Below are positions 1-5,266 of a DNA stretch of 5,266 bases, piece by piece. The notes under the pieces were generated by a model. The model did not search any database. It was not told where the DNA came from and was given only the letters and a program-made list of their open reading frames with translations. The position numbers were made by a program, and so were the translations under genes. The DNA lies in the IMG/VR virus record IMGVR_UViG_2671180283_000015. One strand, 5' to 3'. Source of the stretch: a virus (lineage: Duplodnaviria > Heunggongvirae > Uroviricota > Caudoviricetes). How positions within the stretch are numbered: the first letter of the stretch is position 1; each line of letters opens with the position of its first letter.

Positions 1-18
1 TTTTTTTGTCCATAAGAA

Positions 19-38
19 AGCCCCTCCGGAGAGGGGCT
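19..38 (-). terminator. GC-rich hairpin (AGCCCCTC, CGGA loop, GAGGGGCT), possible weak intrinsic terminator
   Basis: An 8-bp perfect stem; on the minus strand it is followed by TTCTTAT, an imperfect U-tract. Confidence 0.3.
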
Positions 39-430
39 GGAGAGTGGCGCTATGTGCCATTGCATGGTGCCGGGTGCCTCCCGGTGAATTCAGTACCAGC
101 ACCTGAATCCGCGATTATCCCATATACCTACTCGCTGATTGCCCCTCCGCACAGGGGGATTCACCATGCCAGTTTCTTTTAACAAACTCCCCGCAAACCA
201 GACAACAGTCAACCGCCTGAATTGTGAAGTATTTAAAAATTTCTCCCGCTAACTGATACCCGGCTAACAGTCTGGCGTTTTCTTTTTCAGCAACGGGAAA
301 GCAGCAACCACCACACCCGCCACCAGCACACCGTCAGCCAGCACTGACATTATCCGGCTGCTGCAATGCCATTCACAAAAACAGTAAGCAATCACTTTTT
401 ACCGTAACCGGTGATAATCCAGATATGTAT

Positions 431-787
431 CTACCCCAGATGAGTAATCCGAAGTTCATCCATACCACAGGTCCTGGCTATTCTGTTGTACTCCTGAACA
501 AGAGCAAATAATTCTGAATTAGCCACCATGAACTCATCGCAAACCCTCTGTATAGCATCACTATTCAGAATAATAACGTCTCTTCCCGAAAGACGATCAG
601 GAGTACAGAACAAAACTGTCAAACGGCTGAAGGCCTTTGCTCGTTCTGCATTGACTATATCAATACGCTGCCTAAGGATGAAACACCCCGACGCCTCATC
701 AATATTCACTCTACCCACACCATATGAATGATAAATATTTAATGCTGAAAAAACCATTAGACCGTATAACAAACACTCAATCAACAC
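431..787 (-). CDS. Hypothetical protein in the AT-rich cargo slot (doubtful)
   Basis: The 118-aa frame is open but has a non-ATG first codon; the first ATG (757..755) has no clear Shine-Dalgarno sequence. It carries 3 AGA, 2 AGG and 3 ATA codons, and shows no recognisable motif. Confidence 0.3.
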   Translation of the reverse strand: MLIECLLYGLMVFSALNIYHSYGVGRVNIDEASGCFILRQRIDIVNAERAKAFSRLTVLFCTPDRLSGRDVIILNSDAIQRVCDEFMVANSELFALVQEYNRIARTCGMDELRITHLG

Positions 788-894
788 TTAACAGAACTTT
801 TATTTTTGACAAACATATAATATTTTCAACAATATCCTGAGCCAGGTATATTTCAGTATAAGGCTCTGCCGAAAGGAATCTGGAAGAATGAATA

Positions 895-971
895 TGGCGC
901 GCTGTACTGGATTCGAACCAGTGACCGATTGCTTAGAAGGCAATTGCTCTGTCCGGCTGAGCTAACAACGC
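895..971 (-). tRNA. tRNA-Arg (anticodon UCU, reads AGA)
   Basis: Manual fold: acceptor GCGTTGT/ACAGCGC (one G-U pair), D-arm GCTC-AGCCGGACA-GAGC, anticodon stem ATTGC/GCAAT with loop CTTCTAA, T-arm ACTGG-TTCGAAT-CCAGT, encoded CCA. Confidence 0.9.
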
Positions 972-984
972 TGAATACCGATAA

Positions 985-1064
985 TGGACCGCCATCGGGG
1001 ACCCGCCCCCGCACCAACAACCCTGTTATCGTGTCGTCTGCTCTTCCTGATAAGCTAATGGCGG
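985..1064 (-). pseudogene. Degenerate tRNA-like element (possible decayed middle tRNA of a three-tRNA phage cluster)
   Basis: 80 nt with a perfect 7-bp acceptor pairing (CCGCCAT/ATGGCGG), discriminator, encoded CCA (987..985) and a D-arm-like TAGCTTATCAGGAAGAGC. No canonical anticodon arm is present, and the T-arm has a GC stem with a 6-nt loop lacking TTC. Confidence 0.3.
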
Positions 1065-1071
1065 TTTGTGA

Positions 1072-1147
1072 TGGTGGCCCTTGCTGGATTTGAACCAGCG
1101 ACCTGGCGATTATGAGTCGCTCGCTCTCACCACTGAGCTAAAGGGCC
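1072..1147 (-). tRNA. tRNA with CAU anticodon, probably tRNA-Ile2 (lysidine, AUA decoder), alternatively tRNA-Met
   Basis: Manual fold: acceptor GGCCCTT/AAGGGCC, D-arm GCTC-AGTGGTGA-GAGC, anticodon loop CTCATAA, T-arm GCTGG-TTCAAAT-CCAGC, encoded CCA. Near-identical to the recalled E. coli ileX sequence. Confidence 0.85.
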
Positions 1148-1196
1148 GGAAGCAGAATAATAATGGTGCGTAATTAATTCTGCAATCTCATCCGTT

Positions 1197-2246
1197 TCAA
1201 ACGATTAAATCCTGAACTTCCCTGACTGTCTGCTCAAAACGTCCGGTCTCCAGTTCAACGCCAATCGCACGACGCCCCAGTGCCATCGCCGCTTTTACCG
1301 TTGAACCCGACCCCATGAAAAAATCTGCAACCAGGTCACCCGGACGACTGCTTGCGCTGATTATCTGCTGCAGCATTTCTGCCGGTTTTTCGCACGGATG
1401 TTTCCCGGGATAGAACTGCACCGGTTTATGCGTCCACACATCGGTATACGGCACCTGCACCGTCACGCCAAAATACCGCCGCAGATGTTTATATTCACTC
1501 AGCAGCTCCGCATACTGCCGGTTCAGTGAGGTATACGTATCCACCAGCTGGTGGTGGAGCTTTTCCAGTTCACCACGCCGATGCTTCTCTTCTGCCACCC
1601 GGGCAAACAGCGCCTGTAATTTCAGATAATCGCTTTCATTCGGTAGCTGCCACTGACTGGCACTGAACCAGTGCGACACCATGTTTTTCTTTCCTGTGGC
1701 ATCTGCAATCTGTTTTGCCGTTATCCCCAGGGCCGCGCGCGCATCACGAAAGTAAGAAATCAGCGGGGCCATCACATGCTGTTTCAGTGCACTGCCCTTC
1801 GCCGCATACCCGGCATCTTTCGGACGATACGGCCCCTGATAATGTTCCGCGAACAGAATGCGCTCTGTGGCGGGGAAATACGCCCGCAGGCTTTCCTTGT
1901 TGCATCCGTTCCAGCGTCCGGACGGCTTCGCCCAGATAATATGGTTCAGCACACTGAAGCGTTCACGCATCATGATTTCGATATCAGATGCCAGGCGATG
2001 ACCACAGAACAGGTAAAGACTTCCGGCAGGTTTCAGCACCCGCCAGAACTGCGCCAGACACTGGTCCAGCCACTTCAGGTAATCATCGTCGCCCTTCCAC
2101 TGGTTATCCCAGCCCTCAGGCTTCACTTTAAAGTACGGCGGGTCCGTGACTATCAGGTCAACAGAATTTTCGGGTAACGACCGGATAAATTCCAGGCAGT
2201 CGGCGTTGATTAACTCACAACTGGATATTTTTACAGTATTAAGCAT
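1197..2246 (-). CDS. Orphan beta-class amino-methyltransferase, probably an N6-adenine DNA methyltransferase
   Basis: The 349-aa product has motif IV DPPY at residues 35-38 and motif I FFMGSGST near residue 310. The IV-before-I order defines the beta class, and DPPY favours N6-adenine. No endonuclease gene is adjacent. The Shine-Dalgarno sequence is weak (AGG about 13 nt upstream). Confidence 0.9.
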   Translation of the reverse strand: MLNTVKISSCELINADCLEFIRSLPENSVDLIVTDPPYFKVKPEGWDNQWKGDDDYLKWLDQCLAQFWRVLKPAGSLYLFCGHRLASDIEIMMRERFSVLNHIIWAKPSGRWNGCNKESLRAYFPATERILFAEHYQGPYRPKDAGYAAKGSALKQHVMAPLISYFRDARAALGITAKQIADATGKKNMVSHWFSASQWQLPNESDYLKLQALFARVAEEKHRRGELEKLHHQLVDTYTSLNRQYAELLSEYKHLRRYFGVTVQVPYTDVWTHKPVQFYPGKHPCEKPAEMLQQIISASSRPGDLVADFFMGSGSTVKAAMALGRRAIGVELETGRFEQTVREVQDLIV

Positions 2247-2278
2247 GGATCATTAAGCCTGTCTCTGATAGGCTCATT

Positions 2279-2297
2279 CTGCTTTTGCGCAAAGCAG
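2279..2297 (-). promoter_or_regulatory. 7-bp stem-loop (CTGCTTT, TGCGC loop, AAAGCAG) 33-50 nt upstream of the methyltransferase start
   Basis: Perfect inverted repeat read from the sequence. It lies in the 5' leader, next to a 4-codon uORF (ATG 2253..2251, TAA 2241..2239) that overlaps the methyltransferase ATG at 2246..2244. Confidence 0.4.
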
Positions 2298-2338
2298 TGG
2301 GCCTGAGGTTTGCTTGTGAACCCAACGCATGAGCAGAT

Positions 2339-2369
2339 GGCTGGTGGGTGCCCCTAACACCCACCAGCC
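2339..2369 (-). repeat. Perfect 12-bp inverted repeat (GGCTGGTGGGTG, 7-nt spacer, CACCCACCAGCC) in the methyltransferase leader
   Basis: Read directly from the sequence at 2339-2350 and 2358-2369. No U-tract on either strand, so it is not a terminator; it is an operator-like palindrome or a stable RNA hairpin. Confidence 0.6.
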
Positions 2370-2382
2370 GCCCATTTACCAC

Positions 2383-2410
2383 AAATAAAAAAGCCTTCAC
2401 TGCGGAAGGC
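2383..2410 (-). terminator. Intrinsic terminator immediately after the 65-aa ORF
   Basis: On the minus strand: GCCTTC (2410..2405), loop CGCAGT, GAAGGC (2398..2393), then TTTTTTATTT (2392..2383). Confidence 0.6.
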
Positions 2411-2594
2411 GTCTGTAACAACCGAACTGATAGTCTGCCAGACCCGCCATAACCAGCTGGGTCAGTATTAACTGGCAGCGTTCGCGTGAAAGGTAAGTAT
2501 TCTGCGCTATCTCCCCGACTGTCGCCGGTTCGGTAACGCTTAATTCATTAAACACCACTCTGGCGGTTTCTGTCATATCCTGCTGTTTTAGCAT
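2397..2594 (-). CDS. Hypothetical 65-aa protein, possibly a small winged-helix-like DNA-binding protein
   Basis: ATG at 2594 is preceded by AAGGGA 8-10 nt upstream. Product MLKQQDMTETARVVFNELSVTEPATVGEIAQNTYLSRERCQLILTQLVMAGLADYQFGCYRRLPQ. The stop codon sits inside the following terminator hairpin. The fold call is pattern-based only. The longer 94-aa version in the ORF track needs a GTG start with no ribosome-binding site. Confidence 0.45.
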   Translation of the reverse strand: MLKQQDMTETARVVFNELSVTEPATVGEIAQNTYLSRERCQLILTQLVMAGLADYQFGCYRRLPQ

Positions 2595-2716
2595 GTCTTT
2601 TTCCCTTTTCCGGTTAACGTGACACACCAATAACTCTTGTCGAAAAAGCCAGCAAGCTGAAAGACAGGTATTCACCGCCACCAGCGCGTTTACTGTACTG
2701 ACGCGATTTCAGTCAT

Positions 2717-2738
2717 AAAAAACCCGCCAGGCGGCGGG
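2717..2738 (-). terminator. Intrinsic terminator (tR'-like) about 45-65 nt downstream of the late promoter start
   Basis: On the minus strand: CCCGCC (2738..2733), loop GCCT, GGCGGG (2728..2723), then TTTTTT (2722..2717). An all-GC 6-bp stem followed by a U-tract. Confidence 0.65.
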
Positions 2739-2780
2739 GTGTAAAAAATCTTCTAACGTCAGGCATAAAACGCCCATCGT

Positions 2781-2818
2781 TAGGGCAAATTTACCACAGA
2801 TTCGGGAAAAATCAACAA
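2781..2818 (-). promoter_or_regulatory. pR'-type late promoter with a sigma70-dependent promoter-proximal pause element (Q engagement site)
   Basis: The minus strand reads TTGATT (2815..2810), a 16-nt spacer, TGgTAAATT (extended -10; hexamer 2793..2788), tgccct, then AACGATGGG (2781..2773). The core GGTAAATTTG...AACGATGGG matches the recalled lambda pR' -10 and initial transcribed pause-inducing sequence. Predicted +1 is near 2781. Confidence 0.7.
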
Positions 2819-2820
2819 CA

Positions 2821-3642
2821 CTATCGCGTTACCCTCTTTAACTGCCGCTCCGCCCATGCCTCTTCAATGTCAAACCGAACCACCAACGTATCGTAAAAGC
2901 GTTTCACTGATTTTTTCCACGTATCAAGCGTGATAGCACTCGTCACTTTGCGTATGGCATTAAATGCCTCCGTTGATGGTAGTCTTTCACAGCCACGACC
3001 ACCACAACGCTGGCAGTCTCTGATAACAGGCATACCACGTTTTACCGACTCTTCACGATGAATGGCGACACCACGCCCACGGCAGTCTTTACAGGCAGTG
3101 GAAATCTCCCCCTTCCCTTTACATTCAGGACAAGAAACTTTCACCACCTCCCGAATTTTTTTCCATTCTTCCCAGTAAGACGGATACACACCTTTCGTAC
3201 ACTTTGCCCATACTGGCGGCTTGCCATCCGGATACTGAACCTTGTTTGTAAAAACCTCGCTTTCAATAAATTTTTTTCCGTGACAGCAGGGGCACTGTTT
3301 TTTGCTCGCCGCGCTACGGGCATAATCTTCAAACGCATACGAAGCCATAATACGCATCACTGCCGGTTTTATTTCTGCCGGGAGTTTTCTTAACGCCGCC
3401 ACGCGATCACACCGACTGAGTGCATATTCTGTCAGCAATTCTGTTGCCCGCTCTCTGTCATTCATACTAATGCCCATTTTCCCAAGGAACGCAGAAAACC
3501 CCATCTCAGCCCGATTCTGTGTCATGCCCTGCGCGGCCATCACATCAGTGATACTCAGCGCATCTTTCGACGTTGAGGCCGATGCATCAGTCAGGCCGGG
3601 GGATTTTGGGGAGTAGTATTTCGGTAAATCTTCCAGTTTCAT
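2821..3642 (-). CDS. Q: Late-gene antiterminator Q (lambda-Q family) with an expanded CxxCxGxG zinc-binding region
   Basis: The 273-aa product shares N-terminal (KYYSPKSP...TDVMAAQGM) and C-terminal (TWKKSVKRFYDTLVV...VTR) blocks with lambda Q as recalled. The centre carries four CxxCxG-type repeats (CPCCHG, CPECKGKG, CKDCRGRG, CQRCGGRG). A pR'-like promoter lies immediately downstream. Confidence 0.85.
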   Translation of the reverse strand: MKLEDLPKYYSPKSPGLTDASASTSKDALSITDVMAAQGMTQNRAEMGFSAFLGKMGISMNDRERATELLTEYALSRCDRVAALRKLPAEIKPAVMRIMASYAFEDYARSAASKKQCPCCHGKKFIESEVFTNKVQYPDGKPPVWAKCTKGVYPSYWEEWKKIREVVKVSCPECKGKGEISTACKDCRGRGVAIHREESVKRGMPVIRDCQRCGGRGCERLPSTEAFNAIRKVTSAITLDTWKKSVKRFYDTLVVRFDIEEAWAERQLKRVTR

Positions 3643-4019
3643 TTTTTGACCTGCCCTTCAAGCATTATGGGGTAAATCTTCACCCCCAGACGTCCACCAG
3701 ATACTGGCTGAGCACGAACGATATTGATTTCATCAAACTGCTCATCGTCCATTAGCAACCCCGCATGCGTCAGCGCATCCAGCGGCGCTTTCAGAATATT
3801 GTCCAGGTCACGGCGGCGCTTATCCGGTGGTTCTGCAATAATTTTTATTGCCAGCCGTCCGGACAGGCTTAATTTCAAGTGCTGCTGGCGAACAATAAGC
3901 GCCACTGCCCGGCGATAACGCTCCCCGGCTTTTGATACAAAATATGTGCTGCCACGGCGTCGCCAGTAAGTGTTCACCGTCGGCGGGTAAGGCAAAACAA
4001 ATTCTATGCGTTCGGTCAT
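3639..4019 (-). CDS. rusA: RusA-family Holliday junction resolvase (crossover junction endodeoxyribonuclease)
   Basis: The 126-aa product has the RusA signature blocks PDKRRRDLDN...PLDALTHAGLLMDDEQ, matching the recalled E. coli RusA sequence PDRRRRDLDN...FDALTKAGFWLDDAQ. Its ATG at 4019 abuts the upstream stop, and its TGA overlaps the Q start as ATGA. Confidence 0.9.
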   Translation of the reverse strand: MTERIEFVLPYPPTVNTYWRRRGSTYFVSKAGERYRRAVALIVRQQHLKLSLSGRLAIKIIAEPPDKRRRDLDNILKAPLDALTHAGLLMDDEQFDEINIVRAQPVSGGRLGVKIYPIMLEGQVKK

Positions 4020-5078
4020 TTATGCTTTCCACTTCAGAACACCCGAATTTCTCGCGTGCATTAAAAAACGAATCAGCAACAACAGCTGACTGCCGTGTTT
4101 TTCTTCAAAATCTTTTACTCCGGCATGTAGTTTGTTATGGCATTTACGGCACAACGGAATAACAAACAAATCGTCAGCCTTTGTTCCCATCCCTCCCAGT
4201 CCATGACCAATGATGTGATGCGGATCATCTGCCTGATTACCGCACGTCATGCATTTCTGCGTTTTTACCCAGCGCGTGTATACAGGCATCTCTTCCCGTT
4301 GTGGTTTCTGGCGCTGGAGGTACTGAGCCGGAGACTCCGGATCAACGGCGATGCTTACTAACGTCTTTTCCTGGGGTGGGGGCTGTTGCTGGTGGACGTG
4401 AAGTGGCAGCGCAATATTTTTTGTGCGCTGCTTCAGTATGCTGATGGCTGTCTGTTCTCCCGGTACGATGTCACTCTCACGGTATACGGAGCGGATTTTT
4501 TCCACCGGTAATCCCAGCGAACGACGCGCTACTGCCTCAGGTAGTGCATCCACCACCTGATTGCAGGCCGCCCACCAGGATAATTCGGCCAGCGATAACT
4601 CCCTCTCCTGCGTACCGCTTATTGCGTGACGGATGACGTCAATCATCCAGGCAACCAGATTCTGCTGAGCAAGTTGATCGAGTGATTCTGATGTCTGGTT
4701 GCGCAGCTGGTTGTCACAGTGCCAGCACAACACCATCGCGCCGGTACCGTAACGGTGAATGACTGTTTCGCTGTGATGATAATCGCCGTGTGGCCACTGG
4801 CAGGATTTCACGTGACGTAATAACCAGTCAGACAGTGCACCTGCACCACCTGCTGCACGAATTACCCGCTCATCGCTGAAAAATGGTAGTAATGTTTTAT
4901 CCTCAGCCAACGGCTGGCTAACGGCTGCAACGACGCCGGACGGAAGACTGCGCATGTTTTTGGGTTCCGGTTCCACCAATATTCTGCCGTTATGGAATAC
5001 TGACATTGATTCACGGTCTGGCTTAACGATAACCAGACCGAGTTCCGGTACCAGAACAGGTCGAAGTAATACCCGCAC
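4020..5078 (-). CDS. 352-aa nin-region protein with a C-terminal HNH-like Zn/nuclease motif (DUF968/YdfU-like, tentative)
   Basis: Long ORF with a GTG start at 5078 preceded by GGAGG (5083-5087, 4-nt spacer). The C-terminus reads CMTCGNQADDPHHIIGH...LCRKCHNKLH, a CxxC..HH..CxxCH pattern resembling HNH nucleases; an N-terminal CWHC cluster is also present. Its stop TAA is directly followed by the rusA ATG. The family assignment is from memory of Qin-prophage YdfU and is unverified. Confidence 0.75.
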   Translation of the reverse strand: MRVLLRPVLVPELGLVIVKPDRESMSVFHNGRILVEPEPKNMRSLPSGVVAAVSQPLAEDKTLLPFFSDERVIRAAGGAGALSDWLLRHVKSCQWPHGDYHHSETVIHRYGTGAMVLCWHCDNQLRNQTSESLDQLAQQNLVAWMIDVIRHAISGTQERELSLAELSWWAACNQVVDALPEAVARRSLGLPVEKIRSVYRESDIVPGEQTAISILKQRTKNIALPLHVHQQQPPPQEKTLVSIAVDPESPAQYLQRQKPQREEMPVYTRWVKTQKCMTCGNQADDPHHIIGHGLGGMGTKADDLFVIPLCRKCHNKLHAGVKDFEEKHGSQLLLLIRFLMHARNSGVLKWKA

Positions 5079-5181
5079 GTTACCTCCAGATGCGTTGCTG
5101 ATATGTGCGGGACGGACGCGGCGGGCGTTCGGAATAAGGGAGCCTGACGGAAATTATCCAGTGTCGGAAGTCAGGACTGGT

Positions 5182-5211
5182 AAGCGTCAACGGAGCACCG
5201 TATTGACGCTT
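5182..5211 (-). repeat. 9-bp inverted repeat (AAGCGTCAA, 12-nt spacer, TTGACGCTT) overlapping the upstream stop codon
   Basis: Perfect 9-bp arms at 5182-5190 and 5203-5211. On the minus strand no U-tract follows, so it is not a canonical intrinsic terminator; it may be an RNA stem-loop or a protein-binding site. Confidence 0.4.
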
Positions 5212-5266
5212 ATTTATTGGTGAGTACTACGTTCCATGGCAGGAGTTCATCAACTCGGTTGGAAGG
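5210..5266 (-). CDS. Possible 3' end of an upstream nin-region gene (partial, enters from the window edge)
   Basis: The minus-strand frame is open from the window edge (translation ...PSNRVDELLPWNVVLTNK) and ends at TAA at 5212..5210. Only 18 codons are visible, too few to judge coding. Confidence 0.25.
   Translation of the reverse strand, partial: PSNRVDELLPWNVVLTNK

Follow-up and report, generated by a model that had tools for sequence, protein, structure and literature searches.

Organization of the locus

In the window, by which we mean the whole 5,266-nt stretch of DNA that was analysed, every recognizable gene lies on the minus strand, and we therefore read the window in reverse, as the late-regulatory region of a lambdoid prophage. 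The features of the window listed in this section are on this strand. The upstream part carries genes for a DUF968/HNH protein (5078-4020) and RusA (4019-3639), followed by the gene for the Q antiterminator (2821..3642; Pfam PF03589, E = 3.8e-49), the presumed driver of transcription through the region considered here. There are two strong intrinsic terminators between Q and that region. The first, which is tR'-like, lies just downstream of Q (2738-2723), so that late transcription must read through it to go any further. The second (2410-2393) follows a 65-aa ORF (approximately 2594-2397) and precedes an N6/N4 DNA methyltransferase gene (2246-1197). Next comes a tRNA with a CAU anticodon (1072..1147), detected by both ARAGORN and Rfam, annotated as tRNA-Ile in RefSeq and homologous to ileZ of Stx2 phages, and then a tRNA-Arg with anticodon UCU (895..971; ARAGORN; Rfam, 68 bits).

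The interval under study (890-431) begins directly after the tRNA-Arg. An AT-rich leader (710..894) separates this tRNA from a conserved coding sequence (CDS) of 92 codons (431..709), which runs from a GTG at 709 to a TAG at 433-431. The frame is also open upstream of that GTG, and this in-frame extension (710..787) gives a longer ORF of 118 aa (from GTG 787) or 108 aa (from ATG 757). The gene has no terminator directly after it in the window. Instead, a 43-aa ORF of the DUF3927 family (264..395; Pfam PF13064, E = 1.3e-26; PHROG 1470), which is annotated in RefSeq, starts 35 nt downstream, with no terminator between the two, and is probably co-transcribed with the CDS. The STnc100 sRNA (8..198; Rfam RF02076, 138 bits) follows, and its terminator (38-19) is the first one downstream of the CDS.

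This arrangement is stable within the lineage to which the window belongs. The distance from tRNA-Arg to the ORF is constant in about 80 copies, that from the CDS to the DUF3927 ORF is constant in nearly all, and in about 75 of 83 copies the spacing is fixed across the whole block (tRNA-Ile, tRNA-Arg, leader, gene, DUF3927 and STnc100). Only about one-third of copies have the upstream methyltransferase as well. A RefSeq genome that carries this block continues with iraM (on the opposite strand), a SASA esterase gene and a holin gene.

The slot has the same borders as stx2AB in Min27

A preliminary description of this DNA had taken the region downstream of the tRNAs for a cargo slot, and comparison with the Stx2 phage Min27 both supports that reading and sharpens it. 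By blastn, positions 1298-887 of the window align to the Min27 tRNA region (85.6% identity) and positions 227-61 align to its STnc100 (71% identity), with nothing aligned between 887 and 227. As the alignment stops at the tRNA block and resumes at STnc100, the 659 bp from 886 to 228 replace 1368 bp that carry stx2AB. The slot (228..886), which has no homology to Min27 and essentially contains the interval 431-890, is thus bordered upstream by the tRNA-Arg and downstream by STnc100, and these are the borders that flank stx2AB in Min27. Where that phage has stx2A and stx2B, the window has the 92-codon ORF and the DUF3927 ORF.

The gene order in Min27 is Q, ileZ, argN, argO, stx2A, stx2B, STnc100, AsxR and SASA esterase; stx2A begins 96 nt after argO, and STnc100 scores 208 bits in Rfam. 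In both cases, then, the cassette sits after an ileZ/argN-type tRNA block, before STnc100 and the SASA (NanS-p) esterase, and inside the Q-dependent late operon. Counterparts of the tRNA block at 84-88% identity occur in 289 phage records, mostly of Stx2-converting phages. STnc100, which overlaps the Hfq-bound sRNA EcOnc27, has been placed approximately 75 nt downstream of stx2B (PMC12370729, PMC12711010), and it is related to the prophage sRNA PasD (preprint, bioRxiv 10.64898/2026.05.13.724894).

The likeness to the toxin cassette is one of position. The product of the window shares neither sequence nor fold with Stx and is predicted to have no signal peptide; unlike an AB5 toxin, the slot encodes a 92-aa protein, predicted to be a helical hairpin, and the 43-aa DUF3927 peptide. 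The earlier observation that no StxA- or StxB-like ORF is present was borne out. ORFs scanned in 1-1200 matched no Shiga-toxin Pfam family, the two slot ORFs that were scanned, one of 118 aa and one of 67 aa (528-731), gave no match to any toxin Pfam family at E <= 0.1, and blastn against Min27 found no stx2AB DNA homology in the slot.

Distribution and annotation of the gene

The interval is present in 1312 of 5426 complete Escherichia coli genomes. In 1183 of these the copies are nearly full length, at 95-100% identity, and no RefSeq feature underlies any of the window-type copies listed. Copies at 60-80% DNA identity occur in a further 126 genomes and form two lineages. The first (L003; 51 genomes) has an annotated product, the 92-aa hypothetical protein WP_001017777.1, and the second (L004; 80 genomes, mostly STEC) is unannotated. 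The NCBI/RefSeq pipeline therefore calls the gene in one lineage (51 genomes) and not in the two others (approximately 1260 genomes), and standard annotation skips it in about one-fifth of complete E. coli genomes. Among 50,697 GenBank phage records just one, mEp460_ev081, has the gene, where it is unannotated, and a close alignment against GTDB species representatives matched a single E. coli genome. We found no literature mention of the protein when searching with its accession numbers and PHROG identifier, nor did we find the gene in a well-studied strain for which transcriptome or ribosome-profiling data have been published.

The protein had been described as possibly novel, which it is not: the exact sequence is in databases as a 108- or 118-aa 'hypothetical protein' on more than 1000 contigs, and it belongs to PHROG 2873 (E = 2.5e-58, 195.9 bits), a family that carries neither function nor name. 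Residues 1-92 align to positions 17-108 of the PHROG profile; the 16 N-terminal positions before these are marked as non-coding by the comparison of lineages given below. A weaker match (E = 1.2e-5) is to PHROG 4827, a distant sister with no function assigned. Nine of nine diverse aligned relatives match phrog_2873, and the same two PHROGs are matched by all the diverse relatives. An exhaustive HMM search of 1.84 billion representative proteins returned only 22 clusters and no informative domain fusion; two of its matches (P0029 and P0034), which are long, repetitive and eukaryote-like, were judged spurious. When a broader alignment was used for the search, members from Citrobacter, Salmonella, Serratia, Morganella and Xenorhabdus came to light as well, none of them with a name. 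Neither the 118-aa and 92-aa forms nor divergent homologues gave a significant match in Pfam, NCBIfam or PADLOC (matches such as RHIM and RsiG stayed below threshold), and three family members matched no PADLOC defence model. In summary, the gene belongs to a catalogued but uncharacterized family and is of an ordinary kind, namely an accessory gene of a late operon.

A 92-codon gene under purifying selection

The 118-aa ORF (787..431) is the sole ORF longer than 70 aa within the interval, as had been noted from the sequence, but its conserved coding part is the 92 codons at 709..431. The window, L003 and L004 lineages share 61-65% amino-acid identity pairwise, and a GTG shared by all three opens a frame of exactly 92 codons (VNID...). 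Upstream of their counterpart of GTG 709, L003 and L004 have a stop or a frameshift in this frame, so that this GTG is the first start available. Pairwise Nei-Gojobori estimates among the three lineages gave dS of 0.97-1.09 and dN of 0.23-0.30 (dN/dS 0.24-0.28), and differences at codon positions 1/2/3 numbered 19/18/41, 25/22/43 and 23/18/40 (chi-square p = 0.0015-0.014). Furthermore, the antisense frame is broken in L004. The preliminary description had counted a lack of conservation of the ORF in related elements among the signs that would speak against it, and conservation was found.

Polymorphism within the window lineage gives the same picture. We compared 79 near-identical copies, taken from IMG/VR and from two annotated records and representing 21 haplotypes, and found no indels or stops. 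Across the core of 92 codons 8 of 279 sites vary, five of them at codon position 3, compared with 19 of 222 sites in the flanks (p = 0.005), a roughly threefold lower density in the core; the leader (710..894) is about three times denser in polymorphism than the CDS. In the 26-codon extension (710..787), 6 of 78 sites vary and are spread 2/2/2 over the codon positions. Only the last 30-75 nt of the leader can be aligned to L003 and L004. By its pattern of substitution, 709..431 is a genuine protein-coding gene under purifying selection. From the closed upstream frames, together with the contrast between core and extension, we infer that its product is most likely 92 aa and not 118 aa in length, and that the extension is most likely a non-coding part of the 5' leader. 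In agreement with this, relatives are all 91-110 aa long and homologues in other genera 91-99 aa, and those of Citrobacter and Salmonella begin three codons earlier, with an ATG.

Could the longer form nevertheless be the real product? The frame is open from 787 in 79 of 79 copies, database entries are of 108 or 118 aa, the phrog_2873 profile has a length of 108, and a 116-aa variant of the L004 type (P0021) has a similar N-terminal extension. Set against these points, the closure of the extension in L003 and L004, its dense and even polymorphism and the length of the homologues in other genera make either long form (from GTG 787 or ATG 757) improbable. Far less probable still is a fortuitous ORF in a non-coding region, be it a regulatory RNA or a leader, as had been considered when the region was first described. 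In favour of such a reading, RefSeq leaves the window-type ORF unannotated, the ribosome-binding site is weak and the region lies among prophage sRNA genes (Rfam; bioRxiv 10.64898/2026.05.13.724894). It is contradicted by a dN/dS of about one-quarter at dS near 1, by protein homologues at 22-44% identity in other genera and by the confident structural model described below. Moreover, the Rfam 15 covariance models gave no match at E <= 1 within 431-890 (STnc100 and both tRNAs lie outside it), the leader fold is not unusual (z-score -1.83) and the upstream region shows no conservation from one lineage to another, and on these grounds we rejected the RNA reading. An additional RNA role for the mRNA of the gene is possible.

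Composition, codon usage and translation signals

The shift to AT-rich sequence in the slot, which had been remarked upon, is real: GC content is 0.314 in the leader (710-894) and 0.441 in the CDS (431-709), against 0.49-0.53 in the Q, methyltransferase, RusA and DUF968 genes. Similarly, GC3 of the CDS is 0.42, against 0.48-0.60 in the four large neighbouring genes. The composition of both CDS and leader is typical of acquired cargo. The poor translation signals and the rare codons to which attention had been drawn were confirmed as well. The sequence just before GTG 709, GGTGTGGGTAGA, is by eye a poor match to a Shine-Dalgarno sequence, and hence a weak ribosome-binding site. Rare codons make up 11 of the 93 codons of the CDS; AGA, AGG and ATA account for 8 of the 93 (9%), compared with 21 of 1104 in the four large neighbours (Fisher p = 0.001). 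This CDS sits directly after tRNA-Arg(UCU) and tRNA-Ile(CAU), but its richness in rare codons is also expected from low GC alone, and the rare codons are kept in L003, which has no adjacent tRNAs. A dependence of the CDS on the upstream tRNAs is therefore suggestive only.

Predicted structure of the product

An AlphaFold2 model built from a nine-sequence alignment (mean pLDDT 88.9, pTM 0.76) predicts an antiparallel two-helix hairpin with helices at residues 3-34 and 50-81. In the predicted loop between them lie a short beta-like segment and the motif TPDR-x-SG, which is conserved, and the C-terminal tail has an alternating hydrophobic pattern. Residues R23, P37, N64, Y74 and N75 are invariant in the family. 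Of the nine aligned members, six have a pI of 4.8-5.7, among them all those from E. coli and Citrobacter and the plasmid-borne P0027, and the remaining three (P0033, P0031 and P0028) a pI of 6.9-9.9. GRAVY is near zero or negative, and by inspection of the sequence we saw no hydrophobic stretch long enough to suggest a signal peptide or a membrane segment. The nearest fold likeness of the predicted model is to generic antiparallel helical hairpins (prefoldin beta, Rop-like, designed and efflux-adaptor proteins).

No sequence relative was found in the PDB, where the family profile gave as its one weak lead a match to Caulobacter GapR chains (GapR/UPF0335; E = 0.04-0.2) that covers helix 1 and the loop. 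A GapR-like DNA-binding protein would be a very unlikely identity for the product: the hhalign probability is just 26%, no member matches the Pfam GapR family (DUF2312) or any other Pfam family, most members are acidic (pI approximately 5) and GapR is absent from the structural matches. The lead was dropped.

The gene in other lineages and genera

The gene holds the same position between Q and the lysis genes in three other genera, Citrobacter, Serratia and Morganella, where the order is Q, optional methylase and tRNAs, the gene, holin and lysozyme. Relatives in Salmonella prophages also lie in this segment. In Serratia, Q is followed by three tRNAs, the homologue, two small ORFs and lysozyme; in Morganella by a 64-aa ORF, an N6/N4 methyltransferase, a tRNA-Asn (in one strain), the homologue, holin and lysozyme. 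In Citrobacter the homologue is followed by a TerB-like gene, DUF3927 and holins. DUF3927 is thus linked to the gene in the window lineage and is also present in Citrobacter, but it is missing around the gene in L003, L004, Serratia and Morganella, which led us to reject an obligate pairing of the two.

In all three genera the gene lies between two intrinsic terminators, at 3846-3870 and 4372-4393 around a gene at 4001-4300 in Serratia (L092), at 3834-3856 and 4306-4323 around 4001-4291 in Morganella (L095), and at 3926-3945 and 4328-4347 around 4001-4288 in Citrobacter (L085). In the E. coli lineage L003 (gene at 3032-3310) a downstream terminator is present at 3334-3351 and no upstream one was found. 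The stems of the four downstream terminators are alike. Between the upstream terminator and the gene, no promoter-like site was found in L092, L095 or L085. More distant relatives occur in Mu-like tail modules, and others on IncF plasmids, beside fimbrial or type IVb pilus operons. From the terminator brackets and the Mu-like and plasmid relatives, we conclude that the gene moves as a small independent unit.

Discussion

Taken as a whole, these observations are best explained by an unannotated 92-aa gene that forms a moron-type cassette of the late operon and encodes a two-helix hairpin that binds another protein, an explanation that we hold to be probable. In this respect, the suggestion of an accessory protein in the preliminary description stood up well, given the coding selection, the slot position and the homologues, although the product is neither 118 aa long nor new to the databases. 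The gene occupies an exchangeable slot of the lambdoid late operon, downstream of Q and ahead of the lysis genes, with the phage tRNA block on one side and STnc100 on the other, and is probably an accessory cassette there. Q-modified RNA polymerase would pass the terminators downstream of Q and transcribe the gene mainly at that stage; in the other genera it would also pass the terminators that bracket the gene itself. The tRNA-Arg and tRNA-Ile made from the same transcript could read the AGA/AGG and AUA codons and so aid translation. The product is predicted to be soluble and mildly acidic. It is also predicted to lack a catalytic fold, signal peptide or membrane segment, and seems too small and simple to be an enzyme; most likely, therefore, it would work by binding another protein. 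It probably acts as a small coiled-coil adaptor, probably oligomeric, that binds a phage or host protein. Lysis timing, host takeover or a benefit to the lysogen may be its role.

The moron concept is said to go back to Juhala and colleagues in 2000. In lambdoid phages, morons such as bor and lom of lambda are extra genes that carry flanking signals of their own, and a promoter of its own belongs to the classic definition. The gene described here resembles them in several ways. It is present or absent among related phages, with the slot taken by stx2AB in Min27; its composition deviates in both CDS and leader from that of its neighbours; in most lineages terminators lie on either side of it; and it moves to plasmids and Mu-like phages. 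The candidate for a promoter of its own is a weak match (829-802), and in the window, unlike the classic case, a terminator follows only after DUF3927 and STnc100.

When, then, is the gene expressed? Late expression is inferred from the terminators and from synteny, and 1150-2850 contains no promoter-like site. An alternative that differs from our preferred explanation in timing only is that the 92-aa gene, DUF3927 and STnc100 form a single unit that is transcribed in the prophage state from a promoter within the AT-rich leader, in which case the protein would act on behalf of the host, perhaps as a small regulatory connector. The candidate is a weak sigma-70-like match at 802..829 on the minus strand (TTGAAA-16-AAAAAT, 9/12), whose hexamers are invariant in 79 copies while its spacer varies; if it is functional, expression in the lysogen is possible. 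The AT-rich leader, the fixed spacing of the gene, DUF3927 and STnc100 without a terminator between them, and the detection of STnc100-type sRNAs in uninduced cultures (PMC12370729) all fit this alternative. The plasmids, which have no Q, keep homologues, so the gene is not tied to late-operon control, and these relatives favour some Q-independent expression. Still, promoter-like matches in the window are no better than in shuffled sequence. Positions 1-1300 hold four promoter-like sites against 1.9 +/- 1.2 in shuffles, and the match at 829-802 is not above shuffle expectation. Furthermore, the upstream terminator in Citrobacter is only about 55 nt from the start codon, and the Serratia and Morganella leaders lack a promoter-like site. 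We regard expression in the lysogen from such a local promoter as unlikely, although it deserves more weight than any other alternative to the explanation that we favour.

Two further proposals concern function. A small cytoplasmic helical protein could bind the holin and set the timing of lysis, for which RIII of phage T4 is the comparison. The gene is directly upstream of the holin and lysozyme genes in Morganella and Serratia, and its product is predicted to be small, soluble and helical. In the window lineage, by contrast, DUF3927, STnc100, iraM and a 1.85-kb esterase gene lie before the holin, and there are relatives in Mu-like tail modules and on plasmids that have no lysis genes. As the Q-to-S interval is a general insertion site, position alone says little about a role in lysis, and we give this analogy with RIII only a slim chance of being correct. 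Slightly better, but still rather improbable, are the prospects of a broader proposal, in which the hairpin protein, alone or with the DUF3927 peptide, is the functional counterpart of Stx in non-toxigenic lambdoid prophages: a late, Q-dependent and tRNA-aided effector that alters the outcome of induction. Such an effector may influence lysis timing or host shut-off, or may be a factor released at lysis.

The late-operon cassette that we favour overturns nothing and opens no long-standing question; rather, it provides a defined candidate for late-operon accessory functions. The main value of the work lies in the exact equivalence with the stx2AB slot, in the prevalence of the gene and in its omission by standard annotation from most of the genomes that carry it. 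The missed calls in approximately 1260 genomes are a practical annotation gap. It is through the slot between Q and the lysis genes of lambdoid prophages that E. coli acquires Shiga toxin, and the other occupants of this slot inform the way in which prophage cargo is read. The borders of the slot, the tRNA block and STnc100, are common to Stx2 phages and to a prophage type found in about one-quarter of complete E. coli genomes, and the alternative cargo between them is a selected small protein gene. Finally, should the product prove to be a counterpart of Stx, it would represent a widespread and unrecognized class of small late-operon effectors that annotation has systematically missed.

Surroundings of the 92-aa gene in lambdoid prophages

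Two strong terminators lie downstream of the antiterminator gene Q on the minus strand, the first at window 2723-2738 and the second at 2393-2410, where it closes a 65-aa ORF (WP_000917767.1; 2397-2594, minus strand). This ORF looks like another small terminator-closed cassette. Together with the methyltransferase gene, it is conserved as far as Morganella, in the order Q, 64-aa ORF, methylase.

Further downstream on the same strand are a tRNA-Ile with a CAU anticodon (1072-1147) and a tRNA-Arg (UCU; 895-971), which precede the 92-aa gene. The codons AGA, AGG and AUA, those decoded by these two tRNAs, account for 8 of the 93 codons of the gene (431-709), compared with 1.9% in neighbouring genes. 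Only 35 nt separate the gene from the next ORF, a 43-aa DUF3927 protein (264-395, minus strand; PHROG 1470, 'TciB-like'), and this linkage is rigid in the window lineage. In Citrobacter, this region has DUF3927 3' of a TerB-like gene.

On its downstream side the slot is bounded by the sRNA STnc100, identified with Rfam at window 8-198 on the minus strand. Five copies are present in the STEC prophage L004 (within 1665-1877 and 3637-4616), four of them in tandem directly past its homologue of the 92-aa gene. In the Stx2 phage Min27, one copy (5207-5412 of locus L102) lies 3' of stx2B. On the upstream side of the L004 homologue, a gene for a 241-aa AraC-type regulator (2254-2979) lies 90 nt 5', and the terminal TGA of a short upstream ORF overlaps the GTG start of the homologue.

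Annotation of the gene and its border

The RefSeq treatment of the 92-aa gene across E. coli lineages is inconsistent. In 51 genomes the NCBI pipeline annotates the L003-type homologue, whose ribosome-binding site (AGGAG) is good, but it makes no call for the window-type gene (1183 genomes) or for the L004-type gene (80 genomes). Among GenBank phage records, only that of phage mEp460_ev081 carries the block; here the tRNAs follow Q directly, without the methyltransferase, and the forward ORF is left without annotation, with a 38-aa antisense ORF annotated in its place. In the RefSeq genome locus L001, a partial 'hypothetical protein' pseudogene (7022-7147) is recorded across the STnc100 identified with Rfam, but on the other strand, and is probably a mis-annotation of this sRNA.

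Distant homologues

Distant homologues were found at loci L088-L091 and L101, on IncF plasmids, and at L099 and L100. On porcine ETEC/STEC-type plasmids, the homologue has zitB on one side and a K88-like fimbrial operon regulated by PapB on the other; a tRNA-Thr lies 580 nt 5' of the homologue. Other distant homologues, unannotated, follow the bfpD-E-F-P-H-like part of a type IVb pilus operon. Members of the Serratia/Morganella-type subfamily, which is PHROG 4827-like, are present in Mu-like prophages as well (L097 and L098), immediately 5' of the DNA-circulation and baseplate genes, in a module quite unlike that of the lambdoid setting.

Follow-up and report, generated by a model that had tools for sequence, protein, structure and literature searches.

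A palindrome upstream of a phage methyltransferase gene is the central hairpin of a conserved RNA leader with two predicted, mutually exclusive folds

Several described systems come close to the element examined here. The effectors of the phage lambda cIII gene are RNase III binding and temperature, and alternative structures of its mRNA (Lambda_thermo, RF01804) were reportedly described by Altuvia et al. in 1989. In the maturation (A-protein) leader of phage MS2, as the van Duin laboratory is said to have found, a long-distance pairing hides the Shine-Dalgarno sequence and folding is kinetically delayed. The lambda N leader carries an RNase III site, and T7 transcripts contain intercistronic hairpins. 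Translational ON riboswitches can combine an anti-Shine-Dalgarno platform with an aptamer built on a three-way junction closed by a helix, P1, whose 5' strand has an alternative partner.

The locus lies in a 5,266-nucleotide stretch of Caudoviricetes DNA (IMG/VR record IMGVR_UViG_2671180283_000015), hereafter called the window. It comprises a conserved leader RNA of about 135 nt, running from (A)AAUGGGCG to the AUG of a methyltransferase gene (2244..2378, minus strand), and the gene itself (1197..2246, minus strand), an open reading frame of 349 aa with an N6_N4_Mtase match (PF01555, E = 4e-43). No restriction endonuclease gene was found in the window. Like cIII, the leader is a phage mRNA 5' region with exclusive predicted folds that would occlude or expose the ribosome-binding region, so that their balance would set translation. 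It differs in serving another gene, in spanning about 135 nt with a three-way junction, in lying wholly upstream of the AUG, and in showing no sequence or model similarity to cIII in a cmscan of the window and five other loci. As in MS2, an upstream complement is predicted to pair with the start at equilibrium while another fold dominates during synthesis, which would restrict initiation to nascent chains. Nevertheless, the MS2 leader belongs to an RNA genome and this one to the late mRNA of a DNA phage, the sequences are unrelated, and the behavior of the present leader is predicted from length-dependent minimum-energy folds. With ON riboswitches it shares the P1-closed three-way junction, a 5' strand with an alternative partner and an anti-start sequence released when the junction is lost; it differs in having no Rfam riboswitch match and in that the anti-start segment is missing from its N15-like versions. 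As in lambda N and T7, a polycistronic phage transcript carries a bulged hairpin of about 20 bp shortly before a gene with a structured start, whereas the start of the present leader is predicted to stay closed after removal of its 5' half.

The leader appears to be undescribed so far. The literature searched contains no description of it; a "regulator plus methylase" module between Q and the tRNA genes is mentioned, but not the RNA. No minus-strand match was obtained from Rfam 15 in window positions 2240-2390 (cmscan, E <= 1), nor any relevant match in five loci with divergent versions of the leader, and Lambda_thermo, SAM, SAH and other riboswitch classes did not reach their gathering scores on the leader strand. 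An overlapping mir-5881 match was regarded as noise. The Pseudomonas sRNA P26 (RF00630), whose GC-rich hairpin has arms reading GGCUGGUGG/CCACCxGCC, was matched to the palindrome, but on the opposite (plus) strand and with 24.2 bits against a gathering score of 36 (E = 0.078), and was rejected as a chance hairpin match.

The first-pass annotation had drawn attention to a perfect 12-bp inverted repeat, 31 bp in total and without a U-tract, between the second terminator and the methyltransferase ATG, and had judged it improbable by chance. This description holds in every detail, and all the features placed in that interval were recovered on the minus (methyltransferase-sense) strand. Read on this strand, the arms GGCTGGTGGGTG and CACCCACCAGCC (12 nt each; 2339-2350 and 2358-2369) are 100% complementary and separated by 7 nt. 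None of 200 dinucleotide-preserving shuffles of the window reached 12 bp, the longest perfect inverted repeat among them being 11 (loop 3-20). In the RNA, the repeat forms hairpin H1 (2339..2369, minus strand), with 5' arm GGCUGGUGGGUG (2369-2358), loop UUAGGGG (2357-2351) and 3' arm CACCCACCAGCC (2350-2339). The RNA folding proposed earlier as a check yielded -76.6 kcal/mol for a 191-nt leader region (z = -4.0), and a 39-nt hairpin fold reached -29.1 kcal/mol (z = -5.8). H1 is not an intrinsic terminator, as AUCUGCUCAUG rather than a U-tract follows it, and it is absent from a terminator scan of the window that returned 2410-2393, 2738-2723 and 2787-2771. The first of these (2393..2410, minus strand) lies just 5' of the leader, its loop and 3' stem holding the stop codon of a 65-aa winged helix-turn-helix (wHTH) ORF (2594-2397); other clades carry unrelated terminators at the same place.

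The palindrome was also sought elsewhere in the genome, as had been suggested, and it is no dispersed repeat. A 43-nt query around it matched 1218 of 5426 complete E. coli genomes, always in unannotated sequence, with a median of one place per matching genome and a maximum of 5. REP/BIME-like repeats would occur in tens to hundreds of copies at unrelated intergenic sites, whereas every locus examined has its copy at the same place, upstream of the methyltransferase gene. The 7-bp stem-loop of the same annotation is likewise present (2279-2297), and both hairpins proved to be helices of the leader. The element had been seen only in part, since the leader extends 6 nt beyond the palindrome in the 5' direction and also comprises three long-range and alternative helices. 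A covariance model (R1) built from the two hairpins gave a single match in the window, at 2242-2378 (139.4 bits, E = 1.3e-34), and one match per locus.

The fetched loci contain 136 distinct full elements. Prophages of Enterobacterales and Stx2 phages carry the leader, as do SfV, mEp460, the cdtI phage, Stx2c phages, a Morganella phage and, with 56 bits, the N15-like phages phiKO2 and PY54. In loci found through the upstream protein, the spacer is kept in Kluyvera, Salmonella, Klebsiella, Citrobacter, Buttiauxella, Mixta, Providencia and Mangrovibacter. The module is present in 2490 of 5426 complete E. coli genomes and also in phiP27 and many Stx2a, Stx2c and Stx2d phages. Where there was room to look, the methyltransferase gene lay immediately downstream of 288 of 290 full elements, and the two exceptions (L020, L029) are degenerate. 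Loss or degeneration of the element accompanies loss of the gene (L027, L028, L020, L029), which ties the element to the gene and not to the operon. For this reason, a boxA-like reading of UGCUCAUG, together with a put-like antiterminator, was set aside. A fixed position 5' of one gene family, combined with compensatory changes on the sense strand, is what characterizes a structured cis-regulatory leader.

Covariation indicates that the leader has two mutually exclusive folds, A and B, which share hairpins H1 and H3; the latter (CUGCUUU-GCGCA-AAAGCAG, 2279..2297; all leader positions refer to the minus strand) is the stem-loop mentioned above. In fold B, a three-way junction would be formed by P1 (UGGGC, 2374-2370, with GCCCA, 2302-2298), H1 and H2 (UYNGCU:AGCNRA). 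The 5' strand of H2 is UCUGCU (2337-2332), and its 3' strand is AAGC(A)AA, which lies in the segment 2309..2323. Downstream of H3, hairpin P4 (2254..2276) would pair UGAGCCU (2276-2270) with AGGCUUA (2260-2254), leaving the start region single-stranded. In fold A, AUGGGC (2370..2375) would instead pair with GCUCAU (2334-2329) as P1', extending H1 into a bulged hairpin of roughly 18-20 bp; the bulge is AUCU (2338-2335, within the segment 2329..2338). The remaining sequence of fold A would form a single long rod, with G(G/A)UCA...AAGC matched to GCUU...UGAUC, which lies immediately before the AUG; the AUG itself would also be paired in the window. The segment 2309..2323, delimited by minimum-energy folds and helix counts, holds this anti-start sequence together with AAGC; the sequence reads G(G/A)UCA in most variants and GGGUU/GUUCA in the window. 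AGGCCCA (2298..2304) finds its fold A partner in the UGAGCCU of P4, whose strands are both employed by other helices in that fold, and UGAUCC (2247..2252) is paired directly 5' of the AUG, UGAUC(U/C) being conserved in 123 of 127 distinct variants. Every strand of one fold thus appears to be reused in the other, and the leader offers a compact natural example of such reuse in which covariation speaks for both folds.

The pairing counts for the helices come from alignment A4, which holds 100 distinct sequences and was made with R1; as that model contains H1 and H3 only, the alignment is neutral between the two folds. MAFFT alignments A1-A3 put an indel of one base in H3 in the wrong place, and likewise the single-base shifts in register of the Providencia-type clade, and A4 was used instead. 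H1 is paired in 96.9% of cells across its 12 pairs, with changes on both sides at 9 pairs; in some clades the arm sequences are unrelated while the hairpin is retained, its length being conserved although its sequence varies. Fold A is paired in 92.6% of cells (28-42% in a slid-partner control) with 16 pairs changed on both sides, and fold B in 86.2% (33-43%) with 19 such pairs; many of these compensatory changes derive from few clades and represent few independent events, and the shuffle control ignores relatedness. Among the fold A helices, P1' is paired in 98.5% of cells with wobble-compatible changes only. The anti-start helix reaches 93.4%, with double changes at three consecutive pairs (AU to GC and GC to AU), and helix 4 (AGGCCCA:UGAGCCU) 94.2%, its pair 80-116 being GC in 80, AU in 15 and GU in 4 sequences. 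On the fold B side, P1 is paired in 100% of cells with one double change (L025), which is compatible with fold A too. The key pair of H2, between the fourth bulge base and 2311, occurs as CG (38), UA (23), AU (21) and UG (5). P4 is paired in 81.8% of cells with double changes at 2 pairs; on hand inspection its register is shifted by one in the Providencia-type clade, for which A4 under-counts both P4 and the second part of the anti-start helix. The H3 core GCUU(U):(A)AAGC is paired in 92-95% of cells, and its outer pair shows UA, CG and UG. Part of the sequence set was collected with the patterns AATGRGCGRCTG, CAGYCAT, GCYYRT, GCCCAC, GTGAGC and CTGATCYATGA, which fixed some positions, so that P1' and P1 rest mostly on invariant or pre-selected bases.

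The folds themselves are thermodynamic predictions, and co-transcriptional behavior was approximated by folding truncated RNAs. On this basis, most of the variants examined are predicted to adopt fold B at transcript lengths of 82-106 nt; in the window a different fold is favored at 112-118 nt, and B is again the minimum-energy fold at 124-130 nt, where P4 forms. The full-length minimum is fold A in E. coli, the consensus, the Providencia type and three further clades. In this fold, the 5-6 nt just 5' of the AUG are paired with the upstream complementary segment, and the predicted cost of freeing the start is 3.5-6.8 kcal/mol. Fold B is the full-length minimum in L309, phiKO2 and PY54. The alternation between start-occluding and start-freeing structures is thus a property of the predicted folds that phiKO2 and PY54 do not share; their leaders have neither the anti-start sequence nor UGAUC, and start sequestration is therefore not the whole function of the conserved core.

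The reading we favor, with a probability of roughly 60%, is that the palindrome is hairpin H1 of a cis-acting, structured and bistable translational leader of the methyltransferase mRNA. Antiterminated late transcription would read through the terminator just upstream and thereby transcribe the leader. In the predictions, fold B has the lowest energy as long as the growing transcript lacks the start region, and fold A has it once the leader of lambdoid variants is complete. The most likely role would be to limit or gate translation of a gene without a canonical Shine-Dalgarno sequence: ribosomes may load on fresh transcripts only, or some factor may stabilize the junction. The analysis shows conservation, covariation of both folds, the strand, the linkage to the methyltransferase gene and the predicted energetics; that control acts on translation, which way it runs and that it responds to a trigger are inferences. 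RNA-structure control of this kind had been one of two proposals in the first-pass annotation, and it gains support from the finding that the palindrome and the 7-bp hairpin are helices of a covarying leader. The annotation had reported a weak Shine-Dalgarno sequence; no canonical one lies upstream of the AUG. The idea that UGAUC serves as a hidden Shine-Dalgarno sequence, with G(G/A)UCAC as its mimic, was rejected, because its pairing with the 16S tail (-7.5 kcal/mol) compares with a random mean of -7.0; complementarity at this site to the 16S 3' tail ranges from -7.5 to -10.6 kcal/mol, about the level of random sequence. Translation of the wHTH ORF was also rejected as a trigger, as the ORF is absent from 40 loci and the distance from its stop to the leader differs between types (9-12 nt in Providencia-type loci; more than 20 nt, behind the terminator, in E. 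coli). A leader peptide from the invariant AUG of AAUGGGCG (2375) has neither frame nor length conserved, the ORF ending after 7 codons in the consensus type and ranging from 7 to 33 codons overall. By eye, no convincing complementarity was seen between the leader and the downstream STnc100 sRNA.

Two other RNA-based explanations survive best, although both are improbable in our view. According to the first, domain 1 (P1' and H1; about 18-20 bp with a 4-nt bulge) would be a site for RNase III or other processing, or a protective hairpin, separating or stabilizing the upstream and methyltransferase-tRNA parts of the transcript; cleavage might also switch translation on, in the manner of the lambda N leader. 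Folding predicts the extended hairpin for nearly all variants, for most of them with a probability above 0.9; its length is kept while its sequence is not, and domain 1 persists alone beside the upstream ORF in an Stx2k phage in which the remainder is replaced (L030, L094). Its 6 + 12-14 bp, interrupted by the 4-nt bulge, roughly match the two turns of double-stranded RNA expected of an RNase III substrate, while the cleavage rules in PMC6212723 provide no simple applicable score. However, computational removal of the 5' half left the start-sequestering rod as the fold of lowest energy, which means that cleavage would not by itself open the start, and the covariation in H2 connects domain 1 with domain 2.

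The second explanation regards the P1-H1-H2 junction as a sensor, either an aptamer binding SAM, SAH or another metabolite or a site for a protein or the ribosome, whose occupancy would stabilize fold B and turn translation on. By naming a trigger, it refines the preferred account of a translational leader. The architecture is that of an ON switch: the P1 5' strand can pair elsewhere, and the anti-start sequence becomes available once the junction is lost. P1 and the junction bases are nearly invariant across 100 sequences, and phiKO2 and PY54 have the junction as their stable full-length fold. The methyltransferase, as its N6_N4_Mtase match indicates, belongs to a family that uses SAM. Nonetheless, the leader matches no known riboswitch family, the two partners of each P1 strand would account equally well for its invariance, and the N15-like versions possess the junction with no obvious expression platform. 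It is doubtful, if conceivable, that the invariant junction senses a signal, for instance SAM, SAH or a phage or host protein, as part of a new class of riboswitch-like or factor-binding RNAs switching on a methyltransferase without a Shine-Dalgarno sequence, with the palindrome as its scaffold.

It is less probable still that the palindrome matters as DNA, namely as an inverted Chi pair or cruciform that would give the late region a recombination hotspot or a shield against RecBCD. An exact Chi octamer, GCTGGTGG, arises from the 3' arm (2340..2347, plus strand), and a second lies in the 5' arm (2361-2368, minus strand), so both strands of the palindrome carry one. The window holds 7 Chi sites against 0.2 expected from shuffles and about 1 from the frequency in the E. 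coli genome. In L027 and L028, a natural deletion has removed the methyltransferase and tRNA genes and fused the 5' arm of H1 to a second stretch containing Chi, and several mosaic breakpoints fall at or near H1. Against this, a sense-strand Chi occurs in 102 of 127 variants and Chi on both strands in only 15; 25 variants, whole clades included, lack it and retain the hairpin. That the G/U-rich 5' arm is the better conserved of the two is expected under the wobble rules of RNA. The pattern is compatible with a side effect rather than a selected function, and the Chi sites in H1 are probably a by-product.

The other proposal of the first-pass annotation, protein-operator control, found no support. 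The palindrome would then be a DNA operator of a dimeric protein, such as the 65-aa wHTH product, repressing or activating methyltransferase transcription. The perfect repeat adjoins this small gene, whose TrmB-like similarity is weak (18 bits, below the Pfam cut-off), and gene and element occur together in 248 loci. However, it is pairing rather than sequence that is conserved: the arms are replaced wholesale with complementarity retained, and 9 of the 12 pairs show compensatory changes. The wobble pairs of H1 (about 65 cells) arise nearly all from changes in the 3' arm only and break the DNA symmetry. In DNA, or read from the other strand, they would amount to A-C mismatches, which argues against a protein operator. 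Sense-strand pairing amounts to 97.0% of cells, compared with 89.1% for the antisense strand, and in most genera a single bulged base interrupts the 3' arm. The element also persists in 40 loci that lack the small gene, and no promoter-like site was found from the palindrome to the AUG or elsewhere in 2246-2400. The DNA symmetry, regulator co-occurrence and promoter overlap of a C-box or C-protein-type operator are thus features that the palindrome lacks, and this explanation is highly unlikely. Both the wobble pairs and the bulges indicate a sense-strand RNA, and the palindrome is the central hairpin of a folded RNA leader and no stand-alone operator. The 4-codon uORF previously noted (AUG AUC CAU GCU UAA; 2239..2253) does exist, overlapping the methyltransferase AUG (2246-2244), and a short +1-frame ORF from AUG or UUG is kept in E. 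coli-type variants, but its control of translation by coupling or occlusion is very improbable, because its start position is AUG in only 22 of 127 distinct variants (CUG in 80, UUG in 21), its UGAUC bases are conserved for another reason, fold A pairing, and its stop is drawn from methyltransferase codons 2-3, which vary among clades.

As an annotation tool, model R1 covers a feature left blank in current genome records. If the leader gates methyltransferase synthesis, it bears on how temperate phages time or limit their self-methylation, and hence on escape from host restriction, on the toxicity of orphan methylases in lysogens, and on the design of late-region reporters in Stx phages. Should the junction prove to be a sensor, it would represent the first switch of this kind devoted to a DNA-modifying enzyme of temperate phages, located on a late transcript that also carries stx2 in many Shiga-toxin phages.

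The perfect 12-bp inverted repeat upstream of the methyltransferase gene is real and beyond chance (none of 200 dinucleotide shuffles gave 12 bp); as no U-tract follows it, it is not a terminator. Its position corresponds to hairpin H1 (2339-2369) of an RNA leader of ~135 nt (2244-2378, minus strand) that abuts the methyltransferase AUG. The alignment comprised 100 distinct sequences and used a covariance model encoding only H1 and the 7-bp hairpin H3 (2279-2297, likewise confirmed), which is neutral between the two folds A and B considered below. In H1, 96.9% of cells are paired, and 9 of the 12 pairs show changes on both sides. Some clades carry unrelated arms (e.g., GCGUACAUGAUG, GGCAGAAGAGUG and GACAGUGAGGAUG) of the same position and length. 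The 3' arm is the source of nearly all wobble pairs, through C-to-U or A-to-G substitutions; the 5' arm, rich in G and U, remains constant. This one-arm pattern is predicted by RNA pairing on the sense strand and accounts for the 5' arm seeming "more conserved." Overall pairing reaches 97.0% on the sense strand versus 89.1% on the antisense strand, and the 3' arm contains a bulged base in most genera. Since H1 is paired, covarying and bulged across variants, the perfect palindrome of the window is nothing more than its all-Watson-Crick version.

In the window, which is the late-leader part of a lambdoid prophage, every gene is read from the minus strand. In order, it contains a DUF968 protein (5078-4020), RusA (4019-3639), a 273-aa Q antiterminator (3642-2821), two terminators (2787-2771 and 2738-2723), a 65-aa wHTH-like ORF (2594-2397), a third terminator (2410-2393), the palindrome, hairpin and uORF region (2369-2239), a 349-aa N6_N4 DNA methyltransferase (2246-1197), tRNA(CAU) (1147-1072), tRNA-Arg(UCU) (971-895) and the STnc100 sRNA (198-8; RF02076, 138 bits, E = 2e-31). 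Between Q and stx2, phiP27 and many Stx2 phages carry the same module, which 2490 of the 5426 complete E. coli genomes also contain; in phages with differing Q genes, homology starts exactly at terminator 2738-2723. ARAGORN called the tRNA at 1072-1147 Met(CAU), but in phiP27 and RefSeq E. coli records its counterpart is annotated as tRNA-Ile (ileZ); most likely it is an Ile tRNA carrying lysidine. STnc100 has its own terminator (38-19, minus strand) and lies just upstream of the lysis-gene site in related prophages.

Loci were fetched through the upstream 65-aa protein, a query carrying no information on the spacer, and the ~170-nt spacer proved no less conserved than the genes on either side in about ten genera. 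Distinct full elements numbered 136 after DNA-pattern scans of viral contigs, and a BLAST search added SfV, mEp460, cdtI phage, Stx2c phages, Morganella and Hafnia phages, and the N15-like telomere phages phiKO2 and PY54. With (A)AAUGGGCG, 6 nt ahead of the palindrome, as its 5' boundary, the element continues up to the methyltransferase AUG. It goes with this gene, which follows 288 of 290 full copies, both exceptions being degenerate; the small upstream ORF is missing in 40 copies. Genomes carry a median of one copy of the palindrome, in each case at the methyltransferase leader locus, so it is no genome-wide repeat. Directly 5' of the element there is usually an intrinsic terminator, unrelated in sequence between clades, a position held in phiKO2 by an annotated "putative late promoter plus terminator"; Providencia-type loci have none there. 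In phiKO2 (L344, 531-665) and PY54 (L345, 538-673), a diverged leader copy (about 56 bits) sits between this annotated feature and the methyltransferase gene. The Stx2k phage (L030, ~2437-2573, minus strand; L094) keeps only domain 1 (P1' and H1) after the small ORF; in place of the remaining leader and the methyltransferase gene it has a gene with an HTH domain, which precedes the tRNAs and stx2k.

Two mutually exclusive predicted folds show covariation, sharing H1 and H3; all other strands of fold A are reused in fold B. In fold A, P1' (AUGGGC:GCUCAU) stacks under H1 with a 4-nt bulge between them, AGGCCCA pairs with UGAGCCU around H3, and a long rod pairs G(G/A)UCA-AAGC, whose G(G/A)UCA is the anti-start sequence, with GCUU-UGAUC beside the AUG. 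Fold B is a three-way junction of H1 and H2 (UYNGCU:AGCNRA) closed by P1 (UGGGC:GCCCA), together with H3 and hairpin P4 (GUGAGC:GCUUAC; UGAGCCU:AGGCUUA in the window). Paired cells amount to 92.6% for fold A and 86.2% for fold B, against 28-42% and 33-43%, respectively, when the partners were slid as a control; 16 and 19 pairs show changes on both sides. The clearest signals are three consecutive anti-start helix pairs and pair 80-116 (GC 80, AU 15) for fold A, and an H2 pair (CG 38, UA 23, AU 21, UG 5) for fold B. Inspection by eye of the aligned rows of the Providencia-type clade indicates that linked changes keep both P4 and the anti-start helix, partly in shifted registers, suggesting a web of constraints imposed by the two folds.

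Energy predictions place fold A as the full-length minimum in all lambdoid clades tested, where freeing the start would cost 3.5-6.8 kcal/mol; in the window, a shifted register (GGGUU:GAUCC and GCGU:AUGC) is predicted to bury the AUG too. The co-transcriptional course was approximated by minimum-energy folds of transcripts of increasing length. P1' appears first; in most of the variants folded, the fold B junction is then minimal between about 82 and 106 nt, and fold A prevails only after the start region has been transcribed. For the window itself, the minimum passes to another fold at 112-118 nt and returns to fold B, now with P4, at 124-130 nt. The final minimum is fold B in locus L309, phiKO2 and PY54, and the anti-start sequence and UGAUC are missing from both telomere phages; on these predictions, the junction would thus be the conserved core and start sequestration a trait of lambdoid versions.

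Several short ORFs border or overlap the leader. The 4-codon uORF (2239-2253) exists as first noted, but as a control element it is unsupported, as it is not conserved among variants. A 33-aa ORF (2274-2375, minus strand) opens with the invariant AUG of AAUGGGCG and is probably not translated, because it has no Shine-Dalgarno sequence; depending on the clade, the ORF from this AUG spans 7 to 33 codons, and in the consensus type a UAG within the H1 loop ends it after 7. The wHTH stop codon (2397-2399) falls inside terminator hairpin 2393-2410 (minus strand). In the terminator-less Providencia-type loci (L021, L292), only 9-12 nt separate it from the leader downstream, which could bring P1' within reach of a terminating ribosome. 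The bases between the terminator U-tract and the leader (2379-2392, minus strand, and the same place in other loci) are conserved as (U)UGUG(R)(A)AAUGGGCG and loosely resemble an extended -10 element; a promoter scan called no promoter there.

At the DNA level, H1 carries a Chi octamer (GCTGGTGG) in its 5' arm and, in the window, Chi on both strands. The window holds seven octamers in 5266 nt versus 0.20 expected from shuffles: 320-327(-), 1541-1548(-), 1547-1554(+), 2340-2347(+), 2361-2368(-), 2678-2685(-) and 4388-4395(+). A second back-to-back Chi palindrome, CCACCAGCTGGTGG, lies within the methyltransferase ORF. Because 25 of 127 variants, whole clades among them, lack Chi yet keep the hairpin, Chi in H1 is regarded as a by-product, one that may promote mosaicism at the leader locus. 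In E. coli KTa008 and phage PhiR5_1 (L027 and L028, both ~2300-2560, minus strand), a deletion has removed the methyltransferase gene, the tRNA genes and most of the leader, and at the junction GGCTGGTGGGTGT|GGTGG the H1 5' arm is joined to GCTGGTGGCGGGTGTGG, a Chi-containing stretch of the DUF3927 gene (window counterparts, ~318-340 and 2358-2369).

In no clade does the methyltransferase gene have a canonical Shine-Dalgarno sequence, consistent with the weak one noted for the window in the first-pass annotation; UGAUC as a cryptic one mimicked by the anti-start segment was unsupported by duplex energies. The RNA-structure control proposed there stands as regards conservation, covariation, strand, linkage and a predicted start-hiding fold; translation as the controlled step, and its trigger, are what we infer. 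Judging from the modeled folds, the leader most likely sets or gates methyltransferase translation. Nascent RNA could offer a kinetic window for translation, as in the MS2 A-protein leader, or a factor could stabilize the junction, resembling a riboswitch-like ON switch or lambda cIII. A true sensor RNA is improbable, although it would be considerably more interesting. The protein operator also proposed for the palindrome is contradicted by the substitution pattern and bulged base in H1, by loci with the element but without the wHTH gene, and by the absence of any promoter-like site. The leader matches no Rfam 15 family, and the searchable literature notes the gene module without describing the RNA. 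The element is probably a structured, bistable translational leader of a phage mRNA, a kind already known.

Follow-up and report, generated by a model that had tools for sequence, protein, structure and literature searches.

A DNA methyltransferase gene that follows a Q antiterminator gene in a phage genome, with no restriction endonuclease beside it, raises the question of which enzyme it encodes, when that enzyme is made and what it is made for. We addressed this question in a 5,266-nucleotide stretch of DNA from the tailed-phage record IMGVR_UViG_2671180283_000015, referred to below as the window. ORF calling on the window gives an ATG-start reading frame at exactly 1197–2246 on the minus strand, which encodes 349 residues and which we assign, from its Pfam domain and its identity to M.EcoGII, to the beta-class N6-adenine methyltransferases of the M.EcoGI/M.EcoGII family. 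The Pfam domain PF01555 (N6_N4_Mtase) matches residues 29–340 (E 4.3e-43, 148 bits against a cut-off of 26.7). The translation places the DPPY catalytic motif (motif IV) at residues 35–38 (2133–2144, minus strand) and the FxGxG AdoMet-binding motif (motif I) at residues 310–314 (1305–1319, minus strand), the latter within the sequence DFFMGSGST (residues 308–316). As DPPY lies N-terminal to FxGxG, with the target-recognition domain between them, the motif order is that of the beta class. The initial annotation had called a beta-class DPPY methyltransferase at this position, and the reading frame, the Pfam match and the motif order all confirm it.

Among solved structures, those nearest by sequence belong to beta-class enzymes, for instance M.RsrI, CcrM and M.MboIIA; they align only over residues 8–141 and 269–343, the catalytic parts, and leave out the central region. 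Taking the limits of the corresponding M.EcoGII domain (PMC11551740), the charged linker and four-helix target-recognition domain span residues 135–259 (1470–1844, minus strand). A Dam-like orphan GATC methyltransferase was considered and rejected, as the protein matches only PF01555 and neither PF02086 nor PF05869, and its motif order is beta class; the prophage that carries M.EcoGII has a separate PF05869 Dam gene, distinct from the M.EcoGII gene.

M.EcoGII is a 349-residue beta-class enzyme, encoded by an E. coli O104:H4 prophage, that methylates adenine non-specifically in DNA and RNA, with single-stranded DNA, RNA and DNA:RNA hybrids among its substrates (PMC5778455). For comparison, we reconstructed its sequence from a machine-read supplementary table (PMC11551740) in which three places had been misread: HII as HH, RR as RRR, and a THKPVQ-type stretch that was garbled. 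Four repaired versions were made, and the only one present in the protein collection, that with TYKPVQYYPGK, was adopted. The adopted sequence is encoded exactly on four NCBI E. coli chromosomes (HF572917.2, CP017840.1, CP015887.1 and CP018008.1), which we take to be O104:H4 outbreak genomes. Against this sequence the window's methyltransferase is identical at 334 of 349 residues (95.7%) in a full-length, colinear and gap-free alignment that includes the charged linker and the target-recognition domain, and the two proteins fall into one 90%-identity cluster of 4845 members. It is closer still to M.EcoMV of strain EC958 (340/349, 97.4%), which we used as a stand-in for the M.EcoGI sequence and which is given as 99% identical to M.EcoGI (PMC4659465).

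By its sequence, then, the window's methyltransferase is an allele of the M.EcoGI/M.EcoGII family. The earlier comparison with the M.EcoGII type stands on this identity, on the shared cluster and on the same place downstream of Q behind the same small ORF; its description of such enzymes as prophage-encoded, non-specific and silent in lysogens is borne out by the literature, in which M.EcoGI and M.EcoGII are reported as silent in lysogens and an anti-restriction role is proposed for them (PMC5778455). More distant relatives are informative on specificity. The full-length homologue ARM81ld_p56 of an Aeromonas phage is 55.6% identical to the window's enzyme and the phiP27 homologue 87.9%; ARM81ld_p56 and OS31_p25 of a Serratia phage were found by experiment to be non-specific or extremely relaxed m6A methyltransferases, and the authors predicted non-specificity for the phiP27 homologue and for many Escherichia phages (PMC7556043). 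As relatives at about 56% identity are non-specific, non-specificity extends across the whole family. Given 96–97% identity to the assayed enzymes, we infer that the window's allele would also methylate adenine irrespective of sequence context.

The differences between the window's allele and M.EcoGII are not evenly spread. The two proteins differ by 15 substitutions, M.EcoGII having been assayed and the window's allele being read from DNA, and 13 of these lie within residues 135–259 (p 7e-5), which make up the linker and target-recognition region. Of its 15 deviating residues the window's enzyme shares 11 with M.EcoMV; the other four, A212, R223, L230 and A246, are private to it, being found in neither M.EcoGII nor M.EcoMV. 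From M.EcoMV it differs by nine substitutions (L2A, A212S, R223Q, L230P, A246V, L249Q, V263A, M321L and D346G). In codon terms, the catalytic domain has 15 synonymous and 2 non-synonymous differences from M.EcoGII and is thus under purifying selection, whereas residues 135–259 have about 12 synonymous and 13 non-synonymous differences, a pattern that points to selection being relaxed or diversifying on the surface that binds nucleic acid.

Such clustering, together with the four private residues, is what one might see had the allele become a sequence-specific orphan methyltransferase with a defined motif, serving phage regulation or packaging, and site-specific M.PflMI does have a similar predicted fold (PMC11551740). 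We consider this very improbable. M.EcoGI and M.EcoGII themselves share only 333 of 349 residues, differing at 16 positions, yet both are non-specific for adenine (PMC5778455); the relatives at about 56% identity are likewise non-specific; and the window's enzyme keeps the charged linker, which is absent from M.PflMI (PMC11551740). The non-specific reading is therefore retained below.

All credible genes of the window are co-oriented on the minus strand, and in transcription order they are a DUF968 gene (5078–4020, with a weak HNHc_6 match), a RusA gene (4019–3639), a Q antiterminator of 273 residues (2821–3642; PF03589, E 3.8e-49; phrog_127, 'anti-termination protein Q-like', E 3e-111), a 65-residue ORF, the methyltransferase and two tRNA genes. 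The first tRNA, directly downstream of the methyltransferase (1072–1147), has a CAT anticodon and is called Met by ARAGORN, with an Rfam tRNA score of 72.5 bits; its RefSeq homologue is labelled tRNA-Ile, which implies that the anticodon would be modified to read an Ile codon. The second, found by both ARAGORN and Rfam, is a tRNA-Arg (TCT; 895–971). This pair of tRNAs is the one annotated downstream of the methylase in records of Stx phages.

Close relatives place this module in complete prophage contexts. The methyltransferase gene is 100% identical in nucleotide sequence to the gene for the RefSeq 'DNA-methyltransferase' WP_000935515.1 in E. coli WP7-S17-ESBL-04, where the module belongs to a lambdoid prophage at ompW with annotated genes from integrase to tail tape measure, and where it is followed by genes for a SASA esterase, holin, lysozyme, spanin and terminase and by structural genes. 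No complete E. coli genome matches the full-length window at more than about 96% identity, in keeping with the mosaic nature of lambdoid prophages. The M.EcoGII locus has a matching order of Q, terminator, 65-residue ORF, terminator, methyltransferase and tRNA-Ile/tRNA-Arg. In the cultured phage mEp460, Q is followed by a hypothetical gene, the small ORF and the methyltransferase, and then directly by holin, lysozyme and spanin; in Aeromonas phage ARM81ld the methyltransferase lies directly before the holin and lysis cassette, and OS31_p25 is followed by holin and lysozyme genes. The prophage of WP7-S17-ESBL-04 also carries, outside the region homologous to the window, an IteA/IteS anti-phage system (24571–27964) between the replication genes and the DUF968 gene.

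The methyltransferase thus sits at a prophage site downstream of Q and upstream of tRNA genes and, by its relatives, of lysis genes. No restriction endonuclease was found in the window, and none is annotated in the 41–45 kb prophage context of its closest relatives, which together support the orphan status claimed in the initial annotation. Two nuclease-like genes deserve mention: the HNH gene of the closest prophages adjoins the terminase genes, and DUF968, located in the stretch from the replication genes to Q, is also found in differently arranged loci. We accordingly rejected assignment to the methyltransferases of Type II restriction-modification systems, the neighbours being the 65-residue ORF and the tRNA genes, with no adjacent endonuclease.

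Downstream of the tRNA genes, positions 8–198 on the minus strand give a strong Rfam match to the gammaproteobacterial sRNA STnc100 (138 bits, gathering score 47, E 2e-31), in the same orientation as the late genes; Rfam matches to P26 and Plastid-ycf2 were below their gathering scores and were disregarded. A low-GC segment at 239–882, absent from the M.EcoGII locus and from UM146-type loci, contains an ORF of 118 residues (431–787, minus strand) that matches phrog_2873 (E 2e-70), has no assigned function and is unannotated in the RefSeq homologue, and a DUF3927/TciB-like ORF of 43 residues (264–395, minus strand). Matches of Stx2 phages to the window break up around this segment, with stx2A and stx2B annotated inside those matches, so stx2AB probably occupies about this slot in Stx2 phages.

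A gene in such a setting could be an inert remnant of a defective prophage that is never expressed. The M.EcoGII prophage has been called cryptic (PMC5778455), and a window of this length does not reveal whether the prophage it comes from is intact. Set against this are an intact reading frame, a catalytic domain under purifying selection, close relatives both in prophages annotated from integrase to tail and in cultured phages, and the frequency of the gene, all of which make the remnant reading highly unlikely. In the assembly collection, 9123 indexed blocks contain the exact protein, corresponding to thousands of assemblies, and DNA homologous to the gene occurs in 1979 of 5426 complete E. 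coli genomes; the allele is among the commonest in E. coli.

The DNA directly after the Q stop codon suggests when the gene would be expressed. From 2815 to 2773 on the minus strand it reads TTGATT, a 16-nt spacer ending in TGG, TAAATT, TGCCCT, AACGAT and GGG, and it aligns with GGTAAATTTGACTCAACGATGGG of lambda at the corresponding place just after lambda Q. We annotate it as a lambda-PR'-like late promoter (2776–2815, minus strand), with TTGATT as the -35 element (2815–2810), a TGn extension before TAAATT (2793–2788) and a pause-like AACGAT (2781–2776). From what is known of lambda PR', we take TAAATT to be the -10 hexamer and AACGAT the promoter-proximal pause at which Q engages RNA polymerase. 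The element matches the consensus at only 8 of 12 positions and was missed by the consensus scan, and its assignment rests on the similarity to lambda. That scan found no sigma-70 promoter of at least 9/12 on the minus strand between Q and the methyltransferase. A GTGGTAAAT repeat at about 2383–2375 resembles the extended -10 of PR' without the final T of the -10 hexamer, and it was rejected as a promoter.

Two candidate terminators separate this promoter from the methyltransferase. The first, tR1 (2717–2738, minus strand), is a tR'-like intrinsic terminator with a GC-rich hairpin followed by U6 (-12.6 kcal/mol), about 45–65 nt downstream of the PR'-like promoter; the M.EcoGII locus has a homologous element before its small ORF. 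The second, tR2 (2387–2410, minus strand), is a terminator-like hairpin with U6 (-8.9 kcal/mol) at the end of the small ORF, between it and the methyltransferase. Two further calls were set aside: a terminator-like call at 2787–2771, which coincides in part with the stretch first transcribed from the PR'-like promoter, and a plus-strand call at 2256–2274, which is the other strand of a small hairpin immediately preceding the methyltransferase start. An RNA running from the PR'-like start to tR1 (2717–2781, minus strand) would be made constitutively in the lysogen and would measure about 65 nt, a by-product comparable to lambda 6S RNA and to StxS, an sRNA of Stx phages (PMC7547250).

To see how widely this arrangement is kept, we counted each element over the 76 related IMG/VR loci that have enough upstream sequence. 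The PR'-like element is present in 39 and tR1 in 38 of these, while the Q type of the window occurs in 34 of the 67 loci with enough sequence to type Q; the similar numbers fit a promoter and a Q that travel as a matched pair. Terminator tR2 is kept in 73 of the 76. Late, Q-dependent expression of the methyltransferase is a prediction well supported by this anatomy and by analogy with Stx phages, in which PR' is constitutive, its transcripts terminate at tR' in lysogeny and read-through follows once Q is made (PMC7547250). Silence in the lysogen would follow from the two terminators and the lack of a detectable promoter of its own, in line with the reports on M.EcoGI and M.EcoGII and with RT-PCR in EC958, from which the authors predicted that M.EcoMV is inactive in the lysogen (PMC4659465). 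The link to Q need not always be immediate, as two opposite-strand genes intervene between Q and the cassette in the M.EcoGII locus.

The small ORF in front of the methyltransferase accompanies it almost throughout. This winged-helix-turn-helix (wHTH)-like ORF of 65 residues (2397–2594, minus strand) matches phrog_331 (E 1e-37), which has no assigned function, and weakly the Pfam family TrmB (E 0.0065). It lies just upstream of the methyltransferase in 75 of the 76 relatives, whatever their Q type, and likewise in phage mEp460. The M.EcoGII locus also has it, with a diverged middle part. Across the IMG/VR loci, the pair of small ORF and methyltransferase follows at least three different Q types. 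Between tR2 and the gene, the methyltransferase leader contains a perfect 12-bp hairpin (2339–2369, minus strand; -30.3 kcal/mol) that lacks a U tract and is present in 51 of the 76. A 60-residue, TTG-start ORF at 2239–2421 overlaps here and covers the leader hairpin. In the distant ARM81ld, a gene annotated as a Com-like translational regulator (1329–1544) overlaps the methyltransferase start, a hint that separate tight controls of a toxic methyltransferase evolved in different lineages.

It is tempting to regard the small ORF, tR2 and the leader hairpin, which accompany the gene behind several unrelated Q types, as a dedicated control cassette for a toxic, non-specific methyltransferase, although we put this forward as a tentative idea of low probability. 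The small wHTH-like protein could limit or time synthesis of the methyltransferase, or could sense adenine-methylated DNA, as other winged-helix domains do. If true, this would make the cassette functionally analogous to Com/Mom or to the controller proteins of restriction-modification systems. A stronger version, in which expression depends mainly on this cassette rather than on Q, could draw on the persistence of the small ORF regardless of Q type and in the M.EcoGII locus, on that of tR2, and on the Com-like gene of ARM81ld. It is nevertheless unlikely, as the promoter scan gave no hit between the small ORF and the methyltransferase, the small ORF has no assigned function, and the position downstream of Q is itself conserved; moreover, control by the cassette could add to control by Q without replacing it.

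Taken together, we think it very probable that the window encodes a non-specific methyltransferase that is silent in the lysogen behind two terminators, is made by Q antitermination and methylates replicating phage DNA against restriction in the next host. Within this explanation, family membership comes from sequence and gene order, and we infer the activity of the allele, its dependence on Q and the anti-restriction benefit. The PR'-like promoter right after Q would fire constitutively in the lysogen, its transcripts stopping at tR1, with a second stop at tR2 after the small ORF, so that the methyltransferase would remain silent. Once the prophage is induced, RNA polymerase modified by Q would pass both terminators, and its transcript would cover the small ORF, the methyltransferase, the two tRNA genes and, judging from the synteny of relatives, the lysis genes as well. 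The enzyme would next modify many adenines of replicating phage DNA, whatever their sequence context, and progeny genomes would be partly protected from those Type I, II and III restriction enzymes that are blocked by adenine methylation. Such protection may carry a cost when methylation is heavy, as M.EcoGII-modified plasmid transforms E. coli at 4–5 orders of magnitude below control DNA (PMC5778455).

The last of these steps is where a different function could be argued. A non-specific enzyme might serve mainly in host takeover or shut-off by methylating host DNA, in RNA methylation with late transcripts or the neighbouring tRNAs as targets, or in the timing of packaging and lysis. The action of M.EcoGII on single-stranded DNA, RNA and DNA:RNA hybrids and the slowing of growth on its expression (PMC5778455) are compatible with this, as is the position of the gene directly before the tRNA genes and lysis cassette, and our literature search returned neither a direct anti-restriction test nor direct evidence of virion DNA hypermethylation or better plating on restricting hosts for such a phage. 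We nonetheless regard a main role other than anti-restriction as improbable: methylation by M.EcoGII blocks many restriction enzymes in vitro (PMC5778455), temperate phages of many hosts widely carry members of the family, which fits general defence evasion, and an RNA target in vivo would be hypothetical. Anti-restriction accordingly remains the preferred function.

Our results support the view that this feature was already known, and that the initial annotation was correct and adds nothing new. The enzyme family is biochemically characterised, sold as a reagent and widely used for chromatin footprinting, and its prophage location, lysogen silence and presumed anti-restriction role are already published. 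The points made firmer here are the frequency of the allele, the PR'/tR' pair with a second, conserved terminator, and the accompanying small ORF. The cassette of wHTH-like ORF, terminator and hairpin is the one item absent from the papers that we consulted.

Among characterised systems, M.EcoGII of O104:H4 strain C227-11 (EGT69837.1) resembles the window in protein length and class, in the small ORF, leader and tRNAs, and in its prophage location downstream of Q, but the Q upstream of it belongs to PF06530 rather than PF03589. M.EcoMV of EC958, in prophage Phi4 at ompW, shares with the window the order DUF968, RusA, Q, small ORF, methyltransferase, tRNA-Ile and tRNA-Arg. ARM81ld_p56 and OS31_p25 are full-length homologues that also lie near lysis genes but are much more divergent than M.EcoGII, and ARM81ld has its Com-like regulator gene where the window has the wHTH-like ORF. 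Promiscuous adenine methylation is also attributed to alpha-class M.HaeV-type enzymes in the account that PMC5778455 gives of Drozdz et al. (2012); their motif order is reversed, with FxGxG at the N-terminus and DPPY at the C-terminus, which marks them as a different family from that of the window.

With respect to regulation, the lambda PR' core GGTAAATTTG....AACGATGGG right after Q is matched in the window, where a terminator likewise follows shortly downstream. The two differ in that the window's Q is of the PF03589 type and not the lambda type, in the interval between the -35 and -10 elements, in the weaker -35 element of the window, and in the two terminators and extra genes that precede its lysis cassette. 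The predicted regulatory logic would be that described for Stx phages (PMC7547250). A functional parallel is the Mom/Com system of phage Mu, which is likewise a toxic DNA modification that is silent in the lysogen, made late and protective against many restriction systems (PMC12707154). Mom, however, is an unrelated protein that adds an acetamido group rather than a methyl group to adenine, and it is controlled by Dam, OxyR, C and Com.

Follow-up and report, generated by a model that had tools for sequence, protein, structure and literature searches.

We find that the 65-aa reading frame at positions 2397 to 2594 on the minus strand of the window (the whole stretch of 5,266 nucleotides of viral DNA analyzed here) is, judged by its conservation, a real prophage gene, that its product is predicted to be a minimal canonical winged helix, and that in the Enterobacterales sequences we compared it almost always precedes a same-strand methyltransferase of the M.EcoGII family, whatever type of antiterminator Q lies upstream. 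The reading we favor, at a probability of roughly 0.5, is that this protein would serve as a dedicated controller of the methyltransferase within a mobile late-gene cassette.

By its gene content the window is the late regulatory region of a lambdoid prophage, because its layout matches that of an E. coli prophage, phage phiP27, and Stx2 phages. The best E. coli chromosome match (96% identity over 98% of the window) has the same gene order followed by lysis genes, and phiP27 and many Stx2 phages share the layout, with the stx genes placed after the tRNAs. All genes in the window lie on the minus strand, and a noncoding late leader sits between Q and the 65-aa ORF. The features on this strand are the following:

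5078-4020 (minus strand), DUF968/HNH protein (ORF and Pfam)
4019-3639 (minus strand), RusA (ORF and Pfam)
2821-3642 (minus strand), antiterminator Q, 273 aa, PF03589, with DnaJ-like zinc-finger repeats (Pfam)
2715-2738 (minus strand), upstream intrinsic terminator (tR'-like), hairpin 2738-2723 plus T tract (terminator scan)
2631-2656 (minus strand), element U, bipartite CTTGCTG-N12-AGAGTTA, 37 nt upstream of the ORF start (alignment)
2603-2607 (minus strand), Shine-Dalgarno-like AAGGG of the 65-aa ORF, 8 nt 5' of the ATG (read from the sequence)
2397-2594 (minus strand), gene for the 65-aa predicted winged-helix protein (phrog_331; L23 of phiP27)
2385-2410 (minus strand), hairpin 2410-2393 containing the TGA stop, plus T tract 2392-2385; terminator-like here (terminator scan)
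2247-2384 (minus strand), predicted structured RNA leader of the methyltransferase, helices P1 to P4 (alignment, covariance model, and minimum-free-energy [MFE] folds)
1197-2246 (minus strand), beta-class N6-adenine DNA methyltransferase of the M.EcoGII/M.EcoGI family, 349 aa (PF01555)
1147-1072 and 971-895 (minus strand), two tRNAs
787-431 (minus strand), 118-aa ORF (phrog_2873)

The late promoter of Q must lie within 2739-2820, where we tentatively read TTGATT (2815-2810) and TAAATT (2793-2788) separated by 16 nt, a combination that falls below the threshold of the promoter scan. The upstream hairpin (2738-2723, minus strand) is CCCGCCGCCTGGCGGG, then TTTTTTAT, its stem has six G-C pairs, and seven Ts form its tail. 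Nucleotide similarity to phages that carry a different Q type sets in at this terminator, with the matches to phiP27 and to Stx2 phages starting at query position 123-124, which corresponds to window position ∼2738. In 32 of the 35 loci a terminator precedes the ATG by 62 to 128 nt, and the stems of these terminators are unrelated in sequence. The second hairpin (2410-2393, minus strand) is GCCTTCCGCAGTGAAGGC, then TTTTTTAT, and the stop codon falls inside it; the ORF is therefore enclosed by two terminator-like hairpins in the late leader, the second of which holds its stop, just as the first-pass annotation had described. Between 2150 and 2950 we found 4 terminator-like sites, compared with 1.0 ± 1.0 in shuffled sequences. 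About 26 of 33 distinct loci keep a hairpin over the stop codon, with changes in one arm compensated in the other; only 12 show a T-rich tail after it, it makes a good terminator only in E. coli-like loci, and Proteus and Providencia loci have no such hairpin.

The frame that contains the ORF extends on the minus strand from 2681 to 2397, which in the ORF listing of the window gives a 94-aa product from a GTG, and the 65-aa form runs from the ATG at 2594-2592 to the TGA at 2399-2397. We reject the longer, GTG-initiated form because its in-frame extension is shut by stop codons within 1 to 6 codons in many loci. The ATG itself is kept in all related loci together with a purine-rich site 5' of it, and in the window the AAGGG motif bears out the plausible ribosome-binding site that had been proposed for an ORF at exactly this location. 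Its size is unremarkable in a window with 50 ORFs of at least 30 aa, and we regard it as more than a product of chance because of its conservation, not its length. Our genome set comprised 34 loci from different Enterobacterales species plus three annotated records; frame and ATG are intact, at a length of 62 to 67 aa, in 33 of 35 loci from other genomes, the two exceptions being a locus with a premature stop and a decayed prophage in which the N terminus has been replaced. The ORF is likewise intact in 75 of 76 viral contigs that were picked solely for carrying the methylase. Pairwise dN/dS is 0.26 in frame, versus 0.94 and 1.66 in the two shifted frames, and is 0.085 for the methylase. Frame conservation and the synonymous-versus-nonsynonymous comparison, the analyses by which the first-pass annotation had proposed to judge the gene, thus both speak for it, with the frame retained rather than lost in homologous prophages. 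That the ORF is nonfunctional, a chance frame lying over conserved noncoding regulatory sequence, is an idea that the abundance of short ORFs in the window invites; it is effectively refuted by the intact frame in nearly all of those close relatives, the contrast between in-frame and out-of-frame (0.9 to 1.7) dN/dS, the conserved start and stop, and a confidently predicted fold.

The product matches the phrog_331 profile (E = 1.4e-37, 128.7 bits, residues 1 to 64 against profile positions 35 to 98), a family categorized in PHROGs as "unknown function," and L23 of phiP27 is 100% identical to it by tblastn. We recovered 334 database homologues and found the exact protein sequence on at least 1,000 contigs; even so, the family is narrow, forming 87 clusters among 1.8 billion representatives. 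In public records it goes under "TrmB family transcriptional regulator" and also under "DprA winged helix domain-containing protein." That such a gene exists was already known, since annotations of it go back to the sequencing of phiP27 and pipelines give it a name. Literature searches by accession, phage gene name, PHROG identifier, and M.EcoGII context returned no paper on the function of the small ORF, on its constant association with enzymes of the M.EcoGII type, or on the leader RNA.

The predicted structure is that of a minimal canonical winged helix. AlphaFold2, run with an alignment of 28 sequences spanning 34 to 94% identity, returned a model with a pLDDT of 92.9 and a pTM of 0.80 and the element order H1-b1-H2-H3-b2-b3; this run replaced one on the single sequence, which had given a poor model (pLDDT of 52.9). 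Foldseek against the PDB recovered the winged helices of OhrR, SarZ, MarR, and IclR (query TM scores of 0.77 to 0.86), with dimerization winged helices of O-methyltransferases also among the top matches, and a search of BFVD gave generic winged-helix matches only. By sequence the best PDB hit reached only an E value of 0.058, again to the winged helix of an O-methyltransferase. Pfam profiles point the same way at low scores: TrmB (PF01978) scores the window protein at 18.0 bits, below the gathering cutoff of 25.6, and matches 16 of the 28 homologues at E ≤ 0.1 (best, 2.4e-4), and DprA_WH (PF17782) scores it at 14.4 bits against a cutoff of 22.9 and matches 20 of the 28 (best E, 1.3e-8), some of which carry a precomputed PF17782 match. 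The window protein had no match to HTH_3, and PADLOC returned nothing meaningful for it. The structure model, the Foldseek matches, and the Pfam matches of the homologues therefore agree with the earlier suggestion, made from the helix pattern, of a winged helix that is not of the Xre type. The most conserved stretches are the third helix, CQLILTQL, and the N-terminal MLKQxDMT; in winged helices the third helix is the recognition helix. The family is acidic to neutral (net charge of -5 to +3, pI of 4.4 to 9.0), which is unusual for a free-standing nucleic acid binder of 65 aa. The sequence holds two cysteines (C40 and C59) and no CxxC motif.

On sequence grounds the neighboring methyltransferase belongs to the M.EcoGII family. 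It matches PF01555, the N6_N4 DNA methylase family, with an E value of 4e-43, its motifs follow the beta-class order, with DPPY (TDPPYF) near the N terminus and FxGxG (FFMGSGST) near the C terminus, and it is 95% identical to the methyltransferase of phage 1720a-02, an enzyme termed "a very similar MTase" to M.EcoGII (PMC5778455). M.EcoGII is a nonspecific adenine methyltransferase that is silent in the lysogen, slows growth or is harmful when expressed, and is active alone in vitro and in vivo with no partner needed (PMC5778455); it also methylates RNA (PMC7544214), and a review places it beside Mu Mom, both being silent in the lysogen and toxic (PMC12707154). By homology, the enzyme of the window may share this sequence-independent adenine methylation. 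No Shine-Dalgarno sequence is visible at its start.

The first-pass annotation had tied the ORF to this orphan methyltransferase from their adjacency in one sequence, and the synteny proves far stronger than it could have known. A methyltransferase homologue with 59 to 98% identity lies 134 to 153 nt 3' of the ORF in 32 of 34 genome loci, in hosts ranging from Escherichia to Plesiomonas, and the genes upstream of the pair vary among a PF03589 Q, a PF06530 Q, and the Q of phiP27 with a GIY-YIG gene. The pair is kept throughout the most divergent branches, namely, in Proteus terrae (ORF 41% and methylase 60% identical), in two metagenomic contigs (L124 and L128), and in a decayed prophage of Morganella morganii, where two unrelated opposite-strand genes lie between the pair and Q and no phage genes lie downstream. 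The one clear exception is Shimwellia blattae, which has a stand-alone chromosomal homologue with a strong Shine-Dalgarno sequence beside an mla-like operon and no adjoining methyltransferase. Two further loci depart from the pattern: L050 has a methylase without the upstream ORF, and its contig looks chimeric or rearranged, the junction falling inside P1 and bearing an N, and L020 is a decayed remnant from which the methylase has been deleted. Across loci the dN values of ORF and methylase are correlated (r = 0.63), a figure confounded by shared phylogeny. The absence of an endonuclease, likewise claimed at the outset, also holds. We found no restriction endonuclease partner in the window, where the neighbors of the ORF are Q, the methylase, and the tRNAs and the sole nuclease-like genes are the lambdoid DUF968/HNH and RusA genes upstream of Q, and the same order without an endonuclease recurs in the 34 genome loci.

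Two noncoding elements accompany the pair. Element U, upstream of the ORF, has its exact bipartite pattern in 108 of 128 loci, a single same-strand copy in each, spread over all branches and including the most divergent ones (L118 to L123 and L128). It may be an operator of the cassette or a weak promoter. A sigma-70 scan found no promoter at element U and the alignment revealed no dyad symmetry in it; neither a promoter of the sigma-70, sigma-54, or sigma-E class nor a conserved RNA hairpin fits it convincingly. That it is nonpalindromic and shows no recognizable sigma-70 promoter counts against a controller role for the protein.

The other element is the spacer of ∼145 nt between the ORF and the methyltransferase, whose length is conserved and whose sequence is more conserved than that of the ORF. 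Covariation supports its interpretation as a structured leader in which the methyltransferase start would be sequestered. Its 5' flank is invariant (UGUGRAAAUGGGCG), and RNAalifold together with a hand-refined model gives four helices:

2375-2329 (minus strand), P1, whose upper stem is the palindrome at 2339-2369
2322-2312 paired with 2258-2247 (minus strand), P2, whose 3' strand abuts the methyltransferase AUG
2304-2298 paired with 2277-2270 (minus strand), P3 (leader model)
2296-2281 (minus strand), P4, a hairpin (leader model)

P2, the closing helix of the leader, consists of GGUCACAAGC paired with GCUUACUGAUCU, its 3' strand ending at the AUG, so that it covers the 11 to 12 nt before the start codon, and it shows covariation from AU to GC and from GC to AU. 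A covariance model built from 33 leaders finds the element (92 to 169 bits) beside every methylase of this type, including four divergent leaders outside the model set (L122, L123, L124, and L128). In an alignment of 39 leaders, which was fitted to the model and so favors the structure, 94.4% of the cells are paired and 14 pairs (60 cells) have changed on both sides; none of 500 shuffles reached any of these measures, and pairing with slid partners amounted to 30 to 45%. With a MAFFT alignment, 92.8% of the cells were paired and both partners had changed in 12 pairs, and independent MFE folds share the architecture (z scores of -3.65 for E. coli, -2.33 for Salmonella, and -3.58 for Proteus). 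None of the 4,227 Rfam covariance models matched the minus strand of 2247-2396 at E ≤ 1, the sole match there being P26 on the plus strand with a chance-level E of 0.078. The pair persists in the Proteus terrae branch, where a plain hairpin terminator and a good Shine-Dalgarno sequence stand in place of the structured leader. The structured leader is probably the most novel element that we found.

Two other readings of this region were tried and rejected. A 33-aa ORF from the invariant AUG in P1 (2375-2274) is unlikely to be coding, as it shrinks to 7 codons in Salmonella-type and 18 in Proteus-type leaders and is also ruled out by single-base indels in the alignment. The substitution Q41E in the third helix of the protein does not track loss of the leader, since L128 has E41 and a full leader (130.7 bits).

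The first-pass annotation had singled out the palindrome at 2339-2369 as a site to be tried for binding by the small protein, and here the evidence speaks against an operator. The arms, GGCTGGTGGGTG and CACCCACCAGCC, are in E. coli two inverted Chi octamers. Among the loci, five different P1 stem sequences keep the pairing while the third helix of the protein stays nearly invariant. The palindrome is unlikely to be a sequence-specific operator because its sequence varies with the pairing kept, a pattern that points instead to an RNA hairpin, the stem of P1.

These observations lead us to the following model of the cassette. The winged-helix gene and the methyltransferase would form a mobile late-gene unit situated directly after the late-leader terminator of many lambdoid Enterobacterales prophages, in the order upstream terminator, element U, winged-helix gene, stop-codon hairpin, leader of ∼145 nt, and methyltransferase. 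The winged-helix protein would be made from the same Q-antiterminated late transcript and may bind a conserved cis element, either element U on the DNA or the 5' flank and P1 region on the RNA, and thereby set the timing and amount of a toxic methyltransferase. The enzyme would stay silent in the lysogen because of the terminators and the closed start region, as part of a layered restraint in which read-through depends on Q, one or two terminators intervene, and the start site is closed and has no Shine-Dalgarno sequence. Any nucleic acid binding by the protein, and its action as activator or repressor, we infer. The Proteus terrae pair lacks the structured leader, and the role of the protein would therefore not be solely to open it. 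A more specific version, in which a new structured cis-regulatory RNA locks the start and the protein opens or closes this multilayer gate by binding the RNA, or element U DNA in its m6A-modified or unmodified state, is one that we consider fairly unlikely as a whole; if true, the protein would be the winged-helix equivalent of Mu Com, and enzymes of the M.EcoGII family would have in it their natural regulator.

In favor of the controller reading, the only protein gene that constantly accompanies the methyltransferase is that of the winged helix; against it stand the acidic-to-neutral charge of the family, the ability of M.EcoGII to work alone, and the orphan copy in Shimwellia. These three points and the Proteus terrae branch are why we keep three rivals alive. 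The protein might act on other proteins rather than on nucleic acid, either as a modulator or inhibitor of the methyltransferase (limiting how active it is, its methylation of RNA, or its effect on host DNA) or as an accessory counterdefense factor, for example, one that neutralizes host enzymes attacking heavily m6A-modified DNA. Such a role would suit the charge of the family, the persistence of the pair both where the leader has been replaced and in the decayed Morganella prophage, the correlated dN of the two genes (with the same phylogenetic confounding), and the use of many winged-helix domains as interaction modules, the O-methyltransferase dimerization domains among the top Foldseek matches included. 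It fits less well with an M.EcoGII that is active without a partner, with a Shimwellia homologue that has no adjoining methyltransferase, and with an invariant surface that is the canonical recognition helix, and we consider it unlikely. A general late transcription factor for other genes of phage or host, whose link to the methyltransferase came only from travel in a shared cassette, would explain why an orphan copy with its own strong translation signal is fixed in the Shimwellia blattae chromosome and would agree with the public annotation as a TrmB-family regulator; near-absolute linkage in fixed order and spacing from Escherichia to Plesiomonas and across different Q types, an exact element U pattern present once per locus beside the gene itself, and the very narrow family make this distinctly improbable.

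The last rival places the function in the translation of the ORF and not in its product: a ribosome at the stop codon would block the hairpin, coupling translation to transcription or refolding of the leader in the manner of an attenuator. The position of the stop inside the hairpin in most loci, a 3' arm that changes in step with the coding 5' arm, and the fixed spacing to the leader would all be expected of such a device, whereas purifying selection on the amino acid sequence, an almost invariant third helix, and a confident fold would not, and the Proteus and Providencia loci dispense with the hairpin. Moreover, Q-modified polymerase reads through terminators in lambdoid phages and should ignore this one anyway. 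We judge the attenuator-like role very improbable as a full account of the ORF; it can coexist with the controller explanation.

M.EcoGII is a widely used reagent for chromatin and RNA footprinting, and its discoverers noted its silence in the lysogen and its harm on expression and left its control by the phage unexplained. Our comparison shows that enzymes of this type nearly always travel with a conserved winged-helix partner and that most branches also carry a conserved structured leader that would hide the methyltransferase start codon, which together offer a concrete model for how a phage could time a burst of genome-wide, sequence-independent methylation. In many Shiga toxin phages the cassette lies directly between Q and stx, and its terminators and RNA structure therefore belong to the transcript that delivers the toxin.

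Among known systems, the closest relative is L23 of phiP27 with the rest of phrog_331, which belongs to the same family and shows the same order of small ORF, DNA methylase, tRNAs, and stx; nothing structural sets the window apart, except that it carries the 118-aa phrog_2873 ORF where Stx phages carry stx and that its Q differs from that of phiP27. The MarR, TrmB, and DprA_WH domains share the fold and topology and give weak to moderate profile matches, but the window protein is a bare 65-aa domain without the dimerization helices of MarR or the sensor domain of TrmB, and with respect to TrmB and DprA_WH it scores under the Pfam gathering cutoffs and is acidic to neutral.

The C proteins of restriction-modification systems (C.PvuII, C.AhdI, and C.Esp1396I) resemble it in being small proteins with a DNA-binding fold encoded upstream of, and on the same strand as, a DNA modification gene, in belonging to systems whose untimely expression is harmful, and in having a conserved noncoding element before their own gene. 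They differ in fold, the window protein being a winged helix by prediction and not of the Xre type, in the presence of a restriction endonuclease, which the window system lacks, and in their C-boxes, unlike which element U is bipartite and nonpalindromic; furthermore, the window cassette sits inside a Q-antiterminated late operon with a structured RNA leader between regulator and target. The resemblance to controller-protein arrangements put forward by the first-pass annotation thus survives in part: the position beside an orphan methyltransferase, the non-Xre fold, and the lack of an endonuclease all hold, and the palindrome as operator is disfavored.

The com-mom operon of phage Mu offers the other parallel. 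In both, a protein of ∼62 to 65 aa is encoded directly upstream of a toxic DNA modification gene on a late transcript, a stem holds the start region of that gene closed (in the window, according to in silico folding), and a separate hairpin lies just 5' of the locked start. Com is a Cys4 zinc-finger RNA-binding protein, and Mom is not a methyltransferase. The window protein differs from Com in being a predicted winged helix without CxxC pairs, and the window-type pair differs from com-mom in that the Proteus terrae branch keeps it without a structured leader. Binding of the leader RNA and opening of its stem by the window protein, in the style of Com, is what this analogy would suggest. The protein can be likened to a restriction-modification controller or to Mu Com, yet it is a member of neither family.

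The gene for the 65-aa winged-helix protein and that for the beta-class adenine methyltransferase are separated by a structured RNA leader that is more conserved than the neighboring ORF and matches no family in Rfam.

2247-2384 (-), structured RNA leader of ~145 nt, 5' of the methyltransferase
2376-2384 and 2226-2236 (-), near-repeat at both ends of the leader

All four helices of the leader have covariation support, and the closing helix covers the methyltransferase start region, from which a Shine-Dalgarno sequence is absent. In most loci the 5' copy of the near-repeat, directly 5' of helix P1, is CUGUGAAAAU, and the second copy, at methylase codons 4 to 7, is ACUGUAAAAAU; the 5' copy in the window itself deviates (UUGUGGUAAAU). 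The leader and methylase codons 1 to 10 are jointly absent from the Proteus terrae branch.

We also found seven Chi octamers (GCTGGTGG) in the 5.3 kb, against an expectation of 0.2 from shuffled sequences.

320-327 (-), Chi
1541-1548 (-), Chi
1547-1554 (+), Chi
2340-2347 (+), Chi
2361-2368 (-), Chi
2678-2685 (-), Chi
4388-4395 (+), Chi

Two head-to-head Chi pairs are present in the window, one of which is the P1 stem and the other CCACCAGCTGGTGG, within the methylase gene. In a set of 34 related loci, the late-transcription strand carries 186 Chi copies and the opposite strand 46 (0.88 per kb), and in 25 of these loci a copy lies at most 90 nt 3' of the winged-helix stop codon. The Proteus terrae branch, in which the remainder of the leader has been replaced, likewise has a Chi within this distance of the stop.

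Upstream of the winged-helix gene lie a conserved motif, element U, and the gene for antiterminator Q.

2631-2656 (-), element U, bipartite CTTGCTG-N12-AGAGTTA, 37 nt 5' of the winged-helix start
2821-3642 (-), antiterminator Q, 273 aa, PF03589 plus DnaJ-type zinc-finger repeats

Element U is found once per locus in 108 of 128 loci, the most divergent branches included, and it is not recognizable as a sigma-70 promoter, a palindrome, or a hairpin. Q is a long protein in which PF03589 is joined to four CxxCxGxG zinc-finger repeats. With only ~85 nt between its stop codon and the leader terminator, there can be no more than a very short late leader RNA; TTGATT-16-TAAATT at 2815-2788, read by eye and below the scan threshold, is a possible promoter.

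In Morganella morganii, the winged-helix/methylase pair and its leader persist within an apparently decayed prophage, and since this arrangement recurs across many genomes, the pair may have been domesticated. In Shimwellia blattae, a 70-aa winged-helix homolog with a strong Shine-Dalgarno sequence is solitary and adjoins an mla-like operon, with no methylase beside it at the locus.

The window also holds a putative small RNA gene, two tRNAs, and a further ORF.

8-198 (-), match to the STnc100 sRNA family (RF02076)
1072-1147 (-), phage tRNA 1
895-971 (-), phage tRNA 2, tRNA-Arg (TCT)
787-431 (-), 118-aa ORF in place of stx, phrog_2873

The match to STnc100, a prophage sRNA family, is strong (138 bits versus a gathering score of 47), and STnc100 has been linked, in a preprint of 2026, with the PasD sRNAs, which occur near PF03589-type Q genes. 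ARAGORN names tRNA 1 as tRNA-Met (CAT), whereas in both RefSeq and phiP27 the equivalent gene is annotated as tRNA-Ile (ileZ). Directly after the tRNAs, Stx phages carry stx, whereas the window carries the 118-aa ORF.

Follow-up and report, generated by a model that had tools for sequence, protein, structure and literature searches.

The closest described relatives of the locus that we report here are the pR'-qut-tR' region of phage lambda, the P-late/gene 23/t-late region of P22, and the corresponding regions of phi80 (gp17), HK225, SfV and the K-12 prophage Qin (ydfT/quuQ). We follow PMC9388147 in defining such a cassette as a Q gene, a pR' with a Q-binding element, a sigma-dependent pause element and a terminator. 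The lambda Q-binding element is 13 bp long and is found in the DNA before the pause element; its positions 1-4 are touched by the helix-turn-helix body of Q and its positions 11-13 by the zinc-ribbon arm (PMC9388147). The lambda 6S RNA is found in lysogens and has been recovered with Hfq by RIL-seq, with no role assigned to it (bioRxiv 10.1101/2024.10.31.621285). In the case of StxS, constitutive transcription from pR' is stopped at tR' and leaves a short RNA in lysogens that can act as an Hfq-dependent regulator (PMC7547250). The concept of a regulatory RNA derived from pR' is established, and it is not new here.

The stretch of DNA that we analyzed (the window) is 5,266 nt long and carries all of its genes on the minus strand. 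It is the late-regulatory and "moron" region of a lambdoid prophage, with the following genes and related features:

5078-4020, minus strand: DUF968/HNH protein, first in the gene order
4019-3639, minus strand: RusA, second in the gene order
3642-2821, minus strand: Q antiterminator gene, 273 aa (Pfam PF03589, E = 3.8e-49, with a DnaJ CXXCXGXG-like stretch)
2818-2717, minus strand: late promoter to terminator element (predicted), between the Q gene and the 65-aa ORF
2594-2397, minus strand: 65-aa ORF from the ORF listing, the first gene past tR' (Pfam TrmB, E = 0.0065, below the cut-off)
2410-2393, minus strand: second intrinsic terminator (terminator scan), overlapping the stop codon of the 65-aa ORF
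2246-1197, minus strand: DNA methyltransferase of the N6/N4 type, downstream cargo (Pfam PF01555, E = 4.3e-43)
1147-1072, minus strand: tRNA with a CAT anticodon, ileZ-type (ARAGORN and Rfam)
971-895, minus strand: tRNA Arg-TCT (ARAGORN and Rfam); homologues are annotated argO in phiP27 and Sakai
198-8, minus strand: STnc100-family RNA (Rfam RF02076, 138 bits against a gathering score of 47, E = 2e-31)

The match of the 65-aa ORF to TrmB is a weak one to a winged helix, and phage records label its homologues either hypothetical protein or TrmB-family regulator. The tRNA with the CAT anticodon is called Met by ARAGORN, and its counterparts in phiP27 and the O157 Sakai prophages are annotated ileZ (tRNA-Ile, CAT). 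The STnc100 match is on the strand of the late transcript, downstream of the tRNAs; according to a 2026 preprint, STnc100 is related to the prophage sRNA PasD, and pasD genes lie near lambda-family Q genes.

The window matches many E. coli prophages at about 96% identity over its full length, and in an Escherichia albertii contig Q is 97% identical and the leader is identical. A 136-nt query taken from 2835-2700 is matched in 1684 of 5426 complete E. coli genomes, in 1512 of which at least 80% of the query is covered, and the carriers include the O157:H7 Sakai prophage Sp6 and many ST131 strains. The Sp6 leader maps to about 1554208-1554273 on the plus strand of NC_002695.2, 39 nt past ECs_1524. 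Within the element, all that RefSeq annotates at these E. coli loci is the last part of the antitermination protein gene. The operon that contains stx2AB in phage Stx2_EH1910 is headed by the same cassette.

We consider it very probable that the element between the Q gene and the 65-aa ORF is a lambda-type Q-dependent late-gene regulatory cassette of a lambdoid prophage. It is an ordinary and very common member of a textbook class, known here from its sequence, and its parts are the following:

2815-2810, minus strand: -35 hexamer TTGATT, read from the sequence, placed where lambda, P22 and phi80 also have their -35
2809-2794, minus strand: 16-nt spacer TTTCCCGAATCTGTGG, ending in TGG and so giving a TGn extended -10; holds the candidate Q-binding element GAAT...TGG
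2793-2788, minus strand: -10 hexamer TAAATT, identical to the pR' -10 of lambda and P22
2781-2773, minus strand: predicted start A2781 and pause element AACGAT followed by GGG (+1 to +9), identical to lambda +1 to +9
2781-2755, minus strand: predicted 5'-terminal stem-loop of the transcript (+1 to +27), AACG/CGUU with inner stem GGGCGU/AUGCCU (minimum-free-energy fold)
2754-2739, minus strand: A/U-rich linker UAGAAGAUUUUUUACA, unpaired in the fold; the most variable part of the leader among close relatives
2738-2717, minus strand: intrinsic terminator tR' (terminator scan), with a 6-bp all-GC stem CCCGCC/GGCGGG, loop GCCU and U6

The preliminary description of this DNA had noted a near match between the -10 and initial transcribed region and the lambda pR' pause sequence and had proposed an alignment to lambda, and that alignment supports it. 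The start of the lambda 6S RNA (NC_001416 position 44587; L001 position 788) is the first A of AACGATGGG, six bases after TAAATT. It equates to A2781 in the window, which we assigned as the predicted start by this homology and which is likewise 6 bases past the -10, at a distance of 39 nt from the Q stop codon. From about -15 to +9 (GGTAAATTTGnCnnAACGATGGG) the window agrees with lambda pR' at 20 of 23 positions, and from +1 to +9 (2781-2773) the two are identical. Counting against the cassette, the spacer is 16 nt long and that of lambda is 17 nt and different in sequence, and the two hexamers match the consensus at 8 of 12 positions. A generic promoter scan with a threshold of 9 did not call the predicted late promoter for this last reason.

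In an alignment of 28 diverse leaders, the second and sixth positions of the pause element (A2 and T6) are the sole invariant columns. Sigma region 2 reads the -11A and -7T of a -10 hexamer, and A2 and T6 are the equivalents of these two bases. Among close relatives, the pause element varies to AATGAT and AATAAT, which are as near to TATAAT as AACGAT or nearer. Since these variants keep A2 and T6, they indicate purifying selection on function.

The gene immediately upstream of the predicted promoter encodes a Q protein that can be aligned with lambda Q end to end, at 31% identity. Compared with lambda Q, it has an insertion of about 66 aa, which brings additional CxxC motifs (zinc-ribbon; DnaJ CXXCXGXG-like match, E = 6e-7). 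Lambda and P22 (gp23) have the short form of 207 aa, in lambda without the insertion. Most of the members that we sampled, including those of phi80, HK225, SfV and Erwinia, Klebsiella and Yersinia phages, have a long form with an insertion of about 45-70 aa and an extra CxxC...CxxC. Close homologues of the window Q are annotated quuQ or antitermination protein Q, and on these features we place it in the lambda-Q family, in a long, QuuQ/phi80-like subgroup.

The insertion falls in the region that corresponds to the DNA-contacting zinc-ribbon arm of lambda Q. The spacer of the late promoter has a GAA and a TGG that recur in the family (lambda TTGAATAAAATTGGG, HK225 TTTCCCGAATCTGTG, and also P22 and phi80-type promoters), and the phi80 record annotates a Q site within the equivalent spacer. 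It is therefore plausible that Q binds in this spacer, at GAA(T)...TGG, and the stretch CCCGAATCTGTGG is where the candidate element would lie. The distance from GAA to TGG is 2 bp shorter in the window than in lambda, so homology alone does not place the element.

At the other end of the leader, the stem-loop of tR' (2738-2723) corresponds to +44 to +59 and its TTTTTT ends at 2717, or +65, so the first terminator does end about 65 nt from the predicted start, as had been proposed. The hairpin is kept in relatives, with variant loops and wobble pairs. For the predicted 66-nt leader RNA, the fold (-21.9 kcal/mol, z = -2.8) consists of a 5' hairpin, then an open linker rich in A/U, and last the terminator. 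The coordinates given in the preliminary description all hold on the minus strand. Sequence and homology also support its reading of a late promoter of the lambda type, followed by a sigma-dependent pause element and an intrinsic terminator; the gene that directly precedes the promoter is a Q of the lambda family.

By homology with lambda, the sigma-70 RNA polymerase of the host would start at A2781 on the minus strand, sigma region 2 would re-bind the -10-like AACGAT on the non-template strand, and the polymerase would pause at about +16 to +18. The bases U17 and G18 together with G8 would fit the consensus elemental pause. In the absence of Q, the polymerase would resume, stop at the hairpin and U6 (+44 to +65) and let go of a transcript of about 65 nt. 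When Q is present, it would bind the promoter spacer, load onto the paused complex and make it resistant to terminators. The modified polymerase would then pass tR' as well as the terminator at 2410-2393 and transcribe the 65-aa ORF, the methyltransferase and the tRNAs, and late transcription would continue to the lysis and structural genes beyond the window.

It is plausible that the 65-aa ORF, the methyltransferase and the tRNAs depend strictly on Q. A generic scan found no consensus promoter between tR' and the tRNAs, and because the same scan also misses pR' itself, we give its silence on internal promoters little weight. Just past the second terminator (2374-2383, minus strand), the 10 bases spanning the TGn and -10 of pR' are repeated as TGTGGTAAAT and followed by GGG. 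The hexamer of this repeat is TAAATG, without the final T, and the same sequence is present in Stx2_EH1910; it may be the vestige of another late promoter. The intergenic gap that separates the 65-aa ORF from the methyltransferase (2240-2392, minus strand) is predicted to be strongly structured (-72.7 kcal/mol, z = -3.8), with a long perfect hairpin GGCUGGUGGGUG...CACCCACCAGCC that has no U-run. Rfam gives one weak, sub-threshold match in this gap, to P26 on the opposite strand (E = 0.078).

The one claim of the preliminary description that does not stand is that the leader is unusually short. To survey leader lengths, we collected Q homologues from phage records with annotation and, by a search with a 6-sequence Q alignment, from genomes, one for each species. 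A leader was taken to begin at the A of the pause element, chosen by score, and to finish where the T-run of the first intrinsic terminator ends. The survey comprises 49 distinct leaders of the lambda-Q family, from phages and enterobacterial genomes, in which the pause element agrees with AACGATGGG in at least 6 of 9 positions. Their median length is 64 nt, 44 of the 49 are 80 nt or shorter and three are longer than 100 nt. The window leader is 67 nt by the survey rule and 65 nt to the last T of the run, so it is typical of its family, and the 194 nt of lambda is the outlier. The simple terminator rule of the survey misses lambda's own tR', and one leader (L121) was mis-picked at 93 nt and is truly about 71 nt; the latter leaves the conclusion unaffected.

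Existing annotations agree with the survey. The P22 record has the 5' nucleotide of P-late at 37887 and t-late at 37917-37945, which gives 59 nt, and the phi80 record annotates a -35, a Q site, a -10 and a terminator about 75 nt from the start. Terminators equally close to the start are annotated in the HK225 and SfV records, and in Qin of E. coli K-12, whose layout is no different, the leader is about 64 nt long. In all, we found the order of -35, GAA...TGG spacer, -10, AANNNT-GG, 5' hairpin and terminator in 16 phage records and at about 47 genomic loci from many enterobacterial genera.

Within this common layout, the window shares with lambda the Q family (PF03589), the -10 TAAATT, the bases AACGATGGG at +1 to +9 and an intrinsic terminator that Q reads through, which in the window is a prediction. 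It differs in that the lambda leader overlaps orf-64 and the window leader has no ORF. P22 has a lambda-family Q, the identical -10 and AACGAT, and a short leader, but its leader is unrelated to that of the window past +8. The phi80, HK225, SfV and Qin loci have long-form Q proteins of 250-271 aa with the same insertion, the same layout, and leaders of about 55-78 nt by the survey terminator rule. Their Q proteins are 40-61% identical to the window Q, and their spacers and terminators differ from those of the window; the pause element of phi80 is AACGCT, where the window has AACGAT. SfV also has the 65-aa ORF and the methyltransferase downstream in common with the window, although its Q-pR' module is a different one.

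Two further observations concern other Q types and other assemblies. In PhiR5_1 (L005 2430-2525) and phiP27 (L004 2460-2525), the same terminator is reached through another short upstream sequence, GTTAAGAGTGGTTACTTCGCCACACAGCTTAA, and the hairpin of PhiR5_1 starts about 70 nt past the stop codon of its Q gene. Short leaders may thus also go with Q proteins of other types. We also noted 207-aa lambda-type Q genes in assemblies labelled Bacillota, Pseudomonas, Bradyrhizobium, Shewanella, Kitasatospora and others (L150-L167, L180). These are often on low-coverage contigs of about 48.4-48.5 kb, and the lambda genome is 48.5 kb, which suggests contamination of the assemblies with lambda DNA.

The beginning of the leader has a further feature that recurs in the family. 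In nearly all members, the first four or five bases of the transcript, which are the RNA copy of the pause element, can pair with bases at about +19 to +27, and in both lambda and the window the pairing is between AACG(A) and (U)CGUU. We see this stem in the window (2755-2781, minus strand) and in the homologous leaders L001 and L087-L175. A helix of at least 4 bp beginning at nucleotide 1 or 2 can be formed by 42 of 44 leaders; when the partner region was shuffled 1000 times, the number of such leaders averaged 17.9 and did not exceed 26. Divergent leaders show matching changes on both sides of the stem, found by hand: AACA/UGUU, AAUGA/UCAUU, GAUGA/UCAUC, AACAA/UUGUU and AAUCA/UGAUU.

In a covariance-model alignment, which captured close relatives only, 95% of the cells of the 5' stem are paired, against 23-49% when the partner is slid. 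The same alignment, in which the leaders start with AACG or AATG, gave no excess of covariation over shuffles because only close relatives were captured. Since the leaders are related by descent, we regard the evidence that compensatory changes keep the 5' stem across the lambda-Q family as suggestive and not conclusive. Two constraints appear to act on the bases with which the late transcript begins: sigma reads them in the DNA, and in the RNA they form a strand of the 5' stem. Text searches of the literature returned no report on this 5'-terminal stem, and its conservation in lambda-Q-family leaders is possibly a new observation.

One alternative to a leader that is no more than a by-product of the late-gene switch is that the terminated RNA of about 65 nt is in addition a stable, Hfq-associated, trans-acting sRNA, made constitutively in lysogens and analogous to StxS and the lambda 6S RNA, which also provide its precedents. 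We think this possible but unlikely. Its predicted shape is that of an Hfq-dependent sRNA, with a 5' hairpin, an open linker rich in A/U and ARN, and a GC hairpin followed by U6, and the element is very widespread. The open linker is also where a seed would be expected, but this is the part of the leader that varies most among close relatives, and the parts that are conserved are accounted for by the pause element, at the DNA level, and by the terminator. With a permissive threshold, Rfam placed no family on the leader, and the homologous Qin site of K-12 has no annotated ncRNA.

In Table S1B of Tree et al. 2014, the Sakai Sp6 interval ECs1524...ECs1526, downstream of Q, ranks 58th among the Hfq-CRAC intergenic regions. 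The interval is long, it includes other RNAs (the EcOnc04/ECs1525 homologue), and the strand column is ambiguous, so the entry is not assignable to the leader. We also considered the Pas, EcOnc and HnrS prophage sRNAs as the identity of the leader, and none is described at this position.

The comparison with StxS of Stx1 and Stx2a phages is one of concept, in that a pR' transcript is stopped at tR'. StxS lies downstream of a clade of shorter, 144-aa Q proteins and is made as a 258-nt precursor that RNase E processes to 74 nt (PMC7547250), whereas the window Q has 273 aa and the predicted primary product is itself about 65 nt. We take the 144-aa clade to be a Q family other than that of lambda Q.

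A 5'-terminal stem without unpaired 5' bases stabilizes an RNA against decay that depends on the 5' end. The leader could be, in roughly a third of complete E. coli genomes, a constitutive Hfq-associated RNA and the lambda-Q-family counterpart of StxS, with a 5' stem that would stabilize both the leader and the late mRNA, but we regard this as quite improbable.

The terminator is in addition a boundary between blocks of homology. The window and phage Evi have the Q gene, promoter and leader in common, and the homology to Evi stops at 2717, the last T. In 22 Stx2-type phage records, homology to the window begins no earlier than the first base of the stem (2738 or 2737), and in those that we inspected the upstream module differs (a 126-aa Q in PhiR5_1, a different Q and a 1.2-kb ORF in phiP27). 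Among loci with a Q at least 93% identical to that of the window, at least seven unrelated sequences follow the T-run. Based on where these blocks of homology end and begin, we take the 22-bp terminator to be the crossover point that joins the module of regulator and promoter to the cargo. Extra genes are known to be inserted past pR', as described in a passage of Tree et al. 2014 (PMC4104026) citing Juhala et al., and the joint at the terminator agrees with this.

The same hairpin after unrelated upstream sequences, in phages with other Q types, means that it can act as a general module-end terminator. A second alternative is that it mainly ends the upstream early or middle operon after Q, with the likeness to pR' a decayed relic, of no present function, in a cryptic prophage, as many E. 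coli prophages are defective. The prophage as a whole may be defective, given that the window spans only 5.3 kb of it. However, the Q ORF is intact and of full length, and promoter, pause element and terminator are kept almost base for base across hundreds of loci, including those of the inducible or free phages Evi, vB_EcoS-640R1 and Stx2_EH1910, with A2 and T6 retained in the variants of the pause element. We therefore find a relic very hard to believe in. That the match to lambda pR' is a chance resemblance can be rejected with near certainty: the motif is short, and nothing further favors chance, but the pattern GGTAAATTTGNNNNAACGATGGG has a single occurrence in the window, 200 dinucleotide-preserving shuffles produced no match to it even when 2 mismatches were allowed, and its place just after a lambda-family Q gene recurs family-wide.

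None of these results alters the understanding of Q antitermination. What they correct is a lambda-centered expectation, in that a leader of 55-80 nt is normal in the lambda-Q family and one of 194 nt is unusual. Two small points of possible use are the apparent dual constraint on the start of the late transcript and the terminator as the precise place where modules of Q and promoter, on the one side, and of cargo, on the other, are exchanged. For the biology of these prophages, the predicted late transcription start is now placed, and with it the control point for a methyltransferase and tRNAs in a very common type of E. coli prophage in which this region has gone unannotated. In sister phages such as Stx2_EH1910, the same control point would govern Shiga toxin 2.

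Follow-up and report, generated by a model that had tools for sequence, protein, structure and literature searches.

The window analyzed here, a 5,266-nt stretch of DNA from a Caudoviricetes virus record, carries a gene for a Q-type antitermination protein with more cysteine knuckles than the Q protein of phage lambda. This raises the questions of whether such a protein is an unusual variant of Q, what its additional portion consists of, and what that portion may contribute to late gene control. We find that the window Q is an ordinary lambda-type late-gene antiterminator of a lambdoid Escherichia coli prophage, and that it represents a common long form and no new variant.

Gene context and the late promoter

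The Q gene and its neighbors are arranged as follows:

2821..3642, minus strand: Q antiterminator gene (from the ORF list; 273 aa plus stop codon)
3639-4019, upstream of Q: RusA resolvase gene
4020-5078, preceding the RusA gene: DUF968/HNH gene
2397-2681, minus strand, downstream of Q and directly after the tR'-like terminator: small ORF of 94 aa (phrog_331)
1197-2246, same strand as Q, downstream: N6/N4 DNA methylase gene
895-971 and 1072-1147, minus strand: tRNA gene pair, Arg(TCT) and a tRNA with a CAT anticodon, the latter called Met by ARAGORN
431-787, minus strand: 118-aa ORF matching phrog_2873 (unknown function; 1.7e-70), with no Pfam or NCBIfam match
8-198, minus strand: sRNA STnc100 (RF02076), a full-length Rfam match (138 bits against a gathering score of 47)

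A Pfam search assigned the protein to Antiterm (PF03589) with 165.2 bits against a cut-off of 26.7 (3.8e-49), and a match to phrog_127, "anti-termination protein Q-like," spanned residues 1-273 (3e-111). Families of the Q21 and Q82 types gave no match, Antiterm and the DnaJ motif being all that Pfam reported for this protein. The gene is 100% identical to one annotated as "antitermination protein" in a prophage of E. coli G1/2 and in other strains, and the 1 kb around it (2700-3700) is 99.9% identical to the same prophage and other strains. Its start codon overlaps the rusA stop codon (ATGA), and the gene order, running from the nin region through Q to the late operon, is the one standard for lambdoid prophages.

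Several features of the surrounding genes were also recorded. The phrog family of the 94-aa ORF is of unknown function, and its product has a weak TrmB-type winged-helix match (E = 0.0065); in E. coli G1/2, this region is annotated as a shorter hypothetical protein of 65 aa. The tRNA pair annotated at the same position in that strain consists of tRNA-Arg and tRNA-Ile, and the STnc100 match is located at the far end of the late-region stretch. The Q-methylase-tRNA layout matches that of Stx2 phages, in which stx2 lies further along; the window itself is without stx.

The late-switch signals lie just downstream of the Q gene:

2788..2815, minus strand: PR'-like late promoter with -35 TTGATT (2815-2810), -10 TAAATT (2793-2788), and a 16-nt spacer
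2809-2801, minus strand: candidate Q-binding element TTTCCCGAA in the promoter spacer (alignment with lambda PR' and the Qin promoter)
2773..2781, minus strand: AACGATGGG, a -10-like sigma-dependent pause element at the predicted transcript start (conserved sequence and spacing)
2713..2738, minus strand: tR'-like intrinsic terminator, a GC-rich hairpin CCCGCCGCCTGGCGGG followed by a T run (terminator scan; about 45-65 nt after the predicted start)

The promoter was assigned by homology, a generic sigma-70 scan having made no call at it. Its -10 is identical to those of lambda, P22, and Qin, and TGCCCT lies between this hexamer and the pause element on the minus strand; the pause element is itself identical, and at the same distance from the -10, in lambda, P22, Qin, mEp460, and a Klebsiella phage. 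The annotated qut and P-late features of P22 have the same layout as the window promoter, and equivalent hairpins are found downstream of the Q genes of Qin, mEp460, P22, and ES18. The original prediction had described the promoter as lambda-like, and the -10, the invariant pause element, and the downstream terminator bear this out. The lambda promoter has the same order of -35, Q-binding element in the spacer, TAAATT -10, pause element, and terminator, although the first terminator is much closer to the promoter in the window than in lambda.

The two promoters differ in the spacer, which reads TTTCCCGAA... in the window and TATTGAATAAAATTGGG in lambda. The window motif recurs in Klebsiella phage ST974-OXA48phi18.2 (Q protein 62% identical to the window Q) and in Erwinia phage vB_EhrS_59 (52%), making it a candidate Q-binding element of the window Q subclade. 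A spacer that is unlike lambda's and is common to related long-form Q genes fits Q-specific recognition. We also considered a longer or additional DNA element at long-form promoters and rejected it, as their overall architecture is the same as that of short-form promoters.

The four knuckles and the central insert

At 273 aa, the window Q exceeds lambda Q (207 aa) by 66 aa, against the roughly 65 aa estimated at the outset, and the extra length is central, as had been proposed. In a HMMER comparison with lambda Q in the PDB (7ubm), residues 1-113 aligned to lambda 1-113 and residues 183-273 to lambda 117-207 (phmmer, 2.9e-39), leaving a gap of about 69 residues between residues 113 and 183. 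Outside this gap the two proteins are homologous end to end and about 30% identical (lambda Q: PDB 4MO1 and 7UBJ-7UBN; PF03589), so that the lambda-like character claimed for the N- and C-terminal blocks holds. Lambda Q has the nozzle segment, the helical body with its helix-turn-helix (HTH), the C-terminal helix, and a Cys4 arm equivalent to window knuckles 3 and 4, but it is without the 69-residue insert that brings two more knuckles and a basic beta-hairpin to the window protein. The segments, all on the minus strand, are as follows:

3463..3642, minus strand: residues 1-60, aligned to lambda 1-60; homologue of the Q-lambda N-terminal nozzle segment
3304..3462, minus strand: residues 61-113, first half of the Q "body" helical bundle (alignment to lambda 61-113; model helices 60-80 and 92-108)
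3097..3303, minus strand: residues 114-182, the segment absent from lambda Q (knuckles 1 and 2, with a predicted variable-tipped beta-hairpin of 12+12 residues between them)
3271..3294, minus strand: knuckle 1, CPCCHGKK, residues 117-124 (motif scan; C117 and C120 invariant)
3109..3132, minus strand: knuckle 2, CPECKGKG, residues 171-178 (motif scan; C171, C174, and G176 invariant)
2989..3096, minus strand: residues 183-218, lambda-type zinc ribbon ("arm") with knuckles 3 and 4; aligns to lambda 117-152
3070..3093, minus strand: knuckle 3, CKDCRGRG, residues 184-191; counterpart of lambda C118/C121
2992..3015, minus strand: knuckle 4, CQRCGGRG, residues 210-217; counterpart of lambda C144/C147
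2824..2988, minus strand: residues 219-273, second half of the body with the HTH and the C-terminal helix (lambda 153-207; helices 223-233 and 239-272)

The C-x-x-C-x-G motifs begin at residues 117, 171, 184, and 210, and they number four even though knuckle 1 ends in K and not G. The same scan of lambda Q (NC_001416) returned two knuckles only, CRDCHGTG and CGRCKGVG, in agreement with the contrast of four repeats against two in the original prediction; lambda Q does not have the same number of repeats, nor is the central region of the window protein unrelated to the Q zinc finger. The motifs are not a chance effect, as none of 200,000 shuffled versions of the protein contained three or more. 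In an alignment of 60 sequences covering several enterobacterial genera (74% mean column identity), none of the eight motif cysteines varies; these include C184, C187, C210, and C213, the equivalents of lambda C118, C121, C144, and C147, and four CxxCxG motifs are present in 109 of 112 full-length close homologues.

Position profiles of each knuckle with its flanks were made from 135 long-form sequences. For the first lambda knuckle, the knuckle-3 profile gave +36 bits and those of knuckles 1 and 2 about -19; the second scored +41 bits on the knuckle-4 profile, and scores on all nonmatching profiles were about -16 to -26. At the level of sequence, this comparison shows that lambda's two knuckles correspond to long-form knuckles 3 and 4. 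Spacing agrees with this correspondence: among the 135 long forms, knuckles 3 and 4 are always 25-26 residues apart (26 in lambda) and knuckles 2 and 3 always 13, whereas the 1-to-2 distance, 54 aa in the window Q, ranges from 14 to 63 aa. As the lambda knuckles match 3 and 4 and the 1-to-2 spacing is variable, the insert can be placed at residues ~114-182, consisting of knuckles 1 and 2 and a variable-length spacer.

An apparent "three-repeat" class among the family representatives was rejected on inspection: knuckle 3 of these proteins has the form C-x-C-x-G-x-G, with both cysteines kept, so that a simple CxxC count makes distant long forms look three-repeat. This knuckle, one residue shorter, was observed in many distant long-form Q proteins (P0123, P0127, P0130, P0134, and others), and a second, independent short form, P0176, has the same knuckle-3-specific C-x-C variant. 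Two further proteins depart from the common layout. P0189 (223 aa) seems to keep only a knuckle-2-like motif and knuckle 4, with no knuckle 1 and with IILAAGAG in place of the knuckle-3 cysteines; either knuckle 2 can stand in as the partner of knuckle 4 or the local alignment is wrong. P0001 (337 aa) has six knuckles, with an N-terminal copy of knuckles 1-2 prepended; as this form has one member only, from a contig of 1.8 kb, an error of assembly or gene calling is the probable cause.

The original prediction had also proposed a duplicated zinc-binding module. This stands at the level of the motif and is not supported for the module as a whole: BLASTP of the insert against the lambda-type ribbon aligned only a 10-residue knuckle (E = 0.009), and the two halves differ in spacing and secondary structure, leading us to reject whole-module duplication as unsupported. 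A stepwise duplication of a 13-14-aa knuckle unit would be plausible from the sequences, because the knuckles of minimal forms such as P0126 are spaced at 14, 13, and 26 residues.

Predicted fold and probable zinc pairing

An AlphaFold2 model built from the 60-sequence alignment had a mean pLDDT of 80.6. Its top eight PDB matches were all Q-lambda structures, the best being 7ubn_Q (E = 3.5e-13; TM score of 0.77 normalized on lambda Q), a chain from the NusA-engaged loading complex. The model of the free window Q is thus nearer to NusA-engaged Q-lambda (7ubn) than to the free or pre-engaged forms, and its N-terminal helices are folded, though this segment is disordered in free Q-lambda.

DSSP assigned to the insert a strand at 114-116, knuckle 1, a strand at 125-136, a short tip helix, a strand at 159-170, and knuckle 2, followed by a strand at 179-181, knuckle 3, a strand at 192-194, a helix at 196-202, a strand at 207-209, and knuckle 4. 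A model of the arm alone gave the same DSSP pattern as the full model. Between knuckles 3 and 4, the strand-helix-strand matches the B1-H3-B2 arm described for Q-lambda (PMC9388147). In the model, the matched 12-residue strands are most simply read as a hairpin with knuckles 1 and 2 brought side by side at its base. Residues of this base are conserved, F125, I126, V130, F131, V163, E165, and V169 being nearly invariant, and the tip has a variable sequence and lower model confidence. The insert carries a net charge of +6, and the whole arm has a net charge of +11 compared with +3 for the lambda arm.

As the hairpin base joins knuckles 1 and 2 in the model and the element between knuckles 3 and 4 is lambda-like, we infer two adjacent Cys4 ribbons, knuckles 1 and 2 most likely forming a second, independent ribbon beside the lambda-type ribbon of knuckles 3 and 4. 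This pairing is read from the DSSP strings of the models. The variable 1-to-2 spacing is what one would expect if a hairpin linked the two knuckles of a single ribbon.

The arrangement most likely adopted by the window Q, with adjacent knuckles paired (1+2 and 3+4), would differ from that of the DnaJ cysteine-rich domain, which has nested pairs (1+4 and 2+3), and the knuckle spacings of DnaJ and of anti-TRAP also differ from those of the window Q. An alternative is that antitermination is the same but the four knuckles fold as in DnaJ, with an outer zinc held by knuckles 1 and 4 and an inner one by knuckles 2 and 3, so that the lambda site would be re-partnered. Analogies with DnaJ and anti-TRAP point both ways on this question. 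The Pfam DnaJ profile maps the lambda pair and long-form knuckles 3 and 4 onto DnaJ knuckles 2 and 3, the inner pair, which share one zinc. A PDB profile instead aligns DnaJ knuckles 3-4, which share no zinc, to Q knuckles 2-3, and these same Q knuckles are matched by anti-TRAP, in which two adjacent knuckles share one zinc. We regard the nested fold as unlikely and retain two adjacent ribbons as the preferred reading.

Occurrence and proposed role of the insert

The original prediction implied that four knuckles are unusual, and here it was mistaken: the four-repeat architecture is already catalogued and is the majority state, with lambda representing a shorter and less common form. The exact window Q protein occurs on 620 contigs, and its 90%-identity cluster, named "antitermination protein," has 4648 members. 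By megablast, the window gene type is present in 2495 of 5426 complete E. coli genomes (46%), the four-knuckle ydfT/quuQ type of K-12 Qin in 2471 (46%), and the short lambda type in 1361 (25%), such that in these genomes each of the two long types is about twice as frequent as the lambda form. Long forms outnumber short ones among the 50%-identity representatives listed, a count biased by a search seeded with a long form. Among 249 matching phage records, evenly sampled rows were about half long forms (including ES18 gp73, ST104 gp23, Fels-1, mEp460, Evi, and Stx2c) and about half the 621-bp short form (including lambda, P22, and HK97).

A well-known comparison is YdfT/QuuQ of K-12 Qin (b1559, 250 aa), which has relatives in mEp460 and in Stx2c phages. 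It has the same four knuckles with the fixed 13-aa and 26-aa spacings, the same neighbor (DUF968/YdfU), and a promoter and pause element of like type, but it is 44% identical to the window Q, its knuckle 1-2 hairpin is about 20 residues shorter, and its spacer sequence is different. The Salmonella phage proteins ES18 gp73, ST104 gp23, and Fels-1 Q are likewise lambda-family Q proteins (250-271 aa) with a central insert, encoded just upstream of a late promoter, terminator, and lysis genes; they are 38-45% identical to the window Q, and their late promoters are without the AACGAT element in the window's form.

The precomputed Pfam annotation of long-form Q proteins lists PF03589 together with PF00684 (DnaJ CXXCXGXG). 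QuuQ scores 35.4 bits on the latter, the DnaJ central domain, above the gathering threshold of 32.7, and the window Q scores 30.0 bits, below it. Searches of the window Q for a J domain or DnaJ C-terminal domain gave no matches, and its NCBIfam DnaJ score was 24.7 bits against a cut-off of 377. A phage genome paper has remarked upon CXXCXGXG motifs of the DnaJ type in a protein resembling Q-lambda (PMC5313236).

This resemblance invites another reading, in which the insert would be an autonomous DnaJ-like or anti-TRAP-like protein-binding module with a second activity, such as host protein binding or broad toxicity. Zinc modules of DnaJ and anti-TRAP do mediate protein binding, some annotation pipelines call the homologue P0031 "chaperone protein DnaJ," and overexpression of Gifsy-1 AntQ, a Q-like protein that may or may not be a long-form lambda-type Q, is globally toxic (PMC4825925). 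However, the likeness is confined to the knuckle motif, Pfam finds no J domain or other chaperone domain in the window Q, and the gene context is a standard Q-PR'-tR' late switch, with no chaperone context. Moreover, the two-knuckle arm of lambda gives a similar DnaJ match (23 bits) and yet contacts DNA and RNA polymerase (PMC9388147). We therefore consider a separate protein-binding activity very unlikely. We give next to no credence to a decaying cryptic-prophage remnant with the extra repeats as functionless baggage, since the location in a prophage, the K-12 homologue in the cryptic Qin element, and occasional relatives that lack one knuckle (P0004) or are truncated are set against an intact ORF with a translationally coupled start, eight cysteines and hairpin-base residues that are (nearly) invariant across Escherichia, Salmonella, Klebsiella, Enterobacter, and Serratia at 55-70% identity, and the same form in the viable phages ES18, ST104, mEp460, and Evi and in Stx2 phages.

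We consider it probable that the window protein is a functional lambda-type Q in which a second zinc ribbon, of knuckles 1 and 2, lies beside that of knuckles 3 and 4, with the insert adding or altering a contact during loading. In Q-lambda, the body (residues 61-113 and 153-207) carries the HTH, the arm (114-152) is a zinc ribbon that touches the Q-binding element at positions 11-13, the beta' zinc-binding domain of RNA polymerase is contacted by residues 110-112, 117, and 122-126, and the N-terminal segment, disordered when free, refolds into a nozzle at the RNA-exit channel (PMC9388147). Counterparts of all these parts are present in the window Q. By homology, the HTH body and zinc-ribbon arm of the window Q would bind the candidate Q-binding element, which lies in the PR'-like promoter spacer directly after the Q gene; the protein would then load onto RNA polymerase that has halted at the sigma-dependent pause specified by the AACGAT element. 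The first 60 residues would refold into a nozzle in the RNA-exit channel, and the polymerase would pass the 2738-2713 terminator and transcribe the late genes beyond it (methylase, tRNAs, lysis, and morphogenesis).

In lambda numbering, the insert falls between residues 113 and 117, inside the beta'-contacting patch at the body-arm junction, and from this position we infer that the hairpin and its ribbon create a new contact with RNA polymerase or nucleic acid at loading, or change an existing one. Knuckles 1 and 2, at the base of the long basic beta-hairpin, would provide a second Cys4 site and hence two zinc ions per monomer, and the extra ribbon would serve as a structural platform presenting the variable basic hairpin to RNA polymerase or nucleic acid during loading. 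More tentatively, the extra ribbon and the length-variable hairpin might give long-form Q proteins a loading geometry unlike that of the textbook Q-lambda mechanism, a possibility we hold to be on the doubtful side; long forms might, for example, make one more contact, be it with RNA polymerase, upstream DNA, or nascent RNA, or might differ in how far they depend on NusA.

Both the protein and its architecture have little discovery value in themselves, being found already in databases, in E. coli K-12, and in many sequenced phages. A literature search, with subscription journals outside its scope, found no analysis of the extra knuckles or their role, and the structural and mechanistic work that it found on the Q family was all on the short two-knuckle form of lambda. 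If the long forms do load differently, the commonest form of a classic regulator would be mechanistically uncharacterized. Relatives of the window Q lie upstream of stx2 in some Shiga-toxin phages, and in Stx2_EH1910, the part that matches the window (93% DNA identity overall) contains a gene with the annotation quuQ; the engagement of RNA polymerase by the long arm could therefore bear on the control of toxin expression.
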